Assembly: GCA_038087875.1 (NCBI GenBank)
Contig: CM075982.1
Span: 59,768,001 to 59,832,000 of the forward strand
Source: Malacoraja senta
Lineage: Eukaryota
Direction of reading: 5' to 3'
DNA: 64,000 nt
Shown here one piece after another: positions 1 to 64,000 of this stretch. Numbering within the stretch: the stretch's first letter is position 1; the number at the start of each line of letters is the position of its first letter. The translations under genes and the position numbers were made by a program. The notes below the pieces were generated by a model that was not told the origin of the DNA, did not search any database, and worked only from the letters and a program-made list of their open reading frames with translations.

Positions 1-12790: not shown

Positions 12791-13378
12791 CACCCTGCTT
12801 GAAATGGTATGAAACTGCATTTGAATGTGGTGGCCTTGCACCATGCATGAAATGGTATGAAACTGCATTTTAATTTGATGGCCTTGCACCCTGCTTGAAG
12901 TTGCAAGAAACTGCACTTGAATTTGGTGGCCTTGCACCCTGCTTGGTGGCATGAAACTGCACTTGAATTTGGTGGCCTTGCACCCTGCCTGAAGTGGCAT
13001 GAAACTGCACTTGAATTTGGTGGCCTTGCACCCTGCTTGAAGTGGCATGAAACTGCACTTGAATTTGGTGGCCTTGCACCCTGCTTGAAGTGGCATAAAA
13101 CTGCCCTTGAATTTGGTGGCCTTGCACCCTGCTTGGTGGCATGAAACTGCACTTGAATTTGGTGGCCTTGCACCCTGCCTGAAGTGGCATGAAACTGCAC
13201 TTGAATTTGGTGGCCTTGCACCCTGCTTGAAGTGGCATGAAACTGCACTTGAGTTTGGTGGCCTTGCACCCTGCTTGAAGTGGTAGGAAACTGCACTTCA
13301 GTTTGGTGGACTTGGACCCTGCTTGAAGTGGTATGAAACTGCATTTGAATTTGGTGGCCTTGCACCCTGCTTGAAATG
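12791..13378. repeat. 48-bp minisatellite (about 12 copies) inside Helitron
   Basis: caccctgcttgaagtggcatgaaactgcacttgaatttggtggccttg repeated head-to-tail. Confidence 0.95.
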
Positions 13379-13579
13379 GAATTTCAAGGAATAGCCATGA
13401 GTCAACTGCCAGCCCACCAGCTGTGAGTGAGCTGCCAGCACATCAGGCTTGAGTGACTGAGCTGCCACCCCAAGAATCCATTTGGCCCACAATGTCCATA
13501 CTAGCCCTCTGGAAACCAGTCCCTTCAGCCCACAACACCCAATCAAGCGCTCCAGAAAGCCCCCCCCCCCCTCCCCCTT

Positions 13580-13797
13580 TACATTAGTTTTATCCTACAC
13601 ATACGGGACAATTTACAGAAGCTAATTAAACTACAAACATGCACATGTTTGAAATGTGGGAGGAAATCAGAGCGTCTGGAGAAAACCAACATGGGAGGGA
13701 GAAGGTACAAACTCCGGACAGATAGCTCCCTTTAGTCAGGATCGAACTCTGATCTCTGGCACTGTAAAGCAGCAATTCTACCGCTGCACCGCTGTGC
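13580..13797 (-). mobile_element. HE1-like V-SINE (partial)
   Basis: Family similarity. Confidence 0.7.
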
Positions 13798-14232
13798 AAG
13801 TCTCAAATTTATTGCAACTTATTTACAAAAGATGTACAATTTAATGAGACAGATTTAGCTCTTAGGGCTGAGAATCATGGGATATGGGGAAAAAGCTGGA
13901 ACGGGGTACTGTTTTGGATGATCAGCCATGATCATATTGAATGGTGGTGCTGGCTCGAATGGCTTACTCCTGCACCTCTTTTCCATGTTTCTATGTTTAT
14001 CAGCACATTAGTAACATTAAGGAGTGCTGATTTTGTTGTGCATAGATTTCAGATTTCAATTCAGCTACCATCATTTGCTATATACACTCTGCATTTGATC
14101 ACGAACAAGGCAAAAGTATATCGCCTTATTGGAATAGAAAAGTTATCAAGTAAAGATTCTATCCGCTGGGAGAGAATAGAGATGTTCATGCTGAAGAAAA
14201 AGTCAAACTAGGGTGTTTTGATAAAATATTGA

Positions 14233-14452
14233 AGAAACAAGGAATTGCAGATACTGCTTTACAAAAGAATATACAGAATTCTGGAGTACTTCAGCTGGTC
14301 AGGCAGCATCTCTGGAGAACATGGATAAGCAACGTTTTGGGTTGGGCCCTTTCTTTGGACTGTAGAAGGTTCCCGACTTGAAACGCCGCTTATCCATGTT
14401 GTCCTGAGATGCTGCCTGATCCGTTGAGCTACTCCAGCAACTCTGCATCTTC
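14233..14452. mobile_element. Fold-back PLE-derived short element (older)
   Basis: Inverted arms caggcagcatctc/gagatgctgcctg around a decayed hammerhead. Confidence 0.65.
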
Positions 14453-17400
14453 TCTGACCTGAAACATTAACTATATTTCTTACCCTGCAGAAAGTCCTGG
14501 TCTGCTAAGTATTCCAATCTGTGCTGTATTTATTTTACAGATTGAAACTGTACAAAGTTCTTTATGACCTCCTTTTTAAGCGAAGGAATAGGATGGTGAA
14601 ACAAATGGAACTGCGCAATAACTAGGGAATATACTTGCTCAGCAGTCTAGAAGGCATTTTGCCATTCTTTTCCTTTCAAATTATATACTTTTACCCTCTT
14701 TATTTCACCTTTTTTATATGATTGCTGATTTCATATATCTGTTCTTCCAATTACTGTCAGATTAACAAACCAATTGAGACCCAACTAACCTTGACATTAG
14801 GAATAGAGGAAAATGTCATGGTAAAAACAAATGGCCAGTTTTTAGTGTGCAAGATTTTGCAACGTTTTTGATCCATTTTATCGTGAAATATTTTCAGCTT
14901 CTAGCACTGAAACCAAAAGACTAAAACCAAATCAGATATCTACACAGTTGTGAATTACGTATTCCCATTATTCAAAAAGGTTCTTCAAATATCCGTATTG
15001 GTGTTGGAGTGACCACTGAAATAATGGATTTGTAAATGGTAGGACATTTAACAAGAAAGAGTGAGCTCTGAGATTATTTGTGGCCTCCTCTAAATTATTA
15101 ACCCTCTGGAAGAACTTTTCCCAGAAAAAAAAAATCTCAACGTTCGATTCTAAATTGAAGAATGGAATACTATTGACGTGTATGTTTATATTGTGATTCA
15201 GTGGACAACACAGCTTTCTGGAAAACATTAAACATTTTAACCATCAAGGTAGATAGAATAATCATAAAACTTTTGGATGTAACTGTATCCACAGAAGTGC
15301 CATTAGTGGAGCTTTTGGCTCACATCCCAGTGATCTGGGTGCAAACTGATCTCAGAAGAGAACTCTGTGAAGTTTGGTTGTTTTCTGTGAGCACTTTGAT
15401 TTCCTCCAGGTGCTCTAATTTTCTCGTATATGCCAAAGACATGCAGGTTGGTCGGTTAATTGGTAACGATTAATTGCCTCCAGTGTTGGTGGGTGTTAGA
15501 ATCTGCTGGGAATTGAAAAGTAAATTGATAGAATAAAATTGGGATGAAAGTATGATCAATGTAAATGGGTGTCTGATGATTGGCTCAGACTTGGTGTTTA
15601 ATATGACATGATATATTGTTATTGATTCACAAAATTAGGATAAAAAGGAAAATCGCCAAGGATAATAAAATAAATAGACTACTTAATTTATGAGGAGATC
15701 TAAATGTGTTAACATCTGTTGAAACAATGGCAGAGTTACCATTGACTTTCGGATATATCACATCTTTATTACACATGGGAAGTTTTCAAGAATTTTGTTT
15801 GTAGGATTCATTAAAGTTTTTAAAGTTTTAACTTGCCATAAACACAGTTCTTTGGAATGACATGAAAATTAAAGCTTAATTATCACTTTTCAGTTTAGGG
15901 TACGTGCTCTTAATTGAAAAGTGGACTGTTTTCATTTGGCTGTAATTCAGCCGGAAAGACTCCTGTAACAACATGGTATTGATTTGGGGATTAATGCCAC
16001 TGAACCATTTGAAAAAACTCCAGATGACAAAGCTAAAGCAGGAGGACTTCAACTGGTCCTCAATGTAATTGTTTCCATGGGATCTTATATTTGGAGTTCA
16101 AATTCTTAAATGATGTTCTAGTTTGATTGTATCTTAGTTATATTGGTTTCTTTCTACTCTTTAATACAGATGCATTGTAATTAGATGTTAAGGAATGTTT
16201 GTGAGGGTAATTAATATTCTTGCAGATTGATGTAAATAAGTAATTTTCCTTTATGACAGAACAAAAATACCATGATTAGTGATAACAGTGAAAGAAAATT
16301 ATGTATCTTATGTAGCACAGGAAGGAAAATATGATGCTACACGACAAAGGTCTGTTCGAGTGGCCAAGGTTCCTATGTTTCTTCAAGCTGGTTAATGTTG
16401 TTTTATGGAATGTAGCAAACTAAGAAACTATTGTTGTTAAATAATCTATTACATTCGCATCTTAATGTCACCGCTAATTATTTTGCGAGGTGATGGGTTT
16501 TAAAAAGTCTATGTATACTGTATATATTGCAGACTGTTTCAGGTAACTACGATATGAAGTTATATAAACATATTGCATTAAATAATAAACAGTAACAGAA
16601 AGTGAAAAACTGGATTCCTGATAAGAATAGGTTTGGTCATTAATTTTTATGGAAAGTTGTTCTCGATGTTCTTAATAGCGATCAACTGCACAAGAAATCC
16701 ACCTCTTCTGTGGCTTTCTGTCGACTTTGTATGCAATCTCATCAAGGCTTATAGTACAGAAATTCTATTCAGCTTATCATACGATAGAAATCTACTGCTC
16801 AGCAAATAAAGGCAAATGTTTACTGCTCTCTCAGCCACCATGCCACCACGACCTTACATAATTATATATTGTACATGTGGTTACTGGCCAATTTAATTGC
16901 CTTGAACAGATTAAATGTATTAAACAAAATACTTCCTAACATAACAATATCAAGGTCATATTCAATTCCAATGTTCTTAGAACGTATGATTTATCCTAAT
17001 AAATTTAACTTCCTTTGACGTTTTATTTGCCTTTATCTGCATGACCATAAAAATTAAATGTCAACCAGTTTGCATTCAATATGTATTTGCTATGGTGTTT
17101 TCTTTTTATCAGGTAAGTTAATGAAATGCAGATAAAAATCATTAGTCTGATGTGCATGGCTGCTTTCTTTCATCAGACAGGCTTGGTTAGCTTTCTGCAG
17201 TAAGATCTATATTTATTATAGATTAGCCTTTTCATGGGCTTGCAAAATCAAACTTTAATAACTTTGCAAATGCTCTTTAAGATATGCATCAATCAGTTTG
17301 GTTGTTCTAAATTTGCCAGAAGGGCAAATGGCAATCGATATAATGACTCTGTAACACTAGAAAACAATTCCGCCATACAACAAATCAGAACGAATGTAGG

Positions 17401-19109
17401 CAATAACTTGAGTGGTTCTGCCTGCAATCTAGATTTTGGGCTTCAAAGTCTCTTGAGACTCAGGATTTATGCTATCCCTTTAGTTCTTGCAACTTGGGCT
17501 TTCTACTGAATTGATGGCTTCAAATTGTAGAACTGAATTAACTGGTGTGATAAAGAAATAGATATCTGTAATAAACAAAAAGTCTTTTTGGACTCCATTG
17601 TCTCCATACTTATGCCCTACAAGAATTGATGCATGCAGCACACTCACTGTAAGGTAAACATGTTTATTATTGTGAAATGTACAGCAATATGACTTGGCAC
17701 ATACTCCGGAAGGACTTTTCCTGTTTTAACATCACATCAACAATTTTTTGTCCTGTCTTGCACAGCATTTGAATTGATAACCAAGAGAAATATTGCAGAT
17801 CTGTGCAGATGGATTGAGGGGAACAGCCCATTTATACTGCCTTTGTAGCAATATTATATTGCTATAGATGTTGGATTACAGGCCTAAGAACATTCCCTTA
17901 TATGGCAGAATGTTCATACATGATACCTCAGCTTCCTGCCCTCTACAATCAAGATTTTGATCTATCTCTACAATGGACTGTGCTGATAATTTCCAGCATT
18001 TTTCTTGTTTTCACTCACTAGAGGATACTCTGTACAAATTACAGGCTAGTCATGCTTCATTTGTGACAACAAAACTATACAGTACCCAATGCTAATAACT
18101 TAATACAACAAGCTACAGATCCTGCAGTGTCCTACAATCCCCATGGACCCAGCACCATCCAAGTGCTAGATCTCAAATTGCTCATTAAATGAATAAGAAT
18201 GAAATAACCTTACTTTGGGAATAGAATGTATTTCTTCCCCATCATGATGTACATAACATAAATCATACAATATTGGGGTTTTTCTATTCTAAAACAATAT
18301 TCTTGACTCAATTTGCTTGTGACAGTAAAGCATTTTTTCACATGTAACTACAATTCTCCATTGTACTCACATTTGCCCTGAGCTGTCAATTAAAAAAAAA
18401 AACTCTTGTTTAACTTTTTGATTGTTCTTTAAACTGTGTTTCTTATTTTGTATCCAGCGTATCCATCCTTTGTTACAGAGTTCAACATAGTTCTATAGTT
18501 AACTCCCAGATTTAGTAGATAATGTAGACATCATTTCCCATCATAGGTGTAGCTGAAACATTCAAGTCAGAGGTCAATAGAACTGATTAGTAGAATGACT
18601 TTATTTTACTGTTTACTGGCGTTCAGCCTTTTCCCATTAAAGCTACACATTCCATGCCTGAGTTAATGAGCTTCCCGATATTTATATCAGTTAAGTGGTT
18701 TGTTAGATGTTTCAGAAACTAACAGTTCATTATTGCATTTCTATAGTGACTGACTTGTGTTTTCTTTATCATTAATGAGGCATTTCAAACGTTTTGCCAA
18801 CAGCTTCTTATTTTGAACTAAAACAATTAATTTGCTTATTTTCTAAAAACCATCAGAACTATAATTTTCACAGAATCAATGATTAATTATTTTCTGCATA
18901 TTTTAATGCTTCTTAACATGGTTAATGAGAGTTAATCTACTATATTCTTACATTAATTGACACAAACAAGTCTGGAATTAGAAATGTTAATGAAAAGTAC
19001 TGAATTTCTTTCTCACATAATGGCACCTATTCAAAAAATAGTATGAAAACAAATTGATGTTTCAGCAGTTAAAGAGTCCACTGTATTATCATAAGAAGCA
19101 ATTACCTAT

Positions 19110-19457
19110 TAGTTATACAGCTCGAAAACAGGCCCTTCAGCCTAACCTGGTCACACCGATCAACATGCCCCAGCGACACTAGTCCTACCTGCCTGCACTT
19201 GGCACATATTCCTCTAAACCTACCCTATCCAAGTATCTGTCTAAATGTTACTTAAACATTGCGATAGTACCTGCCTTAACTGCCTCCTCCAGCAGCTCAT
19301 TCCATACATCCACCACCTTTTGTGTAAAGAAGTTACCCCTCAGGTTCCTGTTTAAATGTTCCCCCCTCACCTTAAACCTATGCCCTCAGGTTCTCGATTC
19401 CCCGACTCTGGGCAAAGGACTGTGTTTACCTGATCTATTCCCCTCATGATTTTATAC
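19110..19457 (-). mobile_element. CR1 3' fragment
   Basis: Similarity to other CR1 3' ends. Confidence 0.65.
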
Positions 19458-19799
19458 ACAAAAACAGGGTGCAGAAAAGAACTATTTAACTAAAAAATGG
19501 AGTGCCAATTTGGTGAAGCCGCAAAGAAGCGTGACATGCAAGCATGCAATACACAGAATAACCAGAGAACCAAATTGTTGGAAGCCAGGTCTTCAGTGCT
19601 GCTGCATTCAGTCCAGAATAATGATGGACAAATAAACAGTAAACAGGAAGGGGGTCCAAAAACATCCCTATCGTCAACAACGGGAGACCCCAATGAATGA
19701 ATGGTAGACCCCATTTCAGAGAAATACAATTATCCACTGGTGGCCATTCCAAGTGGACAATCTATCTTGATTTTCTTCTCCTTGTCACCACCCTTGAGA

Positions 19800-21750
19800 A
19801 TCCAATGAATTCTAGGCTGGTGAACTTCACGTCAGTGGGAGGGAACTGATTGGAGAGGATTCTTCTGGATACGATTTACTCCCATTTTGGAAGAGAATAG
19901 GCTAATTTGGGACAGTCGGTGGTTTTGTACGCAGCAGATCGTGTCTTACTAACTCGATTGAGTTCACGAGGAGGTGACGAAGGTGATCGATGAGAGTAGG
20001 GTGGTGAATGGTGTCAACATGGATTTTAGTAATGCATCTGATATCATCCCCCATGGTAGGCTTACAGTGATTCACAGGAACTTGATCATATGGATATATA
20101 ATTGGCTGACCATGAGAAGAAAGAGAGTTGTAGTGGGAGGTTGTTAGTCAGGCTGGAAGTCTCTGACCAGTGGAGTTCTGCAGAGATTTGTGCCAGGGCC
20201 TCTATTGTGTTTGATGTATATGTAAATCCTGGCCAAAATGGAGCAGGAATAGAACCAAAATTTAGCAGAGGATTCATGCATTGCAAGGCCATTTTGGTCA
20301 AGTCTGTGTTTCTGTATATAAAAAGACAAGCTGCTGAATGGTGCCACGAAGTCAAGGTCCCAGATCAATGTTGCAGATAAGAAATGTATGAGTATCTCCT
20401 CCATTGTCAGTATGAATGAGATTCTTGTTGATTGGATTGCTGCAAAAGAATTGTAAATAATGTAAATAATGTTGCAAGACAGTTACCCTGCTGTTTGTTG
20501 ATTGGCCAAAGTGTTAAGCCCTGGCAGGATTTGTTTGAGTTCCAGGGTAAATGTTGCACTTTTCAGTTAAGTTAGCTTCCTTCCAGAAGCTTCTCCAAGA
20601 AACAATGTATGGGAGACTCTGTAATTGGTTTTGGGAACTGTCAATAATGTATTGGTGTAATTAATATGTTTGATTGGACTGTGAAGAGATCACCCCTATG
20701 TAGTTCGGACCCTCAAGGTTCGTGGACCTATAAAAGGTGGCTCCATCTTAGATCGAGGTCGATCTTCTGGAGGAACGCTTGGGACTGCGTGACCTTTTGG
20801 AGTGTTTCTGCTTGCACTAGGCTGAAGGGCTTGGCCAGGCAGAGACAAGGATAGTTTAGTTGTTCCAGTGCTTGACTCAGTGTTTTTACTGAACTAGACT
20901 AGGGGGGTAAGCTTGAGAAGAGCGTATTTACATATATAAATGGATTGGACATAGATATAGATGAGTTGGTTAGTTAATTTAACACCAAAATTGCTGGAGT
21001 TGCAGACTATAAGGAAAGCTGACAAAATATACAATGGGATGTAGATCAGCTACAGAAATGGGTAGGAGAAATAGCAGATGGAGTTTAATCCAAGCAAGTG
21101 TTTAATCCAAACAAGTAATCCAAGATGTTGCACTTTGTGAGTTTGAATGTAAGAAAGTTACACTTCATGGCAAGACCCTTAAGTGCATTGATGTATGGAG
21201 GGATCTTGGATTCCAAGTCCATAGCTCTCTGAAAGTGGCAACACGTGAAGATAGAATGGTAATGGAGGCATATGGTAGGGCATGAGTATAAGAGTCAGGA
21301 AGTCATGATGCAGCATTATAGGACTTTGGTTAGATTGCATTTGGAATATTGCATGCAGCTCTTGTCACCCCATTACAGGAAGGATGTGAAGGCTTTGGGG
21401 AGGGTGCAGAGGAATTTTACCCGAATGCTGCTTGCATTAGTGTGTTTTAGCAATAAGAAGAGTTTACACAGACTTGGATCGTTTTCTCTGGAATATCAGA
21501 GGTTATGAGGGGACCTGAAAGAAGTATATAAAATTATGAGAGGAATACATAGGGTAGACAATCATAACCTTTTTACCAAGGATAGAGATATCAAATAAGA
21601 GAAGGCACGGCTTTAAGGTGAGAGGAGCAATGGTTAAAGGAGATGTTCAGGGCACATTTTTTACTCAGAGGGTGGTGGCTGCCTGGAATGTGCTGCCAGA
21701 TGTGGCGGTGGAGCTAGGTGCAATAGTGGCGTTAAGATTAGTTTATCTAG
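19800..21750 (+). mobile_element. Old CR1 LINE fragment interrupted by a solo LTR
   Basis: Degenerate RT motifs (LVRLHLEYCMQL). Confidence 0.8.
20221..20932 (+). mobile_element. Solo LTR (same family as 51555-52302) inserted in a CR1 RT region
   Basis: Perfect terminal inverted repeat TGTAAAT/ATTTACA, 4-bp TSD TATA, internal TATAAAA near 20729. Confidence 0.8.
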
Positions 21751-22124
21751 GCATCATTTAGTACCAATCTCATGGGCTGAAAGACATGTTCCTGGTAGTA
21801 TTTTTCTATATCTTCAAAGTAATTATTGAAAGGAATTAAGCTCCGAGCGTACAAAGTGATATTTTAATACCAGCATGGTTGATTAGGTTTCAACAACTTA
21901 TTGGGTCTCTGATACTTGCCCCGACATTGTATGGTATATTTAGTTTGTATGTGACTACAACTTCATGACATTCAAAGCCTCTCATTCCTAAGGCTGAAAA
22001 TGCTGTACAGGCTTTGTGAGGCTACAGAAGGACTGTATCTTTCAGGTGCCGCAGTCTAAAACTACAATAGTAGATATGATGGCATAATTGATGCTAAATC
22101 AAATAATGATACAAGCACTGAGGA

Positions 22125-22360
22125 GTGGTGCAGCGGTAGAGTTGATGCCTCACACTGCCAGAGAACCGGGTTTGATCCTGACTATGGGTGCTGTCTGTTT
22201 AGAGTTTGTACGTTCTCCTTGTGACCGCGTGGGTTTTCCCTGGTTGCTCTGCTTTCATCCCACATCCCGAAGACGTGCAGTTTTGCAGGTTAATTGGCTT
22301 CTATAAACATTGTTCCTAGTGTGTAGGATAGAACCAAGTGACAACTGTAATAATGGGTGA
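22125..22360 (+). mobile_element. HE1-like V-SINE
   Basis: Family similarity. Confidence 0.75.
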
Positions 22361-22399
22361 TTAGATCCAAGGGGGGAGACAAATAAATTGGCCTGTAAA

Positions 22400-23330
22400 A
22401 CTGGAAACCCGAGAGACTAGAACACGTAAAAACTCAGCAAAGACCACCAATGGATTCATGTGCAGTGAAGGGAAGAAATAGAATATGGGAATAGGTTTGA
22501 CGTTCAGAGAAAACACATTAGTGTAGACATACATTGGGTCCTTGTAGTTGGAAACATAGGAATTTATGTCAGAAAATAAAGAAATGACAGGCCAATTGAA
22601 CAAATACATTGGTCTTGTATTCACAAAGAAGGATGCAAATAATGCCCCAGAAATATGAGGTAAAAAGGTCCATGGGGAGGGAGGAACTGAAGAAAGATCA
22701 GTATAAGGTGGGAAATGTAAAGAAAATCGCTGAGATTGAAAGCCATTAAATCCACAGTGCTCAATAATCTGCATCGCAGAGACTTTAAGGAAGTGGCTCC
22801 AGGAATTTATTTTCCAACAATCATTGGACTCCGGGTTCGATTTAACAATTGGATAGAATATTGTAACCCCACTATGTTAAAAAACAGTGCCTGGTTGGCC
22901 TGCCATTGATAAAACGGAAAATGCAGAAACCATTCATAAAGATGTAACAGTCGAGCATTTGGAAAACAGTGGCAGGTTCTGTGAAAAGCCAGAAAAGTCA
23001 AAGATAGTCTGAGGGTCACCAATGAGGTATAGTAGTTCAGGACTGCTCTGGATGAAGGATAGCAGGCAAGTCATATAAGACTGAGATGCCAAAAAGATTC
23101 TTCACTCATGAATTGGTGAAGCAGTGGAATTCTTTATCACGAAAGGCGCAGTTGAGGCCAAATCAAAGTTATTCAATAGCTTGGATAGAGTTCTACAGGA
23201 TAAGAGATCAAGGGGTACGAGGTGAAAGAAGGGTACTGAATATGAATGATCAGCCCTGATCATAGAATGGCAGAGCAGTCTTGAAAGGCTGAATGGCTTA
23301 CACCTACTCCGACTCTTTGTTTCTCTATAT
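22400..23330 (+). mobile_element. Old CR1 LINE fragments
   Basis: Degenerate ORF2 and 3' UTR similarity to the other CR1 copies. Confidence 0.65.
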
Positions 23331-23699
23331 AACTGGTCATTTATCTAAGATATCCACAATACATCACAGTGAATAAAAGAGACATTTTGTTCATTGTGGT
23401 ATACTGTGAACTTTTAGACAATGACTATCAGTAACCACTGTTTTTCAGTATTTTGAAAAAAAAATTAAATCATTCTAGAAGAACATAATTAAATGTGAGG
23501 TTCACCAACCCATAGATTCATTATTTACAAAGTGTACAGCTCTAATAAATAAAAGTTCCCAGCAGCCATATGGTGTCAAACAAATGATTATGAATGGAAC
23601 CACTTTCTCACCTGTTTGAAATTTAAAAAAAATCAATCATCACCTGCAGCTTAAAACAGAACCAAGTCGCTTCGATCATTGCGTTAAATCTAGTCCTTA

Positions 23700-24740
23700 A
23701 GATTAAGATGTATGGGATTCACGGTAACTTGATTATATGGATTCAGAACGAGCACACTAATAGAAGAAAGAGGGTTGTAGTGTAAGGGTATTATTCTGTG
23801 ACCAATGTAGTTCTGCAGAGATATGTACTGAGACCTTGGTTGTTGGTGATATATATAAATGACTTGGATGTAAATATAGATGGGTCAATTAGTAAGTTTG
23901 CAGACACCAAGATTGCAGGAATTACAGACAACGAAAGCGACTGTCAAAGTATACAGCGGGATATAGATCAACTTCAGTAATGGGCAAAGAAATGGCAGAG
24001 GGAGATTAATCCAAGCAAATGTGAGGTGTTGCACTGTAGGAAGTCAAATGCAAGGGGAAATTATATGGTTGATGGCTAGATTATTAATACCATTGCTATC
24101 CAGAGGGATCTTGGGGTCCAGGTCCATATCTCATTGAAAGCAGCAACACAAGCAGATGTAAAGAATGTGTATGGTGTGCTCACTTCACTGGTCTGAGCAC
24201 CAAGTATAAGAGTAAGGAAGTTGTGATGCAGCTCTATAAGATCAGTTAGGCTGCATTTGGGGTGTTCCATGCAGTTCTGGTTGCCCCATTACAGGAAGAA
24301 TGCAAGGGCTTTGGAGAGGGTGCAGAAGAGGTTTATCAGAGTGTGCAGATTAGGAGGTATTAACTGCAAGGTGAGGTTGGACAAAGTGAATTGTTTTCAA
24401 TGGAAAGCTGGAGGTTGAAAGAAGTCAACAAAATTGTAAGACTGTCAGAACCTTTCTCGCTGGCTAGAAATATCAAAGACCAGAGAGCTTAGCTTTAAGG
24501 TGAGATGGGCAAAGTTTAAAGATGTGCAGGGCCAGTATTTTTACATAAAGGGTGGTGAGTGCCTGTAACCCACCCCTAGAGGTGATAGTCAAGATAGTGG
24601 GAATTAAGAGGCACATGGATATGCAAAGAATGGAGGAATATGGATCTAATGCAGGCAGATGAGAATAGTTTATCTTGCATCATAATCAGCAGCCATTGTG
24701 AGCTATAGGGCCTATTCCTATGCTTTATTTTTCTATGCTT
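23700..24740 (+). mobile_element. Old CR1 LINE fragment
   Basis: IYINDLD..ISKFADTKI. Confidence 0.8.
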
Positions 24741-25563
24741 TGTGTTCTTTGTTGAATTCTCACTTCTACATTAACAGTGAGCTACTCAGGAAGACAATCT
24801 TTCCTTCCAAAACAAAGCTTAATGTCCTGCTGATATACAGAACAATGAAAGGAAATCTGGTACACATATTAATATAGAGAAGAATGCTCGGAGGGAGAAT
24901 ATAGGACTTCTTACTCCAGTTGGAAGGTCAGTTGGGTAGGTACTTAACTTACATTGTTGCAAAGAAAGTGAATTATTGGCTGATAAATTTCTACCGAAAA
25001 GTTTGGCCAAAGGGAGCAATGGAGGTAAACAGTATTGCATCTCTTAATGAAACAATTACATTTTCCTTATTCAAATTCCATTTAAATCAGTTGCTAGTTC
25101 TACTTGTCTGTGGCCACTCCTGCTCACATTGCTAAGCCCTTTCCATCCCTCTGCTGATTCTATATCCTAACGGCAATGTTATTTTAATACCATGGCTGCA
25201 ATTTTCCAGTTGTGCATGTAAATATATCTTGTTTTTTATGTAAGCGGGACTATGTATAGATCAATTGTCCAGTGTATACAATTCTCCAGTCACAGGTTTA
25301 TAGAACAAAAGGCAAGAAAACTATGCTTTTAACTTGTGTTTGTACAATCTAAGAATAACTGTGCAACTGCTCCTTCGAAGTGCTAACTGATAAATCAGGA
25401 TGGATAAGCATAGTAATATTCAAGATATTTAATTCTTCTTCTCCATAAATGTTAAAGTTTCAAAGATCATAACATACCCACATCAAATTATGATATTATA
25501 ATAAATCAAGGAGTTCAATTATGCTCAAATACACAGACTTTAGCATTGTGACAACTTAATTCT

Positions 25564-25569
25564 TTTATT
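25564..25569 (-). terminator. Candidate PFDN4 polyadenylation signal AATAAA
   Basis: First minus-strand AATAAA I found downstream of the stop, about 380 nt away. Confidence 0.45.
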
Positions 25570-25946
25570 GGGAAGGTGAATTGTGCAGGTTGACTAGAAT
25601 GGACACCGTCTGCATATAATACTGCATTCAAAATAACAGACTTGCTGAAGATGAACGTGTTTTTTTTTCTAATACAGGATTTCAAATCTAAATGTTTTAC
25701 AGACATTTCAAAAGTGTGAAATCACCGTAACAAATAAATAACGAGTGCAAGCAAGTATAAAAAGATTTTCTATCAAATAAATGGAGCTGTAGATCAAAAA
25801 TGTTAAAAAGATAGTCCCATAATAATTAACAAAATGATGACTTTTTTTTTTTATATTGCCATTTCCTAAAACAAACTGCAATAGCTGTCCAATCTGAAAA
25901 GTTAATCATTCAACTGAATGAGATGTGACTGGTAAAAATAAACAGC

Positions 25947-26078
25947 TCAGTTGTCATCTGCTTCAAGGTTAATGTTGTTTCCAAATTTTGCATAGAGCTG
26001 AACTTTAAGATCGGATAACATTTGCTGAATGGCTTCCACACGAGACTGTAAAGCCTGGATCTCTTCTTGAAGACTTTG
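25947..26078 (-). CDS. PFDN4: Prefoldin subunit 4, last coding exon (QSLQEEIQALQSRVEAIQQMLSDLKVQLYAKFGNNINLEADDN*)
   Basis: tttttcag acceptor; LKVQLYAKFG.NINLE C-terminal motif; TGA stop; the four exons sum to 134 aa as in human PFDN4. Confidence 0.97.
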   Translation of the reverse strand, partial: QSLQEEIQALQSRVEAIQQMLSDLKVQLYAKFGNNINLEADDN

Positions 26079-26399
26079 CTGAAAAATGAAGTTGAGACTC
26101 TTGTCAGGGTACAGTTAAGAAATGAAAGTGCCATATTAATTCAAAACCTTCTACATCCATTTACCTGGGATCACAAAGCAGTGAAGAGAGATTGGGGAGT
26201 TATTTCAATGTCTTACACAAAGCTGGAGGAGTTAATAATATTGACTGTATTGACTCTTTATTACCAAGACAAGCAAAATATAATGCTGCCAGTTATAACT
26301 GATAGGTGGAGTTCCGAGTATGGTGGTAAAGTGGGTCGTCTGACTGTCAGGTAGCACCACCTTCGGTCTCTGCTATGCATGGAAAATAAGAACCAACAA

Positions 26400-26925
26400 A
26401 ACAGATTTGTAGTTATAAACCACATAAACTGGCCTTTGGTCTCCCATGACCTTGCTGAACACCAAATATCCACCTAAACTAATACCATTTACCAGTACTT
26501 GGTCAGCGGTCTTCTATGTTTTGGCAACTTAAGTACTCAGCCAGATACTTTTTAAATAGTATGTGAGAGTAACCACCGCCATCATCTTCTCAGGTAATGC
26601 TGTCCAGATTCTATCCATTCGCTGGGTGAAAAATGTCTTCCTCGTATCCCCTTTAAATCTCATACAACTGCTACAGGGAAAATCTTGCACTATTTACCCT
26701 ATTTCTGACCCTCCTAATTTTGAATAGTGTCAGTTCAACCTTGCCTCCACCACTCTAAGGTAACCAAAGCCAGCCAATACAGTCTCTCCTCATAACTGAC
26801 ACTCCTCCATGTTAAGGAACATCCTAGTGAATCTACATCCTCTCCAGTGCAATTACCTTCTTCCTATCGTGTGGTGACCCAAACTGTTCTTGGTCCAGTA
26901 GCTGTGGCCTAACCTCTGTTCTAAA
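26400..26925 (-). mobile_element. Old CR1 LINE 3' fragment
   Basis: Reverse-complement similarity to CR1 3' ends. Confidence 0.55.
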
Positions 26926-27026
26926 GGGAATACATTGAACTGCAGATGCTGGTTAACAAACAAATACACAAAGTGCTTGAGTAACTTTGCCGGTCAGGCA
27001 GCATCTCTGGAGAACACGTTTCCTGT

Positions 27027-27164
27027 CTTCTTCTTACGGAGGGCGTGCACAGCCTAAAGCTGTAGGACAACTTGTTCTATTTGATCTTATTTGATTGTGC
27101 ACGCCGGGTTGATTGCATTCGTCGAAACAGGGCGGACCACGTGAAGGTTACAATCTTCCACCCC
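27027..27164 (-). mobile_element. 138-nt ribozyme-headed short retroposon (SINE/SIDE-like) with (AAG)n tail
   Basis: 11-bp TSD a(c/t)gtttcctgt at 27016-27026 and 27165-27175; 3' end CGTAAGAAGAAG; internal 10-bp stem GGCGTGCACA/TGTGCACGCC. Confidence 0.85.
27111..27164 (-). ncRNA. Minimal HDV-like (CPEB3-type) self-cleaving ribozyme
   Basis: GGGGUGG-AA-GAUUGUA-ACC-UUCACGU-GGU-CCGCCCU-G-UUUCGA-CGAA-UGCAAUC: 7-bp P1 with G1.U wobble, 7-bp P2, 3-bp P3, 7-nt L3, catalytic C in CGAA J4/2. Confidence 0.85.
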
Positions 27165-27303
27165 ATGTTTCCTGTGAAGACCCTTCTTCAGATTGATTGC
27201 GATGAGGGTGTGACACATTACATTAACAACATGGAGCTCACGGTCCATGGTTAGAGACCAACTTCGGGAGCGCCAAGCCGTGGGAGTTTCAACCACCTCG
27301 AGA

Positions 27304-29062
27304 GGTCCCATATAGGAGATAAGGTCCCACATAGGAGATTAGTGGGAAAAATTAGGGCACATGGTATTGGAGGTAGAGTGCTGACATGGATAGAGAAGTG
27401 GTTGGCAGACAGGAAACAAAGAGTAGGGATTAACGGGTCCCTTTCAGAATGGCAGGCAGTGACTAGTGGGGTACAGCAAGGCTCGGTGCTGGGACCGCAG
27501 CTATTTACAATATACATCAATGATTTGGATGAAGGGATTCAAAGTAACATTAGCAAATTTGCAGATGACACAAAGCTGGGTGGCAGTGTGAATTGTGAGG
27601 AGGATGCTATGAGAATGCAGGGTGACTTGGACAGGTTGGGGGAGTGGGCAGATGCATGGCAGATGAAGTTTAATGCGGATAAATGTGAGGTTATCTACTT
27701 TGGTAGCAAAAAGAGAAAGGCAGATTACCATCTAAATGGCGTCAAGTTGGGAAAAGGGGAAGTACAACGCAATCTGAGGGCCCTTGTACATCAGTCTATG
27801 AATGTAAGCATGCAGGTACAGCAGGCAGTGAAGAAAGCGAATGGCATGTTGGCCTTCATAACAAGAGGAATTGAATTATAGGAGCAAAGAGGTCCTTCTG
27901 CAGTTGTACAGAGCCCTAGTGAGACCACACCTGGAGTATTGTGTGCAGTTTTGGTCCCCTAATTTGAGGAAGGACATTCTTGCTATTGAGGGAGTGCAGC
28001 GTAGGTTTACAAGGTTAATTCCCGGGATGGCGGGACTGTCATATGCTGATCGAATGGAGCAGCTGGGCTTGTACACTCTGGAGTTTAAAAGGATGAGAGG
28101 AGATCTCATTGAAACAAAAAAGATTGTTAAGGGCTTGGACACACTGGAAGCAGGAAACATGTTCCCGATGTAGGGGGAGTCCAGAACCAGGGGCCACAGT
28201 TTAAGAATAAAGGCTCTGTCCCACGGGTTTGCGGTCATTGGCGGTGAAGCGCGGCGTCGCCGGAAGAGGGAACCACGAGAGCACCGCACGGCAACCACGA
28301 GAGCGCTGCACGGATGCTGCGCAGGGGCCGAGTACGGCCGGTTCCACGAGCTTGCGGCGTCGGGTGATGACGTCATCGCGCTACGCGATGACGTCTTTCG
28401 GATCGCGGGGCTGTGGCGGCGGCCGTGCCGCACACGTGCCTCACTGGCGGCGGTCGTGCCGCACATGTGCCTCACTGGCGGCGGCCGTGCCACACTGGCG
28501 AAGGCTGTGGCGGTGCAAGTTCGACGCACGGCGTTCGTGTCGCACTGGCGGCGGCTGTGGCGGTGACCGTGCCGCACTCGTGCCTCACTGGCGGCGGCTG
28601 TGCGGTAAGAACATATTTTTGGACAGTGTTGATTTTTTTTTAGCACCGTGCGGTGTTGGGAACAACGCCGCACGGCCCCGGAATTGTGCGTTTGACCGAG
28701 TCCGCGGTCTCTGGCGGTCCAGGAGCGGTAGATTCTTCCTGTTTCGCCGCCAATGACCGCAGACTCGTGAGACAGGCCTTTAAGGAGTAAGCCATTTAGA
28801 ACGGAGACGAGGAAACACTTTTTCTCACAGAGATTGGTGAGTCTGTGGAATTCTCTGTCTCAGAGGGCGGTGGAGGCAGGTTCTCTGGATGCTTTCAAGA
28901 GAGAGCTAGATAGGGCTCTTAAAAATAGCAGAGTCAGGGGATATGGGGAGAAGGCAGGAACGGGGTACTGATTGGGGATGATCAGCCATGATCACATTGA
29001 ATGGCGGTGCTGGCTCGAAGGGCCAAATGGCCTACTCCTGCACCTATTGTCTATTGTCTATT
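27304..29062 (+). mobile_element. CR1 LINE 3' portion (RT, 3' UTR, ctattgt tail)
   Basis: QGSVLGPQLFTIYINDL, KFADDTKL, LVRPHLEYCVQFW. Confidence 0.95.
28211..28780. mobile_element. PIF/Harbinger-like MITE inserted in CR1
   Basis: About 38-bp imperfect TIRs (AGGCTCTGTCCCAC.../...GTGAGACAGGCCTT), TAA TSD; CR1 sequence is continuous when it is removed. Confidence 0.8.
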
Positions 29063-29379
29063 GAGAGCTTCGATCGCCGGCTGCGGGAGGTTTGATCGTC
29101 CCGACTACGGATGGTTCGACTGCCCCAGGAGGAAAGAAGACAAGACATTATTGCCTTACATCACAGTGGGGGAATGGGGAGGAGCCGTTGTGGTGGATGT
29201 TTATGTCAAATTTTTATGTAGTTGTGTGCCTTGTTGCTTTTTTGGTATGACTAAATAACAAACCAAATTCCTCATATGTTGCAAAACATACTTGGCTAAT
29301 AAATTACGATTATGATTATGATAAAGTTAGAAGAAAGCCCAAGACCACAATAAATTGCCGAGCTGTGGATGCAGCCCAG

Positions 29380-29820
29380 TTCAGCTTTCTCCCCCTCCTA
29401 CTACATTCAGTCCTGATGGTATTACAATTTCAGTCACAGAGACTGACATCAGAAAATCCTTCAGGAGGGTGAACCCTCGGAAAGCATCTGGACCTGATGG
29501 TATACTTGGTCGCATTTTCAAAACCTGTACGGACCAACTGGTTGGAGTTTTTCTGGACATTTTCAACTTTTTGTTATTGAGGTCTGCGGTTCACACCTGC
29601 TTTAAAAGGGCATCAATAATACCAGTGCCCAAGAAGAGCAAGGTGACATACCCAATGATTACTGAGCAGCAGCATTAACATCCGTAGTCATGAAATGCTT
29701 TGAAAGGTTGGTTATGGCGCATATCAACTCCTACCTCAACAAGAAGCTGGACCCAGCACAATTTGCCTGTGGCCACAACAGGCCAACTGAGGATGCAATC
29801 TCGCTGGCTCTACACTCTAA
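29380..29820 (+). mobile_element. Rex1/Babar-like LINE RT fragment
   Basis: [32 protein letters not shown]. Confidence 0.8.
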
Positions 29821-30202
29821 ATCGGGGCAGGAGTTCTCCATTCAGTTCACTGCTATTTATTTGAATGTACCTCCTAGCAAACTTGTCTGCCTGCATAACA
29901 ACTGCAGTAACATTCTAAATTAACAGTGCACAAAGCACTTTGAAAAGTTTAGTTAAAACGAAACATGTAAATTTTTCTTGTGTCCATTTTTCCTCTTAGC
30001 CCATAATCTAAATTAAACCCAATGTGGTCTAAATTTTTTTAATTATTTTAGAGAATAAAACAAATCTTCAATCCCCACAATGTTAACTGCACTTGCCGAG
30101 TTAAGCTTTGTCAGACCATAAAATTACAGTAATTACAAACAGGTATTTATTTTAACTTCTGTCTAAATACAGTAAGATCCAAGCAGCCAGGGTATTTATT
30201 AC

Positions 30203-30343
30203 CTTTGCAGCCTCCAGCATTTCCTGTGTCTCATCCTGGGAGTGACTAATAAATACTTCTCCAATTTGGTACGGCACCAGCACAGCATCTTCATCAAGCA
30301 TCATGATATCATCGGATGCATCTTCTAAGTTCTGTAGCTGTTT
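30203..30343 (-). CDS. PFDN4: Prefoldin subunit 4, coding exon 3 (KQLQNLEDASDDIMMLDEDAVLVPYQIGEVFISHSQDETQEMLEAAK)
   Basis: 141 nt, AG/GT bounded, phase 0; PYQIGEVFISHSQ motif. Confidence 0.97.
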
Positions 30344-31274
30344 CTAATTTCATCACATAAAGGAGGATCAATTATATTTTTAAAAGCATGTACAATAATT
30401 GCTCATGCCAGAGTACTAAAGGTGTTAATGTATTTCCATGGTGGTTTATTTGCAATAAATTTGGTCCCAAAATGATTCGTTGACATTTAAGGAAGGCACA
30501 CCCGATTTTTATTTGCAAACTTACTAACGTGTTGGTAAACAATTAGAAAAATCTTCAGCTCAGGTTGTGCATTTGAATTACCATATTACTAGATATTTAC
30601 CCCCAAAACATTTATCTCCAAAACAAACCACCACTTTTATGTGATAAATTCGATGCATAGTCAAAGATGCGTTGAATTATTAACCATGGAATATTTAATC
30701 ATCTTTTCAACCTAGATGAGAATTGTGATCCTAACCTGGTATAGAAGAGGCAGAATCACAGAGGATTATTTTTTAAATAGTGCCAACACAAGGATTTTTT
30801 TTATTCCTCCCTATTCATTGCTCAAAAATCACCGTATAGCACCACTGACAACGGAGGCTGGATACAGATGTCAGACAGTGACACTTGCAACCTAGCACCA
30901 AGATGAATGATATTCTCGCATGTATATTGGACTGCCATTTGGTTGCTCGCTTCAATAAAACTCAACATTGCTGTACTATAACCAAAAGTCCAGGCATTGT
31001 TGCACATCTAATATTACCCTGCCCCCCCACCCCCCCCCCCCCCCTCCTGTACTGCTAGGCGTGGAGTTAAATATGGAAGATACAAAATTCCCACCTCAAC
31101 TTCGCGTGTTCTTTTCACTGTAATTTAATGACAGCAACCAATGTAATATCATTCACTCTTAAAAATGATCTTAGTTAGTACATTTGTGCCAAATAATAAA
31201 GATTCAATTTATGCATACAGGATAATATTTCAAACATTTTTAATTTGTTGAATGGAATGAAAGTTTGCTTTTAC

Positions 31275-31382
31275 CTTTTTCAGTTCTATTTCTTCCCGAA
31301 GTTCAATGAGCCTGTTATTATTTCTTGCAAATTTGTTAATTTTCTGTTGATCTTCAAAGGTAACATTAACATCTTCTACTGC
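31275..31382 (-). CDS. PFDN4: Prefoldin subunit 4, coding exon 2 (AVEDVNVTFEDQQKINKFARNNNRLIELREEIELKK)
   Basis: 108 nt, ctag acceptor and gtaa donor, phase 0; hallmark VNVTFEDQQKINKFAR. Confidence 0.97.
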
Positions 31383-32659
31383 CTAGAAGCAAAATATATG
31401 TTCATGGTTAATTTATACATACATTTCACTTAAAACAATGCTGCAGATTTAAGCACCCAGACAACTAAACTGCTTTACACAATATTTAGTGGGGAACATC
31501 TGACAAGTTGGATCTCAAGGCAAACTAATGAATCAACAAAAGTGTACATTTGCAGAATGCTGGATAGCTTATATCATCCCTCTGTGTTTGTGCTAGTATG
31601 AAACCATATCTAGTAAATGCTCTGCACAATGAGAGTTTAAAAAAACTAAAATTCTTTTTTTCTTTTTAATTACTGAAAAACTGGAGTCCCAAAAGCTTTC
31701 AATATTTCACGCCTGAGTAACTTCCACATACAATATGCATTGTTTTTACAGAGATTGTTTCTGGTGCGCACAGTGGAATGTCCAATTGCTCACTGCAAAT
31801 GAAAGGGACAGTTATTGGAAACGGAAAATTTACAGATGATGGAGAAATCCTTAAATCTTGGTCTTGCAGACAGCTAACAGCAACAGTTTCAGCATAGTAA
31901 TGAAGACAAAAGCAATTGCAATACAATTACAAATACCTGAAGTATAAATTCAATTGACTATTTCTTATGCAGAGACTAGATTATTTCAGTCAAGATGAGA
32001 ATGAGGTTTGCAAACTGCACAATTATGTGATGTTTTATGCAAGGTTTTATCTTAGAGAATGTAGAGGTGGATATTCAATAAGTTACAGAATTGTAAACAT
32101 GACAAATGATAATTCATTATTGCCTAACAACAAAGGAGGCCATTTGGTCATCAATCCATGCTAGCTATCAGAGCAATGCCATCAATCCCATTCCTGAATT
32201 TAGTCATTGGGTCATACTGCCCTTCAGACCCACTGAGTTACTCCAGCACTTTGTGTCCCCATTTGCCCGTGTTTGGCCCACTTATTTCCTGCAGCTTATT
32301 CTTTCTTAGATGTCCATCAACTCCCCTCGGATACTTCCACCACCCCAGCAGCACAAGTGGTAGGTTAAAATAGACGATTAAACTACTAACTAGCATGTCT
32401 GTGGCACAGGTAAGAAACCAGAACACCCAGAGGAAACCCACATAGCTGCAAGGAGAATAAATTCCACACTCAGGATCAAACCTCCATCACTGGTGCTGTG
32501 AGATAGCAGCATTACCTGTTGCACTACACCCAGAGATTTGGCCAAGCAGTTAAAAATTAAAGCTTTGCCATCTCAATATCAAGCCTTTACGCCTCTTTTA
32601 TTATAATTTTAATAAGACCAACCCATGCCACGAAAAGGGTATCACTAGCTAGGAAATTT

Positions 32660-32958
32660 TGTTTAGAGGTGCAGTGGGGAAACATGCCCTTCGGCCCACT
32701 GAGTCTGTGCTGACCAGCAATTCCCGCACACTAGTACTATCCTACAATATAAACACTAGGGACAGTTTACAAATTTTCATCGAATCCAAATTAACCTACA
32801 AACCTGTATGTCTTTGGAGTGTGGGAGGAAACTGGATCATCTGGGGAAAACTTACGCGGTCACAGGAGAACGTACAAATTCCATACACACAGCACCCGTA
32901 TTCAGGATCAAACCCAGCTCTCTGGTGCTGTAAGGCCATTGCGCCACCGTGTCGCCCC
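32660..32958 (-). mobile_element. HE1-like V-SINE
   Basis: Family similarity. Confidence 0.85.
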
Positions 32959-33017
32959 AATATAGACAGCCTGTAATTTTGAGGTTCAAAGGTTCTATCT
33001 ATATATGCTAAACAGTA

Positions 33018-33365
33018 CTGTGGCGCAGCGGTAGAGTTGCTGCATTACAACGCCAGAGACCCCCGATCCCGACGAGGGGTGCTCTCTGTACCGAGTTTGA
33101 TCCCGACTAAGGGTGTTCTCTGTACCGAGTTTGTACGTTCCCGTGACCCCGTGGGTTTTCTCCAAGATCTTCGGTTTCCTCCCATACTCTAAAGATGCAC
33201 AGGTTTGTAGGTTAACTGACTTGGTATAAATGTAAATTGTCCATAGTGTGTGTAGGATAGTGTTAGTATGCGGTGATCGCTGGTCGGCACAGACTCGGTG
33301 GGCCGAAGAGCCTGTTTCCGCGCTGTATCTCTAAACCTAAAACCCCAAAAACTAAAACTAAAAGT
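33018..33365 (+). mobile_element. HE1-like V-SINE with an internal ~34-bp tandem duplication
   Basis: Family similarity; gatcccgac..ctctgtaccgagtttg occurs twice. Confidence 0.85.
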
Positions 33366-34084
33366 AAATTCATCAGGAAACCTAGTTATTGAAAAAAATT
33401 GCACAATTCTAAAACTGAATAATTACCACAAAACAGGAGACCTTTCTAAAAGTTAGACAATGCATTGTGAAAACATTCAATAAGACACAAAATAAATCAC
33501 TTCTGTACTGGTTAATAACCTAAAATTCTTACAAATTCTTACAAATGTGGACTTGTCAATACTTCTGAGCCAGTGATAACATTCAGCACTGCACTCAGAA
33601 CCAAGGGCTTACATAACATTGATCTGGGACTTGGAAATGAAAAATTACATCCCAATTTCCAAGACAGCAGTCTCGAAGAACTATCTGTACCTTGTCTGGT
33701 AAAAATGTTCACTCATTGCATCTTGCCAGTGTGAATTTTCTCTTCTCTCCAACTAAACCCCAACCATTATCCACCTCCCCAATCACTTTCCTCCCCACGT
33801 TGTTGAAGCACAAGTTTACAATGTGTGATCCTCTTCACACATCCTGACAGAAAGTGTTACAGCTCTGGCAAGAGCCTTAAGGGAAGTTTATAAGGTAGAC
33901 CATGCAAAAATTATATTTTAACAAAAGTAATGATCTAAATGTTGCCTATTCTTGTCTCCGCTACAATTGCATCTGAAGTTGAATCCCATTGAATATATGA
34001 ATTTCACATTTTTATTCTTTGCTAAGAACAAATTTAAATCAGATTTTCTTTTAAATCTCTGCCATACTCACTCACAGAACATGG

Positions 34085-34358
34085 GTAGGCCATTTAGGAT
34101 TGAGATGAGAAAAAACTTTTTCACCCAGCGAGTTGTGAATCTGTGGAATTCTCTGCCACAGAAGGCAGTGGAGGTTAATTCATTGGATGTATTCAAGAGG
34201 GAGTTGGATATAGCTCTTAGGACTAACAGAATCAAAGAATATGGGGAGAAAGCAGGAATGGGGTACTGATTCTGAATGATCAGCCATAATCATATTGAAT
34301 GGTGGTGCTGGCTCGAAGGGCCAAATAGCCTGCTCCTGCACCTATTTTCTAAGTTTCT
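34085..34358 (+). mobile_element. CR1 3' fragment
   Basis: FFTQRVVNLWNSLP plus 3' UTR. Confidence 0.85.
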
Positions 34359-34384
34359 AATAAACCCCCCATTATTATTAACAA

Positions 34385-34590
34385 AAGAAAACTGCTGGAG
34401 GTATCCAGCGGGTTGGGCAGCATTTGTGGAATGAAATGGACAATGTTATGGGTCAGCACCCTTCAGTGTTGAAGAAGGGTCCAGATTGAAATGTCAGCCA
34501 TCCATTTCCCTCCACAAATGCTGCCTGATCTGTCGAGTTCCTCTAGCAATTTGATTTTTGCTCAAGATTTTGGATCAGCAGTCTCTTGCA
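34385..34590. mobile_element. Fold-back PLE-derived short element (older)
   Basis: Inverted arms around cccttcagtgttgaagaaggg. Confidence 0.6.
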
Positions 34591-35269
34591 TCCCCTTTTG
34601 TATGTCTGTAGAATATGGCAAGTTGTGTGAATTTAACTTCCCCACATTAGATACATAAAGACAGTTACTTAACAACCATGCTGTATCAGAAACTCAAATG
34701 TCAACTGTAAAATGCAAAACTTCATTTTGTATTCCAAGTCAATGAAAGCCATGTGAAACTCATCATGTGGTTAATACATTGTTGGCAGAGGTATATTAGG
34801 ACATACCATTTCCACAACACTATTGAGCTTTATGTTTCTGGGTGTGTGAATGAACAAGACATCTGAGAGTACATTGAACAACAGGATTGTTAGTGTATCA
34901 CTCCAAGTAATGAGATGCAAAGACTAAAATAATGAAGGTTAACTGAAGGATTAATATTGCAATGTTTAAGAAACATTTACACAGGTGCATGGAAAGGACA
35001 GATTTAGAGGAATATGCACCAAACACAGGCAGGTGGGACTAGTGTGGATGGGACATGTAGGTCGACGTGAGCAAGTTGGGCCGAAGGGCCTATTTCCACA
35101 CTGTATGACTCTTTGACTATGACCATATGAAAGTAGAAGTGAATTTGCGTAGTTGAAGTCAACAAGTTAGGATCATGAAAAATAAAGAAATACACAAATT
35201 TAAAGTTTTTTTTTTTTAATTCTGCAACACTTTGTCTTCTTTTGTAAACCAACATCTGCCTGTTCTTAT

Positions 35270-35670
35270 GTCTGACTACGAGTCTCTTTCATGATCCTAT
35301 TAGGTTCCACCATCTCACCTGGTAGCAAGTTCCAGGCACCTATGACAGTGAGAAAATATTGGCCTTGCTAATCTCCTTTCAACTTTCACGTCCCTTGCTA
35401 TGCTCTTCACTATTTGACAATTCAACCCGAGCAAAGCGATTCTATCTACCCTATCTATGGCACATATAAGTTTACATACTTCTATCAGCGTCTAATGCCC
35501 TAGAGAAAAACATCCAAATTTTCCCAACCTCGCCTATCGAATACCGACTAATAAAGGCAGCATCCTGGTGAACCTGTCCTGCACTCTCTCCAAAGCCTCC
35601 ATATCCTTCCTGTAATGTGGCGACCAAAACTGCACACACAAAACCTGACCTAATCAAAGTGTTATACAGC
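35270..35670 (-). mobile_element. Old CR1 fragment
   Basis: LYNTLIR, degenerate ORF2 C-terminus. Confidence 0.55.
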
Positions 35671-36949
35671 TGCACAGTTAATATTCCAGCTGTACAACTA
35701 ATGACGGTGAGCTGTACTGAAATGTCATTATTTTTCAACAATATCAGGGCAAGTGGCATTTAAATGCTTCACACCTATTTCAACAAACTGCAATTTTTGT
35801 ATGTGGCTCCTCTTCCATTTACTCATAAAATGCTGAGACTCACATTCCATTTCAGGCTCATCAGCAATTGACACCATGAAGTCCTACTTTAAATTCAACC
35901 TCTCACTTCCACCGGCAGCTACTGAGTACAAAACCTGTCATTTTGACAGCACAAATAATTTTTCCACAGCAGATGCTTCATTTAACATTGTAAATGGTTG
36001 AATCTGGGGGGAATTGATGGGAATGTGAGAAGATCAAAATGGAATTAGTGTAGGGTTAATGTTACTGGGTTGTTGATGGTTGGTGTGGACTTGCAGGGTT
36101 GACTATGACTCTGGCTCTGCGACTGCCCAATAATTTGCACCTCTCATTTTGTTTAAATTATTTTTATCATTTACACTGGCACACCATTTACTGTCAACCT
36201 ACATACTTCTGATTCATTATAGAGCTCCTGGACCTGAAGTCTGCAGACTCACAGGTAGATGCCTCTCTACAGCTTTAAAAAAAATGACATCCACTAGTAT
36301 TGCTAGGAACCTGGTGCTCCTGTAGGAATGAAATGGTGAATTCTCTGCAAAAATACTTAATGTGGAGTCACCTTCACTGCAATTTACAGAGTCTGCCGAC
36401 AAAGGCTAGAGTTGGGCAAACAGGGCAGACGATGCAGTTGCTTAGTACTGAGAGGTTGAGCTTGATGGCCTGATCAGCACCATGAATTGCTGGGGGCTAG
36501 TAGATTCTGGTCGACATGCTGACAGACAGCTAGCTAGTTTGGTTTATGGTCACGTGTATCAAGGTACAGTGAAAAGCATTTTTTGCGTGCTAACTAGTCA
36601 GCGGAAAAAACAGTTTATATACTGTAACTCTGACTCCAGAACAATTTGTGTGGATCAGTCACAAGGAAAGGTGCTCTTCCCAATGATTGCCTGTCTTTAT
36701 TCACAAAACTTTTCTTCAGTGAATACTGAGCTACTGGCACACCTTTCAGCAATGGCCCAGATTTTGTGGTGATTGCAAGCACGAGATTTTATTGAGTAAA
36801 TATGGTAGCAACATCCAGAAAATTCACTAGCAGTTACATATGGATATGTGCAAGTTATGATTCAAGTTACCCATACCTCTACAGCCAGCACCATATCAGC
36901 ACTTTAGAACTGATATGAACATGTGGTTGCAGTCTTTGCTAATGACATA

Positions 36950-39450
36950 CTAAACATGTGATCACTCTCTCACATCAGGCTGGTTGGTTGCCTCTCTGTT
37001 ACTAGGGTCCAGATTGTCTCAAAGCGACATTCTCAAGGGGACGGTAAATAGCCAGAAGGCATTGTGCACGTTGGCACAAAATGACATAGCTAGGAAAAGG
37101 GAGGTCCTGCGAAATTAATACAGAGAGTTATGCAAAAGGTTATAAAGTAGGACCTTCAGAGTAGTGATTTCCAAATTACTCCCAGTGCCATGTGCTAATA
37201 CGGGTAGAAGAAAGATAAGGCAGACAAATATGTGGCTGAGGAGTTGGTGCAGACTTTGGACCATTAAGATCTCCTCTGGGGCAGAGATGACATGTACAAG
37301 GGGGACAGGTTGCATCTGAACTGGAGAGGAACCAATATCTACTCCACAATTTTAGATTTGCAATAGAAAAAATCACATGTGGTTAAAGTGCACATTATCA
37401 GATTTTATTAATGGCCATTTTTATACATTTTGAGTTCACCATGTTGAAATTACAGCTGTGTTTGTACATAGTCCCCCCATTTCAGGGCACCATAAAGTTT
37501 GGGACACATGGCTTCACAGGCGTTTGTAATTGCTTAGGTGTGTTTAATTACCTCCTTAATGCAGGTATAAGAGAACTCTCAGCATCTAGCCTTTCCTCCA
37601 GTCTTTCCATCGCCTTTGGAAACTTGTATTGCTGTTTATCAACATGAGGACCAAAGTTGTGCCAATGAAAGTCAAAGAAGCCATTATGAGACTGAGAAAC
37701 AAAAATAAAACTGTTGGAGACATCAGCCAAACCTTAGGCTTACCAAAATCAACTGTTTGGAACATCATTAAGAAGAAAGAGAGCACTGGTGAGCTTACTA
37801 TTCACCATGGGACTGGCAGGCCAAGGAAGACCTCCACAGCTGATGACAGAAGAATTCTCTATAATAAAGAAAAATCCCCAAACACCTGTTCGACAGATCA
37901 GGAACACTCTTCAGGAGTCAGGTGTGGATTTGTCAATGACCATTGTCCGCAGAAGATTTCATGAACAGAAATACAGAGGCTACACTGCAAGATGCAAACC
38001 TCTGGTTAGTCGCAAAAATAGGATGGCCAGGTTACAGTTTGCTAAGAAGTACTTAAAAGAGCAACCACAGTTCTGGAAAAAAAGGTCTTGTGGACAGGTG
38101 AGATGAAGATTAACATATCAGAGTGATGGCAAGAGCAAAGTACAGAGGAGAGAATGAACTGCCCAAGATCCAAAGCATACCATCTTATCTGTGAAACACA
38201 GTGCTGGGGGTGTTATGACCTGGGCTCTGGCTGCTGAAGGTACTGGCTTACTTATCTTCATTGATGATACAACTGCTGATAGTAGTAGCGTAATGAATTC
38301 TGAAGTGTATACACATCCTATGTGCTGAAGTTCAAACAAATTGCTCAAAACTCATTGGGCGGCGGTTCATTCTACAGCAAGACAATGATCCCAAACTTAC
38401 TGCTAAGGCAACAAAGCAGTTTTTCAAAGCTAAAAAATGGTCAATTCTTGAGTGGCCAAGTCAATCATTTGATCTGAACCCAATTGAGCATGCCTTATTT
38501 ATGCTGAAGAAAAAACTGAAGGGTACTAGCCCCCAAAACAAGCATAAGCTAAAGATGGCTACAATACAGGTCTGGCAGAGCATCACCAGAGAAGACACCC
38601 AGCAACTGGTGACATCCATGAATCGCAGACTTCAAGCAGTCATTGCATGCAAAGGATATGTAACAAAATGTTAAACATGACTACTTTCATTTACATGACA
38701 TTGCTGTGTCCCAAACATTATGGTGCCCTGAAATGGTGGAACAATGTATAAACACTGCTGTAATTTCTACATGGTGAAACCAAAATGTATAAAAATGGCC
38801 TTTATTATAATCTGACAACGTGCACTTTAGCCACATGTGATTTTTTCTATTACAAATCTCAAATTGTGGAGTAGAGGCAAATAAATAAATGATGGGTCTT
38901 TGTCCCAAACATTATGGAGGGCACTGTATGGGTGCTACAAATGAATTAGATGTGGGGGTAAAAGAGGACGGCGAGTTGCTTTACTGATCATGGCGAATAT
39001 CACGTCAGTCGTCCAATTTACCGATGGTTCACCCAGTGAGGCTATATGTGAAGAGCTGAGAAATAAAATAAAAAGAGGATGATTACCTTGTTTGGTGTGT
39101 ATTATAGGCCACTAAATAGTCAACAGAATTAGAAGACCAAATAGGCCAAGAGATTGCAGGCAGTTGCAAGACATAAAGTTGTCACAGTAGGGGATTTTAA
39201 CTTTCAACAGTCCCAGGATTTAGACAGGGTGGAAATTGTCAAATGCTTTCAGGAAAGTTTCCTCAGGAGATATATAGAGGGCCCTATAAAGGGAGAAGAC
39301 AACGTTTGATATACTCGTAGGAAATTGTGAAAGGCAAATGACTGAAGTGTACATCGGCAAACCTTTTGGGACCAGCAAACAAATATATTAACTTTAAGAG
39401 AGTTATGGATAATGATTCAAGGTGGGCCAAAGGGCCAGTTTCCATGCCAT
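36950..39450 (+). mobile_element. Old CR1 ORF1/endonuclease fragments flanking the Tc1 insertion
   Basis: Esterase-like ORF1 remnant at left; GVYYRP and VGDFN endonuclease motifs at right. Confidence 0.6.
37338..38926 (+). mobile_element. Tc1/mariner transposon (IR/DR type), decayed transposase 37644-38676, outer left TIR missing
   Basis: HTH region with GRPRKT, QQDNDPK, WPSQS.DLNPIEH; long inverted repeats; right end ...GGGCACTG followed by TA. Confidence 0.92.
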
Positions 39451-39459
39451 ACTACGCCT

Positions 39460-39891
39460 TTCCTCTCCCCTCACCCCTCTTTCCCACTCCCCTTCCCCAT
39501 TCACTCCCTTGTCCTCTCCCTCTTTCCACTCCTGTCTCACTTCATCTCTCACTCCCATCTCCCCTTCCCCTTCTCCCATATCCCTCACCCACGCTCTCTT
39601 CCCTTTCCCAACCTCTACCCTACCCCATCTCCCACCCTATTACTCCCTATCACCCCTTCTCCTACCTATTCCACTCTCTCTCCCCCCTCCATTGCCCCCT
39701 CATCCTTTCCTCTCTGCTTCCATCCCTTGCCATATTCCTCCTTCTTACCCTCTCCTCTCCTTTCCCACCCACCACCCTCCCCTCTTGCCCCCTTTCCTCT
39801 CCTCACCCCCTTCTCTGCAACCTCTCCTCCCCCTCACTCCCCCCACCTCTCTACCCTCTCCACCACCTCACTCTTTTTTTCCACCCTCTCC
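39460..39891. repeat. Polypyrimidine low-complexity tract (continues at 41576-42155)
   Basis: Strongly C/T-dominated on +, with (CT)n. Confidence 0.9.
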
Positions 39892-41575
39892 TAGGTATGT
39901 TACAATACTTACCCTCAGCGGCGCTGCAATTCTGCCACTGGCCGTGTGCGCGATTTTGGCGCGTTTAAGGGGGGGGCGGGGTTAAAACGCGGGTTTCTCC
40001 TACCTTGTCCTGTATTATATTTGGTTGGAGTGCAACCTTTTGCTGAAAAATCGTTCCTTCGGGCGTTTTGTGTGTTTTTTATTTTTATTAAATCGACAAT
40101 GTCAGCGCTGGAGTCATTTTAAAATCAGCTTCTGAAGCCGTCAACGCCGACAACGGGGACCGATTTCACACACGGGACAGGTAAACGAAAGTGGTTTATT
40201 TTAATGTATAAAAGTGCTTCTTAAGAAGCCTTTAATTCATATTTTTTCATGCGAAACGGTGATTATTCCCCCCAAACTAACGGCAGTATATTTCATGCCG
40301 ATATGCGCGAATGGTATGTTGGCCTTCATAGCAAGAGGATTTGAGTATAGGAGCAGGGAGGTTCTACTGCAGTTGTACAGGGTCTTGGTGAGACCACACC
40401 TGGAGTATTGCGTACAGTTTTGGTCTCCAAATCTGAGGAAGGACATTATAGCAATAGAGGGAGTGCAGAGAAGGTTCACCAGACTGATTCCTGGGATGTC
40501 AGGACTTTCATATGAAGAAAGACTGGATAGACTTGGCTTATACTCGCTAGAATTTAGGAGATTGAGAGGGGATCTTATAGAAACGTACAAAATTCTCATG
40601 GGGTTGGACAGGCTAGATGCAGGAAGATTGTTCCCGATGTTGGGGAAGTCCAGGACAAGGGGTCACAGCTTAAGGATGAGGACCGAGATGAGGAAAAACT
40701 TTTTCACACAGAGTGGTGAATCTCTGGAACTCTCTGCCACAGAGGGTAGTTGAGGCCAGTTCATTGGCTATATTTAAGAGGGAGTTAGATGTGGCCCTTG
40801 TGGCTAAAGGGATCAGGGGGTATGGAGAGAAGGCAGGTACGGGATACTGAGTTGGATGATCAGCCATGATCATATTGAATGGCGGTGCAGGCTCGAAGGG
40901 CCGAATGGCCTACTCCTGCACCTATTTTCTATGTATCTATGATACGGGGTTAAATTCACCGCAAATCAACGTTCCAAATTATCGCGTTCCAGAAAACCTC
41001 ACTCGCAAAATGATTTAAATGCCCATTAATTTGCAGGTATTAAACATTCAATTCCTTCCATTTGGCCTGTAAATTCATGACAATGAGATTTAAAAATTAT
41101 GTGATATTGTGAAATCTTGTGTGAATGTTATTTGGACACTTAGGCTATTTAAAAATGTTAATATATTCTTAAGAAATTGATAGATGTTTAGATCTAGTAA
41201 TTGAATTTTGTAATTAGCTACAATTAGGTAACTAACTAATTATATGCTTTAATTTCATGTCATCTAAGTAAGATTGTTTCATATTTGTTTCAGAATGCTT
41301 CAATCTATAATAACTGAAAATTTCTTTCAGTTCTCTTAATTGTTAAGAAAGTTATGGGCTTTTGACTGTCCTCGATCACAGCTTTTGTGTTAAGTCAATG
41401 GAAAAGCAATAGGGAACAACATGCTAATTTCCGAGTATGAAAATGGCCATAACTTTTTTAATACTGAAGATATGAAAGTGAATTAGGTGTCAAATTAAAC
41501 TTATTTTTATGCTTTATCTGATGGGATAAATTGCAGACTTTATTTTTTTAATCTCAAAATTTTGTAACATTGCTA
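39892..41575. mobile_element. hAT-like non-autonomous DNA transposon carrying a nested CR1 fragment
   Basis: TIR TAG..ATGTTACAA at both ends; flanking cctctcc duplication (7 bp exact). Confidence 0.6.
40307..40940 (+). mobile_element. CR1 LINE 3' fragment (young)
   Basis: LVRPHLEYCVQFWSPNLRKD and canonical 3' UTR. Confidence 0.92.
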
Positions 41576-41830
41576 CCTCTCCCCCCACACACCACTCTCT
41601 CTCCCTCCCCATCTGCTTCTCACTCCTCCCTTCTCCACCCCATCTCCTTCCTTCCTTCTCTCCCTCTGTCTCTCTCTGACTCTCCCCTCCCCCCATCTTC
41701 CTCTCTTTCCCATCTCCTCCCTACTTTCCCCCCTCTCTCTCTCTTCTCCCCACCCCATCTTCTTCCTCCTTCTCTCCCTCCACACCACTCACTCTCTCCC
41801 CGCACCCTCTTTTCCTGCCCCCCTCTCCTT

Positions 41831-41868
<38 letters not shown>

Positions 41869-41969
41869 CCCCTCTTCCTTTCCATCTCCCCCACCTCACC
41901 GCCCTCTCTCCTGTCCCTCTCACACACTCCCTCCGGCCCTCTCTTCCTCCCCATCTGCTTCTCACTCCT

Positions 41970-42117
41970 NNNNNNNNNNNNNNNNNNNNNNNNNNNNNNN
42001 NNNNNNNNNNNNNNNNNNNNNNNNNNNNNNNNNNNNNNNNNNNNNNNNNNNNNNNNNNNNNNNNNNNNNNNNNNNNNNNNNNNNNNNNNNNNNNNNNNNN
42101 NNNNNNNNNNNNNNNNN
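41970..42117. other. Assembly gap
   Basis: N run. Confidence 1.
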
Positions 42118-42160
42118 CTGTCTCTGTCTCTGTCTCTACCCCCATCTCCCTTCCACTCAC

Positions 42161-42184
42161 CGTTTTCTTCATGGTGGCCGCCAT
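42161..42184 (-). CDS. PFDN4: Prefoldin subunit 4, coding exon 1 (MAATMKKT)
   Basis: ATG GCG GCC ACC ATG AAG AAA ACG followed by GTGAGT donor; matches the vertebrate PFDN4 N-terminus MAATMKK; lies in a CpG-rich patch. Confidence 0.93.
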
Positions 42185-42480
42185 TTCCAGACTCCGCCAC
42201 TTTCCCGCCTCTCCCCTTCACCACCGCCGCCGCCTCAGTAAATAATGGCACCGTCCGTTTAAAGGGATAGCCATTTAAAGGGATTTTATGCCGACATAAA
42301 GTAAGCCCCCACAGCGCCGCCGCTAGCCACCCTCGGGAATAGCACCGTTGGCTGTCCTCGATCCCTGGTGACCCTTGAGGCACAGGGGACCCTTCAGGAG
42401 AACCTTGAGGGGACCCGGAGGTACAGGCTAGGGACCCTTGAGCAGAAGTGCCTTGAGACATCGGATGGCTGCAGAGCAGC
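42170..42480 (-). promoter_or_regulatory. PFDN4 CpG-rich promoter/5' UTR with E2F-like site (TTTCCCGCC 42201-42209) and YY1-like motif over the start codon (AAATGGCGGC)
   Basis: Local CpG enrichment next to exon 1; consensus motifs seen directly. Confidence 0.6.
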
Positions 42481-42517
42481 ATTTTAAAAGCATTGCTAAG
42501 TAATAATCACATGCAAT

Positions 42518-42838
42518 TATGGGGTTGGACAGGCTAGATGCAGGTAGATTGTTCCCGATGTTGGGGAAGTCCAGGACAAGGGGTCACAGCTTAAGGATAA
42601 GGGGGAAATCCTTTAAGACCGAGATGAGGAAAAACTTTTTCACACAGAGAGTGGTGAATCTCTGGAACTCTCTGCCACAGAGGGTAGTTGAGGCCAGTTC
42701 ATTGGCTATATTTAAGAGGGAGTTAGATGTGGCTAAAGGGATCAGGGGGTATGGAGAGAAGGCAGGTACGGGATACTGAGTTGGATGATCAGCCATGATC
42801 ATATTGAATGGCCTACTCCTGCACCTATTTTCTATGTA
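42518..42838 (+). mobile_element. CR1 LINE 3' fragment
   Basis: Near-identical to 40597-40930. Confidence 0.9.
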
Positions 42839-43143
42839 TGTAATACTTTGCCTTCCATCACAGTGAGGAGGTGTTGGAGACTCACTGTGATGGATGTTTA
42901 TGTAAACTGTGTTAAGTGTGGGTCTTGGTTTTTTTTGTAATGTGTTAAAAAACTGTAGTAATGATATTTAGTTCAAGCCTAGGCTTGAATGACAATAAAT
43001 AGCATTCAATAAATAGCATTCAATAATCAATCAGGACATCCAAGTAGCAGAAACAAGGAGCCGCAGATGCTGGTTTACAAAAAAAGGGCACAAAGTATCT
43101 CAACGGGTCAGGCAGCATCTCTGGAGACTATGGATAAGTGACG

Positions 43144-43506
43144 ATGGGGGCGAATCGCACCCTGGCTACTCCCTCTTCCTTCTCCCATCGGGCAAAAGGG
43201 ACAGAAGTATGAAAACACACACATCCAGATTCAGGGACAGTTTCTTCCCAGCTGTTATCTGGCAACTAAACCATCCTACCACAACTAGAGAGCAGTCCTG
43301 AACTACTATCGACCACTTGGAGACCCTCAGACTATCTTTGATCGGACTTTACTGACTTTATCTTGCACTAAGCATTATTCCCTTATCATGTATCTGTACT
43401 TGTGGATGGCTCGATTGTAATCATGTATTGTCTTTCCACTGACTGCTTAGCATGCAACAAAAGCTTTTCACTGTACCACAATACACGTGACAATAAACAA
43501 AACTAA
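43144..43506 (+). mobile_element. Rex/Babar-like LINE 3' end
   Basis: RFRDSFFP-like C-terminus and tail cttttcactgtacc..gtgacaataaac; the same tail occurs at 417-483, 36535-36605 (minus) and 46650-46693. Confidence 0.6.
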
Positions 43507-43571
43507 ACATTTCAGGCTGATTGTAGGGCAGGGGAAGGGGTAGAAAGAAAGGGGGGAGAGGGGGGAGGGGT

Positions 43572-43880
43572 TTAGATTTTAGACTTTAGAGATACAGCGA
43601 GGAAATAGGCCCTCTGGCCCACCTAGTCCTCACTGACCAGTCATTACCCTGTGCACTAGCACTATCATGTACACTAGGGACAGTTTACAATTTTTACATA
43701 AGCCAATTAACCTACAAACCTGTACGTCTTTGGAGTGTGGGAGGAAACCGGAGCACCCAGAGAAAACTCACGCAATCACGAGGAGATCGTACACACTCCG
43801 TACAGACAGCACCTGTAGTCAGGATCAAACCTGGGTCTCTGGTGCTGTAAGACAGCGACAGGACTGAGCCATTGTGCCAC
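43572..43880 (-). mobile_element. HE1-like V-SINE
   Basis: Family similarity. Confidence 0.85.
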
Positions 43881-44397
43881 TCCTTTTGACAATTACATAG
43901 TTGGAACAAAGACGAGAGATTTAAACAGAAGTTGTGAGACAAAAAGATTGAAAATTTACGATTAGTGAAGTCTGAGAAAGGAATGTAGATGGAGGGGGAA
44001 AGGAAAAATAAGTGCCAGTCCAAGTGGGACACAGGTGTGGAAAAAATGGGGGGGGGGGGGGAATGTGGAAGAGAAAAGGGAGGGGTGGTTAGAAGTTACC
44101 TAAAATTGGAGAATTCAATGTTCCTACCATTGGGGTGTAAGCTACCCAAGCAGAATATGAGGTGCTGTTCCTCCAGTTGGCATGTGGCCTCACTCTAGAG
44201 GATGGAGGAGGCCAAGGACAGACAGGTCAATCTGAGAATAGGAAGGGGAGTTAAAATGGTTAGCAACCAGAAGATCCAGTAGGCCTTGGCAGACCGAGCG
44301 CTAGTGTTCCGTGAAACAGTTGCCGAGTCTGCGCTTGGCTTCGCTGATGTACAAGAGGCCACATTGGGAACAGCAGATGCAGTAGATGAGGTTAGAG

Positions 44398-45491
44398 GAG
44401 GTGATAGACTTTATACCGACATCCACTACAAACCTACCGACTCCCATGGCTATCTGGACTACACTTCTTCCCACCCTGCTTCCTGTAAGGACTCCATCCC
44501 CCACTCTCAATTCCTCCGTCTACGCCGCATCTGCTCCCAGGATGAGGCGTTCCACACCAGGGCATCCGAAATGTCCTAATTCTTCAGGGAACGGGGGTTC
44601 CCCTCCTCCACCATAGATGAGGCTCGCACCAGGGTCTCTGCCATACCCCGCAACACTGCTCTCTCTCCCCATCCCCCCCACTCACAACAAGGGCAGAGTC
44701 CCCCTAGTCCTCACCCTTCATCCCACCAGCCGTCGCATACAACAAGTGATCCTCCGTCAGTTTCGCCACCTCCAACTCGCCACATATTCCCATCTCCCCC
44801 CATGTCTGCCTTCCTCAAAGACCGCTCCCTCCGTAAATCCCTTGTCAATTCTTCCCTTACCTCCCGTACCCCGGGTACTTTCCCTTGCAACCGCAAGAGA
44901 TGCAACACTTGTCCCTTCACCTCCCCCCTCGATTCCATTCAAGGACCCAAGCAGTCGTTCCAGGTGTGACAGAGGTTCTCCTGCATCTCCTCCAACCTCA
45001 TCTATTGCATCCGCTGCTCTAGATGTCAGCTGATCTACATCGGTGAGACCAAGCGGAGGCTTGGCGATCGTTTCGCCGAACACCTCCGGTCGGTCCGCAA
45101 TAACTTACCTGACCTCCCGGTGGCTCAGCACTTCAACTCCCCATCCCATTCCGTATCTGACCTCTCTGTCCTGGGTCTCCTCCATGGCCACAGCGAGCAA
45201 CACCGGAAATTGGAGGAAATGCACCTCATATTCCACTTGGGCAGTCTACACCCTGGGGGCATGAACATTGAATTCTCCCAACTCTGCTAGCCCTTGCTGT
45301 CCCCTCCCCTTCATCAGCCCTCTGGTTGTCTCCTCCCATCCCCCAGCCCTCGGGCTCCTCCTCCACCTTTTTTCCTTTTTTCCTTTCTTCTCCCCACCCC
45401 CTATCAGTCTGAAGAAGGGTTTCGGCCCGAAACGTTGCCTATTTCCTTCGCTCCATAGATGCTGCTGCACCCGCTGAGTTTCTCCAGCATT
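44398..45491 (+). mobile_element. Penelope-like element 3' part (RT C-terminus YKPTD..YL...S.HP, GIY-YIG, hammerhead at about 45403-45440)
   Basis: Near-identical to 10333-11120 over the shared span. Confidence 0.9.
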
Positions 45492-46129
45492 TAGGTGCAC
45501 ACAAACCTCTGTCTCACCTGGAAGGACTGCTGGGATCTGAAATTGGCTTGGATATCATTTTGGGCAAGAATTGTTACATTTACAAATGTTACATTTGAAA
45601 TGCACAATATTGCTTCAACAATGTGCATCTCCTAGCTCATTCCATTGCACTTAATGACCCTGCATTTTATACAACATTCTGATGCTAAATAATAGTGCCT
45701 TTGGCAGACTCAGGGATAAGTTATTGGTATGTATTTCTGCTTATTCTTTCCCATCTATTGCCCCTTTAACAGGGTTGCCCACAAAATCTTCCCCTGTAAG
45801 ATCCTAAGAAATGGAACCAAGGACAGATCAATTGGCCTCACATGCCTAATCCATCATTTAACAATCACGACAGTATACTTTAGTGGCAATTTGCTGCACT
45901 AACCCTATTTCCTTCATTGCTAAATGCTTTGATCTCTGTGTTGAACTGACCTAGCAACTGGGGCTCCATGGTCTCCTTGGGTAGACAATTGGAAAAATTC
46001 ACTGCCCTCTGGTTGAAATTTCTTCTCATCTCAGTTGTGAAATACTGACTCCTAACTTTAATACCTATACCATGTCAGATTGGCTCAATTGATAGTACTC
46101 TCAGCATTAAGGGTCATGAAGGCAGCATT

Positions 46130-46342
46130 AGACACAAAATGCTGGAGTAACTCAGCGGGACAGGCAGCATCTCTGGAGAGAAGGAATGGGTGATGTTTTG
46201 GGTCGAGAAGAGACTGAGGAAGAGTCGCGACCCAAAACATCACCCATTCCTTCTCTCCAGAGATGCTGCCTGTCCCGCTGAGTTACTCCAGCATGTTGTG
46301 TCTATCTTCGGCTTAAACCAGCATCTGCAGTTCCTTCCTACA
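46130..46342. mobile_element. Fold-back PLE-derived short element
   Basis: About 75-bp near-perfect inverted arms; 15-bp TSD catgaag(g/c)cagcatt. Confidence 0.8.
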
Positions 46343-46944
46343 CATGAAGCCAGCATTGCTTGACCAACACTTCTTAAGTGTTTTGTATACTATCAAAGCT
46401 GCTCCTGTAATAAAGCCCGTTAAGAGACACTGGCACAACGTTCCCTGGTTCTATAGTCCCCACACGGGGAAAATATCAGCATTGCATCAAACCTATCAAG
46501 CCCCACACAAATACTTCCTCTTTCATTGAGATCATCTTTCATTCATTTAAACGTAAGAGATATCAGCCCAGTCTGCGTAATCACTATTCATAAAACACGA
46601 ATCTATCTGTTGCTGTCTCTTTATCGCAAATATTCTTCCCGACTTCCAACGCTTTTCACTGTACCTTGGTGCACGTGACAATAAAATGAACTGAATATGA
46701 CCAGTGCACAATATTCCACATGTGGTCTCATTGAAATGCTGGATAATTGGAGCATAACATCGCTACCCTTTTAATGAACACCAATATATTTTTTGTGTTC
46801 CTAATTACTTACTGTCTCTGCGTATAAAAAATTCTAGCGGCTGTATATAGGACAGTCAAATCTCTCTGAATTGCAATAATTTTCAATCTCCCATTTAAAA
46901 AACACATCACCCCTAATATCCGGCTGATTTCATTCATATCTATC

Positions 46945-47525
46945 CAGAGAAAAAGTTGGGACATCATGTTGTTGTTGGTGAGACCACACTTGCAGTGTGT
47001 GTAGTAGTTCTGGTCATAAAGCTACAGGAAGGGTGGCATTAAATTGCAAGTGGTGCAGAAGATATTCACCGGTATGTTACTTAAGTGGGCTTGAGTTATA
47101 GGGATTAATCGGTAAGGTTGGGGCTTCCTGAAGCATGCAAAGCTAAACACTGACCTTATTAAGGTGTACAAGATAATGAGGGACATGAATAAAGTGAAGG
47201 CTCAGAGTCTTTTTTCCAGGGTAGAGGATTCTGAAACCAGAATGCAAAGGCATAAGGTGAGAACAGAGAGGTCTAAGATGGACTTCAGGGCAACTTTTTT
47301 CACAACAGGGTGGTCCATATCTAACGCCATGGTGGTCCTGTATCTGCCAAAGGAAGCTATAGAAACAGATACAATTACAACTTTACAAAGATGTTTGGAC
47401 AGATATATGGATAGGAAGGCTTTCAAGGCCTGTGGGCCAAACGCAGTTAATTGGGACCAGCCAACTTGCTCGGCAGGGACAAGGCGAGTTGAATGGTCTG
47501 TTTCCATGCTGTCCAACTCTATGAC
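46945..47525 (+). mobile_element. Old CR1 3' fragment
   Basis: VRPHL, YKIMR remnants. Confidence 0.65.
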
Positions 47526-48276
47526 TTTAAGCCGTTCTTAAGTATGGATTTCCAGGCTTTCAAGCTTCTGTATTTTAGGTAGAAGAGAAGAGGCCAGGTA
47601 GTGGTGGCCAGGGTGGCAGGCATCCTTGGTGATACTTCCAGCTTTCTTGTTACAATGCGTTGTGAAAATGAACTGGATGGAAGGCAATGATGAGCCTCTG
47701 ATGGACTGGGCTTTATTCACCGCGTTCTGCAAGTCAAGAGAAGAGCATTTGCCATACAAGATGAGAAGCACCCCATCAAAGTACTTTCTATTGAGCATCT
47801 GTAAAAGTTTGAGAGAATCCTAATTAATGTTTATAATGCAACCTATTTCTAAAATTGCTTTACATGTTGAGTATTTTCAGCACTTTTATTCTTTATTCTA
47901 CAAGGTATACCACAAGAGCATGTTGGACATTTTAGATGAGCGCATCTTAACAAAACTGAAGAAGTTCAAGATCATCCTGGATAAAGCAGTCTGCTTGATG
48001 GGCACCTATCCACCGCACTAAATAGTCATGCCCTCTACTACTGGCACATCATGACCACAGTGTGTCCTGTCTATAAAATGCACTGCAATTACTTACTCAA
48101 GCTACTCCAACATCACTTCCCTGACTCACGTCTCCTGCCATCAAGAATGTCAACGACAGCAGGTACTTGAGAACAGCACCACCTGAAAGTTTTTCTCCAA
48201 GTTCAAACACCATGCTGACTTATAAATATACCACAGTTCTGAGATTAACCTCACCCTAAACAGGAAGCTTAATAGG

Positions 48277-48541
48277 GGCACAGTGGCACAGTGGTAGAGC
48301 TGCTACCTTACAGCACCAGAGATCCGGGTTTGATCCTGACTACGGGAGCTGACTGTACAGAGTTTTTACTTCTCCCTGTGACCATGTGGGTTTCTGCCTC
48401 CAGATGCTCCAGTTTCCTCCCACACTCCAAAGAGGTACAGATTTGTAAGTTCATTGGCTTTGGTAAGTTGAAAAATAATCCCTTGTGTGCAGGATAGTGT
48501 TAGTGTATGCTGTGATCACTGGTCAGTGCAGTCGATGGGCT
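48277..48541 (+). mobile_element. HE1-like V-SINE split by the Vingi insertion (tail resumes at 52399-52455)
   Basis: Tail gggctgaagggcctgtttcc continues after the TSD. Confidence 0.85.
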
Positions 48542-51500
48542 CTTCTTCTTGCGAATGAAACATAAACCAAAGGAATAGTTAGATCTCAAGCCGGGTGTTG
48601 AGCAGCCAGGTTGTTGTCTCTGCGTCAATGTCTGCCAGGCCCTGAGCTCCATTTGGTGGGTGGTAGAGCGGGCACCCAGAGATGACATGGTTGGCTGTCT
48701 GTTGTTCTGCTCCGCATTCACAGTCTGGGCTCTGGCGGAGTCCCCATCTCCACATGCTGGCATTGAAAGTCTGTTGAGTACGAAGTCTGTTGAGCTTCAC
48801 CCATGCTCCTCTGTGGAGGTCAGACCCTGGACAGCTTTTATTTGGTGAAGAGATGTAGCTGTGTAATGGAGATGAGGTTGCCTTCCACTCCTGTGCTTTT
48901 GTCTCAGTTGGCTGGATGGATGTTAGGAGTTGTTTTCCATGTGGAGCAAAGGGACTTCAGTTGGGGTGGCCTCTGCTCTCTGCTGATAGCCTGATGGAGG
49001 AGGTGATCTGGGTCCATGGCACGACGAGATAGTGCCAGAGTTGCTGCCTGCCTTCGGATCCCTGCAGGTGGAATGCCTGCAAGTATAGGGAGCTGCTCGA
49101 CTGGAGTAGGTTGAAGGCACCCATGATCATTCATAAGGTGCTGTTCAGGCTCATGTCTACCAGGCTAGTATGTCTACTCCTACTCCATACGGGTGCGCAG
49201 TACTCAGCTGGGGCATTCACAAGAGCTAAGGCAGAGGTGCGAAGAATTGATGAACTGTTTCCCAACTTGTTCCTGCCAGGCATCAGATGAGGCCGCTACG
49301 TGCCATGACCTTGTAGCGGAGGCCAGCCAGGTGTTGATGAAATATAAGCGACCTGTCCAGCTTTATGCCGAGGTAAGTAGGTGTTTGTTGGAAGTCCAAG
49401 CGCCTGTTGTTAACAAAAACAGCTAGCTCACGTTTAGCTTCCTTGTTGTTTAAATGGATTGCTGTTGACACTGTTTTGCCTTCGCTCAGCTTTAGACGCC
49501 ACTGTCGTAGGTATACTGCCAAAGTCCCCATGTCTTGACTCAAGGAGCTTTCGATTGTCTTCCACTCTTTGTCTCATCAGGATGGCTAGATCGTCAGCAT
49601 ACCCATATTTGGATGTGCATGTTGAAAAGCAGCCATTCTGCAGTCTACGTAGCCTACTCTGCTGTCCGTGACTGGGCTTAAGCACAAAGCTGCGGTTTGA
49701 TATCAGCTCCATGATGTAGCGTACCATGTGCCTGTCTGGCAGCACCCGAAGTAGATTTGCAATTAATCCCCGGTGCCACACGATGTCATAGGCAGCTGTC
49801 AGGTCTATAAGAACAGCTCCTATCTTCTCATTTGCCTCAAAGCAGTCCTCAATATCTTGGGTGAGGAGGGTTACCTGGTCTGCAGTAGATCGACCTTGGC
49901 GGAAACCAGTCTGCTCGTGGAGTAGTTGAGGGTCAATGATGGGGTTGATATGCCCGTGGATCAGCCTCTCAAGGAGTTTGTATGGGAGGCAGAGGAACGA
50001 GATGGGCCGGTAGCTTTTAGGATCATCTTTTGGCTTGTTCGGCTTTGGGACAGCGATGACTGTTGTACAATGCTAGATCTTTGGTATTTTGCACTTCTCC
50101 ATGGAGGTCGACAGGTACTGTCGGATCCAGTTGGTAGCAGCATCTCCAGAATATAGTAGAAACTCCGGGTGTATGCTGTCAGATCCTGGGGCCTTTCCTG
50201 CTTTCAACATCTTGAGTGCTGTGGCCATTTCCTCGGGGGTGAAAGCCACTGTTAGGTCGGCATCCACTCTGTCAGTTTTCCATGACTCGGCCACCTCTTT
50301 GCTCACTTCGCGCGAGAAATCACTGTCAGAGTTTGTGAATCGACCATTCTTGACTAGTTGAGATGCGATTGCGTTGGCGGTCACTGGGCATTTGCTGGAT
50401 TTGGATGCAGCTTTGCCGGTCCGGTGGTTGACTGTGTGCGATGCTTTACGGCTCGAGTGGGTGAAGTCGATCGATTCAACCATCTCAATCCAGCATTCTT
50501 GTCGTTTCTCACCCAAGCGTGTGAGCAATGTAGTGGCAGTGGTTTCAGAATCCTCTTTGGTGCCAGCAGCAGTATGATCTTTGTATAGCTGTTGGCACTC
50601 ATCATCCCAACATGGAATGTAATCCCTCTGGTATCCATGGGGGATCCATCTGCACTGATAAGCATGCTGCAGTAGGCTTGGTAGGTAGAGTCCAGGTTGG
50701 TACTGTCTGGGGGAGGAAGGCCCGAGGTGGCTGCGTTGGTAAGTTGTTGGAACTTGTCCCAGTCGGCCTTGCGGAAGTTCCACCGCTTCACAGGTTTGCT
50801 CAATGTTGGTGCAACCAGTGGTGTTGTGGTGATGAGTGATGGTCGGTGTTGTGACCGTGGGAACTTCTCCAGAACCCGGCTCGTTGGTGGCTGATGGTTC
50901 TTTGAGTTACTGGCAAAGGCTAGGTCTGAGTTTGTAACAGTGATCCAGCGGGCTGAATGGAAGCTGTTTGGCTCCTTGGGATCATACAGAAGCGTGAGGT
51001 CATTGGCAGATGCCCAATCTATGAGGCCGTTTCCATCACTATTAAATCTTGAGTAGCCCCATTCGGTGTGGTTGAATCACCTGAGTATACACGGGAAGGG
51101 GTGAACACTGGTATGGATGTTGTAGCCAGACGCACTGGGGGAGGCTTGTACACATTGATGATGGTGACGTCCTGGACCTTCACTGCAAGATCTGAAGCTT
51201 CTGCAGACTGCCCTTCTATAGCCCAATTTGTGTCATCTCTGATGAAAGTGGCCAGACCATATTTACTACTTGGTGTGAAAGTAGCTAGTGTGAATTCAGG
51301 AATTGCGAGTTTCTCCACTGTTTCGCAATGTGTCTCCTGCAGGAGTATGACAGTCGCTTCGTTGGCGTATGCTAGCTGCTCAATTATGAATATCTTGGCA
51401 CTGTTGAGACCTTCGACATTCAGCTGTAGTATCCCAGCATCCTTGCCTTTGACTGTAACTGCCGCCCGCTCTGAAAAGAGTGCGAAGCATGGCTCAGAGC

Positions 51501-52398
51501 TGTGACATTCAGTCTTTGTCCTTGGTTTGGTTACGTGTTACCGGCAACTGTCTCTGTAAATAGCTCGTTCTAAGCTCCCCACAGTCTCGTTTCAGTCAAT
51601 AAAATACTGATTCCCCTATACAATACCTAATCACTGCGGTTTCGACCCTTGTATCTGCTTGGCCAAGCCCTTCTAGCCTCGCTAGCCTCGTGTAAGCAGA
51701 GGTACTCCAAAAGGTCATGCAGTCCCAAGCGCTCTTACAGAAGATCGACATCAGACTTTGTGGGAGCTGCCTTTTGTAGGTCCCCGAAACTTGAGGGGCC
51801 TAACCACATGAGGGTGGTCTCTTTATAATCCAATTATATATATTGATTTATAACAGTACATAATTGACAATTCATCCAACCCAATAATATAATCTTAAAT
51901 GCATTGTATTCGAAAGAAGCTTCTAGAAGGAAGCCAACACAAATGAATAGTGCAACATGTGCCCTGGGATTCAAACAGTTCCTCCAAGGCTCAACATTTC
52001 AACCAATCAACAATTAACAGATTAACCATCTCGCAACATTATGTATACTATTTACAATACCCTTGCAGCGATCCAATCAAAATGATGCATTTAAGGTTTG
52101 TTTGCAAGACTGCTATATATTTTTTATCAAGTTAGGAGAAACAAGGAGAACACCTGTATCCTTCACCATCCTGCATATCAGTCTAAGCCTAGACTGGTTG
52201 GCATCATCCAAAGCCTGTAAATTTCAGCTGACAAGGGTTAAGCAATTCTAACGTGCAGGGATCCTCCATTTTATGGTGTCTTTAATTTGGTCAGTATTAA
52301 CATCTCGTCGAAGTATTCCATGAGAGAAGACTAACTATAGTAACAGGAGATACCACGAGAATGTTGCCGACATCTCTTCCCGGTACAAATCCAAACAT
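48542..52398 (-). mobile_element. Near full-length, decayed Vingi/Ingi-like non-LTR retrotransposon (single ORF: APE endonuclease, RT, CCHC)
   Basis: GILQLNVEGL..LQETH, FHSARW, FPRSQHRP (EN); KAPGSD, QTGFRQGRST, DLTAAYD, YADDLA, YLGIKLDR (RT); CECGAEQQTANHVISGCP; no ORF1 or RNase H seen; (AAG)n tail; 13-bp TSD cagt(c/t)gatgggct at 48529-48541 and 52399-52411; frameshifted. Confidence 0.85.
51555..52302 (-). mobile_element. Solo LTR (ERV/Gypsy-like) inserted in the Vingi 5' UTR
   Basis: TG...CA termini (TGTAAAT...ATTAACA on +), 4-bp TSD TCTC; homologous to 20221-20932. Confidence 0.8.
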
Positions 52399-52772
52399 CA
52401 GTTGATGGGCTGAAGGGCCTGTTTCCATGCTATATCTCTAAAGTCAAAAGTCTAATTGCATTTGGGATTTCCCATGCTCAATCACCATATTTTGATAATT
52501 ATTTACACAAAGTTAGGCTGTTAAATTATTGTTAAATCTAAGATGACCTACTCCTTTGACAGTTCAAGTACATGTTGCTTCACATCTAATCATTCTGCTA
52601 ATCCTTTGTTTCTAATTTGGCAAGGATCACTACAATGCCTACTGTGCTCCATTTAATATTTTAAATTTCATTACATCTATTAAACTTTTTTTGATTTGAT
52701 GAACACTAGCTCTCTTTTATGTGTGTATTTTGTTGAATTGATAGCACGCAGTATATTGAAGTTATGCACTTA

Positions 52773-53090
52773 TGGTGGCACAGTGGCACAGCTGGTAGAG
52801 CTGCTTCTCAAATGCCAGAGACTTCGGGTCGATCCAGACCTCGAGTGTAGTCTGTGGAATTTACGTGTTCTTTCTGTGACCGCGTCGGTTTCCTTTAGGT
52901 TTTCTGGTTTCCTCCCACATTCCAAAGATGTGCAGGTTTGGAGATTAATTGGCCTCTATAAATTAACCCGAGAGCGTAAGGATGACAAAATGGGATAACA
53001 TAGAACTTGTGTGAATAGGATCGATGGCGTGGACACGGTGGGCCGAAAGGCCTGATTCCATGCTGTATCTCTGAAACTAAACTAAAACTT
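52773..53090 (+). mobile_element. HE1-like V-SINE
   Basis: Family similarity. Confidence 0.8.
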
Positions 53091-53229
53091 AAAATAAGCA
53101 TCACTCAATTGCTTGGAGTGGTCATATTAACTGAAAATTGCAGCAGCACACACACAAACCACAATCTGCATTTTAATTCGGCATTAAAACTCTAAGTTTT
53201 GAGAATCATGGTAAAATTATTTGTTTTAA

Positions 53230-53515
53230 GCTGGCCCTTCAGCCCACCGAGTCTGCGTCGACCAGCAATCCCCTTACACTAGCACTATCCTACATACTAG
53301 GGACAATTTACAATTTTTATTGAAGCCAAATTAACCTACAAACTTGTCCATCTTTGGAATGTGGGAGAAAACCGAAGCACCCGGAGAAAACGCAAGCGGT
53401 CACAGGGAGAATGTAGTGTCTATATTTCCTACAGACAGTACCCATGGTCAGGATAGAACTTCAGTCTCTGGTGCTGTTAAGCAGCAACTCTACTGCTGCG
53501 CCACCATGCCGCCCT
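53230..53515 (-). mobile_element. HE1-like V-SINE
   Basis: Family similarity. Confidence 0.8.
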
Positions 53516-54491
53516 GGTGCCAACTCTGCGGAATGATCCCAGGACCTTCAGATTATGAGACTGATACGTTTTCCTTCTAATCTCATTTGGACTTTTTGCT
53601 GTTAGTTTGAGCAGAAGCCCTCAGTAGAGTGATAGATTTGCTCAATGACCAATCCATGCATATCAAGAATATTAACTTTATTTTAAAATGCAGCTGCAAT
53701 TAGTCTCAATGAAAGAAAACGTTTGATGCCATGTCTCAGAAAATTCCTTTGAGAATTTTTTGTTGTAAGTTTTGAAGTTTGTATTTTAGCAATTTAATTG
53801 TAATATAAAGCCTTCTGTCAAGCAAGAATTGCGACTACATACTCATTCTCAGAAGTCATCTTAAAACTTTCCAGCTTCAACCTTGTTTGGCCAGAACAGC
53901 ATAAAATTGTTCCGTTATTCCCGAATCCTCATTGCTACAGATCGGGTTGGTTCAGTCTACCTTCTGTGGTGCCTTTCAACTGATCGGTTGATGAAGCTGA
54001 CAGGCTCCAATCCTTGAGAAAAACGGACTTTTCTTGGGAAACGCTGACAGGCTGACAGATGGGCTGACAAGCTGATTGCTGCTTAAAAAGCCAATAGTGG
54101 CATGTATATGTATGAATTCTCATGCACTAACTTTAGCATTAGTTGTTATTATCATCCCTGTTAATCATCATACAGTTCACTTATCCTTTGGCACTTCATT
54201 GCATTCTGATTATTCTGGCTCTAAGTTACTCAACGGGAACATCCACACCACATAGACTACAATGGAGACAGGAGAACATCAGAACTCTTGCACTCCAGCT
54301 TCAAAACATGCAGAATAATCTCCGTAACACCAGAGGGCTCTCCTATACTTATAACTACAGCCCTGTGAGGTGACGTATTTCTTTGTACTAATAATGCGCC
54401 AGATTGTTCGATATAATTCACAACACATGTAACCTTGTAGAATTTACCACAACATCCCCTCTAACATCCCAGTCAGAACAACATTAAATAA

Positions 54492-55945
54492 CTAGACTAA
54501 GTGGGACCCGTTGGGTACCAGCATCACACGGGAAGGATGGTCCCCCAATGCAATATTCCACCTCTCCACCAATTCCAATATTGGTGACCAGTGGGGGGGG
54601 GGGGGAGGAGGGGGAGGGGGGGCTTTCTGGAGTGCTAGTATGGGTGTTGTGGGCTGAAGGGACTGGTTTCCAGAGGGGCCGAATGGAATCTTGGGGTGGC
54701 AGCTCAGTCACTCAAGCCTGTTGTGCTGGCAGCTCACTCACTCACAGCTGGTGGGCTGGCAGTTGACTCACGGCTATTCCTTGAAATTCCATTTCCAGCA
54801 GGGTGCAAGGCCACCAAATTCAAGTGCATTTTCATACCATTTCAAGTAGGGTGCAAGGCCACTAAAGATAGCGAGTCGTGACCTCTCCCTCCTCCATATT
54901 GCAGAGACTGAGCCACGCCCACACTTCTGGGTTTTATAGACCCTCCACACCCTCCCCCCCCCCCCCACCACCAGAAGGGGCGTGGCCTTCATGGCATGAT
55001 TGACAGGAGAGAGAATCTCAACATTTTTTTAACAGTAATAACTCTTATTTTTCATCGATGGGAAAAATCCTCGGCACCTGATGAGCGGAGAGGGACTCTG
55101 AGTAAGATGGCCAAAATGCACAGCCGTACGTGGTGTGTTTTTTTTCTTCTAAAATCAATATAAAGCACAAACAGGAAGTGGTCAAGATTAGACTTTTAAT
55201 TATTTAGAAGGCAAGGCAACTTTAATTAGGCAAGTCAACTTTAATTAGGCAAGGCAACTTTAATTAGGCAAGGCTACATTAATTAGGCAACACAGCTTTA
55301 GCATTTCCAAACCAAAGGCAACACAGCTTTAGCGTTTCCAAACCAAAGGCAACACAGCTTTAGCATTTCCAAACCAAAGGCAACACAGCTTTAGCATTTC
55401 CAAACCAAAAGCAACACAGCTTTAGCATTTCCAAACCAAAGGCAAGACAGCTTTAGCATTTCCAAACCAAAGGGAACACAGCTTTAGCATTTCCAAACCA
55501 AAGGCAACACAGCTTTAGCATTTCCAAACTATATTTTCAAACCACATTAAGGGCACTGACAAGTCAGTAAAACCACTCACAGTTTAGTAGACATGTGTTC
55601 AGTGTTATTCACAGCTCAGACTGAGAGATGTGATGAGACGTGACGTGACGTGACGTGACGCGACCCTCTCGCTCCCCCATCTTGCAGAGACTGACTGAGG
55701 CACTCAACACTTCCGGGTTTTATAGTCCCTCCGGAAGGGGCGTGGCCTTCAGGAGAGAAAAACAAATTTAAACACTAATAACTCTTTTATTTTTCATCGA
55801 TGGGAACGATCTTCTTGTCCTGCGCAGCGGAAGGGGACTCTGAGTAAGATAGCCAAAAATCACAGCCGTAAGTGGCAGAGTTTTTTCTAAAATCAATATA
55901 CAGAACAACAGGAAGTGGTCAAGATCAGACTTTTAGTAATATAGA
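54492..55945 (-). mobile_element. Non-autonomous Helitron with internal minisatellites (complete copy)
   Basis: 5' TCTATATTACTAAAAG, subterminal hairpin ACCC-AAC-GGGT, 3' CTAG, inserted between A and T, no TSD. Confidence 0.85.
55209..55528. repeat. 19-bp array followed by 31-bp array (about 8 copies) inside Helitron
   Basis: ggcaaggcaactttaatta x4, then aacacagctttagcatttccaaaccaaaggc repeated. Confidence 0.9.
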
Positions 55946-56344
55946 TTGCATAATAAGCTAATTCAGTTTCAAACAATATATGATTATATTCATTTCAACT
56001 TAACATCATTTGTACCATCTATTTTTACCAGACAATGAAATTCATTTTTCTTCTGTTGCAGAATTCTGTGTTGGCCAAGATAAAGGCTGAAGAAGGAATC
56101 GATAATAAATAAAAGGCAGGCTGTCTCAGCCTTCTGACCTGACTATACACCAAACTGGAGTAAAACACATCTTATTTGGACATGCAGAGAGGGGTAAAAG
56201 GAAATTAAATAGATTGTTAAATTCAGAGCTGTGCAGGAAACCTGCCACTTCCATGTTGCTTGGTAATTATGATTTAACCATCTAACCTCCATTAACCATC
56301 CTGTTCATTGACTGGCCATTTCAATCTAGCAATTTAATAGTTAA

Positions 56345-57110
56345 ACAGAGATGCAAAAGACTGCAGGTGCTGGAATCTGGAGCAATACACAAAGTGCTGG
56401 TGGAACTCAATGGGTCAGGCAGCATCGGTGGAGGGAATGGACAAAATAGTTAGAGCTGAAGTCTTAAAAGGAAGGTGGTACAAGTGCTGTCTGGGATCTT
56501 ACAACTGAAGCTGATCCCGGAAGACCCTTCTTCAGACTGATTGTAGGGGGCAGTAAGAAAGTCGGGATAGAGAAGGGGCAGGACAGACCAATGCCAATGT
56601 TATTTATTATATAGTTAGTTAATTATATAGTTAGCTATTTTAAGGAACTAACCCACAACAGCCTCCTCCCCCTCACTTTTCTCCTTCCCCACCCCACTTT
56701 CTTTCACCCTCCCTCCCCTTCCCCTCCCTCCACTGAAACCTGGTTGGCCTTGCAGCAGTTTGTCCCCCTCCCTCTCCACTTCTACCATTTACAATGGATA
56801 CACAATTCTCAATTTTCCGTTCCCTGAGCTAAAGATATTCGCAACTCTTTATCCTCTCGGGCTCACACCTGTCTTCTCATTCCTGGCCTTTGTCCACCAA
56901 TCTGCCTATCAAATAACCCCCTCGTCTATGTTCACCTATTACTGGCCATGCTCTGTCCTGCCCCTTCCCTAACCCAGTTTTCTTTAACGCTCTCCCCTCC
57001 CCCCCCCCCCCACCCACAAACAGTCTCAAGAAGGATTGTGACCCGAAACCACCTACTGTACTTATGTTCTGTATAGACCTGTTGAATTACTCCAGCATTT
57101 TGTGTCTATC
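56345..57110. mobile_element. Decayed PLE terminal regions in opposite orientations
   Basis: Minus-strand hammerhead-like core near 56520-56540 and plus-strand core near 57020-57050. Confidence 0.5.
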
Positions 57111-60100
57111 TTAGGTTTAGAGATGCTCCTCACAGAAGCAGCCTAAATTCACAACTATTGCACCAATGCAATTTACAGTAATTCCTGTTGCTGTTTCAGA
57201 TAGACAAACTTTTATTTTTTGTTAAATTCATTTACAAACTTAAATGTATTAATAACTCATTGAAATTAATTAATAATAACAAATTAATTGTCTACATTAT
57301 GATGATGGTGCATGGTAATGTTGTGGTTAAGTTACTGGAACAGCAACTAGATTCTTGATCATTGATCCAGAGACATGGCAGCTGAGAAATTGAAATGCGA
57401 GTAAAGATATAACCTCAACTTAAAATAGTTAATTGATGGTAACCATGAAACTACTGGTTTGTTTTAAATACCCATTTGACTTATTCATGTCCTTCATATA
57501 AGGAAATCTGCCATCCTTATCTGCTTTAACCTATCGTGACTTCAATGCTGCAAGTAAGAATTTCTTTGTTTTATCTGGGACATATGACGATAAAACACTC
57601 TTGACTCTTGACTCCTTCATGCAGGAGCATTTAGGGAGATATGATAAATGCCAGCATTTTCACTGGCAAAAACATCATGTGGATGAATAAATTGAAAATG
57701 TTTAGTTTCATTCATTGCATGTGAAGTTCATTAGGATATATTTCGAAAGGGTGATGGGACAATATAAATATGGGAACCTTACTTTTATCTAGCACTGTGG
57801 CCTTTGAATGAAATGCTCAATGCTTACATCTTCCAGGGAAAACATTGTCAGATGAGTATTGGTAACTTCAATAAAGATGGAGTCAAAAAGAAAATTGAAG
57901 CATGAAAGTATGTGCCTTTGCCATTTGGTATTTAATAATTTACACTGGAGAATCTTTTGTATATTTTTTTCTCACCATTAATTAATTTCATACGCAGAAT
58001 GACATTTGTCCTTGAATGATGATTGAAGGAAAATTATATTAACTTGATAATCAGAAAATCATAATACCAGTGATTGCTAACATTTTCTCCAGAGATACTG
58101 CCTGACCCGCTGAGTTATTCCAGCATTTTGTGTTAAAATGATATGCTGTTATAATGATAATATCTATGATCCAACTTTCTTTGACACCTGTGAATGTTGT
58201 AACCACTCCACACAATCAAAGGGTATGAGTTTGATGATACTCTACTAGCTGCATATTGTGGGGGGTTTTAAAGTTTGTTTCCGATTTCATTGTTTAATAC
58301 TGACCAGCTGAAATTTATAGTTCTTTTCTTGAGTATAGATTCAGAATTTCAACAATTGTTGTACGTTGAAGTAGCTCATGATCCAAAGAAATGGCCAATC
58401 GGAGAGAACTGTACAACAACCATACTGATATCAATTGTCAGCAAAAATGCTTCAGTGAATCAAAACCATTAAATGCTGTTTGAAGTCTAAAAAAAAATGT
58501 CTTGAATACCCATCTAGTGTTGGTCTTTGAGAATGAGCAGACTCTCAAACCACCCAAGACAGTGAAGGAATGATATGTTTAGACATTTCTATTACTTTAA
58601 AAACATTTATAGTGTAGGTACAGAATATCTTAGTGACACAATACCTTGGAGCCTATTTGTTCTGTGCTATGAATGAAACAACTTGAGCCCGTGCCCAGCT
58701 TGTCAGATTGTGAGCTTATAATTCCAGTCATAGCATTGCAGATGAGTCTTTAGGAAGACAATACCCACACTGCACACAAGAGAGGAGTATATTCATCAGT
58801 GGTTTTGTTTCACAGTTCACAGGAGATAGCTTATGAGTCGATACTGATCCTCCATTGACTGCATAAAAGGTAGTGAAATATATAAATATTGCAGAGGTGG
58901 GAAAGCTTTGTCAATGCCCTAAATATCAGGGGTGTAGCAATTAGTAATGCACAAAAGGACGTAAAATAGAATATACATTTCGAGACATACATTATGAAAC
59001 GTACATACAGAATTTTGATTGTCAGTGTAATCTCTACACAAATAATGAAAAGTATTAAAGTAATTTATCATTGCACAGTGATTCCATGACATTTTATCAT
59101 ATTTATACATGCAAGAATGTGAAATTGCACCATGGATGGGATTGTATAATCTTGACACTGATTATATCAATTCCTATTATTTATTTTGGTTGCAATGTCG
59201 CTGCAAATTAAATAGAAGCTGCATTGTAAACAATCGCATTGCAATAAATAACTGTGTCTGTGCCAGTGCTGACTTTTCCATCGGACAATGGGGCTATGTG
59301 TACAATTTATGGTTCTAAGAATTGGAGCCTCCTGACTGAAAACTCCCTCGTGCATGAAGGATACAGCATTGGAATAAACTCTTCGGCCCACCCCGTTCAG
59401 AATTACACATTATTAGAGTCAAATATGTAACAAAAAGCCATGGAATTAACTTTCTTGTGGGATTTCCATCTATCCAAAAAATTGTTCATGTAGACTTGAA
59501 TCTGAATTATTTTGAGCTCAATTGTTATTCATATTTTCACTCTTATCTGTAGATAGCTCAGGGAAGATTGCAATGTTATGCATGGAACAGGCAGGTGGAG
59601 AGGCTGGATATATGTTTTACCACCAGTTAACAGTAATCCTAAATGCTCGCTCTGTACAGCTTGCCAACATGGGGTTACACAACGATGAGTAATTGACCCA
59701 ACTAGAAGATAAACAAGATAAACCTTGTCACTGGTCTGATCAAAGTCGGTATGGGCTGTTTGGTTCACAATATATCCATACACAAATACTTCAAATTATA
59801 TGTATTTAAGTAGGAAAATATTCTCTGCCAGAAAACAGCAATAAATTCAGTGTGATTCTTTATAACCTTTGCTTTCATCATTATAATTTCTATTTTGATT
59901 TTCTTGACTGACTCTTCATTTGAAATGTACAGAACATCTTATCCTTTGATTTTCAGGTCAAACTGTAGCGAAAGGTCCTGAAAACCTTTGTAGTCTCTAA
60001 TTCCATGAAGACAATCCGACCATTACGTTCTAAATTAAACATAGATTCCTGTTATTTAAATAACAACACATTGGATTAATAAATTCCTATAAACAGCAAG

Positions 60101-60404
60101 ACTTGGACAGCATTTAGGACTGGACTGATAAGTGGCAAATAATATCAAGATATTCAAACACAAGACCAATGTTTTTTTTTCCAATGAAAGAAAGTCTAAT
60201 CATCTGCTGAAGAGATTCAGTACCATAACATGGTACAGTTCTCACCATCAACCTCCTAGGGCTCACCATTGACCAGAAACTTAATTGGAAAAGCCTAAGT
60301 TTAAAACAAATTATACATATGATTCAGGCATTGCTTTCAAGAAAAGTATTTAAAAACTCTTAATTGCGATCCTTAATTGGGTTCCTTATTGGAGAGCACT
60401 TAAG

Positions 60405-60668
60405 GTTGCTGCCTTACAGTGCCTGAGACTCGGGTTCGATCCTGACTATGTGTGTTGTCTATACGAAGTTTGTACATTCTACCCGTGACCGTGTGGGTTT
60501 TTCCCAGGTGCTCCGGTTTCCTCCCACATTCCAAAGATGTACAGGTTTGTAGGTTAATTGGCTTTGGTAAAAATTGTAAATTGTCCCTAGTGTGTAGGAT
60601 AGTGCTAACATGTGGGGATTGGTGGGCTGAAGGGTCTGTTTCCGCTCTGTATCTCTAAACTAAACTAA
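60405..60668 (+). mobile_element. HE1-like V-SINE
   Basis: Family similarity. Confidence 0.85.
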
Positions 60669-61319
60669 ATTGCCTTGGATAATGTGACTCGCCTTGTTGA
60701 AGGCAATCCAGAAAATATGACACCAAGGCTAATTACAGCAGCCAATTATAAAGCAGATCTTTGGTATGTGAAAGGCAACTGGAAAACCCAGAGGAAGCCC
60801 ATGCATTCACAAGAAGATGGTGCAAACTCCACGCAGGCAGCACCTAGGGTCAGGACTGAAGCTGGTTCACACGAGCAGTCAGGCAGCTGCTGATTTTTCA
60901 CTAGGCTGACTGTATCTGGATAGCATTTCAGCATTTGCACAAAAAGCAAACCCCTGCTTCAATGGGTTCAATGAATGGCTTTGACCTTGAGAGAATATGA
61001 ATATACTATTGTTTTCAAAACAGAGGAAATGCCATGGAAATACAAATGCTCCTCGTTATGTTCCAAACCAGAGATCACCGCTGATAAAGGAATATAGGAC
61101 TTTGTGCTGCAATGGGTCATCTGGAATCTGTGCATGGGAGTATGGTGCAAATTACAAAAGATCCTGTTACAAGTTTGTCTTGAAAGGGTGGCCGACAGAG
61201 ATAGAACCGCACTTAATGCCTGACCATTCCTGGAATATATATCTAAGTGGGAAGAATAGAGCTGCCATCGTCCACAAGGTTGGCATTGGTTTTTCAAACA
61301 ACCACATCAAAGCATATCC

Positions 61320-61563
61320 TGTGGCGTGGACACGCAGATGTCGAGCCAGGAATAACGCAGGACACAAGGTTTGTGCAAGCAATTGTTGTTTGTTCTTCCT
61401 CTGTACAGCTCCTAACTCCTACCACGGGGCACAGGCATTGCCCAACCTTATATACTGCCCGGGAAGCCCCATGACCTGCACCTCCCGTCACCGTGACACC
61501 TGACTCCTCCCTCCAGAGCCGAGGGTTCGTACTATGCCTGGCTCACCACCAGGTGCCACCACA
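61320..61563 (-). mobile_element. Short solo LTR (Gypsy-like), 244 bp
   Basis: TGTGG...CCACA termini, 4-bp TSD ATCC on both sides, minus-strand TATATAA box. Confidence 0.75.
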
Positions 61564-62129
61564 ATCCAGGTATTAAAAGGATGAGGAGTTTAACTAGATT
61601 GTACATGTAGTTGCCTGCTTTGGTCTCTGTGCGGGAGGTGCAGTCTTGCACTGTGTCAAAATAAACAGCAACTCTAATGAAAAAGAGTGATAGTGTTTCT
61701 GGTGCATTATGTGTCACTGTTTAGGTCTTTGCCAGACACCATTTTGTTAGATGTCTGGGAGGGTTAGGTTTCGAAATGTGCATTAAAACTATAAACTTAC
61801 CAGAAGAAACAGCCTCGACCGCATTTTACCTGCTAAGGTATAATAGTTATTATTGATAATCTGAGATGTCCAGGCACAATCATGAAAGTAAATCAGCCAA
61901 GCTTGGAAGCAAAAGGGATAAATTCTACCTCATGCTTTTAACATTTCACCGAAACAAGAATCCAATTTTCCATGTTATCCAAATATATTGGCGAAAATGA
62001 AATACTATAAAGATTTGTTTTGTAGGTGAAGAAATACTATTTTTTAAAAATCCTTGATATTTTCCAATACTTGCCAGAGGGAATTACACTCTTCATACAT
62101 ACACATTTGTGTCTGAAATATTGTTTATT

Positions 62130-62418
62130 GGCACCGTGACGCTGTTGGTCGCCATTGCCTCACTTTGCCAAAGATCAGGGTTCGATCCTGACCTCAGGTG
62201 CTGTCTTTGTGGAGTTTGCATGTTCTTCTTATGACTGTGTGAATTTCCTCTGGGAGTTCCAGTTTCCTCCCACATCCAAATATGTTCACCCCTCGTGTGT
62301 AGGGAGTGGAAACAAAAGTGGAATAACATAGATCTAGTGTGAACAGGTGATCGATAGTCACCATGGACTCAATGGGCCGAAGGGCCTATTTTCATGCCGT
62401 ATCTTTCAATCAATCAAA
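62130..62418 (+). mobile_element. HE1-like V-SINE
   Basis: Family similarity. Confidence 0.75.
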
Positions 62419-64000
62419 CAATTATGGTTTAGTAAGTAAAACACAGTCCATATGATGCAATATAGTGTAACACTTCTTGGTATGTTATAGTGAGAAGGAT
62501 TCATAAATGCCTGAACTCATCAGATAACTGATTTCTCTTGAGTTTTGGGGAATAGGTTGCAAATCACTGCCCTTAGAGAATACGGGAATAACTGACAGCC
62601 TCTTCAGGATTTCCAAGTTAAACGACACATTGGCAGAAATCCTGAAGTTTCACTCTTGCCACATTCGCAAAATCCAAGCGCTTGAGTACTGTTGGTGTGA
62701 CCTTCCAGGGTGTATAAAAGTAGGCAATGCTGGGGGAATTCATACAGGGAAATCCTGAGTTCAATTTACAGGTTCATTTGAAAATTAGCTTATTGTCGGT
62801 GGTTAGTTTGGTCTTGGCCATTTCCTTTGGACTACACTAGATGGCAACACAACACCTTAGCATGCAAGTTTGAAAAATGAGCAGCTATGCTGAGGCTGTG
62901 GGGTGGGCAGGTCTTGTGTTTCACTGTTAATCACTCGCCTTGTCACATTGGTAAGGTGTCAGTTGTAGGTAGGTATCTGTGTTATTCAGTCTGCAATTAA
63001 ATAATTATAGCTTGTCACTGGCATTTGGCAGGCCATTATTTTATGCCTCAGCTGACTGATTGGAATATCCACACAGAGAAAGTCCATTATAATATTCACC
63101 ATTACAATTTTTCAAAATATCATTTATGTAGTTAATATGTTGTAAATGTACTTGCATCTTAAATCTGCAGAAGACTCATGGAACCATGGTCGGTGTTGTG
63201 ATTATTTCTTTTGGCTGCTTGTCCCCATCTTTGCCTATTTCACTTTTATTTATTCACTTAAGTCACGCTTCTCCATGCATTAATCTGAAGGGTGTGAAAC
63301 AGACTATTAAGCTTCCAATGCTTTCTGATAGTAAAGATGGATAGGCATCCTTTTATAAAAGTGTTGCTCTCATACTTCAGAACATACCTCAGTTTAAGGA
63401 TTCTGATTGTATTGTTTTATCAAGCACACAGCTCTTAATTTGTTTTTAATGTGAGCAGTTCTGGGAAGGATAGCATTTATTGCTCATCCCTAATCATTCT
63501 TGAGAAGATGTGGAGGATCACTCTTTCAAGGTACTGAAGTCCTTGTTTTGAAGAGAAGTGCTTTAAAATAAGAAACTCAAACATTTTGACTCTGACAGTG
63601 AAGGAATAACAATATATATTCAGGATTTACTGGGAAAAATACTGTAACTGGAGATAATGGTGTTTCAATTTACCTGCTATCCTTGGTGGTGGCAGTGGGG
63701 AAGTTGAGATGGAAGTTGAGAAGTACTGTCAAATAATTCTCGGTGAGTGGTTCCACGATATCTTTGTGGATTCCATCACACTTTGCTATGTTAACTTTAT
63801 TTTGGGAAGACAGGAAAAAGAAGCCCAAAATGGATTTAATGTCAGTTAATGTTTATCTGCACTAAACAGAGAAATGGCTGAAAACAACCTACAGGTCAGG
63901 CAGCATCTGTAGAAAGAGAAACAGGGTTGACATTTTCGGTAATAGACCTTTAATTTAATGGAAAGTCATAGAATTGAAATATGAACTCTTTCACTCAGCC

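What the first reader, a model, noticed from the sequence alone, without database searches (positions are those of the whole stretch)
27111..27164. Complete minimal HDV/CPEB3-like ribozyme heading a tiny retroposon in PFDN4 intron 3, sense to the gene
Seen: the minus strand reads GGGGUGG AA GAUUGUA ACC UUCACGU GGU CCGCCCU G UUUCGA CGAA UGCAAUC. It parses fully into the HDV nested double pseudoknot: P1 GGGGUGG/CCGCCCU with G1.U wobble, P2 GAUUGUA/UGCAAUC, P3 ACC/GGU, 7-nt L3, a 1-bp P1.1, P4 reduced to a UUCG stub, and J4/2 CGAA with the catalytic C. The predicted cleavage site G1 is the element 5' boundary at the TSD (+/-1 nt). Known: HDV-like ribozymes process the 5' ends of R2, L1Tc/Ingi and RTE elements, and the mammalian CPEB3 intronic ribozyme has the same L3 (UUCACGU), CCCU-GU junction and CGAA. 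Inference: a 54-nt, P4-less ribozyme spread by a short retroposon in cartilaginous fish. It is in the same orientation as PFDN4, so it could cut the pre-mRNA, and it hints at a retroposon origin for CPEB3-type ribozymes.
Basis: partly seen in the sequence, partly recalled or inferred. Interest (0 to 1): 0.92.

Follow-up and report, generated by a model that had tools for sequence, protein, structure and literature searches.

The report
Ribozyme-headed mini-retroposon in prefoldin intron
A 138-base jumping element in an intron of a cartilaginous fish's prefoldin gene begins exactly at the predicted cut site of a very small HDV-type self-cutting RNA fold inherited from a family of longer jumping genes, but cutting itself has not been shown.

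Summary
The minus strand at 27164-27111 reads as reported and draws as a P4-less HDV-type double pseudoknot with all 17 pairs standard. It heads a 138-nt insertion (27164-27027) with an 11-nt target duplication. The insertion lies sense in the last intron of a prefoldin-4-like gene.

It is one copy of a very abundant family. Laid contigs of four organism codes show it, and 31-mers are held under eight. Flanks diverge at 27164-27166, the predicted cleavage site.

A covariance model built only from 5' ends of related ~1000-aa endonuclease/RT LINEs from other samples hits this head end to end (45.3 bits, E 9e-9). Across the element, six such LINEs and the Rfam CPEB3 consensus, 130 of 135 cells pair and 13 of 17 pairs change on both sides. 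One LINE ends in CATACGC(AAG)n, like the family tail.

Rfam CPEB3 scores 25.7 bits, below its threshold of 35. Poly(A) RNA reads show no excess of ends at G1, so self-cleavage remains inferred.

This is a new variant of a known kind: ribozyme-headed non-autonomous LINEs such as NARTc and R2 SIDEs. Descent of CPEB3 from this lineage stays speculative.

The scan has noted this family many times elsewhere in this genome.

The parts
27111..27164 (-). 54-nt P4-less HDV-like ribozyme head. G1 is at 27164; P1 is 27164-27158 with 27135-27129; J1/2 is 27157-27156; P2 is 27155-27149 with 27117-27111; P3 is 27148-27146 with 27138-27136; L3 (UUCACGU) is 27145-27139; J1/4 plus a 5-nt linker is 27128-27122; J4/2 (CGAA) is 27121-27118, with the predicted catalytic C at 27121.
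27042..27105 (-). Branched 3' stem-loop of the element, closed by GGCGUGCAC/GUGCACGCC. It is probably the part recognised by the LINE reverse transcriptase (inference).
   Evidence: -22.6 kcal/mol, z -3.6, 0 of 200 shuffles fold as well
27027..27041 (-). 3' terminus: CUCCGU followed by (AAG)3. The family majority reads CCATACGC(AAG)n.
   Evidence: the same CATACGC(AAG)n ends LINE L009, and CATTCGC(AAG)3 ends the window's LINE
27165..27175 (-). Upstream copy of the target-site duplication, ACAGGAAACAT.
27016..27026 (-). Downstream copy of the target-site duplication, ACAGGAAACGT. The one difference is a CpG to CpA change.
30203..30343 (-). Prefoldin exon upstream of the intron that holds the element (Prefoldin_2 profile positions 26-71).
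25950..26072 (-). Last prefoldin exon (Prefoldin_2 profile positions 74-105, then the stop codon), 1092 nt downstream of G1.
48542..52398 (-). Old, broken copy of the partner-type LINE. Its target duplication is AGCCCATC(A/G)ACTG. Its degenerate ribozyme core is at 52380-52343. It carries endonuclease, RT (YADD) and C-terminal CCHC remnants and ends in CATTCGC(AAG)3.

Best explanation
This is one full-length copy of a very abundant non-autonomous retroposon, a 'bipartite' LINE derivative with no ORF and no detectable tRNA-type head. Its first 54 nt are a minimal HDV-like ribozyme, homologous to the ribozyme at the 5' end of a clade of single-ORF endonuclease/RT LINEs that lack RNase H and end in microsatellites (Vingi-like). 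In the element, the large P4 domain of the LINE version is replaced by a 5-nt linker.

Proposed mechanism:
- The element carries no promoter and is transcribed as part of host RNAs such as introns or read-through transcripts.
- The ribozyme cuts just 5' of G1. C44 in J4/2 acts as the general acid, aided by the G1.U36 wobble and a one-pair P1.1 (C22-G37). This frees an RNA that starts exactly at the element's first base.
- The 3' stem-loop plus CATACGC(AAG)n terminus is used in trans by the LINE's reverse transcriptase for target-primed reverse transcription. That produces full-length copies with 9-13-bp target duplications.

Shown here: the anatomy, the family, the 5' boundary, homology with LINE heads, covariation and the shared 3' terminus. 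Inferred: catalysis, transcription by read-through and mobilisation by that LINE.

This copy differs from the family majority in the head only by C15 to U, which keeps the pair as U.G, and at a polymorphic J1/2 base. If the family ribozyme is active, this copy probably is too.
For: Sequence and fold:
- All 17 pairs of the proposed fold are standard.
- Rfam CPEB3_ribozyme aligns end to end with its cleavage site at 27164 (25.7 bits, E 1.8e-5 in a 76-nt search).

Homology with LINE heads:
- Model R1 was built only from six LINE 5' ends from other samples (L002, L003, L006, L009, L010, L011).
- It gives exactly two hits in the 64-kb window: the head at 27164-27127 (45.3 bits, E 9.3e-9, model position 1 at G1) and the window LINE's own 5' end at 52380-52343 (E 0.006).

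Covariation:
- Across the element, six LINEs and the CPEB3 consensus, 130 of 135 cells pair, and 13 of 17 pairs change on both sides.
- With partners swapped between sequences, pairing averages 67% and never exceeds 77%.
- C22 and G37 are invariant in the six LINEs.
- L002 and L006 give sub-threshold full-length hits to the Rfam HDV_ribozyme model (26.4 and 23.9 bits).

Family:
- Between 8,800 and 11,000 contigs per DNA run lie on the element, in the laid runs of organism codes A, E and F; organism B shows the same depth.
- 31-mers of the element are held by runs under eight organism codes.
- Flank divergence piles up at 27164-27166 and at 27026/27027.

Family variants:
- Every listed variant of 10% or more keeps the fold: A8G in J1/2; U15C, which gives C-G; G32A, which gives U5-A32; C31U, which gives G6.U; G42A in the linker; and G45U/A, the variable base after the catalytic C.
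- The catalytic C44, although in a CpG, changes in only 2-5% of depth.
- U36 changes to C in under 0.5%.

3' end:
- LINE L009 ends in GACATACGC(AAG)4, and the family majority tail is CCATACGC(AAG)n.
- The only two (AAG)>=3 runs in the window end this element and the LINE.

Precedent:
- P4-less HDV-like ribozymes of the same architecture self-cleave in vitro (PMC10879173).
Against: - No cleavage was shown.
- In poly(A) RNA raw reads of a related organism, about 296 reads run from the element into unlike 5' flank and about 290 into unlike 3' flank. No place where many molecules begin was reported. DNA contigs give a ratio of 1.04-1.25, so any depletion is small.
- All Rfam scores are below the gathering thresholds, and the whole-window scan gave nothing.
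- The helices of the LINE sequences were partly located by a descriptor that demands pairing, so the pair counts lean towards the fold.
- The closest LINE head found (L009 and the window LINE) has different P1 and P2 sequences, so the element is not a simple internal deletion of that LINE.
- The window's own LINE copy carries about 17 nt between its target duplication and the predicted G1.
- About as many family copies match the base before G1 as stop at G1.
- The variant tables were truncated: 48 further variants were not shown.
Confidence: 0.7

Rival explanations
1. The head is a catalytically dead relic of the LINE ribozyme. Loss of P4 and drift would have abolished cleavage. The conserved 5' part would then be kept for another reason, such as an internal promoter (as Pr77 in L1Tc/NARTc) or binding of the LINE protein. 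The sharp 5' end would come from transcription start or from complete reverse transcription.
For: There is no excess of RNA ends at G1, and 5'-junction reads are as common as 3'-junction reads. P4 is absent and Rfam scores are sub-threshold. In L1Tc the same first 77 nt serve as both promoter and ribozyme (PMC3383444). An AUG is kept at A47-U48-G49, where LINE relatives place their start codon.
Against: P4-less HDV-like ribozymes are active in vitro (PMC10879173). The catalytic C, the G1.U36 wobble and the C22/G37 pair are kept, and all frequent family variants preserve pairing. P1, P2 and P3 covary with the LINE versions. That is expected for selection on the fold, not on a linear promoter motif.
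Confidence: 0.22
2. The copy has been taken over by the host as a CPEB3-like intronic ribozyme that tunes prefoldin mRNA output by competing with splicing.
For: The copy is sense and intronic, and its fold is intact relative to the family majority.
Against: It is one of many thousands of copies, sits inside another repeat and shows ordinary decay in its tail. The last exon is only 1092 nt downstream, leaving seconds for cleavage before the 3' splice site is made. The CPEB3 ribozyme, with a half-life of 2-3 min, has about 10 kb (PMC10919898). No orthologous conservation was tested.
Confidence: 0.04
3. The resemblance to an HDV fold is chance in a random piece of repeat.
For: Loose HDV descriptors give many false hits: several per 7-9 kb in unrelated loci.
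Against: A model built from independent LINE 5' ends hits it at E 9e-9, starting at the element's first base. The fold is shared by a huge family and covaries.
Confidence: 0.01

Closest known systems
Ribozyme-headed bipartite non-autonomous LINEs: NARTc/RIME of L1Tc/Ingi and R2 'SIDE' elements
   Same: These are short ORF-less elements made of the LINE's 5' HDV-like ribozyme plus the LINE's 3' end. They are mobilised in trans, and their 5' end coincides with the cleavage site (PMC3383444, PMC4035085; Eickbush 2012 as cited in PMC5786205).
   Different: [quoted passage not shown] The ribozyme has lost P4 and is 54 nt long. Only about 10 nt plus the microsatellite are shared with the LINE 3' end. 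The head is not a plain deletion product of the nearest LINE head found.
Minimal (P4-less) HDV-like ribozymes: drz-Mtgn and theta ribozymes of gut phages
   Same: The architecture is the same: P1, J1/2, P2, a 3-bp P3, a 7-nt L3 (UUCCCGU against UUCACGU here), a short linker in place of P4, and a C-N-A-A J4/2. Their length is about 50 nt, and in vitro activity has been shown for that class (PMC10879173).
   Different: Nearly 99% of those are in Caudoviricetes phages, often next to tRNAs. This one heads a eukaryotic retroposon, has a 7-bp P2, and derives from a P4-bearing LINE ribozyme. No sequence-level test against the theta motif was run.
Mammalian CPEB3 intronic ribozyme (Rfam RF00622)
   Same: It is the best Rfam match. 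The L3 (UUCACGU), CCCUGU and CGAAU are identical, and both have the G1.U wobble and a one-pair P1.1. Both lie in an intron, sense to the gene.
   Different: The score is below the family threshold (25.7 against 35 bits). There is no P4, and the P1 3' half, P2 and P3 sequences differ (10 pairs changed on both sides). It is a multicopy mobile element in a different gene, not a single conserved locus.
Vingi non-LTR retrotransposons and their non-autonomous derivatives (Kojima 2011, 2018)
   Same: The LINE has a single ORF of about 1000 aa with APE endonuclease and RT and no RNase H. More distant relatives do carry RNase H. Vingi is known to give bipartite non-autonomous derivatives and to donate 5' UTR pieces to SINEs (PMC5786205).
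   Different: Clade membership was not tested against reference Vingi, Ingi or RTE sequences. I found no report of a ribozyme in Vingi.

Membership tests
HDV-like self-cleaving ribozymes | Nested double pseudoknot with P1, P2 and P3 in the order P1-P2-P3-L3-P3'-P1'-(P4)-J4/2-P2' | tested here: met
   All 17 pairs are standard. Across 8 sequences, 130 of 135 cells pair and 13 of 17 pairs covary. R1 hit at E 9e-9.
HDV-like self-cleaving ribozymes | Catalytic cytosine at the start of J4/2, followed by N-A-A | tested here: met
   C44-G45-A46-A47 (27121-27118). C44 changes in only 2-5% of family depth although it is in a CpG, while G45 varies freely.
HDV-like self-cleaving ribozymes | G1.U wobble closing P1, and P1.1 between L3 and J1/4 | tested here: met
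   G1.U36 is present, and U36 changes to C in under 0.5% of depth. C22 and G37 are invariant in six LINE heads, the element and the CPEB3 consensus. P1.1 itself is an inference.
HDV-like self-cleaving ribozymes | P4 helix | tested here: not met
   Only 5 nt lie between J1/4 and J4/2. P4 is known to be dispensable in the minimal subclass (PMC10879173).
HDV-like self-cleaving ribozymes | Mg2+-dependent self-cleavage 5' of position 1 | not testable with these tools
   RNA reads gave no support: no excess of ends at G1.
Rfam CPEB3_ribozyme (RF00622) | Score at or above the curated gathering threshold (35 bits) | tested here: not met
   25.7 bits in a local search. No hit in the whole-window scan.
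Rfam CPEB3_ribozyme (RF00622) | Single conserved locus in an intron of mammalian CPEB3 | tested here: not met
   It is a multicopy element in a prefoldin intron of a cartilaginous fish.
Bipartite non-autonomous LINE | 5' end homologous to the 5' end of an autonomous LINE | tested here: met
   A model built from LINE 5' ends hits the head end to end. It also hits the window LINE's 5' end at 52380-52343.
Bipartite non-autonomous LINE | 3' end shared with the same LINE | tested here: inconclusive
   Only CATACGC(AAG)n is shared with L009, and CAT(T)CGC(AAG)3 with the window LINE. BLAST found no longer similarity.
Bipartite non-autonomous LINE | No ORF, target-site duplication, dispersed copies | tested here: met
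   138 nt with an 11-nt target duplication. Thousands of contigs carry unrelated flanks.
Classical SINE (tRNA, 7SL or 5S head) | Pol III-type head derived from a small RNA gene | tested here: not met
   ARAGORN finds no tRNA-like sequence. No Rfam small-RNA match.
Vingi clade of LINEs (partner) | Phylogenetic placement with Vingi reference RTs; APE plus RT without RNase H | tested here: inconclusive
   The domain content fits, and relatives with RNase H are more distant. No reference sequences were available for a tree.

The most novel reading that the evidence does not exclude
The mammalian CPEB3 ribozyme descends from an insertion of a retroposon of this lineage: a Vingi-type LINE, or its ribozyme-headed short derivative. 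The element found here would then be a living relative of the ancestor of a ribozyme so far treated as a mammal-specific orphan. More broadly, P4-less 'minimal' HDV ribozymes would have arisen independently in vertebrate retroposons and are not only a phage trait.
Probability: 0.3. Interest if true: 0.85.

Novelty: new variant of a known kind. Interest (0 to 1): 0.7.

Why it matters
If the head cleaves, this is a vertebrate retroposon family of very high copy number that spreads without its own promoter, by cutting itself out of host transcripts. It would scatter tens of thousands of potential RNA-cleavage sites through the introns and UTRs of skates and their relatives.

It would extend 5' HDV-like ribozymes to a further LINE clade, one that is also being developed as a gene-insertion tool (Vingi-1, PMC13708176). 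It would also show that P4-less minimal HDV ribozymes exist outside phages.

It makes the origin of the CPEB3 ribozyme testable by looking for retroposon remnants around it.

For LINE biology, the start codon sits inside J4/2-P2' in several relatives. That fits ribozyme-coupled translation initiation.

Tried and rejected
- **Rfam, wide searches.** Rfam at gathering thresholds on the whole window gave 0 hits. At E<=10 on 501 nt it gave only a spurious RNase_MRP match. The CPEB3 match appears only in a 76-nt search.
- **Public collections.** I scanned metagenome, prokaryote-genome and viral collections for a 20-mer of the core. The one hit, L001, is a chance match in GC-rich bacterial coding DNA.
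- **RNA evidence for cleavage.** The result was 'no support'. The library is poly(A)-selected, from another organism, and most copies may be dead or antisense, so this is not evidence against cleavage. No reads covered the unique prefoldin intron flanks in that run.
- **Single-strand folding.** Folding of the head is uninformative (z -0.3) because pseudoknots are not modelled.
- **Full-length ribozyme alignments.** MAFFT misaligned the P4 and P2' parts. I therefore modelled only the 5' 38 nt (P1 and P3) and counted P2 by hand-anchored frames.
- **Window ORFs.** Ten window ORFs gave no Pfam hits. I found the LINE by RT motifs instead.
- **Loci that gave little.** P0016 had no DNA. L004 has only 39 nt of 5' UTR. 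L005 starts inside the ribozyme. L008 has a P1/P2 frame with an oversized L3.
- **Papers not held.** Kojima 2011 and Ruminski 2011 could not be read.
Rejected, because G42 is freely variable in the family.

Full report
**1. Observation**

The minus strand from 27164 to 27111 reads GGGGUGGAAGAUUGUAACCUUCACGUGGUCCGCCCUGUUUCGACGAAUGCAAUC. It occurs once in the window.

Drawn as an HDV fold, all 17 pairs are standard:
- P1 is 1-7 with 30-36 and includes G1.U36 and U5.G32.
- P2 is 10-16 with 48-54 and includes U15.G49.
- P3 is 17-19 with 27-29.

A descriptor of my own (7-bp P1, 6-8-bp P2, 3-bp P3, C-N-A-A) found no other site on either strand of the 64 kb. It did find an alternative register one base upstream. 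Looser descriptors give many false hits in unrelated DNA, so the parse alone proves little.

**2. The insertion**

The fold starts an insertion of 138 nt (27164-27027) that ends in GUAAGAAGAAG.

It is flanked by ACAGGAAACAT (27175-27165) and ACAGGAAACGT (27026-27016). The one difference is a CpG to CpA change.

The insertion sits inside another very abundant repeat. Other copies of that repeat run straight through the site (joints and loose ends).

The rest of the element folds into a branched hairpin closed by GGCGUGCAC/GUGCACGCC (27105-27042). Its energy is -22.6 kcal/mol, with z -3.6, and none of 200 shuffles fold as well.

ARAGORN finds no tRNA-like head.

**3. Host gene**

Exons matching Pfam Prefoldin_2 lie on the minus strand at 30203-30343 (profile positions 26-71, E 3e-9) and 25950-26072 (profile 74-105, then the stop). 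A further exon is at 31275-31382.

The element is therefore in the last intron, sense to the gene, 1092 nt upstream of the last exon. The name PFDN4 and the label 'intron 3' rest on my recollection of the human protein and on an upstream exon I did not locate.

**4. Known RNA families**

Rfam at curated thresholds finds nothing in the window.

In a 76-nt search, CPEB3_ribozyme aligns end to end with its cleavage site at 27164. L3 UUCACGU, CCCUGU and CGAAU are identical, and P4 is cut from 16 to 3 nt. The score is 25.7 bits against a threshold of 35, with E 1.8e-5.

It is therefore not a member of RF00622 by Rfam's own rule, but CPEB3 is its closest curated relative.

**5. It is a family**

Contigs of DNA runs and reads of an RNA run were laid at 80% likeness.
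- They pile up on 27027-27164, with summed depth in the millions against about 26 on unique flank. Between 8,800 and 11,000 contigs per run lie on the 166-nt stretch.
- The laid runs cover organism codes A, B, E, F and I.
- 31-mers of the element are held by runs under eight organism codes. The tool warns that depth is not copy number.
- The parts of contigs that stop matching have random, AT-rich consensus. They pile at 27164, 27165 and 27166 on one side and at 27026, 27027 and 27042 on the other.

The family's 5' end is therefore the predicted cleavage site, give or take one or two bases. The 3' end is a variable (AAG)n.

**6. Family variation in the head**

Positions are given as i = 27165 minus the window coordinate.

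| Change | Share of depth | Effect on the fold |
|---|---|---|
| U15C | 98% | The family majority is C15, giving a C-G pair; this copy keeps U.G |
| A8G | about 52% | In J1/2, unpaired |
| G32A | 21-27% | U5.G becomes U5-A |
| C31U | 5-11% | Gives G6.U |
| G42A | 12-15% | In the linker |
| G45U | 21-25% | The variable base after the catalytic C |
| G45A | 9-12% | The variable base after the catalytic C |
| C44U | 2-5% | Catalytic C, although it is in a CpG |
| U36C | under 0.5% | Would remove the G1.U wobble |

Every listed variant of 10% or more keeps the fold. For comparison, 72% of all possible transitions and 48% of all single changes would do so, so this is supportive rather than decisive. 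The table was also truncated.

**7. The LINE link**

The window holds an old LINE on the minus strand (about 52398-48542).
- Its target duplication is AGCCCATC(A/G)ACTG.
- It carries endonuclease, YADD and CCHC remnants.
- It has a short 3' UTR ending in CATTCGC(AAG)3.
- The only two (AAG)>=3 runs in the window end this LINE and the 138-nt element.

A 236-aa piece of the LINE found 1157 relatives among protein representatives. The full-length ones are about 1000 aa with Exo_endo_phos and RVT_1 and no RNase H.

Named relatives come from a teleost, tunicates and insects. Only more distant hits carry RNase H. That fits the description of Vingi as an Ingi sister without RNase H (PMC13708176). I could not place it on a tree.

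**8. LINE heads**

Six of these LINEs (L002, L003, L006, L009, L010, L011) carry an HDV-like frame just upstream of, or overlapping, the ORF start. The frame has a GGGG-rich P1, AA, a 6-7-bp P2, a 3-bp P3, L3 U(U/C)C-N-CG-N, CCCU-G, a P4 of 20 to about 115 nt, C-N-A-A and P2'.

L002 and L006 give full-length sub-threshold hits to Rfam HDV_ribozyme (26.4 and 23.9 bits).

In L002, L009 and L011 the start codon lies inside J4/2-P2'. The element keeps an AUG at the same place (A47-U48-G49).

L009 ends in GACATACGC(AAG)4, the same terminus as the family-majority tail CCATACGC(AAG)n. Other relatives end in (AG)n, (GA)n or (TAC)n.

**9. Independent test of homology**

I built a covariance model (R1: 38 positions, 10 pairs) from the 5' parts of those six LINEs only. 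None is from this window, and the element was not included.

It gives exactly two hits in the window:
- the element's head, 27164-27127, at 45.3 bits and E 9.3e-9, end to end, with model position 1 at G1;
- the window LINE's own 5' end, 52380-52343, at 21.7 bits and E 0.006.

The model also picks up L007:513-551 and the truncated start of L005.

**10. Covariation**

I used fixed frames anchored on J1/2, P3 and J4/2 for eight sequences: the element, six LINEs and the Rfam CPEB3 consensus.
- 130 of 135 cells are standard pairs.
- 13 of 17 pairs show a change on both sides.
- P2 is 98% paired with its own partner strand, against 58% on average (70% at most) with another sequence's strand.
- Over all helices the figures are 96% against 67% (77% at most).

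Caveat: several frames were found by a search that demands pairing, so these counts lean towards the fold. The R1 result does not share that bias for P1 and P3.

**11. Does it cut?**

This was not shown. In poly(A) RNA raw reads of a related organism:
- about 296 reads run from the element into unlike 5' flank and about 290 into unlike 3' flank;
- DNA contigs give a ratio of 1.04-1.25;
- no place where many molecules begin was reported.

Most transcribed copies are therefore uncut, antisense or dead. The library would also lose some cleavage products.

Activity of the architecture itself has precedent. P4-less HDV-like ribozymes of about 50 nt, with L3 UUCCCGU and J4/2 CUAA, cleave in vitro at 0.002 to over 10 per min and are killed by C to U (PMC10879173).

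For the prefoldin gene, the 1.1 kb to the last exon leaves little time for cleavage. The CPEB3 ribozyme, with a half-life of 2-3 min, has about 10 kb (PMC10919898). Any effect on the mRNA is probably small; this is inference.

**12. What is known**

HDV-like ribozymes at LINE 5' ends are established for R1, R2, R4, RTE, Ingi/L1Tc and LOA. Bipartite non-autonomous LINEs are known from RTE, Ingi, Vingi and R2. Vingi 5' UTR pieces are known inside SINEs (PMC5786205).

In the held library:
- no paper holds both 'CPEB3 ribozyme' and 'Vingi';
- none reports a ribozyme in Vingi;
- none holds HDV-like, SINE and skate together.

Minimal HDV-like ribozymes are described as almost confined to phages, after a eukaryote search that did not include such genomes.

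The kind is therefore known: a ribozyme-headed non-autonomous LINE. The variant is new: a P4-less, CPEB3-like core in a vertebrate, with this LINE clade as source.

The human genome holds a Vingi fossil, X12_LINE (PMC5753468). That keeps a retroposon origin of the CPEB3 ribozyme open, but core similarity could be convergence.

**13. Earlier notes of this scan**

The same family has been noted many times elsewhere in this genome; 71 notes hold the words 'CPEB3 ribozyme', and several were followed up. I took from them the lead to the LINE at 51540-52398 and the label 'Vingi'. The tests above are my own.

Noticed in passing
window 48542-52411 (minus): An old LINE of the partner type, with target duplication AGCCCATC(A/G)ACTG. 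About 17 nt (ATGTTTGGATTTGTACC) lie between the duplication and the predicted G1 at about 52381, and P1 looks expanded by 3 nt. An LTR-like insertion (TGT...ACA, about 52340-51545) separates the core from CAGT-TGCCGGT (P2').
   Followed up: partly
L002:188, L009:271, L011:231; window 27116-27118: In several LINE relatives the initiator ATG lies inside J4/2-P2' of the ribozyme, so the ORF starts within the last helix. The 138-nt element keeps an AUG at the same position, followed by a 13-codon ORF.
   Followed up: partly
window 27165 (family-wide): About as many family copies match the base before G1 (T on the element strand) as diverge right at G1. That is more than random AT-rich flanks should give. 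It could reflect a target-site preference, an extra templated base or the alternative P1 register.
   Followed up: no
window 26916-27026 and 27165-27200; also about 56380-56640: The host repeat into which the element inserted (…GAAGAAGGGTC…GAAACGT…GATGCTGCCTGACC…AGCACTTTGTGT) is itself extremely abundant and transcribed in all runs laid.
   Followed up: partly
window 27342-27881 (+): A fragment of a different LINE (RVT_1, FADDTKL motif) lies directly upstream of the element, antisense to the prefoldin gene. Its depth in the runs is also in the millions.
   Followed up: partly
window 28409-28608: A GC-rich minisatellite of about 31-nt units (GGCTGTGGCGGCGGCCGTGCCGCACACG…) inside overlapping ORFs on both strands.
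   Followed up: no
L008:1316-1401 (GCA_023078275.1): A more distant LINE relative has a frame with P1 GGGGGAT/GTCCCCC, a 9-bp P2 TTGTTACTC/GAGTAACAA, J4/2 CTAAAC and almost no P4. Its L3 is oversized at about 28 nt and contains its own hairpin. Model R1 did not pick it up.
   Followed up: partly
window 27165-27175 against Rfam CPEB3 model positions 1-11: The 11 nt upstream of the cleavage site (the target duplication ACAGGAAACAU) match 6 of 11 positions of the CPEB3 model's upstream flank. This is probably chance.
   Followed up: no
window 1319-1522, 2922-3803, 41970-42117: Runs of N. I left them as they are.
   Followed up: no
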